A stretch of DNA of 64,000 bases from Octopus vulgaris (taxonomy: Eukaryota). The notes below the pieces were generated by a model. It did no database searches. It was not told the DNA's origin and saw only the letters and a program-made list of their open reading frames with translations. Position 1 is the stretch's first letter, and every line of letters starts with the position of its first letter. Location of the stretch: NCBI GenBank assembly GCA_951406725.2, contig OX597825.1, positions 63,736,001-63,800,000 on the forward strand, given 5' to 3'. The position numbers were made by a program, and so were the translations under genes. This document shows positions 1-64,000 of this stretch, in pieces.

Positions 1-180
1 GCGCTTACGCATTTTCTATGAATATTGTTACTTCTGTACTTTTTTACTTTCTCCCCTTCTGTTTTTTCCCTTATTTAACGGTCATTCTAATAACACTTTT
101 GTCTTAATAATGGTCAATTACATAGTAATTTCCCTTTGTTTAACGGATATTTTCATAGGATTGTTTCATTGCCTCGAAAA

Positions 181-250
181 CTGACGAGATGCCGGAGCAG
201 ATTTCCACCCCGACATCCGAAACTCGGAATTTTATTATGGCAACCGAATA
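181..250 (+). ncRNA. Degenerate hammerhead-ribozyme-like motif (Penelope-type terminal repeat remnant)
   Basis: CTGACGA (181-187), stem II GATGCCGG/CCGACATC (one mismatch), C-GAAA-C, then TCGG...CCGA-ATA. Stem I is poorly supported. Confidence 0.4.
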
Positions 251-352
251 ATTATCACCTACAGATAAATTCCTCTCTTTACATATCGAAGTCTAAATCA
301 TTCTTTTGTTGTCTTACCATTATTATTAATAAAAAATATAAGTATATGTGTG

Positions 353-396
<44 letters not shown>

Positions 397-879
397 AGTA
401 GTATGATAAATAGACAAAAGGAAATATCTCTACATGCGAGCATTCCCGTCAGAATTTTGCTGACACCAGCATTCTATGTTTCTAAATTTGACACAGCATT
501 TAATATTGTTCATAGCATGCAATACATAAAAAACTGTGACAACCAGCGTGCAAAACCGTTGGTAATAAGATAATTTCCTGCAGACGACGCTGGTGTATTG
601 TGCATTCAAATGAACTGGGTAACTGACTTGAGACATAGTTCAATTATTAAGTATTGATCTCCAGACAATATATAACGCACAAATCGGAATCTGGCTTGCA
701 ATGAGATTAAATGTAAGAAGAAAATAAAATAGAAAAGCAATGAATTATATAACCAATTGCATTTTGTAAATGCTGATAGATTTGTGTATCTTCAAATAAA
801 ATCTAAACGGATAAACAAAATTATGTTTTTTACGACATATTATAAAACGTCAATATGAGGTAGGTACAATATCACTCCA

Positions 880-1150
880 AATGGCCAACATTAACTTGAA
901 GAAGAGAATTTCAATGACTGTATACTGATAATATTTTCTTAAACAACAATATTATTCTCAACAACAGGAACTGGATTATTCTTTATCATTTAAGACTCAT
1001 GTAAACAAACCTTGGATAACAGTGTCTACAAGTACAAATACGATTTTGAGATATGGTGTTTATATCAAATTTAATCATACTTCGTCTTGAAAGACAGGTT
1101 TTCTTATTCATAAGGTTTCTGGAGTCTCTTTTGTTAAATCTCTGCATTAG
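880..1150 (+). mobile_element. Possible highly decayed Penelope-like RT C-terminal fragment
   Basis: Fragmentary translations LDYSLSFKTHVNK and YGVYI resemble the PLE RT thumb region. Many stops and shifts. Confidence 0.25.
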
Positions 1151-2164
1151 GTAATAACTCTATTAAACATACATCGAGTTGTCTCGGAGGCTTCTGTAGG
1201 GGGATAAATCAGTTAAGAACGGTTGTTCCAGGAAATGTATATATATAAATGATCTAACTTAAATTTTTTCAATAGATTGGATTCCAAAACACTGGAGGAA
1301 ACTACAATCAGCTCTCTCTAACCATATCAGAAGTGAATATTACATAATATATTAATATATACAGAAAGACCTACGGTCAAGGCTGAGCATGCAATTAATC
1401 ATATTTTCTCTGCTTCTTTGGTAGAGTATGTGACTACAAGTTAGTTATTAAATTTCTATATATTCCTTTTATTTCCGTATGGTATTTGCTATATTTCTAA
1501 TAGAAAAACTTCGTAACTGTTAATATATATATATAATTTCATACATGCTATACATACATCAAGTACTCAAATAATGGCATTTTACCTGCGTCTGCACTTC
1601 ATGTACGACACCGATGCTTCTACATATATGTGACAGACACCGGTAGCTGTTTCTATATGTTCATGTTATAGTAATTATTGTTTATTACTCCCGTTCTAAT
1701 TTTAATCTGTTTGAATGATTATAAGCTGTTTGTGCTGTTTGAAGAGTATTAATTGATATGGCAGATTACCATGCAATAGAGCTTTTGATGTTTGTAAAAA
1801 TACAATATCGCTGTAACTTAATTTGATTGGATACAATGTAATCAAGTATATGCAAATGTAGGGAAAATATTCCTTTCGGAGTTATAAAGCTTGCAAATTG
1901 AAACAAACCGAATTACTGAGCTACCAGCAGAGGAAGAAAATGGTTAATTCCTAATACCGGAACAACATTCTCTATCCCTTATTTGCAGATTTCACATGAA
2001 TGTTGATACAACATACTCAGCTATACAATATGGTGTCATAAATTTGAATTATTACCTTATGGAATGAATTACTTTTGACTATTGTCTGTGTATATATCAC
2101 TAAATTACAAATATATAAACAATTCTACTAATTTCTTACTGTCTATAGAGTTTATGCTTTTTCT

Positions 2165-2365
2165 TGTATTTCTTTTATTTGTTTCAGGCATTTGACTGCG
2201 GCCATGCCTGAGCACCGCCGATTGCATCGACCTCAGTGCGTAACTGGTACTTAATTTAACGACTTCGAAAGGATGAGAGGCAAAGTCGACCTCGGCGGAA
2301 TTTGAACTCAGAACGTAACGGCAGACGAAATACCTCGAAGCATTTCGTCCGGCGTGCTATCATTT
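2165..2365 (-). mobile_element. SINE fragments (family C body joined to a family A tail piece)
   Basis: Reverse complement matches the family C motif TTACGTTCTGAGTTCAAATTCCGCCGAGGTCGACTTTGCCT seen at 59202+ and in the 42975-43195 copy. Confidence 0.75.
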
Positions 2366-2786
2366 GGGTTCCGCAAGTCAACCACATTATACTTCTATTG
2401 CAACTCTCACCTTTACTGTATTGTTCCTACATCCTGTCCTATCACCCATTCCACAGAAATACACTCCGGTTATCTTAATTCACCAACAAAATTCCAAGAG
2501 CAGATTTGACAAAATATCATATTTGAAAGATGTAATAAATTCTGAACAATTTGATGATGAAAGGAACATAAGCGTAGGCTTTATATAGCCTGGATGAATA
2601 TATTTACATTATTCTATAAATCGCATTTAACTGTTTACGTTATTGTTTTCAATGAAGCCCAGTAATACCTTATATAAATATAAATACAAATCCTCTCTCC
2701 CCTTTCAAAGGCTTTTGAACGGGTGGAGTTATACTTGCTTTGCTCTTTGTTCCAAAACTGAATGCGCAGTCTCTCTCTTTTTCTAT

Positions 2787-2817
<31 letters not shown>

Positions 2818-3369
2818 CTCTTTTACTCTTTTACTTGTTTCAGTCATTTGACTGTCGCCATGCTGAAGCACCGCCTTTAGTCGAGCAAATCGATCCCGGG
2901 GCTTATTCTTTTGTAAGCCCAGTATTTATTCTATCGGTCTCTATTGCCGAACCGCTAAGTTACGGGGACGTAAACACACCAGCATCGGTTGTCAAGTGAT
3001 GTTGGGGGGACAAACACGGACACACAAACATACACGCACACATACATATATATACATATATACGACGGGCTTCTTTCAGTTTCCGTCTACCAAATCCACT
3101 CACAAGGCTTTGGTTGGCCCGGGGCTATAGCAGAAGACACTTGCCCAAGGTGCCACGCAGTGGGACTGAACCCGGAACCATGTGGTTGGTTAGCAAGCTA
3201 CTTTATTTCAAAACATTTGCCATAAAGGCAGTACACAGATTAAGTTAGCTTTGCGGGCTGGACGAGGACATTAATGAAGTGAATGATAATGAAAGAAAGA
3301 TGATAAGGATCGGAGAAGACAAAAAGCGCCCGCCGACTTTCGCTTCTCTAAAACATTGTTCTTTTTAAA

Positions 3370-3520
3370 GATAAACACAAAACGAGGTATTAAAACTCTT
3401 ACAATTTTCCCAATTTTTGGACTTAGCAGTCCATTATTAATAAAAATAAACACAAAACGAGGTATTAATCCTCTTACAATTTTTCAATTTTTGGAGTTAG
3501 CAGTCCATTACTAATAATAA
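3370..3520. repeat. Two-copy ~77-bp tandem duplication in the 3' UTR of the ORF1-only element
   Basis: ATAAACACAAAACGAGGTATTAA...CTCTTACAATTTT...TTAGCAGTCCATTA occurs twice in tandem. Confidence 0.9.
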
Positions 3521-4766
3521 CAGTTCAATGATTACATATTCCTCGAAATAGCTTGTGCCCGCGCCCTCCACCATCAACCACGCCTCCCTCAGAACGTAAT
3601 CAAGTTCCGAGTTGGCGTCGCCCGGTACCAAGTTATAATCTTCATTGAGCTCCTTTAGCCCAAGCGTCACGTCGAACGCCACGGCCTCTACAGCTACCTG
3701 CGGAGGCCATTCGGGGTCCTGTGTGAAGGCTAAAGGAGCTCCCTTGTAGTGCTCTTCCATCACTTTTTCAATTTCTCCTCCTCTATAGAAGAGGACCAAT
3801 ACGTTCAGTTCTTTCGTTGGCGGCACAGTTCCCGCCAACGGTATTCCTTCTCTTGTCGGTGGCACAACCCCAACCGACGTAGTTCCGGGACATTCCGGTG
3901 CTACACTGACAGCCGGTAATGTCCCGTTTTTCTTCCTCTTTTTCTTTTTTTTTCCCTTTTCAACTGAGGGAGGGTGCGTATCCTCCGTGGCTGGAAGATT
4001 TGCCTTCCTCTCCTCATCCCTATTATCTTTTGGTGAGCACCCATTGTTGCTTACCTTCCTCTTTCGGCCTCTGTTTGAGGAGTCCTCTGATTTCTCGGCC
4101 GTTATCATTCCCTCTTCTAGAGGGGTTTTACTTAACTGTTCCGGGATCCTATTTTGTTCCCGGGGACAGTCCTTCTTTATGTGGCCGGACTCCAAGCACC
4201 GATGACACTTAGGGGGGCGACCCTCAAGCATCACCGGGTATCTGCACCCGGCCATTTTCAAAAAATCTGGAAGAACCAGGTCGGCTGATTGGGTCCACAG
4301 GGTCAAAATTGCTTTTGACCCAACCCAAGCAGCCGCAGGAAGAACTTTTCATTAAGGAGCTTAGTTTCGCTGCCACCCAGACCCCGGCGGATAGTCTCCT
4401 CTATCCACTCGGGTTCTATGTCGGGTGGCAGTCCGCAAATCCAAGCTTTCATCAATTTCTTTTTTTGTACGTGGGCAGGAATAAGATTTCCTTACCCTCC
4501 AGGGGTTTGCTAGCAAATTTGCAAGCCTCTTCAGGAGTGTCAAATAGCAACCACACCATTGCATATTTGACACCCCTGGAAATGAATTTAATTGTTGGCA
4601 AATACTCTTCCAACTCCTTTTCAATTGCCGTCTTTTCGAATAGGGCGATGGTGTCGAGTGCCTTGGAGTAGGTTCTCAACACCACCGTCCTATCTTCACG
4701 GTCTTTTAACCACTTTTTAGGCGGTATGATCTCCCATTCCAAAAGTTTGTTTTTTTTCGTTGCCAT
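3497..4766 (-). pseudogene. L1/Tx1-like ORF1 protein (RRM-like N-terminus, CCHC zinc knuckle, basic low-complexity linker), about 423 aa after correcting two frameshifts
   Basis: ATG at 4766 in AAC-ATG-G context. MATKKNK...TVVLRTY...AMVWLLFDTPEEA...FLPTYK, shift near 4460 to KLMKAWICGLPPDIEPEWIEETIRR, shift near 4350 to KVLPAAAWVGSKAILTLW...LPDFLKMAGCRYPVMLEGRPPKCHRCLESGHIKKDC (CX2CX4HX4C). Confidence 0.8.
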
Positions 4767-5518
4767 GTTTTTTTTTTGTTTTTATTTTCGTTTTTTTTTT
4801 TTTTAAATGTATTCAGAATAAAACTAAAAAACGAGAAGAAAAGGAAATCAGAAGAAAGTCACAGTGAAAAAAGGAGAGAGTCAAATAAAGTTAAAAAGAA
4901 AGTCAATAACACAGCAAAAACCTTCTGGCCATTTGGTACTCCCGGCCTAAATTGAACCAGGAACGCACAACTTCCACAAAAATTGGTGTAAAATTGGTAA
5001 AAATTGTTCAAACTTCGGAGGCAAAATACTCCCCTATATAGTAGTTTTCACAATTCATAAAAGTTCTTCACAGCACAATACAATTCTCACAATTACGTGA
5101 GAAAAATATTTACTCAATTTATCGAAGACGGATACGCCCCCCAAAATTTTCTCAGTGAGAAAAATATATTTGCCACATGTCGGCAGAATCAGAATTCTGA
5201 ATCCAGTAGGACTTCCTGCCTGTAAAAAGCAATTCTCAACAAAAACTCCCACTGGACCCAGAAAACAGAATCTTACCTTACATGGGGCTTCCAAAGTTTT
5301 CAATTCAAGACGGCTTCAATAGCACGTCTTCACCGCTTCAGTGCCAAACACGACACTGACTCGCACATGCGCAGAAGCAACCGTTAGCAAGCTACTTACC
5401 ACACAGCCACTCCTGCGCCTATATATATATATATATATATAAAGACAGAGAGAGAGAGTGATACACATATACAAACACACACACGCACACACACACAAAT
5501 GCACACACATATACACAC

Positions 5519-6376
5519 ATGGTGTGCTGAATAAACTGTCGTCTAAATTACGAGAAAATGAAAATAACGCTAACTCATTTTTCAAGATTACACGGAAATA
5601 TCTTGAAATACTAAAGAATAAATTTGCTCAATAACATCGCAATTAGCTTCAACCACCGCCTCGAGACGACTTCAGAATTTCCTGCCACTCTTCTGAACGG
5701 TCTCCTTGTTCAAGTTGGTGAATGTTGTAATAATCCTTGCTTTCAGTTCATTTGTGGTGTTAGAAGGAGTTTTGTTGGTGTTTCGTTCAACTACACATAA
5801 TAATCAAGTGGGTTGTAATCTGGGGAGGTAGGTGGCCGAATGTTTGGGGAGATGTGGTTGCAGACATTGTTTGACAACCATGACCGGGTTCTTCTGATTG
5901 TGTGACATGGTGCAGAGTCATGTTGCTAGACATAAGGTCTTCCAGCCGCCATCCCCTTGACCTAGGACAGAACTACCTCTTCTAGGTACTTGATGTAGGC
6001 AACTGAGTTGGGCTTCAGGCCATGTGGGAAGATGAATGGAGGCATAACGTCGCCATTACTAGCGATCACTCCAAACACAATGATGGTGACTGTGTGTTTG
6101 ATTTTTATCACTCTCGGTACATGTCTGGACAGATTGCACTGTCGACACGTTGACATCCAAACATTTGAAACGTTCAAATCGGAGATTGAGGCGCGAATGC
6201 TAAGTAGTAGAGTATTCTGTTCCCAAATCCTGGCAGAGTGGATAGCGTCATGGTGCTGTTTTATTTCACACACAGTGCCCAACTAAACCTATTATACTGC
6301 GTGTAGTCGACAAAGAAAATGAGTGAGCATGCACGAAATTATAAATATATATAATTGCGACAATTTATCCATCGCA

Positions 6377-6381
<5 letters not shown>
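5519..6381 (-). mobile_element. Decayed, internally deleted maT (DD37D) Tc1/mariner-superfamily transposon
   Basis: Translates ...VFGVIASNGDVMPPFIFPHGLK...PYV*QHDSAPCHT...PPTSPDYNPLDY, with 37 residues counted between the two Asp. Degenerate TIRs (GTGTGC-GAATAAA-TGTCG) at both ends. Confidence 0.8.
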
Positions 6382-6430
<49 letters not shown>

Positions 6431-6459
6431 ATATGTATATACATATTTATATACATATT

Positions 6460-6960
6460 GTTGTTGTTTTGACCCCCTTCGGTCATGCATGGCCATGGGT
6501 TTGCCCCTACAAAGTTACCCTCCGTGGCACAAGTCTTGGCAAGGTTCTTTATGGAAGACCAGCAGTCACCCACGCATACCAGCCTCCCCTCTCACGCCAC
6601 TGATGTTATCCAATGGAAAGGCAAAGGCCGATATAACTTGGCAGGAGGGACGTCGCAGCTTATTTATTAACGTGTAAGTGGCTGAGCACTGCACAGTCAT
6701 GTGTACTCTTAAGGAAGTTCTCGGGGAGATTCAGCCTGACACAGAGTGTGACAAGTCTGGCTCTTTAAAATACAGGTACAACAGAAACAGGAAGAAAGAG
6801 TGAGAGAGAAAGTTGTAGTGAAAAAGTACAGCAGGGTTCACGACCACCCCCTGCCAGAGCCTCGTGGAGGTTTAGGTGTTTTCGCTCAATAAACACTCAC
6901 AACGTCTGGTCTGAGTATCGAAACCGCGATCCGACGACCTCGAGTCCTAACCACTGGGCC
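6460..6960 (-). mobile_element. SINE family B copy with an additional repeat-derived 3' segment
   Basis: 6670-6960 is the reverse complement of the 15041/34906 SINE body. Confidence 0.8.
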
Positions 6961-6978
6961 GTATATATATTTATGTTT

Positions 6979-7065
<87 letters not shown>

Positions 7066-7074
7066 AATAAAGAT

Positions 7075-7500
7075 TATATATAAAGAAACAAGAACGTGAA
7101 ATACACAAACGGACGAACACAGAAAACAGACGGGTCATTCGAAGCCTTTAATCTTCAGTCAGAAACCGGATCATCATAGCAAATTTCGGCTGATTAATTC
7201 TGATATTTGATCCAACGCGTCCAGCCCCAAGGAAAAACTAAGCTGTGGGCATTAGATTTCTTGGAAATAGGAACGAATGTAAACGCAACAGGGACGAATA
7301 TAAATACAAAAAAACGAAAAAAAAACAAAAATAAAAACAAGAATGGTTAATAACAGGATAACAGCAGGTGTCTTACGACTTTAGACAAAATGAGACAAAT
7401 ATAACTTATCTAGCAGGCGTGTAGGAAAAAATTGCCTTTTCGGCAGAGGGGGAACGATGTTGAGCGAGCTGCGGTCACCAACGAAATGGCTTGTTAAGCA
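7075..7500 (-). repeat. Interspersed repeat, homologous to 27385-27510 (+)
   Basis: Shared TAATCAGCCGAAAT..GC...GATGATCCGGTT..TGACTGA.GATT....GCTTCGAATG.CCCGTC. Confidence 0.65.
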
Positions 7501-7771
7501 GCAGGTAACAAGAGGGTAGAGAGAGAGAGAAAGAGAGACAGAGAAAGAGAGACAGAGAGAGAAGGAATTAAAGAGGGTGGAAGACAGAGGGCACCGAGGA
7601 TTGACCAGGTCACGTGAGAATAAGAGAGAGGGAGAAAGAAGGAATTAAAGAGGATGGAAGGAAGAGGGGGGAAGAGACAGAGAGCGCCAAAATAGCTTGA
7701 GGAAGACAGAAGTGAGGTATAGAGAAAGTATTTAGAAGTCGTACAAATGGATAAAATATATATAGACAACA

Positions 7772-7982
7772 TAAATGCGCCTTATTAAAACCTACCCATG
7801 CTCATGGGCCCAGTTTCCCGGTTTCTATGGCGTATGTGTTCCCCAGCTGGACGGGACGCCAGTCCATCACAGCATTACTCATTTTTGCCAGCTGAGTGGA
7901 AAGGAGCAACGTGAAATGAAGTGTTTCGCCCAAGAACACAACGCGTCGCCCGGTCCAGGAATCGAAGCCACAAAGCCACGTT
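7772..7982 (-). mobile_element. SINE with family-B-like head and a different body/tail
   Basis: Reverse complement GGCTTCGATTCCTGGACCGGGCGACGCGTTGTGTTCTTGGGCGAAACACTTCATTTCAC resembles the family B B-box region. Confidence 0.65.
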
Positions 7983-7985
7983 CTT

Positions 7986-8046
<61 letters not shown>

Positions 8047-9224
8047 TATATTTATCCATATATATATATATATATAGACATCTATATATGTATGCATGTA
8101 TGTGAATATATATATATATATATATATGAGGATATACAGCCATATACTCTCACACACACATACACGAGATGCAGATGTAAATTTTATAAGTATTTCATTC
8201 GTTTATTGGGTTGAGATTGAAAACATCAGATGTTTTACTGAAAAACAAACGACGAATCTTAATATATAAATAAAAACGAGTATCATTGATATCGATCTCT
8301 TAGATAAATTAGTGTAATGAGAAAATGAAAGGATTCATTAGCCCATAAGCAATTTGAGCGCTGGGAAAGAAGGTCACAAACAATAATACTTATCTGAGAA
8401 CTTTATTTTGAATACTAAATTTTGTTGTTGTTTTTCTTTTCTTTCCTTTCAGAGCATTCACTACACCACCAGTGACACGTTGTTATATCAACCCCAAATT
8501 TGTAAGAAATGGTAATTAGTCCTTATTAGATAAACATTATGTTGTAGCATCCTGGTTAAATACTATTATATTATTTGTTTTGACTAGCCATTGAAGATGC
8601 AATATAGTGTACATACACATAGTTTGGGGACCTATTAAGGTTGTTACTGCTTAATGCGTTGGGCAAGTAGTTGGTATCATATACATCTACATTACGTTAG
8701 GAACAACATACGTGTGTGGAAAATTGTAGACAATTTCATTATATATATATATATATATATTTATTTATTTATGTATGTATAAAAGTAGACAAGGCACCAA
8801 TATTTACTGGAAAATAGCAATCGATATATATACGATGGTGTTGTATAGCTTCACTGCGTATATACTAGAAGAGACGTGTGTGTGCAACAAACATGAAAAA
8901 TGAATTGTCTCACCTCTAGAAAGAACATTCGATAAATGGACAACCTAGAATCGGATAATGCAGGACCGGTTTCTAACTCTTCAAATACGTTTGACAACGT
9001 AAATTTGATTAGTCTTCATCAACTGCATTTACCTAGACACAATTTCAAATGTTGCTATATCAATGCCAGTACACTCGTCTGAACGCCAAAACGTTAACAG
9101 AACGAGAACAGTGAAGAAGTTTCAATGAAAATAATAATGCAACACAAATGTATTACTTTCCAGTAATATATACATATAAAATTTCAGAATGAGATAAAAA
9201 TTTAAGGATTAGAATATTTATAAA

Positions 9225-9560
9225 TAGAAGGGCTTACAGCTGTTACCGGCATATCTTATAGATCTCTTCATAGGAGACGGTGTGAGAAAATGGTTAAGCG
9301 TTAGTTATTTTAGATAAGATATGAAATAGAAAGTGAAGTGGAGGAATGAAAACAGACGTGAGATATGCAGGGAGATTGTATTTGTAGATTCATTATTTAG
9401 GCAGAATGGTATGCATATAAGATTCCAATATTTTATGAGGAAAATCCAATAGTATTTAGAATTGGTCATTCCAAGTAAAGAGTTTATATACAGTGTTATT
9501 GAATCAAGGGTTTTATTTAAAGTGACTTAAAGTAGGTGATGTATTAGAAAGATCAAATCG
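9225..9560 (-). mobile_element. Probable Penelope-like 3' end with degenerate hammerhead remnant
   Basis: Minus-strand TLNKTLDSITLYI resembles a PLE C-terminus. It is followed by ATGAAGA...GGTAACAGCTGTAAG containing the palindrome ACAGCTGT. Confidence 0.3.
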
Positions 9561-9796
9561 AAAACAGGAATAGAGGAATAAAGAAAGAGAAAAAAGAGAC
9601 GAAAGAGAAACGAAAGAGAAGAAAATAAGAAGGAAAAATAATAATACAAATTATAAAAAATAAAAATAAAAAAGAAACAGCTGTAAGACCTATTTATAAA
9701 CGTTGTAAAATCTACAAAGCCTTGTTTTTTTATCTCATTACGAATAATAATAACTATCCATACATACATACATACATACATACATACATACATACA

Positions 9797-9827
<31 letters not shown>

Positions 9828-9939
9828 GTTTGTATATATATAGATATCAACATTTATTTAAATCTGAAATTATACATACAAAGTATTTAAGTGTTACGTG
9901 AATATTTAACCTCTAGTAAACATGCTCATTGCATTTTTC

Positions 9940-10760
9940 CATGCAAGGACCCTATTAGGCATATTACTGATAAGACGAATATTCTCTTGCGGAATGTCTT
10001 GCTACGTTTCATGCAGTAATCTCAAAAGATCTGGCTTTGAAGATGGTTTCTTGTTGTTTTTATGACGTTTCGTATCCATTATGCCCAAGCGGTGTTCAAT
10101 AGAGTTCCTATCTGGTGACTGGTGTGGCCATGGAAGCATTTTAATTCAATTCTTTTCCAACAAATCTTGGGTCATTTTAGCCTTGTGACAAGGAACGACA
10201 TCTATAAATAATGAGTCTTTTTGTAATCATCTCACCACCTGAGAAGATTGGATGAAGTTCTCACGCACCACTAGCTCTGATCGACCATTGATCCAAATTG
10301 TTCTCCAGACCATCACAGTATAGCTGCCATGTTTAATTATTGGCTGCAATCTTTTTACATCAAAATTTCATCATAGTCTTCACACCCACACCCGAACACT
10401 GTTAGAAAATACAGTAAATCTGGACTCATTGGAGAATATGACTGTATCCCAAAATGCTTGTAGCCTCTCTACCATTTCACTGGCTGAATCCTTTCTCTGC
10501 TTGTTATTGGCTGATTAAAGAAGTAGCTTCCTTCTTGCAGCTCTACCATAGTAACCAAGTTTGCGGAGATACCTGACAGCTGTTCTGGGACTGATAACAA
10601 TTTGTTTTGCTAAGCCAGGGACCTTGCAACGAGAATCATCTTCCACATTTCTCTGCTGATTTGCTTTGTACTTTGTGATATAAGGTTTACACCTTCAATA
10701 ATATGAGATTATACCAGGCATATTTTACTTCTTTTTTAATATCTAACGCAGGCGATGACT
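9940..10760 (-). mobile_element. Decayed Tc1-like transposase
   Basis: Motifs GYYGRAARRKLLL, FWDTVIFSNESRFTVF and WPHQSPDRNSIEH on the minus strand. Confidence 0.8.
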
Positions 10761-13700
10761 CATTTGATATTTTTATCCATAATAAAACAGTTAACACGAT
10801 ACAAAATCAAACAAATATCAGAAATCGAAACGGACTGTAATTTAAAGAATACATAATTTCAAATACTAAGAAATACAAAATAAAAACGAACTGATATTAT
10901 CCTCCATCACAAGATTGACTAACACGGAAAGTATGAACAAAAAACATCAAAACGGAAGGGAACCTGCTGAAAACTTACTATTCAAAGCGGAAACAGAACG
11001 CAAATGAAAATATAAAATGAAGAAATATGAGGGAAATATGTTAGGGATGGAAATTATTAAAATATATCTTCGTATTTGATATTATAAATACTACACCCAC
11101 CAATGAGAGAATGTAAGGTTTAAAAATGTGCCAAAGTGTGAATATATCCAACAAAGATTTAAAGAAAACAAGTTTAAGCATCTGTATCATATACAGAAAT
11201 ATTGTAATATATATAACATATAGTGTAGTTAAGAAGAAAAACGGTTTCTGTTTCGCATCTGTTGATAAAGGAATATTAAAACCAAAGGAAACAGCAAAGT
11301 AAACTTACGAAAATAGAAATCCCTCGGGAAATCAAGAATAAATGATACAAATGAAAATAATAAGTGCAGATAAATTATGCAGAAACAACATAATTCGAAA
11401 GAAAATATCCGCATTCGAAGAAGTCTGAAAGAAAAATACTTGTGAAATTGCGTGGGAAGAGCAACTTGAATCTTAGCAAATATCAAACAGATGTAATAGG
11501 GCCAACAACGGCTGCATTACAACTCAGGTAAAAATAGAATATCAACCAATGCAACGCGAATAGAACGATAAGAAGTGAGTGAAGGAATATACGTAGTAAA
11601 AGAAATATGATGAATGAGATTTTATTTTTAATAAAGGATACACTATCTTAGGAATTCAGGTTGACCATGCCAGCTGAATAAATAGTTACAGCTTTGGTGA
11701 AAACGAGCAGCGATTTAACATCGACACATACGATTATAATCGTGTGGCTAAAATATTTAAATTCTTATTAAAAATGTTAAATAACAATGTTACAGAGTCG
11801 GTGGAGTACTCTAACTGACTTCCTGAGTTGGAAATCATCTGGTCTGCGATGATGAAGGAACAGTGTTTCCTAAAAACTATCGATCCATAACCTGCCTTCT
11901 TGCAGACAACAAAACTGTAACTGTAATAATATCGCACTCTTCAGAAGAAGAGCAAAATGGTTTCAGTAACGCCACGCGTCGCTCTATGGATCCACAAAGC
12001 CTCACATACTTTCATCTTTTCTGGATTTCAAAGAATTTATGATTGAATGTGTATTAACAATATATAATAGTATACTGAAGAAGGAGCATGATATGAGAAA
12101 GCTCTTGACTTATTTAAACTTATATGGCCCTGCGAACATAAGCTATATTTAAGGTAACATTTATAATAAGCAGTTTTATTTAACATTCCATTAGTTTAAC
12201 AAACAATACTGCACCTATAAAAAACTCTGTGTGTTATAAAATGTAACACTTATCTCCATTAGAAAACATATATACCAAGGGAAACCATCACCATATCTTT
12301 ATGTTCTGATACTAATGTGTCGTGATAATTTAAGTGCAACAAGGCGCGGAAACGCTTTAAAACGTGCATCAAGTGTAATAGTTATAATTGCTTTATCAAA
12401 TAAGTTTTTTCTTGTTCATGTTGGGATAGTTATTAATTTTATCATTATTGATAGCATCCTAAGGGATAATCTAGTTACGTTATCAACACGCAGAAACGAT
12501 ATAACTTAATTTTTCCTGATCAAATTTTATCTCATTTTCCGTTGGTATAACTACTAATTTTATGAATATTGACACTGTCCCGTGGGTTAATCTAGTAATT
12601 TTATCAGAAAAATAATTTAATCAAGAAAATTATCAACGGGAAATGCACTACAAGTAAAGCGCTTAAATCTATGCGAGGAAATATCTCTAAGTTTGTTCCC
12701 ATGCGGGAAGGATCAACGTTATTCTCAACTATGTGTGGTGGTAAGCGCAACGCATACAACTTAATTTTGATGATAAAATATTTTTTCTTCTTTTCCCTTG
12801 TTGGCGCATCATATAATTTGAGAAATAATACAAAGATTATACCCGACTCAATTTTAGTAGTAAAAGCAACGGAGTGACGCTGCACCAACTGCCAATGATC
12901 ATATATTTAATGTAAATACACACTTAACTATGAAAAATGTTTCGGGTTTGTCAAACTAGACATGCTTCACTGCACATTGTAGAAATTATCAAAATATCTC
13001 ACGAAAAAATATCAATATTAATAAATTACTGGTGAAACTGATGGTAACAAAATAGGAAAAAATGATTCAAAATTTCAATAACAATTGATTATTAGATTTG
13101 TGGCCTATTACTACGCGATACCACGCTTTACTACGAGGTGAGAAGACTTTCTATGCATTGTGATGTGTTGGTGTGCATGGCTACACATTACTGTGCATCC
13201 ATAAAATTACGCTACTTATCTAACGAAAATACCGATATTCATAATCTGAAAAAGTTTAAAAAACCTACCAGATATCACATTTCTACATGTTGCTATGTGG
13301 ACATGCTATATATTCTACGAATTGATGGACACATTGTAACCAGCATGTTAAATATGTCTGTAGTTATGGAACAAGAAAGCATGTGTGCTATAATCAGTGA
13401 CAATTTGTAGATGACTAACAAAGCGCTCTATATTCCACATTAGAAACATTTAGATATGAAAACAATATGTTCCGATAGTACTTTATAGGGAGAAAAATAA
13501 CCCAAAACCACTAAGGTTGAGTTAATTAATGAAACATATACAATAAGCACAATTACTTGGGAGTCGCTGAAATAGATTCTATTTAATACATATAAATTAA
13601 GGGAAGAATTAGAAGGAATTAGGATAAGTGTATGTGAATGATCATAAAAAGGAGCAAAATGCAAACAAATATGTTAAAAGCAGAAATACTTTAGTTTCAT

Positions 13701-15040
13701 ACTTAGGTTTAATATTCGTAGAGGGGCATAAAATAGTTTAACAATACTATAATAAACATCAAGAATAATAGTTTTTCTACTATAATTACAAGATCTGAAA
13801 TTTAGTAGGAGGGGTGTATTCTGTTACATCGCTCCCAGTCTGTAACTTAAAATACGTCTTCGGCATGGAAACGATAAATGGCAAAGCTGGCCGTGACCGA
13901 TTTTGAACTTAGATGGCAAACGTGTAACCGATTTTATCAAACGTGTAACCGATTTTGCCAGCTTACCACACAAAAAGAGAAACTTAATTATTGAACCGAG
14001 AACATGACTAACAATCTGAAATATTATATAAGTCGGAATTTTACGTAAGTAGAATACTTATATAACACATTTACTGGTGGGATAAGAAATATATACTGTA
14101 AGTGAATACGGGGAAAATTAACATAAATATCTACAAAAAATATGAGCAAAACCCTAGAAAACTGTATTATCCCTTCAAGGACGATAAACAATGGAGAACA
14201 TAAGCTAAAATAACAGAGAAATCTACAAGAAACGAAAAACAATAGCAGGAATTGAAAAAGCCGTTACTTTAAATTGAAAATGAAACTAGAGAAGGCTGGT
14301 TAAAGCGATGAAAGAAAAGATATAATGGCCAAAACCTCGGATAGTAAACTTGAAAACAGGCAAAGAAAATTCACATCACGGCCTGAATATAAGCATAAAG
14401 CAACGTTAAGGGTGAAGGTAATTAATTGCTGCAATGGATCAAAACTTATATATCAGAATCCATAAATAGATCAAACCAAGCAGAATGAATTAAGAAACTG
14501 TCGAATATCTGAAAATGAATAAACATTGAAATGCATTTTCTCTAGAATTTCTTAGCCGTAAAAGATACATGAAATACATCCAGCGGTAAGACATATATTT
14601 GCTACACTTGATAATATGCTAGCATTAATGTATGTCAAAACAGGCGGCTAGAGAATGATAAAAGGATCATACTCGAAAATATGCAAATATGCAAAGCAGA
14701 GGCTCAAGCATAATCGAGTGCATATTGTTGAGTGCAACGGAAGAATAATGTGTTACCTCAGAACATTCTAGAACAATGGAAAAATCCAAAAGTCATAGAT
14801 CCAGAAAAAAGAAAAGTAGTACATGGATTATGGTAAAATGGGAACAATTCTTCAAAAATTAGGGGCCTTGACAAGAGTATAAAACTCAAGGACGCCGGTA
14901 GTTTAGTGTAAATTGTTAAATTGTTAGTATTGCACACACATTTTGCGTCCGTAATTAGCAGCATCTTGTGGAATGGTAAACATTCGCTAATGCAGAGAAA
15001 ATGGCATTTTATCACGTTGTCAGCTATAACCATCAGTCGA

Positions 15041-15431
15041 TGTGGAGGCGCAATGGCCCAGTGATTAGGGCAGTGGACTCGCGGTTGTAGGATCGCGGTT
15101 TCGATTCCGAGACCGGGCATTGTGAGTGTTTATTGAGCGAAAACACCTAAAGCTCCACGAGGCTCCGGCAGGGGATGGTGGTGATCCCTGCTGTACTCTT
15201 TCACCACAACTTTCTCTCACACTTTCTTCCTGTTTCTGTTGTACCTGTATTTCAAAGGGCCGGCCTTGTCACTCTCTGTGTCACGCTGAATATCCCAGAA
15301 AAATACGTTAAGGGTACACGTGTCTGTGGAGTGCTCAGCCACTTACACGTTAATTTCACGAGCAGGCTGTTCCGTTGATTCGGATCAACCGGACCCTTCA
15401 TCGTCGTAACCGACGGAGTGCAAAAGAAGAG
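15041..15431 (+). mobile_element. Full-length tRNA-derived SINE family B with 12-bp TSD
   Basis: TSD ACCATCAGTCGA at 15029-15040 and 15432-15443. Head GGAGGCGCAATGGCCCAGTG...GGTTTCGATTCC. Confidence 0.9.
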
Positions 15432-16175
15432 ACCATCAGTCGACGCATAAGAAAAATGTATCGTTATGTTGAGTCGTTAATGATTGGTTGCATTCAGCAA
15501 TTCAATATATATTTTGAGTTTCAATAAAATGGTTGAAGCTGATATTATTAAATAATCCCAACACATAGCTTTCGGTTGGTTTCTTTCTATTAAAGCATTA
15601 TGAAATAAAAAGGGAATGCAAAAATATAATTAATGTTGCTGATTGTTCATTTGTTACGATTTGTTATAGAAATAATGCACCTAAAACTGCACATTTGATG
15701 CCCGCTCATCATTAAAAATTCAAGAGGTTTATGTAACTTGGTCAAGGAAAACCCAGCCCCTTATAATTCAACAATTTCATAAATGCACTTTACTGCTGGG
15801 TAAAACTACAGAAAAGTATATTCCGTTACTTAATGTATCTTCTTTGGATTTGATGCCACATCTATTCCTCTTCGATGAATGGTTACTAGCAAAACTTACG
15901 GTTTCACAAGATTAGTTGTCGGAAATTGGAAATGTTTCAGGAGATAATCAAAGATGACATGTATCTGCAATATCAGCATTCATGAACATAAATAGTCAAA
16001 TTCTGATTGGTTCTCCAATATGAATATTCGATAACGACATCGGAAATACATAAAACAGTCTTACATTTGTCAACTCCATAGATTGGTGACACCGGTTCCT
16101 TTGCTATAAATATTATTAAGACGAGTTAATGATTTGTGCATTGTTCGGGCATGCCAGCGCGTAGATTGCACGATG

Positions 16176-16401
<226 letters not shown>

Positions 16402-16607
16402 GCATACATACATACATAAGGCGTTGTGAACCATGCAGACAAAAAATGTGAAAATGCTAAAGCTCTATTGACTAAGATATATTTTCTATTCTTTTATTAT
16501 TTTAATTGTTTCAGTCATTTGACTACGTCCATACTGGGGCACCACTTTTATATATATATATATATATATATATACAATATATATATATATATATATACAC
16601 AATTATG

Positions 16608-16638
<31 letters not shown>

Positions 16639-16761
16639 GTATGTATCTATCTTTGTACGTATGCACAGATAGACACACCACACAAACACACACACACAGG
16701 CACACATATTCACACACACTCACACGCACAAACACTCACACATAGACACATGTGCATGTGA

Positions 16762-17025
16762 GCGCATGTGTGGATCTGTGGTGAGATGTTTATCTCTCAA
16801 CTACACAGTTACGGGTTCAGTCCCACTGCGTTGCATTTTGGAATGGATTCAATAGTGTTTGACGGAGTCTGACAAAAGCCCTTAGTATATCTGTGCGTGT
16901 GTGCTTGTGTGAGTGTCTGTGTTTGTCCCCCAGCACTGCTTGACAACCGATGTTGATATGTCTACGTCCTCGTAATTTAATGAATCGGCAAAAGGGATCC
17001 AATATGATACAGCACTATATTTAAA
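16762..17025 (+). mobile_element. Diverged SINE family A
   Basis: GGGTTCAGTCCCACTGCG...TGTTTGTCCCC...GCTTGACAACCGATG. Confidence 0.7.
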
Positions 17026-17096
17026 ATATGAGGGATTATGTACTTTATGTACATTATTTACATTTGACGGAAATTTGTCTTAATCTTGTTTGATGT

Positions 17097-17143
17097 TAAT
17101 ACAACGTTTCGGCTGATATACCCTCCAGCCATCATCAGGTGTC
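17097..17143 (-). ncRNA. Minimal type I hammerhead ribozyme motif of the Penelope-like class
   Basis: Minus strand: GACAC-CTGATGA-T-GGCTG-GAGGGTATAT-CAGCC-GAAA-CGTT-GTATT. Intact core, 5-bp stem II, palindromic AACGTT stem III, stem I with one mismatch. Confidence 0.7.
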
Positions 17144-18231
17144 TTGGGGAAATTTCGAACCTGGGTATTTTCATAATTATCGCATCTCTTTCTAATTTTG
17201 CTCAATTCAGTGTGTGTAGAGTGTTTAGTGGGCAATAATGATGCGCGCAAACAGACAAATACACAAATATACAGATACATATTAACACATATACACACAC
17301 ACACATATACTCACACATAAATAAGGCTTGTCAGATATTTTCATTCATATCTGTTTGCGTAGAAAAGGTATGGCTTGTCGTCGACTGTATGTAGGTGAGA
17401 GAGTACATACATATGGTTCTTGGCTAATCTACTTTAGAGATTCATCTAATGCTGTAAAACAGAGAGAGAAAGAGAGAGAGAGTGAGAGTGAAAGAGAGAG
17501 CGAGACTGAGAGAGAGAGTGAAAGAGAGAGTGAGACTGAGAGTGAGAGAGAGTGTGAGAAAGAGAATGAGAGAGAGAGAGAGAGAGAGAGAATAAAAAAA
17601 ATGGTTCCATGAAACGTTGACCCACGTGGAAAATTCATACGATGAGAGTTAGCATTAGTTATTGGTGGCAGACAGCTATGTTCGCTATTTTAGTCCAGGT
17701 TTTCAAGGCAGGATTACTTACATTTGTTTTGCTTATCAGAATTGCTATAGAGCAAATGCTGTAGTCACTAATACTGAAATTTGAGATAATAACCTATTTG
17801 GAAAAAGAGAAATATACCTGGTATTTCTTTTATGACAATTGTTAAACATTGAAGGAATGCGCGGACTATAAATGTGATATTATTTGTTTAAGAGAACGGT
17901 AGCATGGTAATAAAGAAAAAGAGATGAAAAAAGAACGCTCTATACTTCAAAAATATTTAACTCCCGATAAATCACATGAGATAGATATGAGTATGAGAAT
18001 GATAATATATTCATTAATATCCGCAATTTGAAAGCATAACTTGTGTCCTCCTAACATTTCGTATAGTATGACAAATGGTATCTAGAATTGAATAGCACCT
18101 AAGTTGGAATAAACCTTGTGGATGAAAGACCTTTTCACAAGAATTGATAGTAATATTACTACTACAGTAGCTGACGCATTTGCACCAAGTTAACGTAGTA
18201 TTACATCTTTTTTGTGGTTTGTCAGTTTATA

Positions 18232-18432
18232 AGAGGGGTTGCTGAACGTTCCTGGCTATAAGAGCATCGCGAAAGGCCTGGTTGAAGGCCCAAACTCCCG
18301 AGTTCTTTTACGGGGTTAAGAATTACCGAAGGACTACTGCAATATGTATGTGAATCTGAGAGGGGAAAATCATAATTAACTGATCATCCTATATTTTCTA
18401 TTACCCAATGTCAGGAACTTTTGAGCACTGCG
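18232..18432. mobile_element. Short non-autonomous mariner-like element (MITE); partial second copy at about 60035-60125
   Basis: Degenerate TIRs TGCTGAACGTTCCTGGC / GTCAGGAACTTTTGAGCA. Internal GAAAGGCCTGGTTGAAGGCCCAA...CCGAGTT is shared with the 60070 region. Confidence 0.6.
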
Positions 18433-20567
18433 ATGACAGATTACCTAGATCACCAGTCAAACCGTTTCGTTACCGGGGACATGTTGATCTGAGACTAACA
18501 AAGCGAAGATTGTCTTGAAGTAGAAAATGTGAGTCAAAACACCAGATTTTTTCTGCTTAGTGTTATAAAGCCCACTCTAAAGAATCAACTATCAATGGTC
18601 TTGAAGATATATATCGCACATTATAAAATCCTAAACAATCAACCAAACTTCCAAATCGATGCTATCTCATATATTAAGTTTTAGTCATTCTTCAACATCT
18701 TGAACTTATTACGTACAAGTATAATTAAATCTATCTTGTCCCCAATCTCATTTAGTTTTCGGAAGCGAATATCTTTTTACCATTTATTGATTTTAATAGA
18801 GAGACTTCAGTTGAATTTATTTGTCTACAAGATCATCTCACTTTTAATATCACTTAAAATGTTCATTTTAATTTTAGTTGTTTTCCGCATATTTTTTTTG
18901 TTTTTCCTATTGACCTAGTCATTTTCCTTGTCGTCAATGTAACACTTGTTAATATTCCATCAGGAGAACTAATTCAATTTTCGGCACTTATTTTCTCAGG
19001 AAGGAGTAGGGAAAAATAGAAGACATAAAGCATTTTATTGTAATTCTTTTTCTTATTTAATAAATTATTATTGCTATATATATATACAAACATATTTATA
19101 TACATACATATGCGTGTCTGATCGATATACAAATTTGTTTGTGGTCGTGTGTATTCATTAAATGAATTTCAGTATGATTGTTATATTTCCGATACCATAT
19201 TTATGTTTTAACTTGACTATGTATGTTCGTACTTACATACACAAACACACGCAAAATAAGCTTACACATATTCACATATAGATGTGCGTCTACGTTTGTA
19301 TTTTCCACATTCCTCTTATGTGTATCTTATTCGATTTAATGCTAATATTGAATAATATTGTATTTATTTATTTACATTACAGACAGAAATGGAGTTTTAA
19401 AAAAATTACAAAAGAGCAATGACTGAGGTGTATTCTTGTTCGTGTTATTCCTCTAATGAAACCTTATTAAATTTCTTAGACTAGCATTATTTTAATTGGA
19501 AAATAGAAAAAAAATATCAGTGCGTCAGAATGGTATATTGTGTTCTCATCTAATCAAAAAAGAATTATCTGCGATGAAACATCTCAGTAAATACCTGCGT
19601 TATAAAGTTATATCATTATAAATACACTTGATATCACCACATCATTTGATCACAAGAATTTCCTTTGTTTTCTAATATTAGTTTTGCTCAAAAATGTAAC
19701 TACTTTGATCTATGTCAATAGTATTCTTCTGAAACGAAATTATACAATTACAGGAAGCCTCATTTTTTTACGTAGAGATTGGTTCTTTTTACTACTATTA
19801 TTCATGTTTATTTTTGTCATGTTTCAATATGCAAATAAATTGTTCCTCGGAAATGGATAAACCCATAAAATTGGTAAATATCATTCAAACTGGTGTAGAA
19901 GTAGCTTATTCTAGTTGTTTTTATATTTTTGTTTTAAATAATTATGTTACTTCTTGTGTTCTTTGTCTCATAAACATACAATGAGAAGGAAAAGCAGTAA
20001 TACGAAGGGGCGTTATTTTAAGACAATTTTAAGAAATTTAAAGCATATCAACTAAACATTATTCATTGCCATGTCTGTCGTGTTGTCTTGTACAAAGTTT
20101 GAAACACGGGGATTAATGGTACAAACTGTAAGGATATCGAGAAAATAACTGAACTGAGGAGATGAGAAATGGTGAACACCATGAAATACAATCGATGAAT
20201 TAATAGACTAACTTTTCCATTTCTTATTTTCAGCTGATTTCAGTTAAATGTAAAATATATGTGAACTGGACTGTGGCTGCATTTTAAAAGTGCAACTTCA
20301 ACCTTTATTTCTACTTATTCGTCCTAAAGCAAAATCGACACAATTATATATTCCACTTCATTGAATTACTTCTGCAGAAAATAGTGTTCAACAAGGTCTC
20401 CTGTACGCCGCTGACTAGTTAATATATTGAATATGACTGATCTCCAATAACTAAATAGCATTCTCTTCATAAACACTGCCATATTGTTAGATGGAACTTA
20501 ATTCTAAAGACAAGTAAGGTATTTTTAAAAATCTTAGATAGTTATGATATTTATGTATATGATCACG

Positions 20568-20950
20568 CCCGGCTGTGTGGCAAAAAACAGTACGCCAACC
20601 ACATGGTCCCGAGCTCAGTCCCATTGCTTGGCACCTTAAAGAAGTGTCTTCTGCTATATCCTCGGACCAACCAAAGCCTTGTCAGTGGATTTGTTACACG
20701 GAAACCCAAAGAACCCGTCGTGTATATGTGTGTATCGGCGTGTGTCTTTGCGTTTGTGTTTGTCTACCACCATCGCTTGACAACCAATGTTAGTGCATTT
20801 TCGTCCTCGTAATTTAGTGACCCGATTGAATAAGTATTAGGCTTTAAAAATAAGTACGAGGTTCGAGTCATTCGATTAGAAGTTTTGAATGTGGTACCCT
20901 GGCATGGCCAGTCTAACGATTGAAAGAAGTATGTTGTGAAAGACAAAAGA
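20568..20950 (+). mobile_element. SINE family A copy
   Basis: GGCTGTGTGG...CCAACCACATGG...GGCACCTT...CCAAAGCCTTGT...CATCGCTTGACAACC. Confidence 0.8.
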
Positions 20951-22065
20951 TTAAAGAATTCAGACTTTGCTGCTGGAGAATAACATTAGTAACTTACGAT
21001 TGCTTCTAGAGTTACTTTAAATCCAAAAACTTTTGTTAAATAAAATACAGTTATACTTAAGAATCTATTTGTGTCCGCCATAAACACCGACTTAACAATT
21101 TTTATTATGGAAATCTAAGCAATTTCTGGAATCATTTCATTACTATATCTAATGGTACTCTGCACACATATATGAATGTAGAATCTGCAGTTTAAGAAAA
21201 TTGGTGATAGCTTGTATCTGCAATAAAGAGTCCAATGATGTATTTAAAGCGAGAGTGTTTAGTTCATTTAGTTCGCATGATATAAGGATTGATAAATCTA
21301 ACATCTTTTGAAAGCGTTTTCTTTTGAAGGCAGTAGAGAGTCAGAGAGTCACGGAAAGATAGATGGTATATATAAAGACAAAGTTTGATAATAATTGGAA
21401 TGTGTAATCAAAATAAATCATTCTCTTCTCACATCATCAAGAAAATGAGCACTTCAATGCACAAAAGATATCATAACTCATACAACGTTTCTTTTGAAAT
21501 GGTTTTGCTTATATATTTTCTTGTTCTTTCGAATTCATGAAAAACAAAAGAAAACAAATATAGCCCTTCCTCTGTTTATACAATAGTTCACTACTTCACT
21601 AATTCGTGTGTAGAATAGAAACAAGATCAAGAAGAACATCAATAACCAAAGCGTTCATCAAATCTTAAAATCAACGTCCAGTGATAAGAGTTATTTTAAT
21701 TTCTCTTTCCATTGTTTTCATAGTGATATCCAGACGATTAAATGGAGTTCGTGCCTAGATTTTTCCATGATGTTAAACCTCCATGACAACATTTTATCTG
21801 ATATTAAATCGAGTATATTGTAGATTTTGCTTGGCAACATAATTCAAACAGAGAATATAATTTTCGCGTAAACTGTGATATGACTAACCTTTGTTCTAGG
21901 TATTTAACTGTAAGTCTTTCTTAACCAAATAAACCCAAGATCAATAATGTTCCAACCGTGCCAGCCCATTATATTTGATTACCGGAGATTACGTTGTCCA
22001 ATATATTTCTATTTCAAAAATGCAAGATGTAATTTTAGGGAGTTTTGGCTACTTATTTTTACAAG

Positions 22066-22314
22066 GATACATAATCGAATACAGGCGCCTCCAGGACGAA
22101 ATACAGAGATATTTATTCTGCTGTTATGTAACACCAGATCAACAGCTACTGAACAGTGATATGACAAAAATCATTGAAGTCAACCATGGCTTTCACCCGC
22201 CTTCCTATGTACAGGTAACATGGGACCACATTCGTTTACTCGCCATACAAGAGAGTGGATTCTGATTTGAGTAACAAATGGTTGTGTTTCTTGCAGATGC
22301 TTCGACCTCGTTGA
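22066..22314 (+). other. Candidate host exon pair (22066-22214 and 22297 onward)
   Basis: TTTTTACAAG|GATAC acceptor, open frame GYIIEYRRLQ...PPSYVQ, CAG|GTAACA donor, 82-nt intron, TTTCTTGCAG|ATG acceptor. No recognisable homology. Confidence 0.2.
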
Positions 22315-22788
22315 CATAAATGTTATTGATTTTCAAGAGAAGTGAAAATTAGTCTCCAGGCACGTATCTATTTACGCCTATTTGAAATAAGTATTGAAAT
22401 TGAAATATCTTAATGGAAATAAAAGTAAATTGGTTGAAAGTCAGAAATCATGATTCTTTCCAAATATTTTCAGGTTGGTAGGAATAAGTTAACTTTATCC
22501 TGCAATGGTCTGGTCTCAATAATTGCGAATGAGTGCAATTCACTATCAGAAGGTAGTATTGACCGAGGAGACTGAAAATGTATACTGTATAAGAATTGGC
22601 GATTACGTTGTTATGAGGCTAACTAAATTTTTCCGATTAACATACCATCAAATTACTTTTTTAAGCGTTCTGTTTCTAGAACTATATTCTAAAAAGTGAC
22701 CATCCATTTCGTTTACGAGATAGATTACTCCTTTAAGGAGATGTGAACTGCTCTGTCTGCTAGGTCGCAGCAAGAAAGCGTTATCAGT

Positions 22789-23197
<409 letters not shown>

Positions 23198-23642
23198 GAT
23201 TGGAAGTTAATACAACAGATTTGCTTGTCAGTTGTTTGACCGTAACCAGTTGAGCATGTCCCTTCGTGGCTGACGATATGTGCATCTCTGATCATGAGCA
23301 AATGTAGTGGGGGAGCATCATAGCCATGTGTTGAGTGGGATTTTTGGGGGTTTGAATAATTCACCTCTGGAAACATGGGTGTTTCGTTCAATATCCTTAA
23401 ACAACCCTTATTCAGGGACCTTTTGAGCGGTATGGGTTACTCGACCAGAAGAAAATTCTAACTGGGCCCCACCTGAAAGGTCATGTGCTGTTTATCTTGG
23501 TATGAAATCACCATGTCGCGCACATATGGTTGTGGTACATGTGCCTAGTGTACCCTCATCAAGCGGCTAGTCATGATGTGTATACTGGGCTTCGTATATT
23601 TGCCCCAGTGTTATTTTGATGGCATGCACTGCTCTCTTCCTC

Positions 23643-23696
<54 letters not shown>

Positions 23697-24060
23697 TGAT
23701 GCAGTACCAGGCACTGGCTCTCATGGCTTCTCTTCTTAACGTATTGGAACTGTTATTATGTACATGTTTTGCCTTGGTATAAAAGATGAGCTACAAAAAT
23801 ATTCTGCTCAATATCACAGATTTGCTTGTCGGTTGTTTGATTTTAACCAGTTGAGTATGTCCCTTAGTGGCTGATGACATGTGCGGCTCTGATCACGAGC
23901 AGAAACAATGGGAAAGCGTCATAGCCATGTGCTGAGAATAACTTTTGGTGGGGATTTGAATAATTCATCACTTGAAACATGTTTATTTCGTTCAACATCG
24001 ATAAACAACCTTCATTCAGGGACCGTTTGGACAAGATTGGCAACTCGTACAGAAAGAAAT
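23198..24060 (+). mobile_element. Two tandem partial copies of a (TAA)n-embedded interspersed repeat (23198-23643 and 23696-24060)
   Basis: Both share CAGATTTGCTTGTC.GTTGTTTGA...AACCAGTTGAG.ATGTCCCTT.GTGGCTGA. They are separated and flanked by (TAA)n. A third, inverted copy lies at 37440-37800. Confidence 0.8.
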
Positions 24061-26050
24061 AGAGTTCGATAATTGCCTTCATTATATTAAATGAATTACT
24101 CTCAACAATCAAAATTTCATATGAAGAATTACCTGTCGAAGAATTCCAACCCCAATTACAGAGTGGAACAGTGACAAAACTTCAAAATAAGAATTACCTG
24201 TCGATCCAAACCCCAATTACTGAGAGGAACTTGACAAAATAATTCTGGAAATGGAGGGAAGCAATTTCATTAATAAGGCCGAATCTAGGACTTTACGGTC
24301 AGAAAAAAAAGAACACCTGTATTTTATGGTCTCCTAAAAATACACAAAAAGTTCTAAATATTTTCTCCAATGCAACCAATTTGCTGCGGATATTTACGGC
24401 CAAGATTTCGAAATAGCTGAAGTTCCTATATTCGCGATACACCTGATTTTGTATCTGAAATCAACAAATTCGTTAAGCACCGAAGCCTGGAAGAAAGCAG
24501 GTTTTTGATAACCATGGATGTTTTCTTCCTTATATCGCAATATTGACCACGACGAAGAAGGGGTAGAAGCAAGCATGAATGCCTTTGAACATATGTCAAG
24601 CAAAAGTATTCCAATAACTTTTCTCTGTATGTTATTGTGTTATATTTTGCTAAACAATGAAATTTGGACAAAAATTTTACCACCACACGAGAAGTTGCAC
24701 CGTGGGTACCACCATGGCAGTTAATTTCGCTATTATCTTCAGACGAAGTGCGTTCCACAGTTACTGATGGCATACAGGTCATAAACCACTACTCTCGTTA
24801 CGGTTCATTGATGACGTATTTTCTCTGGGAAGGATAACAGGATACTTTAATTGATTTCTTGCATTTGTGTCACTGATATGCTAAAAACTACGGCCTTATG
24901 TCCAACATAAAATTTACGTCTTGGTTTTCAAAAGCTAGCGTTGAACTTTTGTACAGACAAATGAGTTTTCTGAAGGCAAAATAGTGACAGTTGTCATGCA
25001 CATTTACCTCCACCGCCGCTCCCATCATCCACATCATATAATTCGGTCAAATCTGAAATCCCTTTGAGGATAAAACGGATTTTTTTCTGACAGGGAATAC
25101 CGAAAGCATATAAATGATTTTGTAGTCCTTTATGTTAAACGCAGTTACAGTGAATCACGATTAAAAGAAATAGCAAATGAGATAATTTGCAAAGAAAGTC
25201 AGCCCTTCACGCATAATTTTATCAAACACAATAAAGTATGTGACAAAATTCCTTTAGTGATTAACTAGCACCGAAATTTCGCTGGCATTTCAAAAGTGTT
25301 GCACGAAAGTTACCAGCGTGCTGCGAAAGAATATATTCGTTTCAAACAGATATTTCTTCAGTCGACTATTGTAGCCTTTAGACGGAATAAAAACATAAGA
25401 ACTATTCACCTCTATTTCGGACTCCAAGTAGACTAACGTTGGAGTTTCTGCATACTGTACCTTGAAAAACAGCTGCAAGAGAGGTAAGTCCTGTTCATTG
25501 TGCAACCACATGCTTTAGGAATCATAACACAAATGTTATGATTTATAGAGAAGGTGGAACATGTAGAGATTTCCATTTGGTGTACGCGGCAGAATGCACG
25601 AAACACAACTTGATTTATGTTGGTTGTAATGCACAAAAATTAAACAAAAGATTTAATGGGCATAGATATGGCGTCAGACACAGTAACAGTAGTTCGACAC
25701 AACTTGCCGAACATTTAGCTTCAAAAAGCTTCAATTTTGAAAAAGATTTGAAAGTGCATATTCTCAGAAAAGTGCATATGCTCAGAATTATATTTGCAGG
25801 TTATTAACATCACGCCCTGGAGGAATGAATAAAATGAGAGGAGAATATTATCAAATTTACACTCAACAATTTGATTAAATATTCTTTTTTTCATTTCTTT
25901 TTTCTTTCCTTTCTTTTTTCTCTTTTTTATCAGTCTTTTTCTTTTTGTCAGTTATAAAATTGAAACGTAAACACTGACGATGGCTTTTCATCAACTTATG
26001 AATGCCGGCTGCTCTCGTTCATATCTTAGTTTCGAATTTATATAATTTGG
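24060..26050 (+). mobile_element. Decayed Penelope-like element (RT + Cys linker + GIY-YIG endonuclease)
   Basis: RT motifs YGLLKIHK, SYIRDT, TMDVF/SSLYRNIDHDEEG and GT.MAVNFA. Linker CKRGKSCSLCNHM. GIY-YIG segment LVYAAECTKHNLIYVG...KLNKRFNGHR. Downstream CTGACGA-TGGC...GCC hammerhead remnant. Confidence 0.85.
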
Positions 26051-26191
26051 AATTTTCAGTACTTTTTAAGTTGAACTCGACATGGACAAGCTGTCGACAT
26101 GGACAAAATATCGTTTAACCAATAATTTATCTATTGCAATAGGATCTCAATTTTCGTCTTCTCTGATAATAATAAAACGTATATATATATA

Positions 26192-26512
26192 TATACGAGC
26201 AAAACGCCCTCTTGTCAAACATGTAAACTGCATTTTGTCGCATTATTTCTAGCCAGCCGGCTTTATTTTGCGCAAACTGCACGTGCATTTTCTTCGGGTA
26301 CGCGTAGTATCGATCGCAACAGCTGATGTACTTGCGCGTACAAATGCACGTTCCCACGGCTTTATCGATCGCATTCTCACATGTAATCGATCTTTGTAAT
26401 TCTTTCAAGACCGTCGGTATCTACATATCAAATTTGAGCGCAATCGGATGGAGGATACCCGAGATCCTAGAAGACACACACTGACAGACAACGGATTTTA
26501 TAATATATATAT
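26192..26512 (+). mobile_element. Non-autonomous Helitron/Helentron-like short element
   Basis: Inserted in a TA run. 3' part AAATTTGAGCGCAATCGGATG...ACAGACAACGGATTTTATAATATAT resembles invertebrate Helitron-N/HINE ends. Confidence 0.5.
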
Positions 26513-26514
26513 AT

Positions 26515-26636
26515 ATTGGCCTGCTCGCTTAGCCAGCGGGGTGGCGTCATTCGAAGGCTAAAACAATGCGAACGCATTGTGACCAGCTATGTGTAACAAC
26601 ATCTGATGGTCTGGCCGGTCACGTGATCACGTGATA
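26515..26636 (+). mobile_element. Short retroposon 3' tail homologous to the RTE 3' end at 63212-63280
   Basis: TGTGACCAGC...CTGATGGTCTGGCCGGTCACGTGATCACGTGATA versus TGTGACCAGC...CTGATGGACTGGTCGGTCAAGTGATCAGGTGATA. Confidence 0.7.
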
Positions 26637-27384
26637 TATATATATATATATATTCGCTGTTTGGGGGTATAAAAACCCATAACGGTACATAATGGGAAAC
26701 TCTTCTGAATATAGCTACATTTTCAAAAGGAAGAAACACTAACCTTTCGACTTGACTGTTATTTGACAAGGAAAAACAAGATTTGGTTTTTGCAGTAAAT
26801 GTTTCTCTCGTTGCTTTTGTTAAATGCAATATTTTCAAGATTTAGAAATATTTTCAAGTGAATATGATTTCAAAAACGTAAATTGTTTGTACAGTAATTA
26901 TTCATATTTTAGCTTTCTTTAAACAGATATTTTAATGATTTAAAATGTATCTTCATGTGAATACCCTTACAAAAAACATTTTCGCGTATCTAAAAGATAT
27001 TTTAAAGTGAAAATGAATTTAAACATACGGTAAATATTTTGTAAAAGACCCGTTCGGAACCATGATGTAAAATATTGTTTTTGGATAAGATTTTTGCGAG
27101 TGCATTCAACATATCTCATCTACAAAAATTTGGTTTCTATTTCTGGCACACACTGCTACCACGTAAAAGCTATTTGCGATAAAGGACCCGAACTGCCTAT
27201 TACATGTTTGTAAGGTGTGCAAATATCTCTTTTTCTGGGGAAAGGAGCCGTTCACGAGTGATTTCGATGTTACATTCGCTGAAAGCATGCAAAATAACCT
27301 TGAAAAGAAAAACCCACGAAACGAAACACCGTTGCTGGGAAACTCAGACTTTCCCGGTGACCCAACAGTTTGCGTGTAGTCTTG

Positions 27385-27510
27385 TCTAATCAGCCGAAAT
27401 TGCGAAGATGATCCGGTTCTTGACTGATGATTGAGGGCTTCGAATGTCCCGTCCTGTGTTTCTTGTGTCGTCTTCTAGGTGTTTCACGTTCTTCTCCCAG
27501 TTTGTATATA
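27385..27510 (+). repeat. Interspersed repeat, homologous to 7075-7200 (-)
   Basis: Direct sequence similarity by eye. Confidence 0.65.
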
Positions 27511-27699
27511 TTTTTTTACTTTTACATATATATATATATGTATATATGTACGTATGTATGTATGTATGCATGTATGTATGTATGTATGTATGCATGTATG
27601 TATGTATGTATGTATGTATGTATGTATGTATACGCTCACACACACGTATACGCTCACGTATACGCTCACACACGTATACGCTCACGTATACGCTCACAC

Positions 27700-28138
27700 A
27701 CGCGTGGAACGTAACACCCGACTATCGCGGGTGTTACGTTCTACGCGATAGGCGAAAGTCTTCGAAGTAGAAACACTGCTGTACTGTATATATTTTTTAT
27801 TATTTTAATAATTTGCATATACCACGCACTCGCTTCCCTTTTTCATACACTATATACGACGCTCTGTTTACTCATCTACGGTACACTACGTATTGTTTTA
27901 ATATGTTTTAATTTATAAATTATAAATTATAAATTACAGTACTGTACTCAATCTTTATTTATTTATTAATTTACTAATTTTCAGGCGTGAAAATAGCATA
28001 GTAATAATGAAAATCTAAAAAAATAAATACCTTTCGGCCCAAATAAACCCGCGATATTCTGAGGAGTTCGTGATATGAATTTACATATATTAACCCCCAA
28101 TACCTGTGATGTACTGAGTGCGATATGGCGATCGATTA

Positions 28139-28142
<4 letters not shown>
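27700..28142. mobile_element. Tigger/pogo-like MITE remnant
   Basis: Right end GCGATATGGCGATCGATTACTG-TA (CAGTAATC-type TIR). Left end CGACTATCGCGGGTGTTACGTTC with an internal 14-bp hairpin. Confidence 0.45.
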
Positions 28143-28200
<58 letters not shown>

Positions 28201-28323
28201 TAGAGATAAAACCACTATTAGGCAACTAAACAGTGATAGACATAAACCAATACATAAATAAATTTGATTTAATACTAAATCTAATTTTCCATTTGTAAAG
28301 TTTGGAGTCATACTCCCCAATAT

Positions 28324-28386
<63 letters not shown>

Positions 28387-29212
28387 TCGTTATCACATCA
28401 AAAGATCTACTAAATATGAAACATATGTATCCTGAATTTTACCTTCTCCTCTTTCGCAATGTGTGTATAGTTATATATATATATATATATATACATATAG
28501 TTCTTAGTTCTAATTAGAAACATCCCGCTTCGTGATCGTCTCGTATTTACAAAAATATATGTGCCAACAACGTCTGTCACGTCATCCAACGCGTCCGCTT
28601 TTTGTAAGAAGCGTTGGTCACTACTTCTAGCATTCGATCAAACATGAAAAGAATCTGATAAAATATCGTGTGATAAATGTAAATTTATCTTGTTAAATAT
28701 GTCATACTTTTCATGAATTTATAATATTTTCTGCCAATATAGATTTACAGATTCTAAATAAAATAGCGAACACTTCGGAATCATGGTGAAGCCATTTACT
28801 ACATTTTATTGTTTATTGTTACAGCTTTATATTACTGTATGGTTACAGTTTCAAATTCTTTTCTAGTCTTCCATTTTATTTGACTTGACTTTCTTTTTCT
28901 AGTTGCCAACAGCAACTAAAAACCAGAAAGTTGATGCTATTCTAAGAAAGTATCATCATGAAAGTATATTACATTTTCTTTTTCTTTTGTGCTGACATAT
29001 GCTGATCAGACAGTGCACTAAGAAGCAGTGCATTATGTTCTATTATCTGCACAAATGCCCGCAGATTCTTTCTCAATACACTTGAAACACTCCTACACAA
29101 TCACATATAGTCGCGTAGCATGTACAGTACGCATGTATACACTCGGAACATATACAATGATTATATATATAGACCCTTTGCATATACTGACAGTAAATAT
29201 ACACACATATAG

Positions 29213-29289
<77 letters not shown>

Positions 29290-29549
29290 TGTGTTTGTGC
29301 CTGTCTTTCTCACGCCCGATCTCTCTTTCTCTTTCTCTATATATAAATATGCGTGTGTGAGTGCTTACGTGTGTGTGTATATGTGTGTGTGTCCGTATGC
29401 GCGTGTGTGTGTGTGCGTGTGTGTGTAAGTGTGTGCGTCCGTACAGTTGCACTACAGAGAAAACTTATGTACATACGCACTGTATGCTACCTCGAGGAAG
29501 AGACAGCGTTATAGATTAATGGACAAAAAATAGCATTCAGACAGTGCGT

Positions 29550-29716
29550 AATAGTAGTCGCGGTAGTATTTGTTGTTGTTGTTGTTGTTGTTGTTGTCCT
29601 TCTTCTTCTTATTCTCCTTCTCCTTCTTCTTCTTCTTCTTCTTCTTCTTCTTCTCCTTCTTCTGCTTTTCTTCTTCTTCTTCTTCTTCTTCTTCTTCTTC
29701 TCCCTCTTCTGCTTCC

Positions 29717-29763
<47 letters not shown>

Positions 29764-29945
29764 GTAGTAGTAGTATTAGTATTATTATCATTATTATTAT
29801 CATTCCTCTCCATCTACTTCATCTTCTTCCTCTACTGTCCTTCTTCTTCTTCTTCTTCTTCTTCTTCTTCTTCTTCTTCTTCTTCTTCTTTTTCATCTTC
29901 TTCTTCTAGTAGTAGTAGTAGTAGCAGCAGAAGCAGCAGTAGAAA
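29550..29945. repeat. Compound trinucleotide microsatellite (TTG)(TTC)(TTA)(TAG)
   Basis: Directly visible. Confidence 0.95.
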
Positions 29946-30223
29946 GTGGTAGTATTGATTCCTAACAAGTGGTAGACGTAAGATTTGGATATAAAATATT
30001 GCAGGGATTTTGTTTATTAAACGATCCGCAACATATTACTAGTGCAGTAATCTTTCACCATAAAGAGGAACAGTATTGTCCAAGTCAAAAATATTAACAT
30101 ACCACATAAATTGTTGTTGCCGGTATGACTGTGTACTAAGAAGCTTTCTTCGCAACAACATGGTTCCGACTTCAGTCTCACTGCGTGGCAGCTTGGCCAA
30201 TTGTCTTCTCCTACAAGCCCGTC

Positions 30224-30289
<66 letters not shown>

Positions 30290-30423
30290 ATGAGGGTGTC
30301 TGAGAGACACCACCATGCCGAAATAGCAGTCGAAACTCTGACTATAAAAACCACGTTAAATGTTCACATCGTACCATGAGATAAGACAGAGGGACAAAAT
30401 AGACAAGCAAAAGTGATTGAATA

Positions 30424-30482
30424 ATTCAAGAACCAGGATTTCTGGTTTTGCTTTAAATAAGCTTTACCGTCATCGGTTGAAT
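30424..30482 (-). ncRNA. Degenerate type I hammerhead-like motif
   Basis: Minus strand ATTCAA-CCGATGA-CGGT...ACC-AGAAA-TCCTGGTTC-TTGAAT. Perfect 6-bp stem I, core carries substitutions. Confidence 0.4.
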
Positions 30483-30597
30483 ATATCAAGAGTACATAAA
30501 TACAGATATATATATGCAGAACAAACGATATACTTACACATACGAACGTCCATACATACATATGTACGTATGCACACGGCCAGTTAAATTGCCCGCC

Positions 30598-30646
<49 letters not shown>

Positions 30647-30647
<1 letters not shown>

Positions 30648-30857
30648 TGTTGTGTCTGGGGAGAATCATTTTCTTTTGTGCCTTATAATTTAACACACCC
30701 ACCGCCAGAAATTTTCACTAATTTCTTATTTTTATTTTCCTAAAATTTTCGTTGCGTCTTGCAGTCATTTCAATAGTCTTGACTCCTAAAATCCCATAGG
30801 TTGAGTGTGTTAAATTATAAGGCACAAAAAGGAAATGACTCTCCCCAGACACAACAG
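30647..30857. mobile_element. MITE with ~57-bp terminal inverted repeats
   Basis: CTGTTGTGTCTGGGGAGAATCATTTTCTTTTGTGCCTTATAATTTAACACAC (30647-) versus GTGTGTTAAATTATAAGGCACAAAAAGGAAATGACTCTCCCCAGACACAACAG (-30857). Adjacent to a TA run. Confidence 0.9.
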
Positions 30858-30919
30858 AATATGCTTCAACAGACGAACTCATATAAAGAATCTTGCAAAC
30901 CAAATCCAAACATATATAC

Positions 30920-30991
<72 letters not shown>

Positions 30992-31327
30992 CAAAGTGAA
31001 GTTGTAAGGTATCGCACGAGTGGATATATTTTTGAAAGAAGGTTTGAAAATGCAATTTTAAAGATGTTTATTCACTTGAGTGGTTTCACTTTTTTAGAAA
31101 AAGATTGTCAAAAGTAAAATGTAAAGCTTTGTTGTCTTAAGTACTGGTTGTCACAAAATATTATAATACATGTATAGATTCGAAAACAGTTTACAAGGAA
31201 ATATCTTGAGAAAATTTTAAACAAAAGTTCAATAAAAAATATTAGGATTTCATTAAAAATCATGTTTGTTTGGAAGTATCTATCTACCTATATATATATT
31301 TGTACATATATATATATATATATATAT

Positions 31328-31462
31328 AAAATAAATAAAATAAAATAAATTAAAATAAATTAAACATAGTCAAAATGCGATAAAATAAATTATAAAATAA
31401 ATTAAAATGCGATAAAATAAATTATAAAATAAATTAAAATGCGATAAAATAAATTAAATAAA
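31328..31462. repeat. AT-rich minisatellite (32-bp unit, about 3 copies)
   Basis: AAAATGCGATAAAATAAATTATAAAATAAATT repeated. Confidence 0.85.
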
Positions 31463-31504
31463 TACAGAAACGTATTAGTTAAAACAAAGTCATATTTGGT
31501 ACTA

Positions 31505-32900
31505 TATATATACACAGAATGAGATACATTTAAGAGTTTACAAAGAATTTGAGATGAACTGACCTGTTTTAGGATTTTTTATTTTGTGTGAAGCTAAATG
31601 TTTAATATTTGGTTCTTTATCCTTGCTCATGGTTCATAATGCTTGCTCTTGGGTAGCAACAATTTGAACCTCCGTTTCTGGTTTTAAATCACTTTCAGTC
31701 AGCCACACTCATCTGTTTTCTTTAACTGTATTGCCTTCATCATCCCTATAAAATTGTCCATGAAGCTTTTTTGTTTATCCACCTAGTTTCAGTTTTATTC
31801 ATTCTCAAGTCCTTGTATAGGACTTCATTATTTTTACAATTTTTCCTTACCATGCTATGTTATTTTCTTCTGTTCTAATGCTGTGTTCGCATCCAATCAG
31901 TATTCTTCCCCTTGAATTTTCTTGCTTCATACAGTCTGTCTGTGTCACTCTGTGGGTGGAGTATCTCATATAAAGTCAGCAACTTCTTTGTCTATCTCTC
32001 TAAGTTGTTACGTTCGACTTCAGTCCATGCGATTATCCCTACTCCATATCTAAGGAGTGAAACTACCCAGATGTTGATAGCTTCAACCTCATTCCGTCCG
32101 TTTGATTTCGACTAAGAAATCAGTCTCAGTCTGCGCAAGTACTCCCCCTTAAATGTTTATGTCATTTCTTTCTCCCCAAGTACTTATAGCCCGTCGCTTC
32201 AATCCACTTCATAACCTACCCTGACCATATCGCTATCCCATCCATACATTTGATTTTGCCTCCCTTTCAAGATTAACACACCACACTTCTTCAGTCCGAA
32301 CGCCATTCTGATACCAGCACTGAATGTATACACCGTATGAACGAGTAAACTGCTTTGGGATTCTTCTTTACCATAAATTTTGGTGTCATCCATGTATAAC
32401 AAATGACTGACTTTTTGTTGGCGGCTCTTGAATACATACCCAGTCTCAGAATCAGTGTTAGTGGAATCATGCACAGTACAAAGATCAGTGGTGACAGGCA
32501 GACTCCTCGGAAAATGACTCCCCTGATTTCTATTGTCTCTAAACTTCTTCCATATGCTGTTAGTTCCCTCCTCCACTCCTCCACTTCACCATACTATTTC
32601 CAAGCAATCGTTCAATATTCGATGCAATACCAAATAGGTTCATATATTCCATAAACCAAGAATGTGGGATCGTATCGTATGCCTTACGATAGCCTATCCA
32701 TGATATGCCAAAGTTAGTTTTCATCCTCTTGCAACCTCTCAGTAGTTTTGTCCACCAGGAATTGATCCTTAGTACCTCTTCACTTACGCTTGCACCCATT
32801 CTTCTCATGTGGCTGGAATCCACTTTTTCCAGATTCTCCTTATTTTTCCATACGCAATTGGAGCATCCAATGACGGTTTCCAAACAACCATAATGGTAAA
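31505..32900 (-). mobile_element. Decayed R4/Dong-like non-LTR retrotransposon fragment (RT and downstream region)
   Basis: WIGYRKAYDTIPHSW, EIRGVIFRGVCLSPLIFVLCMIPL, KVSHLLYMDDTKIYGK, MAFGLKKC, KKLHGQF and WLTESDLKPETEVQIVATQEQAL. Confidence 0.85.
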
Positions 32901-33074
32901 ACCGTATTTGGGAACTACTTATATAGAACTCTGGTAATATTTATTTCTCCATTATAAATATAAGTTTGTGGGGCGGGGTGTATATTTGTGTGTGCCTCAC
33001 GTGTGCAGGGTTGAGATTGTGTGGATTATGATAGATGGATAACCCTTTATTTAATATTATTCCTTGTTCGAAGT

Positions 33075-33270
33075 TACTGAACTGGCAAAACCGTTAGTCG
33101 GGCAAAATGGTTAGCGGCAATTCATCCGTGATCAAATTCCGCTCAGGTCGACTTTGCCTTTAATAATCTCGATGTTGATAAAGCAAGTGACAATGGAGTA
33201 CTGGGGTCGATGTAATCAACCAAATTTCCCTCTCCTTCGAACTTGCTGTCCTTGTTACAAAGTTTTAAAC
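33075..33270 (+). mobile_element. Diverged SINE family C
   Basis: GAACTGGCAAAACCGTTAG...TCAAATTCCGC...GGTCGACTTTGCCTTT...CTGGGGTCGATGTAATC. Confidence 0.7.
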
Positions 33271-34905
33271 TAATATTTGCACATGTCTGTAAAAATACTC
33301 AGCCAAGTAATTCAAGGTACACAAGGCTGAGATGATTGAAGAAGAAACCACATATAATCGGAAATTATTACCAACATTAATTTATTTAAGCTTGAAAACT
33401 TTAATTCACGGAATGCCTAAAGTGGATGAAATTGACAATAGTATTAGGATAATACTGAATTTTATCTGCCCTGGAAGCATGAGAAGCAAGTTGCATAGCA
33501 TGGAATTTGAATTCAGCTGATACAGCGCCATAATTAAATACCAAAATATATTGAAGATATCTTTGCCTTTCATAAGGTTGTTTTAGCTAAGGTTCATATT
33601 TTTCTCTATTTTATTGCTATGATATTAACACAACAAGCAGAATATTTATTAGTATATCCCCATTTGCAGGGAGTCGTTTTAGCTCATATTAAAGGTATTA
33701 ATATTTGCAGGTTTATATCGAAATAGTTACCTTAACATTGCATGTATATATGCGTATTTATATGTGCGTGTATGAGTGTGCGTGCACGAAACTATCTTTT
33801 TGCAGAAGAATAAAGGAAATTTTGTTATCTTGAGTATTGCGAAATTATCCCAAATAACTGTAAGAATATTAGGATTTACAGCAGCGATGGCAGCAATTCT
33901 TACATGAAAATGTTTTATATAATTAACAGCAAAACAAGTAATTGTAACGGAGTCGTAGATAGTGTCTGCAACAATAAGGATTACAGTGAAAAATATGACA
34001 GTGGCTGTTCCTAAGCACAAATAGCAAACATAAGAACAGTAAGCATATATTACACATGGGAAAAAATCACACAGATCATTAATACGACACACATAGAAGC
34101 ACAGATAAAAATAGACATTAATAAAATGACATAAAGTTACTGAAGTATATGTGAGCTAAAAACATGGTTGAGGAAATGGGGGAAAATGTATAATGATATT
34201 CATTTGAATTTCTTTTAAAAATGTACTTTTATAACGCATGGAAACATTTTGAGAATAATATTACAATCTACACGGAAATAATGGGCGATTCTTTTCAGAT
34301 TAGCGGACTAATTTTTGAGTGTACGATTCTAGAACCGAGTATGTTACTGCCGTATAAGTAACAGACGTTTGAAAATAATAAAAAAAATTTATAGTTCTAA
34401 AATGTTTCTAGATGCCACAGCGTTTATGGCACCAGGAATAAGTAGGCTTTAATTTGCCGTGGCCATTTTTACAAAATTGGCTTCTGAACAACTGCTCGTT
34501 CTAAACTTAAACTAGAGCAATGTTTTGTATATTAACTTGTACCATTCCCCGCGGGTGTCTTGAGAATAATGCAGGGTTATCTCAAAACCATTTCCTGTAA
34601 ACAAACCAAAAAAAAGTTGGAATTCAGTTCAACAATTCGTATTTTAATGTTAAGGGCATATACAGGTATTCTGATCAAGAGTAGTGACGGACAAAATCAA
34701 ATATAACGATTGGTACACCATTCACAAGAACACGAACGAGAAAACCATCAAAAGTGATAGAACGAAAACGAAAATCACTGAATGCTATTGTTGCTTTCGT
34801 AAAACGTTCCATTTCTAAATATGCGGCTATCGAGGAAGACCGGCCCAATGTTTAAAAATGAAAAAAACAAACATCTATTACGTTTTGTGTGTATACTAGG
34901 CCTTT

Positions 34906-35297
34906 GTGGAGGCGCAATGGCCCAGTGGTTAGGGCAGCGGACTCGCGGTCATAGGATCGCTGTTTCGATTCCCAGACCGGGCGTTGTGAGTGTTTATTGA
35001 GCGAAAACACCTAAAGCTCCACGAGGCTCCGACAGGGGATGGTGGTGATCCCTGATGTACTCTTTCGCCACAACTTTCTCTCACTCTTACTTCCTGTTTC
35101 TGTTGTACCTTGTATTTCAAAGGGCCGGCCTTGTCACTCTCTGTGTCACGCTGAATATCCCCGAGAACTACGTTAAGGGTACACGTGTCTGTGGAGTGCT
35201 CAACCACTTACACGTTAATTTCACGAGCAGGCTGTTCCGTTGATTCGGATCAACCGGACCCCTCGTCGTCGTAACCGACGGAGTGCTTCCACACATT
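34906..35297 (+). mobile_element. Full-length SINE family B with 10-bp TSD
   Basis: TSD CTAGGCCTTT at 34896-34905 and 35298-35307. Near-identical to 15041-15431. Confidence 0.9.
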
Positions 35298-35774
35298 CTA
35301 GGCCTTTACAGCTGTGTCAAAGAGAACATGATCTTGGAGTTGAGCCTGTAAAAGCGAATAAGCTTTTTATTCTTCTGTAGGAATTATGTGTATCTCTATG
35401 TTTGTGAGCTAGGTTGGTGATGCAGTGATTTGAAGGGGAAAAATTTAGTGTTGTGATAAGATTAAAAAAGGAATGGGAAAATGGGAAATTTTCTGAACGG
35501 AGGCATGAAGTACAACACCCGTCTTCTAGATGATTTCGATAGAAGATTAAGTTCATCTCTGATTTAATTAACATCGACCATAATAAAGAGAAATTCATTG
35601 TTATGATAAGCAATAAAGCAGAAGCTGAGAGCAGAAATATGCTGTTAACGTAGGTTGCTGAAGTAGCTACATTGTATGTCTGTCATTTTCCGTGTCTTCA
35701 ATAAATGGCATTTCCGAAAATTCAAGAGACAACTACTTTCATTACATTCTATTTTCCCTGCACTATATTTTTGG

Positions 35775-35940
35775 AAGGAGCGCCAACAACAACCACGTGA
35801 GACTCTCCCTTCCGGCACTAGATGTCCGCAATGTGACCGATCTTTTCGAGCAAGAATCGGTCTTAACAGTCACCTGCGGACTCACCAATAAATTTGCGCG
35901 AAGACCATCATCCTCGACCTTGAGGGATTGCTATAGATAG
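35775..35940 (+). mobile_element. Severely 5'-truncated RTE-clade LINE (C-terminal C2H2 finger + 3' UTR)
   Basis: RCPQCDRSFRARIGLNSHLRTHQ*, short UTR with CCTC/GAGG stem, (TAGA)n tail. TSD ATTTTTGG at 35767-35774 and 35941-35948. Confidence 0.8.
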
Positions 35941-36289
35941 ATTTTTGGCAAGTCTTTCGTAACCACATTGTAGTATAATTTTTTAAACATTTTTCATGAG
36001 ATCTATGGCAGAAAATTTCTGTTTTATTTTAATGAATATAAAAACCGACATAAATGGGTAACAATTTGATATTCGCAGACAATAAAACAGGAAATTCAGT
36101 TTATACAAACTTGAAGAACTAAAAAAATATGGATTTTCAGTTGAAATAATATTCTCTATAAACTATCTGCTTCTAATAGACGTTGTCTTCATGTGAGATA
36201 GAAAGATAGATATATAGATATATCAAATAGAGACAGTTTTTAAAAAATAAATGGCTATATACAAAGGAAAATATAAAATATAAAAACCC

Positions 36290-36408
36290 CCAACAGATGA
36301 AAGGCTAAGTCGACCACGGCGGGATTTGAACTCAGAACGTAATGGAAGACGAAATAACGCTATGCATTTCGTCCAGCGTGCTAACAATTCTGCCAGCTCG
36401 CTGCCGTC
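36290..36408 (-). mobile_element. SINE family C 5' part
   Basis: Reverse complement GGCAGCGAGCTGGCAGAATTGTTAGCACGC...TTCTGAGTTCAAATCCC. Confidence 0.8.
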
Positions 36409-37439
36409 AAGAAACATATATTCTGGAGAAAATCGCTAGTGTGATTACGCGGCTAAATATTGAATACTAGAATTTGGAGAGAAATAAGGAATGTGATTTC
36501 TGAAGAAGTGAGAATGCAAAAAATGGTCGTTGGTTGTGTAAGCATGTATGTGAGCGTTTGTGTGATACTTGAGTGTAGAGCGTCTAAGCGTATATATGTT
36601 TTTGTGCGTGTGTATGTGTGTGTAGGCGGATGAGTGTGAACGTGTAGGAGTCGCGAGAATCGTATTTCTATATTAGAGTGTGCTGCGTGAGATAAATATA
36701 CATGTGTTTTGACGAATATGTGTATGAGCGTTTGTGCCTATGTGTAATGGTGTGTGTGTGAAATGTGTGTGAATGTATGGTGCGTGTGTGGTGTGTGTGT
36801 ATGTTTGCGTGTTTGTGTGGTGTACTCTCACACGGTTGATTATTTTCGACTCTACTTTGCTGATATAATATGCTATTCACTATGGGCATCTGATGCAGTA
36901 GATGAGAATTTCGTTTCGCAATTCGTGTTTGCATTCACCTTAAATTAATTCACATTTTTTAATTATGTTCCTTGTTTAATTATTTAACACGTTCCAGAAC
37001 AAGGGCATCCGCAGTGTGTACCTGCATTATTTATTTCTCTGATGTGGATTTTGCTTTCTTGAAGAAGACTTTTCAGATTTGGTGCTTGCTTTCGACAATT
37101 GACAATTCGTAGTTATTAAATTATTTGTCGTAGATTCGACAATTGACGTAGTATTGGAAGGCATCGTTTGGACGAATGTAATACGCAGTGCTTTCTAGAA
37201 TCATGGCAAACTACAAATGGAATATTCATATTTGTGTATGTGTTGTTTCCTTTATTGTCAAAGTTTCTCCATGACAGAGATTGATATTAACGTTACTTTA
37301 CTTGTGATATTATTTATTAAGAATTTTGTATATTTTTGCCTCTGACGGAACATACTTACTTCTACCTGTGATTCTTATACCTATTTCTGTCTTTAACTAT
37401 TGAGCATATACTTATTGCTAATCTCATTATGCTCATTTA

Positions 37440-37800
37440 GTGAGGGATGGATGGCAACACCCCAAGGTATTCCTCTCAAAACATGGCTATGATGCTCCCC
37501 ATAACTGCTTCTGATCAGAGATTCATATATCGCCACCCACCAAGGAACTTGTTCAGCTGGTTAAGCTCAAGCAACTGACAAGCATATCTGTGGCATTGAT
37601 CAAAATATTTGCTGTAGCCCATCTTATATACCAAGACAAAAGATGTTCATGATAACTCTTTCTATCAGTTAAGATAAGAAGCCACGGGAGCTAGTCCCTG
37701 CTCCTGCATCAGGGCATTCAAAACATGTACATGATAACACTTCCAGCCAGTTAAGATCAGAAGCTACGGGAGTCAGTGATTGGTACTGCGTCAGAGCATT
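37440..37800 (-). mobile_element. Third copy of the (TAA)n-embedded repeat, with an internal ~75-bp duplication
   Basis: Reverse complement of 23696-23940, abutting (TTA)n. CATGATAAC...CAGTTAAGAT.AGAAGC.ACGGGAG...CTGC.TCAG.GCATT occurs twice. Confidence 0.75.
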
Positions 37801-38589
37801 ATTATTACTATTATTATTATTTCTATTATTACTACCATCATCATCATCAGCAACAGATTATTATCATCTTGTCTATCAGTCGGGCAAATCTTGTTTGAAA
37901 TTGGCTCAGTGATTTTTAATAACAAATAGAATATAAATAATGGAAAAATGTCGCATTCATCTTTAAATTATCTACGACCGAAGAAAACGTTGTTTTTTTC
38001 TTCTACCGACTGGTGACTTCCTTTCATTCGTTTTCCTCCATATGGTGGTTTTGTAGAGACATTTCTGTTTAATTTTTTTCTGTTACGAAATTGTTTTGTT
38101 TTATCAAAACACAGTACAATAAAAAAGACCCGCGAGATAATTTTCACGAAAATTATTCAACAGAGATGGATGTAACACTGGCAGTGATTTTGAGTAAGTT
38201 TTCAGAAAATACTTAGTGAATCTTAATCCCTATATTCTACCACCAAGCTTGACAGCAATGGGCGGCTTTGCTTTGAATTATATGTATCGCATCTATTCAT
38301 TAATTAGCTAGCACAGGTATATATGATGAGAATCGTATAAGCAAAACTACCCTTGAAGATCATATAAAAGTGTTATATCTCCCATTTTCTTGTGTTGGAT
38401 GCATACAAAATTAAAAGTTAATGAATAGAAATATGGATACCATTCTGGGTAAAACGTTCTCTAGTATTTCAAGCCTTAAATTTGTATACAAACAAATCAT
38501 ATACAAAAGGCGCTTATTCATTAAAATATATCTCATTTTATTCTACAGTTTGTTGACATCGTTGTGCCAGAAATTCACTTCTACGCTTG

Positions 38590-39600
38590 TAGCATTTGGT
38601 GATTTAGAGGCACGAAAACCCCAGAGTCTGTTTTAAATTTCTTTCATATCCTTAAGCCTTCTTCCCTGTGGGAACAAAGACATGGCTCGAAAACGGTTGT
38701 AATCTAATGGAGCATGGTTTGGACTGAGTGAAGCAGCCCGTCAAGTTTGCGCTTGGTCACATTGGCAGTGTTTGCTGGGTAAGTATCAGGCTGTAGGAGT
38801 GTGAATCTTCGGTTGACGGATGCCGTGTTACGGGCTTTCGAAGCATCATAAACTGGCTGCAGTTGTAGGGCATAAACTTTAGCCTTCTCAGTATGACCAT
38901 CGGGTGCGATCTCAATCTGCAACAGCCCTTCCAAATTCCATCGAACACACACGACCTTCTATTCGAACCCCCTTGTTTGACCATAGGTTTTCAATACAGG
39001 CCGGAACGAAGTCAATGCTCTCTATTTCGAAGATAACAAAAAGCAGATTAATTTTTCATCCCCAGTTACAATTCGATGCCAAAACTGGGCATCTCAAGAA
39101 TTTATCTGCTATTGTTTGTAAATGTTCATGCGTCTTCGAGCATGGCGATTGTTCAGTTGAAGAAGAGCTTTTGAACAACATATGCTCACAATGCAGAGCT
39201 TATGGAGGTGTCGACTGATGGTGTTTGTGAAGGATCACTTTTGGCTGACAATGTACGCGTGCTTGGGCGCTGCTGATGTTCAACCATTTCAAGAAAGCTT
39301 TACCTTTTACAACAAAAGGTTTTTTTCTTCATCACCTTGGTTTGTCTTCAAGATTTGTGTCCCCTGTCCTGACGTATCTGAACGAAATTTATGTTATATG
39401 TTTGTTGACAGTTTCTGGGCCTTGTACATCGAACTTCCCTTTGTCGCTACCCTTCTAACTAATCCTTTTTTTCTGTAGGCAACGTAAATAGCTCTAATTT
39501 CAATTTTGCACCACTTATTATCAGTCTTGAAATAAAGAATGAAATAAAATTTTTTATATGTTATATATGAAACTAGAAAACGATAGGACAAGTCGTATCA
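38590..39600 (-). mobile_element. Decayed mariner-type transposase
   Basis: IVTGDEK, CVRWNLEGLL...GHTEKAKVYALQL and SPNHAPLDY (YSPDLAPSDY-like). Confidence 0.8.
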
Positions 39601-42600
39601 AATTAATTATATAACAAGGGAATACAAGTTGTCAAATATCATCAGTGGAAATTCGAAAACAACGATTGGCTCAACCAACAAAATTTTTAGAGAGACAGCC
39701 GGACGCAGTAAAACTGTGCATTGCTGGAGCCCAGTTCACAGTTAAGTAGAAAATAGATGGAGAAAGGGGTGAGAACTGGATGAATGGATATGTACATCAA
39801 TTTGATAGAGAAACATTGATTTGTGTCACACGCCTTCAAGCCCACAGTGGTCGATAATTATATCATAAGTCAGTGTCACAACTTTTCACTCGAAAGCGTT
39901 TATAGAATTTCAGTTTAAACATATAAGCATTAAACCTTATTTTCCAGCAACGAGATATATAAGGGTTTTTTTTCTTTCTTTTTGTAATGTTATTTGGGTC
40001 TGTGTCGTTTACGTCCTAACCAAGGCACCAAATTATTCCCATCACAATATAAACAAGTAATCAATTTTCCACGCTCATACGAATGCGATATTGTATATCT
40101 ACTTAATGATTTTCTCATTCCAGCTTCTGCAATATAATGAAGTTTCGGCTTCGTTTCCCGTACTTGCTGAAGTGATTAAAATAATATTAGTCATTCAGCT
40201 AATGTCTTTTTCTCACTGAGTAAGTACTTGTAATTAGATTTTTAATGCTCGCTACATTAAGCGTAATCACATTAACTTAAATTCTATTGTTTCTCAGGGG
40301 TGTCATCTATATGAAGAACTTACAGTTAAGTGCATGCTATCATACTTGATGCTTCTTGATTGTAAATACCGTACACAGGCAAATGTAACTAAAAGTTATT
40401 TTGAATAATTTTTAGACCTATATAAAGAAGTAAAATTGAAGGAACTAAATATTATAAAGTGTTTACACACATTCTCAATTGTCATTCTTAATTGTTATTA
40501 TTTCATTACAACTACAGTTTTTTCTAAAATCTTCTATTATAACTAACAGGAAGAACTGTCGTTTTTAACCAATCCTCTCTTCATTATTTTTAATTTTCAA
40601 AAAGCTTTTTTAATAGAATGCCTAATTTATAGATAATGCAGATATCATTCATACACAAAATTGAACTAACCAGGTAAATTGTAAACAGGATATAATAGAG
40701 CAAGTCTTCTCTGAAATACTTAATCATTTATAAAAAGATATCCACTCCCAGTTATTCACTTTTCTAACTATAACTACTGTATGAAAATGATCAAACCTAA
40801 TCAAGAATGGTTTCATTTTATATGAAAACAGCCTACGATTATAATTTCAAATGGTTAAAAATTATTTTTAGTCCAGTGAATTAACTATGGTAACCTGCAC
40901 TTAACTATCTGTTCTTCATATAAAAGATATAAATTATGTTGGCGTTAGATTATTTAATGTGGTGAGCTTTGGACATTTAATTGGAAACATTCGATGCGAA
41001 AAAGACATTGGTTCAATGGTTAATTTTATTTTAATCACCTCGGTAATTATGGAAGACAATCCAGGACGTGTTCAGGCATTTCAGAGAGTCTCTGCAAATA
41101 AATAAGCTTCATCATTCATGCCATGGTGGTAATAAGAGAGCGAATTGGTTAATCTAGAATGAGTATCGGTTAAGAATTTGGTAAGGTCATTTATTTAAAG
41201 AAAGATCACTACTGAATAACAATCTACTGGTACTTCAGCAAGTAAAATGGAGCATATGTATCGCAGATGAACGCTACCGTGACACATACACGTATACTAT
41301 GATTAACGAAATGATAGCAACTGATAATAGTCATGGAATTAATATTGACTTTCTTTCAACATGTAAAAAGTTTTATCAGATTTGCAATGCTGAATGCATA
41401 AATCATATGAAAATAATTAAAACAATTGTTCTTAAACATATAGCGTCTCTATGCAATTCAAAAAAGTGCTATATCGTTAAGACCTCTTGATGGTGTGGTT
41501 TTAATAAGTGATATATAGTTATCTTTTATCATGCTGACTGAAAACTATATAGTCTTTAACGTGGTCACCGTTTCTAATGCAGATAGCTTCTCGAAGTCAT
41601 TAATACTTTCGCGACTGGATTTTTATACACAGCTTGACTTAGTTTCTCTCTAAAGAGGATTTCAAATTATATAACATAGATTTCATTAAGGAAACATCTG
41701 AAAATTAAATATCCTTGAATACAAAAGCAATATTCAAATTATAAAACTGTAGGCGACATCTGCTAATCTACATGCATGAGAAGCAAATTAATATAAATCT
41801 AAAGAATCCAGCTAAAATGTTATTGTTCAATAGGAGAATTAGCACAAAATCAGGAATAAAAGAACCTCACAAGAGATGAATATAACAATATACCAAAGTA
41901 AAAAGTTAATGATATAATGATAAAGAATAAGATAAAAGAGTTTAATTAGTAGTGGAAAATGAAATCTACTACCAGAAATTAGTTAATACGTCCAACCACG
42001 ACTTACAATCTTTGGTGTAAACAATAAATTCAATATAACAAATTAGAAGTTAAGAGATATCAGAGGTTTATTATGAAAAAGCAAAAGAAGACACAGCTAT
42101 AATCAGCGCTTCTTCACACAATACAAGCTAAATAAATTAATGTTGTGGCAAATTGTCAACTGCTCTATGTACAATCAACATAGAAAAACATTCGAGTACC
42201 TCATATCCGGCTCTTAAGTACTTATAAAGCTGTAATATATTTAGAGACACGACTATGGTAGTAGCTACATTAAACACTTTCATGTTAGAATAAAATTGTA
42301 TAAGAACACATTTTCACTGTTATTATACATGTGCCACAACAGTGCTACAATACATTTTTTTTAAAACGTGGTGACACAGATAGTATAGAGAAAAAATACA
42401 GAAAGTTAAACCAACGAATTCTAAAAGATATTTTGATTCTTTTCGATCAAAACCTACAATGAAATAATTTTGAAAAGATATTACATTCCAAGTCAATCAC
42501 AATTAAACTGAATAAAGATGTCAACAGGTGTAATGTGATAAATACAATATCACTAATGTCTAATGTATGCAATAAAACTTAATGTGAACACGCACACATA

Positions 42601-42888
42601 CGTACACAGCCACCTATATATGTGTATGTCTATGTATGTATGTGTATCATGGTTAAGATCGCTTAGATTCAAACCGCCTGCGTGGGATGTTTTTTAAGGT
42701 TAAATATCCATAGCCTCGAGTCAGCTCGGACCTTTTAAGTGAAAGTGGGATCAAAAAAACAAGAGAAATTTGTCAACAAATAAAGATCTGATGGACGTTT
42801 CACGGTTACTGTACTTGAGATTGCCCGACCAGATTTCTAAGAGCAGATAATTCAGTAGATCTATCTAGTCGCTTCTCACATAGATTAT

Positions 42889-42948
<60 letters not shown>

Positions 42949-42974
42949 TAATATATATATATATGTGAATACAT

Positions 42975-43287
42975 TTTGCCCACAAGGAGTAAACATAGAA
43001 GGGACAAACAAGGATAGACAAAGGGATAAAGTCGATTACATCGACCCCAGTGTGAAAATGGTACTTATTTAATGGACCTTGAAAGGATGAAAGGCAAAGT
43101 TTACCTCGGCAGAATTTGATCTGAGAACGTAATGGCAGACGAAATACCGTGAGCATTTCGCCCGGCGTGCTAACGAGTCTGCCAGCTCACTGCAGTATGT
43201 ATGTATGTGTGTATGTATGTATGTATGTATGTATGTATGTATGTATGTATGTATGTATGTATGTATGTATGTATGTATGTATATATA

Positions 43288-43341
<54 letters not shown>

Positions 43342-43590
43342 GGCGGTGAGCTGGCATAATCGTATATGTATATATATATAGAGAGTTGAGAGATGGCAGG
43401 AACTTAAGCACGCAAGTTAAAATGTTTAGTCGCATTTCTTCAATCTTTGTGTTCTGAGTTCAAATTCCGCGCGAAGTCGATTTATCTTTCGTCTCTTTCG
43501 GGATTCACAAAATACGTATGATTCGAGCATGGAGTCGATGTCATCGACGCAGCCCCTCCCCACAAATTACTGGCCCTTGCCATTATTTCA
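42975..43590. mobile_element. Divergent (head-to-head) pair of family C SINEs: 42975-43195 (-) and 43341-43590 (+)
   Basis: Both begin GC.GTGAGCTGGCA and are separated by about 145 bp of (TATG)n(TA)n(GA)n. Confidence 0.85.
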
Positions 43591-44694
43591 AACCGATATC
43601 TGTATATGATGGGGTGTAATTGTGCATACTTGAATGTGTGTGTGTGTATATATAGGCAGATTGGTGACTGCGTATGTGTGAATTGCTTTTGCCTATCAAA
43701 TCTTAAATAAAAGCTTTGATGAAGCGTCGACTGTGGTGGAAACGGATGGCACCGTGCATGTTTGTGTTGCTTGGCTAATTTTTGCAGTCCATCGTATATT
43801 CCAAATTATTTTCTTTTATTTATGTTGTTTAGGGATATTTAATTCACGATGAGGGAAACATGCACATGGCTACATCTGTATATTATTTTCAGTTTACATC
43901 AATTAAGTTGTTCTTGATTTACATGAATTTAGTTTATCCTAATTTGCGTATACTCTGTAGGTTGTTGACCGAATACACATTGTTTTTCATTAATTTTCAC
44001 GTTCATACTAATGTTTATGCATGAAATCATTAAATACTTTCTCAACGCCTATGGTCGTAAAATATAAAGATATACGCAACAGGATATAGAAAGTATATCA
44101 TCATTATAGTCACCATAATAAACAATTATATATGCCTTTATGGCGGAAACATATGGCGGATATCTAATGGAATTTTCGTTTTTCTTTTTTTTTTCCTTTT
44201 TGCTTTAATAAGAGAATATATATCGATGTTCTTACCATCTTGCATGAATTAAGTACATCATAAAAAGCCAACATTTTTTACTTTAGCAATAGAAAATAGA
44301 TATATCCTACAACAACGACGTGTAAGAAGATTATAAAAAATATAACATGTAACACGAAGAATAATAACAACAACAGCAACAAAACAACATTAACATAAAG
44401 AGCAAATAATAATATAAAATCAAAATGATTTATTTACTTTTTACAAGGGCAACACTAATATAAAATACTAAAGTACACATTTGTAGACAATTATCTTAAA
44501 GCCATACGCATAAATCAATATGCAAGTGACAACATTCAAACGATATGCATTTATATAGGAAATGCAAATGCATAGTTAAAAAAAAAGATATTATTCTTCC
44601 GGATATTATCGAGGCTAATATTGACACGTGTTCAAACATTTTTAGGTAAAGTTTTAGTAGATAACATCGGATGTGAAAAAGGTATACTTACATT

Positions 44695-44931
44695 GTTTAG
44701 CTTTATTTCTTAGTTGCTTAAGTCATCGGAATGCAGCAAGGCTAGAGCTCTTCCTGGAAGGGTCCATTCGACTCCTCAATAGCACATCTATCAATCTTTT
44801 TGCCGAACCGCTAACTGGCAGGGACATAGGGGAAATTTTTAACATTGCTGGTTGGCAATTGGTGGGCGAATGATCGGAAACACAAATATACACACAAACA
44901 TACGCAGACGCAAACAACACTCCTATACACA

Positions 44932-44994
<63 letters not shown>

Positions 44995-45021
44995 GTATGT
45001 ATGTATATATATGTATGTATG

Positions 45022-45079
<58 letters not shown>

Positions 45080-45250
45080 TATATATACATATACATATAT
45101 ATATGCTATCAGAAATATATGCTATTAGAAATATTGGTCGTGCGTTTCATGGTTGTGGTAGAAGACACTTGCTTATGGTGTCGTATAAAGGGATCAAACA
45201 TAAAACCAAGTTGCTGCAAAGCGGGTTTCTGAATAGCACAACCATACTTG
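44695..45250 (-). mobile_element. Diverged SINE family A with expanded internal microsatellite
   Basis: TAGAAGACACTTGC...GGTGTCG and TTTGCCGAACCGCTAA match family A. Confidence 0.6.
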
Positions 45251-46720
45251 CTACACTGACAATCAGTAAATAAGATTCACGGTCTTATCTAGTATTATTT
45301 GAAGTCTCAACACAGTAATTTTCCGCAATTAAGGAAAGGGCTTTATTATTAGAACCGTTTTAACGCCGTTCAAGTGTAGTAGTATTTATCAGTTCTTTAG
45401 AGTAGACTAGAGGTGAATTAGTTGTGGATGGACTGTGCTCTCAAATTACCAAGGAGATATAATTTTTTTTTTGTTTATATTATTAATCGTGAAATCATGA
45501 ACACAGTTTAAGTTTCCGCTTTAAAAATGTTCAGCAATATTTTCGGTATGTAAGGCTGAAAGCGAAATGCTTATATTCAGTAATGCGTAGTTCAGTGATG
45601 CCTTAATCTTCATGAATCTTACCGTTATTGATATGACATTTTTACTGTAATAATGTCCGAAATGGAATTTAAACCAACTCGTGTAATTTCCAGCAATAGT
45701 CGAATACTCGCATAGTATATTTCATGAGGGTTTCCAGTGTGTGCATTACAGAATGTTAAAAGCTTTAGTAGGGCTTCAGGAGATTTTGGGAACCCACTCC
45801 AGCAAATTTAATGTCATTCTTTCACAAAGTCATCTGGGAGATACATTAGTTTATTACACATTCAATTCAGTAACGCTTAAAATCACTATCATAAAATATT
45901 ATGGTACAGAAGCAGAATGTTTTGCTTAATAATTAGATGTTAGTCTCCTTTATAAATCAAATATTAAATGAACGTTAAAGTATGAAAATTATAAAATAAA
46001 TGGAGTTTAAAAAGCCATGCATCATGGTAGAAAATATCACGGAATAATTTAAATCAAGCTCAAAAGTGGTAATTGATATACATTATTCTCTGTTTTTAAA
46101 TGTTTTCCTGGGTTAATGTAATTACAAATAAATTTCTTTAAAGTGACACTAATTTTTATATATATTCGTTATTTACAGTCTTGTCAGTGAACATAGCTTG
46201 CTATGAAGTATATATCCCTAGGTGTAAGTCGATGTGTGTACTAATCACCTGCTCAAGTGACGGGAACATATTTAGCTAAGGTGTGTTTCCTTTAGGCTGT
46301 GCAGCTGTAAATATTTCTCTAAATACTGGGCAGAATTACTTATTTTATGGTTCTATTGTAAACATGTTTCTGTCTCCAACATTCAAATTTGCGTTCGATA
46401 TCAATGCAACATCTATGGCTGAACTGTGCCAACGTTTTCCATCTCTACTTCACTCAATACCATTTAAAAATCAATGATAGAGTAATAAAAAAAATGATTT
46501 AAAAAAATTTTATTCTTTATCTTGTCTCAGTCACTGTGCTGACACGACTCTCTGGCACATTTGATTGGACGGCTCTTATAAATTTGGTTTGTACTTATTC
46601 TACCGGCCACTTGTTACCGAATTTCTACTTTCAAGGGCATAAAATCGCGAACATAGGAAACAGTGGAGTTACAAATGCAAAGAGACAGAAACACACGCAC
46701 ACATGTACACATATACGCAA

Positions 46721-46790
<70 letters not shown>

Positions 46791-47169
46791 GCACGCATTT
46801 AACAATTTCACCCAAAATTCATTTGTCTCCAGGGTCAAAATAGAATACACAACTCACGAAATAGTTCATATGTTGAAACTATATCCGGAAGCACACGACT
46901 GCGAAATGAACATTAAAACATACGACCATTTCTGATAAAGTAATAATAATTTGAGCATTCTCTAAAATTACTATTCTCTTAATTGCTCGGCGCTCTGTCT
47001 TCATATTAGAATACATTTCAATTTTTAATTTGTAATGTTTTCGAAAATCTTACAACTAAATAATTTTTCGTTGATTGGTAAACAAATAAAACAAAAATGT
47101 TTCAGAAAACATGGTTTATACTAGCTTCAAGTATTACTAAAAATATAGAAACATGTATAACAAAAATAT

Positions 47170-47960
47170 TACTTTGTACTCTAGGTACAAGGCCCTAACT
47201 TGGGGGGCAGGGGCTAGTCGATTAGATCGACCGCAGTAAGCAGCTGGTACTTAATTTATCGGCTCCGAAAATATGAAAGGCAGGGTTGACCCTGACGGAA
47301 TTTGCTGCATATTATTATTTTATACTCTACTGTATAAGAAGAATATTAGTATGAGTAATTGTACCAAGTTTTGAGAACTGGAATCTGTTTGCAGGGTAAT
47401 TTTTCTTCGTTCTCTTCTTTGTATATGAAAGCATGCAAAAGAACATACGTACTGTCCATTTCTCAAAAAAAAAAATTTGAAAAACAGAAGAAACTATAGA
47501 GTAAATTAAATGTTTTCTGAATATGCCATACGGTTAACAAAGTTCTACCCACTATGGAATAACTACAAAACATTGACTATTTTATCATTAAATGAAAAAC
47601 TAGTAATTATTCGGGTTGCTTCAGCAAATGAAGTATTGGTATATTAGTGACGTAGGATTTTAAATATTGCTACACTAACTTTTCATCTGACATGACTTAA
47701 TTCAATTATTCCTGCCAATGCTCTATTTCTTGCTCATATTATATGGAATTACAACGGTGGCGAGCTGAAAGAATCGATAGCACGCCGGGCAAATGCTTAG
47801 TGGCATATCGTCCGGTTTTATTTTCCGGGTTCAAATTTTACCAAGGTCGTTTTTGTCTTTCATCCTTTGGGGTTCGATAAAATAATTACCAGTTGAGCAG
47901 TTGGATCAATCTAATTGACTTACTCCGTCCCCTGAAATTGCAGACAAAATTTGAAACCAA
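47170..47960. mobile_element. Two family C SINE remnants in opposite orientation (47170-47305 minus; 47755-47960 plus)
   Basis: CTGGTACTTAATTTATC...GAAAGGCAGGGTTGACC and GGCGAGCTGAAAGAATCG.TAGCACGCCGGGC. Confidence 0.7.
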
Positions 47961-49569
47961 TATATGTAAGTAAGATTAACCGTATGTATGATTTAAGATA
48001 TCACCTGTTTTCTCATCGTTCAATCTATCATATACTGATATTGTATCGTGTCAAATGAATTGCTGTTGGGCCAAACCTAATGAGTTTCTTTAAAATGTTC
48101 TACTACTTGCCTTTTGTTATCTGTCATATAGTGAAATATTATTGTGGGAAATGAATTCGTATTCCACAACACATTCTGAATTGTTTCTTAAACTCTTTAA
48201 TTATCCACGCTGATGTCCTGAATTCTCCTTCAATTCAATTATAGTGAAAGCGGGTATGATTTTAAGTAGAGATACCGACAAGAACCTTATTTCAGTAACA
48301 TTTCTAGCACTAACAGATTGTATTGTAGGAGTGTAAGCAGTAACAGATAATAAAACTACTGATTTGTATGTATTAAAGGCACATCTCTGCATAGTCACAT
48401 TGGAAAGTGACACACAGTAATAGTTGCAAGGAATGCAAAATTTCATTTCATTATTTTCGCGTTACATTTAATTAGAATCTAAGCTAAATTAGATTTGTGT
48501 TTTTTTTCTTTTTTAATTTTTGGTAATTTAATTATATACATGAAAATAACAAAGTAACTGCGGGGAAAACAACAGAAAATAGTTGTTTAATCATCTTTCT
48601 CTTTTGAAAGTCTGAACTTTAAACCGTATTAAGGACTTCCTTAAGGTAAAGAAAGAATATTCTAGGTTACATTACTTGGCTTACTCTGTCAACTACAGAA
48701 TAAAATACAAAGTATTTGAGGCCATAATTTAAAGCTTAGAGTGGAAGCTTAAGGAATTTTGAATTCGGAGCCCAGCGGGGCTTAAATTTGCCCTTCATTA
48801 AATTTCTATTGATAAAATAATCCTTGAAATATATCGACGACGAATCCATGTGACACAATAGGTTATTTCCCTTGTGGCTACATTTAACATTTCAAATTAA
48901 GTATTACAGAATGCTACCATTCTTGTATGGGAAATATCAGATTGGAGAAACCTTTTTACCACTCCAGTAGTCTGTGATATTTTACAGTGCGTACCTGTAT
49001 ACTTGCTACTGTAAACTATTAGTTCAAAACAAATTCGAAGGAACATTACTCGGAATTAAAGGAAAATCCAAGTAGATCAAAGCATTTAACTATTATAAAC
49101 ATCAAGAAATACACAAAAACTTCTATAGAAACACATTTATATGTTGATTTCACAAAATGTATTCATTTTAGTTTTCCTTCAGTTGAAAGCTACGTTTGAG
49201 TTTTAAAATTTACTGCTCTACATTTAGTTTAATTTCAGTTAGGATATCTATTATTTGAATCGAAGAAATTGTTTGTGCCTAATATCTAACTACTTATCTT
49301 CATAGACAGATGTGTATGGATGTGTGTACAGTTATAAATACATATACATATGTGTGTATGTCGATGTGAGCGTACATATGTACGTACATAAATGTAACAG
49401 GTCTTATATCTACAAATTTTAACATTAAACGATTATATTCTGTGGTTTATGATTTTCTTATTAGTAGATCATACACACACACACACACACATACACATAC
49501 ACACACACACTCACACACACATATGCATATAACGCGAGAGAGAAAGGAAGAGAGACAGACAGACAGACA

Positions 49570-49734
49570 GAGCATGCCAATTAAGATGCTTAGCTGAGTT
49601 TAAATTCCGCCGACTTCTATTTCGCCTTTCATCCTTCGGGATCGATAAAATAACTACCACTTGAGCATTAAAGTCAATGCAATCGATTAACCTTCTCCCT
49701 CAAAGTCTCATGTCTTGTGCTTATAGTAGAAATG

Positions 49735-49768
<34 letters not shown>

Positions 49769-51140
49769 TGTATTTTATTTTATTCACTAAAATACATAGT
49801 CATAAAATTATTTTCTAATGTAAGTTATATACCATACAAAGACGGTGAGCTAGCAGAATAGTTAGTATGCTAGGCAAAATGCTTAGCGACATTTCGTCAG
49901 TTTCTACGTCCTACGTTCAAATTCCGCCGGAGTAGAAGTTGTCTTTCATCCTTCCGGGTTCGATAAAATAATTACAATTGAAGCACTAGGCTCGCTGTAA
50001 CCAATACCAGTTATATATCATTCAACAAAATAAAATATAAATAAATATAGATCTAAAACAGAAGTATTTCTAAGATTCACTGTTAGACATAGGGACCATC
50101 ATTACATAGCGTATTTGGAAATATGGAGAGTATGTGAAGCATAAGATTTTAAAATGCATCGTCTAAGAGCAATGATAGTGCGTTTATGCCATGAATTCAT
50201 AGCTTTTTTTCTTTCCCAATAGCTTTGCTTCTTAAAAAAAGTTAGAATCCATCCGAAACTTTTTAAAGCGTGAATAATATATTAAGCGAGTATTTCGGTA
50301 AAGTAGATGCTACTTGAAATTTTCATTTCTATTTAGTATAATTAGGTTGAGCAATCGGTATTTGTACTTTCTATATCCATATCACTATAAATAAATTAAA
50401 GTTAGTGTCTTAGAAATCACGCATACAATTAATGGGAACTGAAAATGGAAAGGCGTAGAATTAAATAGTAGCCAATATAATATATCTTATTAGTAAGGAG
50501 CTAAGCTATAAAGCGTGCGACAAGGTGAAAATAATCTTCGGAAATTGGTGAATCATTTAAATTCGAGAGGTAATTATATATTCTAATTAGAAGACTAGAA
50601 TGATTTAAGAAATCATCCCACTGGATATTTAACAAAGTGTCGTGTTAAGGCTTCTTTAAATGAATGGTTTCACAATAGATAATGAAACCCTGCTTGGCGT
50701 TATATAGCGATTTGTGTATAAAAAAGATTCGTAGTTTAACGTAGCTTATTTAATGTGATCAGTGTCAGTGTAAGGTCTGATAGGGAAAAGATTCTGGTTA
50801 GTCACCTGATTGAAAGAAAATTCTAGATATTAAACATGAAGTTGTAAATAACAGATGTAAGGTGACACACAGTTTTTATTTAAAAAATGAATTTTTACAA
50901 TATCAAAAACGACTAACAACATTTTAATTACTCAACCAAAACACCCTCTTATATATATATATATTGTGCTATTAGGCACAAAGCCTGCAAATTTGGGAGA
51001 CGGTGCTAGTCGATTACATCAACCGCAGTGCTGAGCTGTTAGTTATTTAGTCGATCTCTAAAGGATGAAAGGCAAAGTTGACTCCGGATGAATTTCAATT
51101 CAGAACGTAAAGATGGACGCAATCCGCTAATCATTTACGA
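49570..51140. mobile_element. Cluster of three family C SINE remnants (49570-49735 +, 49841-50000 +, 50965-51140 -)
   Basis: Shared AAATTCCGCC...CTTTCATCCTT.CGGG.TCGATAAAATAA motif. Confidence 0.7.
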
Positions 51141-52053
51141 TGTGGAATAAAACCAAACACGATTACTGACAACGAAATTATAGACCTATAAAAGAGTTAC
51201 GATGTTGGGAACACATAGCATGAGGAAAATATTCTTTTTTCAAACCCAATCACAGAAATAGATTGATGTCAGAACATTTAAACAATATATTGACTCTTCA
51301 AATCATTGAGTGGCTAAAAAAGCACAAGCTGTAGCCATATAATGATGTCACCTATTAAAGTGTAAGTGAAACTCCAAAGGGATTCGAAACAACATATATC
51401 ACACCATTATAACCACGTTTCAAACATGCATCATTCATTATTGCAAATAAAACCATGTGACTGACTAGAATGAAGATTTATGCCAACAGCATCCTATCAT
51501 AAACACACATAAAAGCTCCGTAATTTATTTGACTTTTGCACTGCTTCTGCAAATATTTTTTCTGCGGATATTTTTAGCATCGTACCAATTCTACTCAAGT
51601 AAAACGACTAAATTCTACCCCATGCTTTCGTTTTACATATGGCATAGTTACCCTTTACACTAAAGTATTCTGTGAGGAAAAATGTCAATCCTTCACCCTA
51701 GAGTTATGTTCATTTTTATTTTCACGTTATTTGCACGTCATTTTTCAAGCCATTAATGAGTAAGTACGAAAGATAGATCACAAGGCGCCAAATTAGGTGA
51801 AGGGAGTGGGCATATACATGTTCTCTAAGTCAAACCATCAGACCAAACACGTATATACATACGCATACACATAATACACATATATACATGCAGTACGGAC
51901 AGTGTAGGATTTAGAGATAGAAGACAGGGTTATATATACAAAAGTAAATAAGTATACATATATAATTATATCATCTATTTGCATAAAACATGCATATATA
52001 ATCACGCGTATATAGATACTTCTATATATATATAAAAGATATCCGTATATAAC

Positions 52054-52227
52054 AGGCGTAGGAGTGGCTGTGTGGTAAGTAGCTTGTTTACCAACCACAT
52101 GGCTCCGGGTTTAGTTCCACTGCGGGGCACCTTGGGCAAGCGTCTTCAACTATAGCCTTGGGCCGACCAAAGTCTTGTGAGTGGATTTGGCAGGCGGAAA
52201 GTGAAAGTAGCCCGTCGTATATATGTT

Positions 52228-52258
<31 letters not shown>

Positions 52259-52464
52259 GTATATGTTTGTGTGTCTGTTTTTGTCCCCCCAACATCGCTT
52301 GACAACTGATGCTGGTGTGTTTACGTTCTTGTAACTTAACGGTTTGGCAAAAGAGACCGATGGTGCGGTGCCCATTAAGTCCTGGGGTCGATTTGCTCGA
52401 CTAAAAAGAAAGGCGGTGCTCCAGTATGGCCACAGTCAAATGACTGAAACAAGTAAAAGAGTAA
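52054..52464 (+). mobile_element. Full-length SINE family A
   Basis: AGGCGTAGGAGTGGCTGTGTGGTAAGTAGCTTG...CTTGGGCAAG...AATGACTGAAACAAGTAAAAGAGTAAA. Confidence 0.9.
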
Positions 52465-53819
52465 ATATGCATAGATACTTTCTGCGTATATATACATATA
52501 TAAATAATATATAAAGCGTATATGCATGTGAACATGTACTGTCTATCTATCAGTCTGTTTGCTTGTCTGTCTATCTAGATGTGTGTGGCGAGGTGTATAA
52601 ACCCTGATTGATTGTATGCTTATTTTCGCGTGTGTTTATATACTTACCGGTAATTTCGTTTTCCTACAGTATTTCCCTAGTTACTAAAAAGTTAAATCCC
52701 ATGGAACTACAGGAAGTCTTATTATTTCATCTCAGCATTTATGTAAAATGCTATCTTAAGTCTGTAGGTGTGTATGTAAGTACGTATGCACATACATACA
52801 GACAAAGAGATAGATTTCTAGAATAATGTATATATAGAGAGATAGGGAGAGGGATAAATGGATATGCATACACTCACTCTCATATATATGTGTATATGTG
52901 TTTATGTCTGTATGTATGTATGTAGGTATATATTTGTTTTAAAACTATAAGTATATACGTACGTACAAACGTATTTAGCGTGGGACGGAAATTGTGCGAC
53001 ATTTCTATATCGAGCAAGTTGAGTATTTGGAGTGGAAATAACTGTGCCACCGGGTAAGTATCGTTGAAGTAGTTTCCAAGAGACCAAACCGAATACTGTT
53101 CTAAAGTTTCTGTTTTACTTACGTCTCACTGAGTCTCAATTTAGATCCAACGGAGAGATTCAATTATATTTAGTTACGATTGAATAAATTGCAACCGAGC
53201 AAACATTATACGCAACAAAGGATTGCCTTATTTCTTTTTTATCTACTTGGATTTTATAAAACAGGAAATAATATCAGTATCACATAGCAGTTATTATTTT
53301 ATGAATATTTACTGTCAAAATGGAATTTACATGGAATGCTGTAAATCCTTATGGGAAAACTTTCATATAGTATTATATAATATTTTGGAAAAAAATTAAT
53401 ATATACGATATGTAGTCTTATGTCAATATATTATTCAGTCACATGGAAAAATTCTCGATGGAATCAATACTGTACTGAAATTAAAAAGAAAGAAATGTCG
53501 TTCTTGCTACAACTAATTATTCTCTGAATTGTATTAGAACCTAACTTATTGTGTTTGAAATTGTCGGCTGTTCTATGAAACAGAATGAATAGAAACAAAA
53601 TAATTTTGAACGAATGAATGCATGCATATATACATACATACATCCATGCATACATACAAGAACACTGACACGCACACACACATACGCAGAAACATACACA
53701 CGCATACAAACATACATACATATAAATATATATATATATATAACATGTTAAAAAAGTGGGATAGGCACATGGAAATATATATAGGCATATATGTATCAGT
53801 GCATGTATGTGTATGCGAA

Positions 53820-54010
53820 TTTATATATATATATATATATATATATAGGTATATATATATATATATATATATATAGATAATATAGATAGGTATATATATA
53901 TATATTTATATATGTATGTATATATGTATATATATGTATATATATGTATGTATGTATATATATATATGTATATATGTATATATATATATATGTATATGTA
54001 TATATGTATG

Positions 54011-54041
<31 letters not shown>

Positions 54042-54440
54042 TTATATATATATATATGTATATGTATGTATATATATATATATATATACATGTATCTTTT
54101 TGTGGCAAGGGAATTTGTTTGCATGAGACCTCAGTTTCAAGACCATTGCTTGACAAATGAAGCGAGAATTTTCTTGTATAATCCAATGCAAACTAATACC
54201 ATTGAATTTGCTAAATAATTCAACGGTACTATTTTAGTATTATGGCAATTTCGGTGTAGGAATTCTTATATTTGTGTGGGTGCGTAATTGTGCTCAAATG
54301 TAAATGAACGTGATATATGCAGAAACACACATTTGGCACACACGCACACACATAAACACACAAAGGCACACGTACACACATATATACAGAAATAGATAGA
54401 TAGATAGATAGATATATATATAGATAGATAGATAGATATG

Positions 54441-54522
<82 letters not shown>

Positions 54523-54560
54523 TATAGATAGATAGATAAGGAGATAGATACACAGACAGA
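53820..54560. repeat. (TA)n/(TATG)n and (TAGA)n microsatellite blocks
   Basis: Directly visible. Confidence 0.9.
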
Positions 54561-55338
54561 TATGTATGTGGATTTCAAATACAGGTTAGGTAATAGAAAC
54601 TACTAACTCAGTAAATTTCTGAGCTGTGCTTTTTGAATAGAGAAAATAAGCTGGCTTATATTCGTTATTCAGTAATCAATTTTTAATAGTAATATTTCAT
54701 ATATATCTGAGGACTCATATCACCTGGGCAAAACTCCAGTCAATTTTTTATCGTTCTTAATTTTGTTTTTAAACATATTCTCACTAGTAATGGTTAAACT
54801 CCGAAAACACTCCCCGAGTGTGATTCGTGAGCAAATAGAAACTTAATTCTAATTTTGAGAAATACTACCTGTAGTCGTAAAGCATGCGACTGTTTTCTGT
54901 TTTGCACTATCACTGATCTTTCACCAATGATATATAACTATAAATTTAGATGGCTGGCAGATCTCCAAACTGGCAAGCAGTATGGATTAACACTTCGCAA
55001 TATTGGAGATAATTTTAATTGGATGCTCTACGACACTCAATAAAAAATGATGTATAGTTACAAGATCCCTTCGGAAATCGTCAATGCATCGGACGTAACG
55101 AGAGTACAGCTCAAAAATCAAGATGTAAAAATGTACAATTTTGAAACGTTGAAACGCTTGAAACAATGAGGTATCTGTTGGAGATAGAGAAGAGTTTCCA
55201 ACATTAATTTACCATTACTCACCATCAAGAAGAGAAATTTTAATATATGTAAATATGTAGCTCTGATATTTATTTTCCCTATATATAAACACACACACAC
55301 GTATCTCTTTCACCTCTCTCTCTCCCTCTCTCAGGTAC

Positions 55339-55411
<73 letters not shown>

Positions 55412-55416
55412 CATTC

Positions 55417-55448
<32 letters not shown>

Positions 55449-56439
55449 ATGTATATATATTAATGTATGAGGTTCAAATTATACTAAACTCTATTTTACA
55501 TATTACGAATATTACGCAATAGTTAGGGAAGAGTGGAAAGATGTATTCGTTATAATAAGGTTTGATAGTAAACTCGGAGTTTCGATAGAATTTAGAGTTC
55601 CAAGGCTGTCACCCTCAATGAAGTTTCAAACTGTTAGATTTTAGATAAACGCACATATATTTCTCTGTGTGTGTGTGTTTGTGTTTACATACACATGCAG
55701 CTATATGCATTAACTGAATTACCGCCTGAAACATTAATAAATTGCAATATTGAATGTGCAATTTCGGTGTCAAATAACTATTAAATATTGTTTCTCTTAT
55801 ACAATTGTATTGTATATGTATAAAAGGCTTTTCCAGTCATCAGTTTATTCCTTTCTCTCTGTGCGGTCCTTCAAGCAAATAACATCTGTTCATAGGCATT
55901 TCCTTATAAGGAACAGCTAGTTATCGAAATAGAACACCGTTATTATGTATGACTGAAAACTAAATTTATATTTCTTTCCAAGTTATATCATTATACTTTC
56001 TTCTGTTCTACGTTAATGCCATGAGCAATGGCGGTAACGCAGTGAACAAGGTGTTGTATTACAAACCAAAAGATCGTTTCGTTTCTCGTCAAAGAAGCGA
56101 CATCTACGTACATAGATGCTTTGCCTATAAGAAAAAGAAGGAGCTATTATATATTTATATAGGACGCAATGTGATGAAAGGGATCCTTAACATACTCACA
56201 ACAAATCTTACGTTACTTTCAATAAAGGATATTTTGCAGTGTATAGAAATCGAAGGATTGTCAGTTCTTGAACGAATTTCATCGTATGTATATTTGATTG
56301 AATTTTATCTAAACAACAACGAGAAATCAGCGAATTAAACTGTAAAAGATGCACAAAATATGTTATAATACATTGGAGATTGCATTTAAACCAAGTGAAC
56401 TCAGCTGTGGAGTCATGCACCGTTGCAGCACGTACCTGC

Positions 56440-56800
56440 ATTCACCATTTGTTGATATATTCCAGGATCATCCCGGGTAACACGTCAAGCAACGTCCCAG
56501 GAAGTCTCCATCTCCTCGGGATACCTCCTCATCTACTGTGACCATGTGACACGTGGCCGACCAAAATTAGCGGACAACCCAACCTGATCCAAAGTGAAGT
56601 GAACAGGGTATGCAGGCTCTAACACTAAAATTCGAGCGACATAGTCAAACAGTCTGAACTGACGCTCACTAATCAAACAAAATAAGATAACGCATCCCAG
56701 TTTGTGAGTAGAGTCGTTGGTTGGATAAGAAATCCAATCAATTGTTATTTATAATCCTGCAAAGTGCCCCTGTATCAAAGGAGAGTCCAGGCGGTTAAAA
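56440..56800 (-). mobile_element. Decayed RTE-like LINE C-terminal fragment
   Basis: GC-richer island. Minus-strand TTGATTAGTGAGCGTCAGTTCAGACTGTTTGACTATGTCGCTCGA reads LISERQFRLFDYVAR, matching the RTE motif I..RQLR.FGHV.R. Confidence 0.55.
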
Positions 56801-59201
56801 TAACACTCGATACCTTATTATACCTTTATTTATCGAACCTGAATCTAAATGTGACTCTGGCGTAGATTTTACTCAGGTTGAACTGGTATTTTTCTCCGAT
56901 ATTCACAAAGACCTACAAATTGAAAATTATATATGAAAATGCTAGCATTAATTTCGTCCATACCTGAAGAACTACTTAACGGGTAATTTATTTTATGAGA
57001 TGCAGTAGAATTAGTCAAATTTGGCGCCGGCTATACTTGAACTCAGAACGTTAAAAGTCATGACTAAATGTCACAATGTATTTTAACAAGCGATCTAACG
57101 CTCCTGCCAATCCACTGCTCGCAGTAAATCCACTGATTTCTATCACTCATCCACTCTTTGGAAGAATCAGCATGTTTTAAACTCAAGCTTAAGGCCATGG
57201 CTTTGGGTCTTATGTTATCGATTCCAACACTTCACAGCTAAAATACTTTTATCAGTTCTGATATGTTAGACAGCGAACTGACCTCAGCAGTATTTGCATA
57301 CAGAAAATATGCATGAGGATAAAGCACAAGGAATTTTGTCGGAGGCGCAAGCCCCACGACCTATCAACTATTATCTATGACAATTATAAATTTACAATTA
57401 AATTAGAGCAGATTGGTTAAGAGTGCACCTGCATTTGTGCTTTCACTGTGTTCATCATACATGAACTCTGTATTACCGGAGCAAATACATGATGCAAGAA
57501 CAATCCAAGCACGGCAATCCCATCTAATTTTCACATGCATTGAACCTAAAATTATATTATAAAATGCCATCCTTCTTTTTTGCTTAAAATGCCATAGCTT
57601 AAATTGAAGGAACTTTCAATATTCTTTCTAGAATGTTGAGCAACTACGTTGAAGCTCCGTTCATGCATATCAATACAACGGGAATTTTCGACAAAGCTGC
57701 TTTAAGAGAGCAAATAACCGATATTTCCCATGACGATAGCTTAAACAAAGCAAAGTAAAACAAATAAATTTTAATAAAATTTAATTAAAAAATAAACAAT
57801 AATAATAACCACAAAAAATATTTCAAATTCCTAATGGTATCAATTCATAACAAATTCATATCACTAACAAAATGAATTTCAATGTGACTGTAAAAGATAA
57901 ACACACTTGTGAGCATTTACGGAAACATTAAAACTGAATTGATAAAATTCCATTCCTGTAGTACTATCGTATTACGTGCATATAAGTGAACGTTTTGCGG
58001 TATTTTATAGGTCTTATTTTTTTCAGCTATTTATAGTGTTTTTTTTTTTTTGCCCTTATCTACAAAATTTGCCCATATTTTCCCTAAACAGCAAAAGATA
58101 ATAATTAAAATGCGTTAATCTCTAGCTGTATTTGCAGTACTGCCGGATGACTAAGTTTGCCACGTAACCATGAGATATTTTGTTCGATCATCAGTGCGTA
58201 TCTTCTTGAACAAATACTATTTTTTATAGACACAATTTGAGCCATTACTTGATAGTGAAATTGAATGCACAGGGACTATATACAATACCACCTGGTAGCT
58301 TGTACCTTAACAAGGAAAGGTACTGTCCCATCGCAAACTGGCATCTGAATAAATAAATGTTTAAAGGTCCCTATGATGTAATTTAATCATTGAAAACACA
58401 TTTTGGAGAGATCATTAGAATAAGAATAAGATGACTGAATATCAGGTCAAACATAGAAATTGTAGTTACGTGGCCATTAATCCTGCTAGACATAACAGTC
58501 AAATCTTAACGAGTTGTAAAACAATTCGTTATTCCGGAGGTTAACTGCAGTCATTAGTCCAGAAGAAAACAAAATAATAGTATTATTTTGGAATGGCGTT
58601 TTAACATAATTCCTTCTGATCAATCAGGCATGACCTTCGGCTACACGACAATAAAACCCCTAATCAAATATCAAACCAATTAAGTATTTCTTAGAATATC
58701 GCAATAAGTCGATTTGCCTTGAGGAGTAAAAACGTCTAATACATTCGAAAAGTGTGGATAATGATGTTACCGCTTCTGCCACTGACTATCAGACTCGTTT
58801 ATGTCATTCTTAACTTTACGCTTTGGAATTCAGTAGTAATATGTTGAATGCGGTGAATTTCAAATATATTCAACCAATTTCGATACCAACAAATCATTTA
58901 TATTAATGGAGAAATATTAGTAATATTAGAGTAAGTCAGTATAACGTAGTAAGTATATCGCTGTGAATGACAAAGTAGCATTTGTGTATTTAATGCTAAT
59001 GAAATTATCCTTCACAACACAAGCACTATGAACAGCATTCTTACCAATTAAACGAACTAAATTATGAGTAAACGAATTACGGTATTTGAGGATATTTCTT
59101 CGTGTGAGTAATTCTTTTATAGGCCTGAAGATCAGAGCCAGAAACTGGATGTCAATGATTGGAATCTCCGTGGACATTTCATGATATAGAGGCGGTCTTA
59201 C

Positions 59202-59411
59202 GGCAGTGAGCTGGCAGAATCGTTAACATGCCGGGCAAAATGCTTAAGCGGTATTTCGCCTGTCTTTACGTTCTGAGTTCAAATGCCACCGGAGTCGATG
59301 CTGCTTTTCATCATTTCGGAGTCGATAAATTAAGTACCAGTAAAACACTGGGGTCGATGTAATCGACTGGCCCTTTCCCCAAATTTTAGACTTTGTGCCT
59401 ATAATAGAAAG
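59202..59411 (+). mobile_element. Full-length SINE family C with degenerate ~19-bp TSD
   Basis: GATATAGAGGCGGTCTTAC (59183-59201) versus GATATTGAGGCGATCTTAC (59412-59430). Confidence 0.85.
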
Positions 59412-60570
59412 GATATTGAGGCGATCTTACTTTAATTAGACAATATGTTTACAGCTGAATTTTCGCATAAAAACACACATACGTACATGAAAGATTAAAC
59501 CTTCTTCAGACAGGGATAAATTCATCTTGTGGCTTGTTATAACATGAAAGTATTATCAAAACAATGCAGTAAAGCTTAAGATTGACGGGCTCACAACCTT
59601 TCAGTAATTTACCAAAAAAGAAAATCAACACCCTCAGAGATGTGCCGGGTGCGCATGCGTTAAAAGGAAGAAGTAAATTTTGACCCAGACTCTAGGTTTT
59701 CCTTGGATATGTTAAATCAGGAAAAGAAAGAGAAATGGGCTTAAAAACCTCTATTGTTGAGAATTCTAGAATTAATTGTCATTTTTATTTTTATTTTTAC
59801 TTTTGGGTTCTGTTAAGAAGAATAATTTGAACGAAATAAAGGAATTTCAATATATTTATTTTATATTCATTTTTAATGAGAAATAAGTAAAATGTAAATT
59901 TAAGTTGTATTAAATTTCTGTTGCAATATTGAAACAACTTTATATCAGATTTATTACAAGTGATGTCTAAACCAGAAGTAACAATAAAACAATTCACCAT
60001 TTGTTTCAACATGGTTGTGTAGTTTTGTTGTCAGTCGGGGTGCTGAAAAATGCCTGGCTTTAACAGTATCACAGAAAGCCCGGATGGAGGCCCAATCTTC
60101 CGAGTTATTTTACAGGGCTTACAAAAAATGCCCAGCGCGCTAATGTTTCTGCCAGCTCGCCGCCTTCTTTAGAAATATTATCATAATAAATAAAACTGTT
60201 GATTATGGAGCATACGTAAATGACTTTCATCGTTCTGTTCCATTAGTTTGCATGCATGTTCTGCTCAAAATCGCCATTCTGCGTTTTGTATACTTAGTCC
60301 TCTGTTTCAAAATGTCTTGAATTTATGCTGTTGATTAAATTACCTGTTATTAGAGGATTACTCTTTCTTAGAAACATCATATGATATTTGTATTCTGCAA
60401 AGTCACAATCTTAAGAGTTGCAGAGTTGTAGAAATTGAAAGAATTTTGTCCTTTTCTCTTGTATTTCTCTAACACCATTACATCTCTTTTGCTTTTGGAG
60501 ATCTGAATGATTTTGACACGTATTTGCAATTTAAAAATAAACAAAAAAACAAGGTGTTCATTTAGAGTAT

Positions 60571-61010
60571 AGGCGCAGGAGTGGTTGGGTGGTAAGAAGG
60601 TTACTTTCCAACCACTTGGTTCGGGCTTCAGTGTCACTGCGTGAGACCCTGGACAAGTGTCTTCTACTATAGCCGCGTGCCCACCAAAGCCTTGTGAGTG
60701 GATTTGGTAGACGGAAACTGAAAAGAAGCCCGTTCTATATATGTGTGTGTATGTGTGTGTACGTGTGTGTGTAAACGCGTGTCTGTACTTGTGTTTGTCC
60801 CCCACAACTGCTTGACAGCCGGTGGTGGTGTGATTACGTCCCTTAACTTAGCAGTTCGGCAAAATATACAGATGCAATAAATACCAGGTTTAAAGTAGAA
60901 AAAAAAGTACCTGGGTCGAATCATTTATCTAAATTTCTTGAAAGCTTTATTCCAGCATGTCCGCATTTTAATAACGACTGAAATGAGTAAAAGGATAGAA
61001 GAAAAAAGAT
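60571..61010 (+). mobile_element. Full-length diverged SINE family A
   Basis: AGGCGCAGGAGTGGTTGGGTGGTAAG...CCAAAGCCTTGTGAGTGGATTTGGTAGACGGAAACTG. Confidence 0.85.
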
Positions 61011-61835
61011 TACAAACTCCAATTATATATGAATGGGAGCATATATGAACTTTAATTATAATCATGTTTATCATAATCCCGACATTCGTCGCCTTCAAAG
61101 TCTCAGTCGCATCACCACAGTCACTACCACAAATGCCCGTCGTCTTCTTAGTTTCCTCTCCATCCCCATCATCAGTGTCATCATCGGCGTTGCATTCTTT
61201 ATCGTCAACATCATTATCGTCATCATTGCCGTTAACATTCTTAAAATCGTAGGAGTTGTTGTTGAAGAATTCTAGACAATTAATAATAAACGCTTCTGAA
61301 TAACTATCAAATATCTTTTAAAATTCGACTTAACTAATTGCTAAAGCAATTTTAAAATTCTATTTATTAAAATTTAATTTGACATTAACATTTTACCACA
61401 AATATAATTAACTAAGATGGAATTTAGTAATTATCAGTGCCGTAACGAGTAGGCATAGTTATTGCATCGCTAGCGTTATTGCGAGTAACGTACAATAAAT
61501 GAAATGTTATGAGAAAAGCCAGATATCATTTCTAGGGGGTCATTCAGCCAACAATATATCGACCAAATCTTAACTTAATCTCTGGTAACAGAACAAGTAA
61601 TTAATTAATGTGCACAGTGATTAATGCATTACTTAAAATAACAGTCGAAATGTATAATATGGTTCGCACATATGGGATTCATTTGATCACAAATTCCTTT
61701 CCAAGAGAACTGATATAGGCTTACAGAAAGATAAAAAAAAGATAAACAACATTTTATTAAGGCGAAGATGGAGTTACTCATTTGATTGATTCCTTTACCG
61801 TAGAGTAGGAAAGACAACTTATACACATATGTATG

Positions 61836-61896
<61 letters not shown>

Positions 61897-61899
<3 letters not shown>

Positions 61900-61983
61900 T
61901 GGTCATATATGCCAGTTTAGCCAATAAAAACACACGCACTATATATTTGGTGTTATTTGGCTAAACTGGCAATATGACCATTC
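61897..61983. mobile_element. Tiny hairpin element / MITE with ~27-bp inverted repeats
   Basis: GAATGGTCATAT(A)TGCCAGTTTAGCCAA ... TTGGCTAAACTGGCAATATGACCATTC. Confidence 0.75.
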
Positions 61984-62044
61984 CGAAATATAACAATATC
62001 TGTTTGACTTCACATAAAAAATCTTGCACAACAAATATTTAAAC

Positions 62045-62080
<36 letters not shown>

Positions 62081-62154
62081 GTCTATCTATTTATAAATTT
62101 ATATATTAATTTCTCTCTCTCGGTATATATATATATATCTATATATATATACAC

Positions 62155-62187
<33 letters not shown>

Positions 62188-62191
<4 letters not shown>

Positions 62192-63145
62192 GTCCAGCAG
62201 ATTGTAAAACGAGGCCTTGACGTCGTCTTCAGAAGTGAGAGTACACTTAAGGCATCTGTCTCGAATAAGCGGGATCCGAACAATCAGCAGGTGTTCGCTG
62301 ACAGCAGTTTGGACCAGTCTGTTGATCCACGAGTTTCGTTTCGATGGCAAGGCCAACACCGTGGATGCGTCTTCCGTTAGGATTTTTTCTCTTCCAAAAC
62401 ATGGTGTATTTGGAGCCAGCTTCTCTGATGCTGCCTTCTCCAGGAAGCTACTCTCGCTGAAGGCTGCCACGTCGATGCAGAAGTGGGCAAGTTCCGTCCA
62501 GACGAGGGCTGTTCGTCGCTCCGAACGATTAATGCCACTATTGTCCTGGAGAGTGCGGATGTTTCTGGCCGTCAGAGGTTTTGAAATAAAGGATTTAGTT
62601 TAGATGATGGATGAGTAGAAGTAGAATTTTGGCCGCTGAATGGGAGGTCCACCAGCTGCGGTATGCCGGCCAGATTGAGTTGCCCTGTCCGATGTTTACC
62701 CCACGTTCTCTAAGAGCTCCTAAAGAGGCTAGCCCTGTCACGAGTCGTGCTGCCGAAATCCAATGTCACGGCTATTCCTTGTAGAGCGACCATCTAAGAT
62801 TCGCAGCCAATGTGGGGCATCAAGCTTTCTAAACCTGCCTCTGGCGCCCGCGATACCATCGGCAATGGGTTCTTTTTTCTTGAGACTCAAACAGTAGAAA
62901 GACGAAGCTAGTCGCTGAGTAAATTGTTTGAAGTGATCGTAGCTGCACGACAGCCACGCGCATGCACTTGGCCAGGAACTTCTCCATTGCGGGTCAAGTA
63001 TTGAGACGTGCAGTTTTGTTGAGGTTGGTTGCAGCGAAGTGCTGGAGTCTATCTGCCTTTGTCACGCCTGCCCGCAAGGCGTTGCATTCTTCTGCCGGCA
63101 TTACTCCATGGGGGTTTGAGATTGTCCTCTTCTGCTTGCTTTGCC

Positions 63146-63147
<2 letters not shown>
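62188..63147 (-). mobile_element. 5' portion of an RTE-clade LINE (5' leader + N-terminal AP endonuclease), 3'-truncated
   Basis: NIRTLQDNSGINRSERRTALVWTELAHFCIDVAAFSES, GEGSIREAGSKYTMFW, RIHGVGLAI, SEHLLIVRIPL and TLTSEDDVKASFYNLLD. Confidence 0.85.
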
Positions 63148-63197
<50 letters not shown>

Positions 63198-63211
63198 TTA
63201 AATAAATAACT

Positions 63212-63420
63212 ATATCACCTGATCACTTGACCGACCAGTCCATCAGGCGTCCATTTGACACCGCTGGTCACAGCACGCTGTCTACTACTCTCTGGATCGC
63301 GCCTTTCTCATCCACGTGATCCCAATCGTCCTCCTGAAATCGTAACTCCACCGTCGTGGAGGTCTTCCGGGTGGTCTTTTCCGCTCATGCGGGTACCACT
63401 CGACAACTGCGTGGTTCCAC
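63212..63420 (-). mobile_element. 3' end of an RTE-clade LINE
   Basis: AVVEWYPHERKRPPGRPPRRW motif followed by a short 3' UTR ending in GTGATCA-type repeats. Confidence 0.8.
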
Positions 63421-63558
63421 CGATTATCGGTGAGCCTACGATCGGTGAATACCTACGATCGTTTTAATGGGTTGATCGATAAATTTTTGAATGACAACGA
63501 TCAGGTGAACAGACAGATCTATTAATCTATTGAATAAAAGTAATCACGTGAATAAGTT

Positions 63559-63646
<88 letters not shown>

Positions 63647-64000
63647 ATATATATGCACACATACATATATAAAGACATAACATAATAAATTATATATTGG
63701 GAAATTCACTCACCTTGATATTGTACCTTAGTAATAAGTTGTACCAATTACTTCCTCACTAGCTCTGATATATCAAACACTCACGAACATATTATTCTAT
63801 ATTCGTATATCCAAGTTTATAATATTAAATCAAATAATACATTCTGAAAGTTATAGTGATTCCTAAATCAAATAGTTTCATAAGCCAGTCCTTAATATTA
63901 TTTTCTGCTCTATACACGCTTGATAAAACGCAGATATTTATCAAATCAATCTCTTAATATGGTGCGTTTATAGGTCACAGAAAAGAATATGAACAGAATG

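What the first reader, a model, noticed from the sequence alone, without database searches (positions are those of the whole stretch)
3189..5397. Self-contained ORF1-only retroelement (HAL1-like) with a perfect 15-bp TSD
Seen: a 2179-bp segment bounded by exact GTTAGCAAGCTACTT duplications. Both copies read GTTA where the intact SINE at 52054 reads GTAA, which supports a true TSD. The segment holds a ~615-nt leader starting GG, one ORF1-type reading frame (RRM-like + CX2CX4HX4C), and a ~290-nt 3' UTR ending in a small TGCC/GGCA hairpin and AATAAA. There is no trace of endonuclease or RT. Established: 15-bp TSDs without TIRs indicate target-primed reverse transcription, and ORF1-only 'half-L1' elements are known from a few lineages. 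Inference: this is a non-autonomous family that supplies its own RNP chaperone and borrows ORF2 from an L1/Tx1 partner. I do not recall one described in cephalopods.
Basis: partly seen in the sequence, partly recalled or inferred. Interest (0 to 1): 0.8.

Follow-up and report, generated by a model that had tools for sequence, protein, structure and literature searches.

The report
Octopus ORF1-only retroposon inside a SINE
A 2.2-kb jumping gene that encodes an RNA-binding protein but no copying enzyme has landed inside another short repeat; it belongs to a multi-copy family that most likely borrows the enzyme from a full LINE, a way of life already known from mammals and insects, with an unproven hint that it aims at that short repeat.

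Summary
The insertion is real. It is 2179 bp on the minus strand with an exact 15-bp TSD, and the flanks rejoin as one SINE. It holds one ORF1-type gene (RRM fold plus CCHC knuckle), broken here by two frameshifts in A runs, and no endonuclease or RT. A whole natural homologue is an Octopus sinensis protein, 56-74% identical.

Contigs of 4 of 4 runs cover all 30 bins, some at 30-67 times single-copy depth. Other copies lack both frameshifts, and 13 of 23 listed ORF differences are synonymous against 25% expected. So this is a family with a selected ORF1.

The ORF1-to-3'UTR join is bridged by one independent contig; DNA-run cover almost vanishes at 3530-3539. Copies running on into ORF2 are therefore not excluded, and no partner was found.

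It works like HAL1, HeT-A or Ag-Sponge but is not a HAL1. Extra lead: its first 14 nt pair with the host SINE head, and one diverged copy also abuts that head, hinting at SINE targeting.

The parts
3204..5382 (-). ORF1-only non-LTR retroposon copy, 2179 bp, apparently full length
   Evidence: bounded by the exact TSD; all 30 bins covered by contigs in 4 of 4 runs
5383..5397 (.). target-site duplication, 5' side of the element
3189..3203 (.). target-site duplication, 3' side; its 3' TT is the inferred primer end (nick at ...CTACTT/ACC)
   Evidence: nick position is inference from TPRT geometry
4767..5382 (-). 5' leader, 616 nt; NRF1-like TGCGCATGTGCG at 5373-5362 and initiator-like TCAGT at 5359-5355 (both motif names recalled, not from a call)
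   Evidence: first 100 nt fold better than shuffles (z -2.65, 2 of 200)
5369..5382 (-). first 14 nt of the element, complementary (Watson-Crick plus G.U) to the host SINE head at 5418-5405
   Evidence: best of 2159 windows of the element; 6 of 5000 shuffles as good
4460..4766 (-). ORF1 piece 1 (ATG at 4766), probable first RRM-like domain (fold not resolved)
   Evidence: 74% identical to P0001; Atlas neighbours with ZCCHC3-type RBDs
4346..4459 (-). ORF1 piece 2, start of the RRM domain
   Evidence: 69% identical to P0001; P0001 residues 102-185 match RRM folds, Z up to 8.4
3497..4345 (-). ORF1 piece 3: end of RRM, CCHC knuckle (4207-4166), basic disordered stretch, acidic C-terminal ~110 aa of no known family
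3366..3520 (-). 75-bp tandem duplication (90% alike) across the stop codon and 3' UTR
3204..3496 (-). 3' UTR, 293 nt, ends ...GAAATA with no poly(A) tail
5398..5419 (-). 5' end of the host SINE head (A-box-like TGGCTGTGTGG; box name recalled)
2789..3188 (-). rest of the host SINE (B-box-like GGTTCAGTCCC and body; box name recalled)
   Evidence: 79% like the uninterrupted copy at 52077-52507

Best explanation
This is one full-length copy of a multi-copy, protein-coding but non-autonomous non-LTR retroposon of an octopus. SHOWN: a discrete insertion with a 15-bp TSD and no LTR or TIR; a single type I ORF1 (RRM fold + CCHC knuckle); no EN/RT; many near-identical copies; synonymous excess among ORF differences. 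INFERRED: (1) the 616-nt leader carries an internal Pol II promoter; (2) ORF1p coats its own RNA; (3) an APE-RT ORF2p from an autonomous L1/Tx1-type LINE nicks the target at ...CTACTT/ACC (a TT/A site) and primes reverse transcription from the 3' TT on the A's at the RNA end, which leaves no poly(A); (4) the second nick 15 nt away gives the TSD. The two frameshifts are private to this copy or are homopolymer errors of the assembly.
For: TSD and rejoined SINE. Whole homologue P0001 = O. sinensis XP_029652367.1, E 4.8e-36, spanning all three pieces. RRM fold for P0001 102-185: RNA-binding domains of that fold fill most of the 50 rows, Z 6.6-8.4; Atlas feature hits 0.90-0.93 to zf-CCHC and ZCCHC3-RBD clusters. 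Contigs cover 30 of 30 bins in 4 of 4 runs; 20 of 24 listed runs hold part of the stretch, 9 studies, 4 organism labels. Single contigs reach 30-67 times the median depth of the most diverged listed pieces, which I take as single copy. Contigs unbroken at both frameshift sites occur in 4 of 4 runs (table 4). 13 of 23 listed ORF differences are synonymous, 10 of 16 near-fixed ones; 25% expected, P about 0.001-0.002, and 0.015-0.017 if 33% is expected. X7 record 25, a different copy (7 substitutions, 25 gap letters), runs unbroken from 3686 to 3380 across the stop codon with no ORF2. 3'UTR/ORF depth ratio is only 1.3-1.6 in X1, X3 and X12. O. vulgaris has 13 recently active L1-Tx1 families that could supply ORF2 (PMC13282606 Table 1).
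Against: Cover collapses at 3530-3539 in X1, X3 and X12: zero at 3539 in X3 and X12, about 1.4 copies' worth in X1. This fits a private indel of about 13 nt in this copy (13 of record 25's gap letters are unlisted) but also a junction where other copies leave for ORF2. No listed contig spans the whole element; 1729 loose ends and 363 joints were not shown. Only 40 of 201 differences were shown, chosen by support. No partner LINE sharing the 3' end was found (window only). No poly(A) tail. The fold rests on a weak model of the homologue (mean pLDDT 46); Foldseek gave no hit at E<=0.001. RRM + CCHC does not fix the clade (PMC5203782 passages). Selection on ORF1 would also be seen in an autonomous lineage. 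Depth is not a proper copy number.
Confidence: 0.7

Rival explanations
1. The family is an ordinary autonomous Tx1/L1-type LINE (ORF1 + ORF2). This copy is a rare internally deleted or early-terminated derivative joined at about 3530-3545 and mobilised once or a few times.
For: Cover trough at 3530-3539 in X1, X3 and X12; no contig spans the whole stretch; 3236-3387 is deeper than 3388-3615 in 4 of 4 runs; selection on ORF1 is equally expected.
Against: X7 record 25 is an unbranched 282-nt contig of a different copy across the site, and is the main contig there (75 of 75 depth at 3496 and 3539; 75 of 101 at 3626). 3'UTR/ORF depth 1.3-1.6 shows little of the 3' excess expected across several kb of ORF2. 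No ORF2 remnant in the 3' UTR frames. No longer homologue of P0001 among 1831 candidates of 493-2000 aa (weak, since ORF1 and ORF2 are usually separate).
Confidence: 0.2
2. Processed pseudogenes of a host gene domesticated from ORF1 (ZCCHC3-like), copied by LINE machinery.
For: P0001 is annotated as a gene with three accession numbers in O. sinensis; ZCCHC3-like clusters are among the Atlas neighbours; leader-ORF-UTR layout.
Against: Tens to hundreds of near-identical copies, and subfamily variants whose share differs between runs. P0001 is only 56-74% identical and lacks the C-terminal 140 aa, fast for a conserved gene within one genus. The 5' leader is 6-9 times shallower than the ORF in X1, X3 and X12, as with leader turnover or truncation in LINEs.
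Confidence: 0.06
3. Remnant of another class (LTR, DIRS, Penelope or a DNA transposon) carrying a gag-like gene.
For: The CCHC knuckle is shared with gag proteins; no poly(A) tail.
Against: 15-bp TSD, no LTR or TIR; the domain before the knuckle is an RRM, not a capsid fold.
Confidence: 0.04

Closest known systems
HAL1 (half-L1) of mammals (PMC5753468 and PMC5786205, passages; Bao and Jurka 2010 not held)
   Same: Non-autonomous non-LTR element encoding only ORF1p; arose several times independently.
   Different: HAL1 derives from mammalian L1 with a type II ORF1 (Transposase_22); this one has RRM + CCHC (type I), is in a mollusc, and has no poly(A) in this copy.
HeT-A (Jockey clade) and Ag-Sponge (CR1 clade), named as ORF1-present non-autonomous LINEs in PMC5786205 (passage)
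   Same: ORF1-only coding, dependence on a partner's RT.
   Different: Other clades; HeT-A is telomeric, this element is interstitial with a TSD.
Tx1-clade LINEs with target preference: Tx1 in Tx1D, Tx1-Mar with SINEU in Mariner-N4_AMi, Keno in U2 (PMC4494074, passages and section 15)
   Same: Type I ORF1 is consistent with Tx1 (PMC5203782 passage); insertion into another repeat; 15-16 bp TSD.
   Different: These are autonomous or non-coding partners. The passages read list no SINE-head target and no pairing of the element's 5' end with its target. No RT here, so the clade is untested.
ZCCHC3-type RBD1-RBD2-CCHC proteins (Pfam PF23057/PF23058)
   Same: Feature neighbours at 0.89-0.90 in the Atlas.
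   Different: No direct Pfam hit to these families; this is a dispersed mobile repeat.

Membership tests
ORF1-present non-autonomous LINE (general kind) | TPRT signature: TSD, no LTR or TIR | tested here: met
ORF1-present non-autonomous LINE (general kind) | Encodes an ORF1-type protein | tested here: met
   CCHC, RRM fold in the homologue, Atlas
ORF1-present non-autonomous LINE (general kind) | No endonuclease or RT within the element | tested here: met
   0 of 33 frames or pieces hit an EN/RT family
ORF1-present non-autonomous LINE (general kind) | Multi-copy family | tested here: met
   30 of 30 bins in 4 of 4 runs; single contigs at 30-67 times single-copy depth
ORF1-present non-autonomous LINE (general kind) | Most copies share the ORF1-only layout and both ends | tested here: inconclusive
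   one independent bridging contig; trough at 3530-3539; loose-end table swamped by SINE contigs
ORF1-present non-autonomous LINE (general kind) | Autonomous partner sharing the 3' end or ORF1 | not testable with these tools
   no genome held; none in the window; none in three public collections
HAL1 | Derived from mammalian L1, type II ORF1 (Transposase_22) | tested here: not met
   no Transposase_22 hit at E<=1; a CCHC knuckle is present instead; the host is a mollusc
HAL1 | 3' poly(A) tail (feature recalled for L1 derivatives) | tested here: not met
   3' junction has no A run in this copy; other copies not seen
Tx1 clade | RT phylogeny | not testable with these tools
   no RT in the element and no partner in hand
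Tx1 clade | Type I ORF1 (RRM + CCHC) | tested here: met
   not exclusive to Tx1 (PMC5203782)
Tx1 clade | Target preference (over 20% of flanks one repeat, criterion of PMC4494074) | tested here: inconclusive
   two junctions seen: this copy and X7 record 32

The most novel reading that the evidence does not exclude
The family (or its partner LINE) targets the tRNA-like head of the abundant octopus SINE, and the element's first 14 nt, which pair without a break with that head, are kept as a pairing sequence. They would either guide the RNP to SINE DNA or nascent SINE RNA, or fold with upstream SINE sequence to process a read-through transcript. That would be a three-tier system (LINE enzyme, ORF1-only rider, SINE landing pad) with an RNA-pairing step in target choice. 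For: best of 2159 windows of the element; 6 of 5000 shuffles; 10 of 24766 window-wide 20-mers as good; all five non-Watson-Crick pairs are G.U; the pairing also holds for two other SINE heads in the window. X7 record 32, a copy about 86% alike, aligns from its first letter at 5410 through the junction to 5167. Against: noticed post hoc; 5 of the pairs come from a GCGCA promoter-like motif; record 32 reaches only 28 nt into the flank (under the tool's 31-nt bridging rule) and its letters and gap places were not shown; this SINE fills about 3% of the window, so one hit can be chance. I put SINE-head preference alone at about 0.4.
Probability: 0.12. Interest if true: 0.75.

Novelty: new member of a known kind. 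Interest (0 to 1): 0.42.

Why it matters
It would add a mollusc, and a type I (Tx1/L1-like) ORF1, to the short published list of ORF1-only LINE derivatives (HAL1, HeT-A, Ag-Sponge). A young family with a selected ORF1 and no ORF2 is a natural test of what ORF1p does for a trans-mobilised RNA. If the SINE-head preference and the 5'-end pairing hold, it would give a testable case of RNA pairing in LINE target choice, which is usually put down to the endonuclease.

Tried and rejected
No whole genome held.
Word-index protein searches: window piece 0 of 1909 candidates; P0001 only itself among 684; 0 of 1831 longer candidates.
Related loci: none in metagenome, viral or prokaryote contigs. A 19-nt leader motif gave one metagenome locus, L001, a GC-rich chance match with no further likeness.
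Single-sequence model of P0001 failed (pLDDT 38). Foldseek on the alignment model gave only weak ferredoxin-like rows (best E 0.024). The first domain and the acidic C-terminal part were not resolved; no Pfam family for the latter.
PDB sequence search gave zinc knuckles and weak RRM rows only.
Rfam at E<=1 over 2700-5500 gave no ribozyme or tRNA, only a microsatellite artefact; ARAGORN found 0 genes, so the tRNA-like reading of the SINE head is recalled, not tested.
3' hairpin rejected as significant.
No RNA holder on record; X7 as RNA is a guess, so expression is not shown.
CpG decay explains only 4 of 28 near-fixed differences.
Rejected: LTR, DIRS or DNA-transposon origin (no terminal repeats); the RT and GIY-YIG fragments elsewhere in the window as partners (no shared sequence).
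Earlier findings: nothing by sequence or place or by the first word set.
Nine paper searches listed no description of an ORF1-only element in cephalopods; Repbase, Dfam and the O. vulgaris library on Zenodo could not be searched, and the one supplement of PMC13282606 was listed but not opened.

Full report
Observation. The 15-mer GTTAGCAAGCTACTT is exact at 3189-3203 and 5383-5397, with 2179 bp between. Removing the insert and one copy restores a SINE, 79% like the uninterrupted copy at 52077-52507. Both TSD copies share two differences from that copy, and the commoner SINE contigs read GTA where both read GTT, so the duplication is real. Element and SINE both lie on the minus strand, and the insertion falls between the A-box-like and B-box-like motifs of the SINE head (motif names recalled). 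There are no terminal repeats. Three details need correcting: the ORF is in three frames, with both breaks in A runs; there is no poly(A), and AATAAA needs two TSD bases; the 3' hairpin is at chance level.

The protein. The long piece has a CCHC knuckle (E 0.0012). Of 1.84 billion representatives, 17 scored E<=0.001 and one stood out, P0001 at 4.8e-36. It is Octopus sinensis XP_029652367.1, uncharacterised, 281 aa. It spans all three pieces in order at 74, 69 and 56% identity, so they are one gene, and the window is very likely octopus DNA (inference). A 14-row model of P0001 is weak overall (pLDDT 46), and Foldseek found nothing at E<=0.001. The wide structural search matched residues 102-185 mostly to RRM-type domains (top Z 8.4, rmsd 1.9, 66 residues), a middling Z by the tool's own note. 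Atlas feature neighbours at 0.90-0.93 are zf-CCHC and ZCCHC3-RBD clusters. This is a type I ORF1 as defined in PMC5203782 (passages), typical of but not confined to Tx1. No endonuclease or RT family was hit in 33 frames or pieces.

Is it a family? No genome was held. Of 24 listed runs, 20 hold part of the stretch, from 9 studies and 4 organism labels. I laid 4 of them. All 30 bins are covered in all four. Taking the most diverged listed pieces as single copy (medians 66, 50 and 7 in X1, X3, X12), single contigs reach 30-67 times that depth; this is a lower bound by inference, since the tool warns that depth is no copy number. Contigs unbroken at both frameshift sites occur in 4 of 4 runs. Of the 40 differences shown (of 201), 23 lie in the ORF; 13 are synonymous, and 10 of the 16 near-fixed ones, against 25% expected (P 0.001-0.002; 0.015-0.017 at 33%). 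So ORF1 was under purifying selection between close lineages. The leader is 6-9 times shallower than the ORF in X1, X3 and X12 but not in X7, which fits leader turnover or 5' truncation.

Do other copies also lack ORF2? For: X7 record 25, 282 nt, a different copy, runs unbranched from 3686 to 3380 across the stop codon and is the main contig there; the 3'UTR/ORF depth ratio is only 1.3-1.6 in X1, X3 and X12 (2.9 in X7). Against: cover at 3539 is zero in X3 and X12 and about 1.4 copies' worth in X1. A private indel of about 13 nt would explain this, as 13 of record 25's 25 gap letters are not listed, but so would a junction to ORF2. The loose-end and joint tables were filled by SINE contigs (1729 and 363 rows hidden), no listed piece spans the element, and the call could not be repeated. 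This is the main open point.

Mechanism. The most likely course is trans-mobilisation by target-primed reverse transcription. The leader drives transcription, ORF1p binds its own RNA, and an ORF2p from an autonomous L1/Tx1-type LINE nicks at ...CTACTT/ACC and primes on the terminal A's, giving no tail and a 15-bp TSD. The insertion anatomy, coding content, copy number and selection are shown; promoter, partner and trans-mobilisation are inferred. O. vulgaris has 13 recently active L1-Tx1 families (PMC13282606, text parts 1-2 of 3 read). I put this at 0.70, a rare deletion product of an autonomous LINE at 0.20, retrocopies of a domesticated gene at 0.06, other classes at 0.04.

An unexpected feature. 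The element's first 14 nt pair without a break with the SINE head just upstream (5418-5405), five pairs being G.U; the 81-nt junction folds at z -4.3, 0 of 200 shuffles. That first window is the best of 2159 in the element; 6 of 5000 shuffles and 10 of 24766 window-wide 20-mers do as well; two of three other SINE heads tested pair equally, the third being a poorly placed, diverged slice. X7 record 32, about 86% alike and carrying minority variants seen in all four runs, aligns from its first letter at 5410 across the junction to 5167, so a second copy may sit in the same SINE head. Both points are post hoc, the contig falls short of the 31-nt bridging rule, and part of the pairing comes from a GCGCA motif. 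An old fold-back capture of SINE sequence, or chance, would also do. Rfam shows no ribozyme.

Comparison. ORF1-only non-autonomous LINEs are known: HAL1, HeT-A and Ag-Sponge (PMC5786205 passages; PMC5753468 passages; Bao and Jurka 2010 not held). Tx1 elements that prefer other repeats are known (PMC4494074 passages and section 15). This element works like HAL1 but fails HAL1 membership (ORF1 type, host lineage); its clade cannot be set without an RT. Passages of two octopus TE papers (PMC8967140, PMC9115989) and nine searches showed no such element in cephalopods, but Repbase, Dfam and the Zenodo library could not be checked, so it may already be catalogued as an unknown repeat. Earlier notes of this scan report similar ORF1-only elements in at least 6 other genomes and LINEs landing in tRNA-like heads; these are unchecked leads, and they lower the surprise.

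Verdict. A real, probably young member of a known kind, apparently undescribed in octopus. Interest 0.42. The bold reading, SINE-head targeting with RNA pairing, has probability about 0.12 and interest 0.75 if true; one BLAST on an octopus assembly would decide most of it.

Noticed in passing
window 5369-5382 with 5405-5418: The element's 5' end is complementary to the host SINE head just upstream (14 pairs, 5 G.U).
   Followed up: partly
window 3497-3830 (-): Acidic C-terminal ~110 aa of ORF1, absent from the O. sinensis homologue, with no Pfam family; not folded.
   Followed up: partly
window 3366-3520: 75-bp tandem duplication across the stop codon and 3' UTR; other copies show small gaps in this region.
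   Followed up: partly
window 3204-5382: Differences from run contigs are strand-skewed (T>C 31-40 against A>G 14-20 per run), also in DNA runs; only 4 of 28 near-fixed ones are in CpG context. Unexplained.
   Followed up: partly
window 32202-32940 (-): Decayed reverse-transcriptase fragments (RVT_1, E 0.0019 and 0.017); no sequence shared with the element.
   Followed up: partly
window 25466-25804 (+): GIY-YIG endonuclease fragment (E 0.00018), probably Penelope-like (inference).
   Followed up: partly
window 62102-62599 (-): Frame that looks like a decayed LINE endonuclease (resemblance recalled); no Pfam hit.
   Followed up: partly
window 15041-15421, 34905-35286, 6666-6960: A second, younger repeat family: two 382-bp copies 95% alike and a third about 86% alike. 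Its 5'-like end also pairs with the host SINE head, probably as a related tRNA-like head.
   Followed up: no
window 52054-52507, 60571-60903, 20571-20817, 16798-16997, 30138-30247: Further copies of the host SINE family, 74-81% alike; about 3% of the window.
   Followed up: partly
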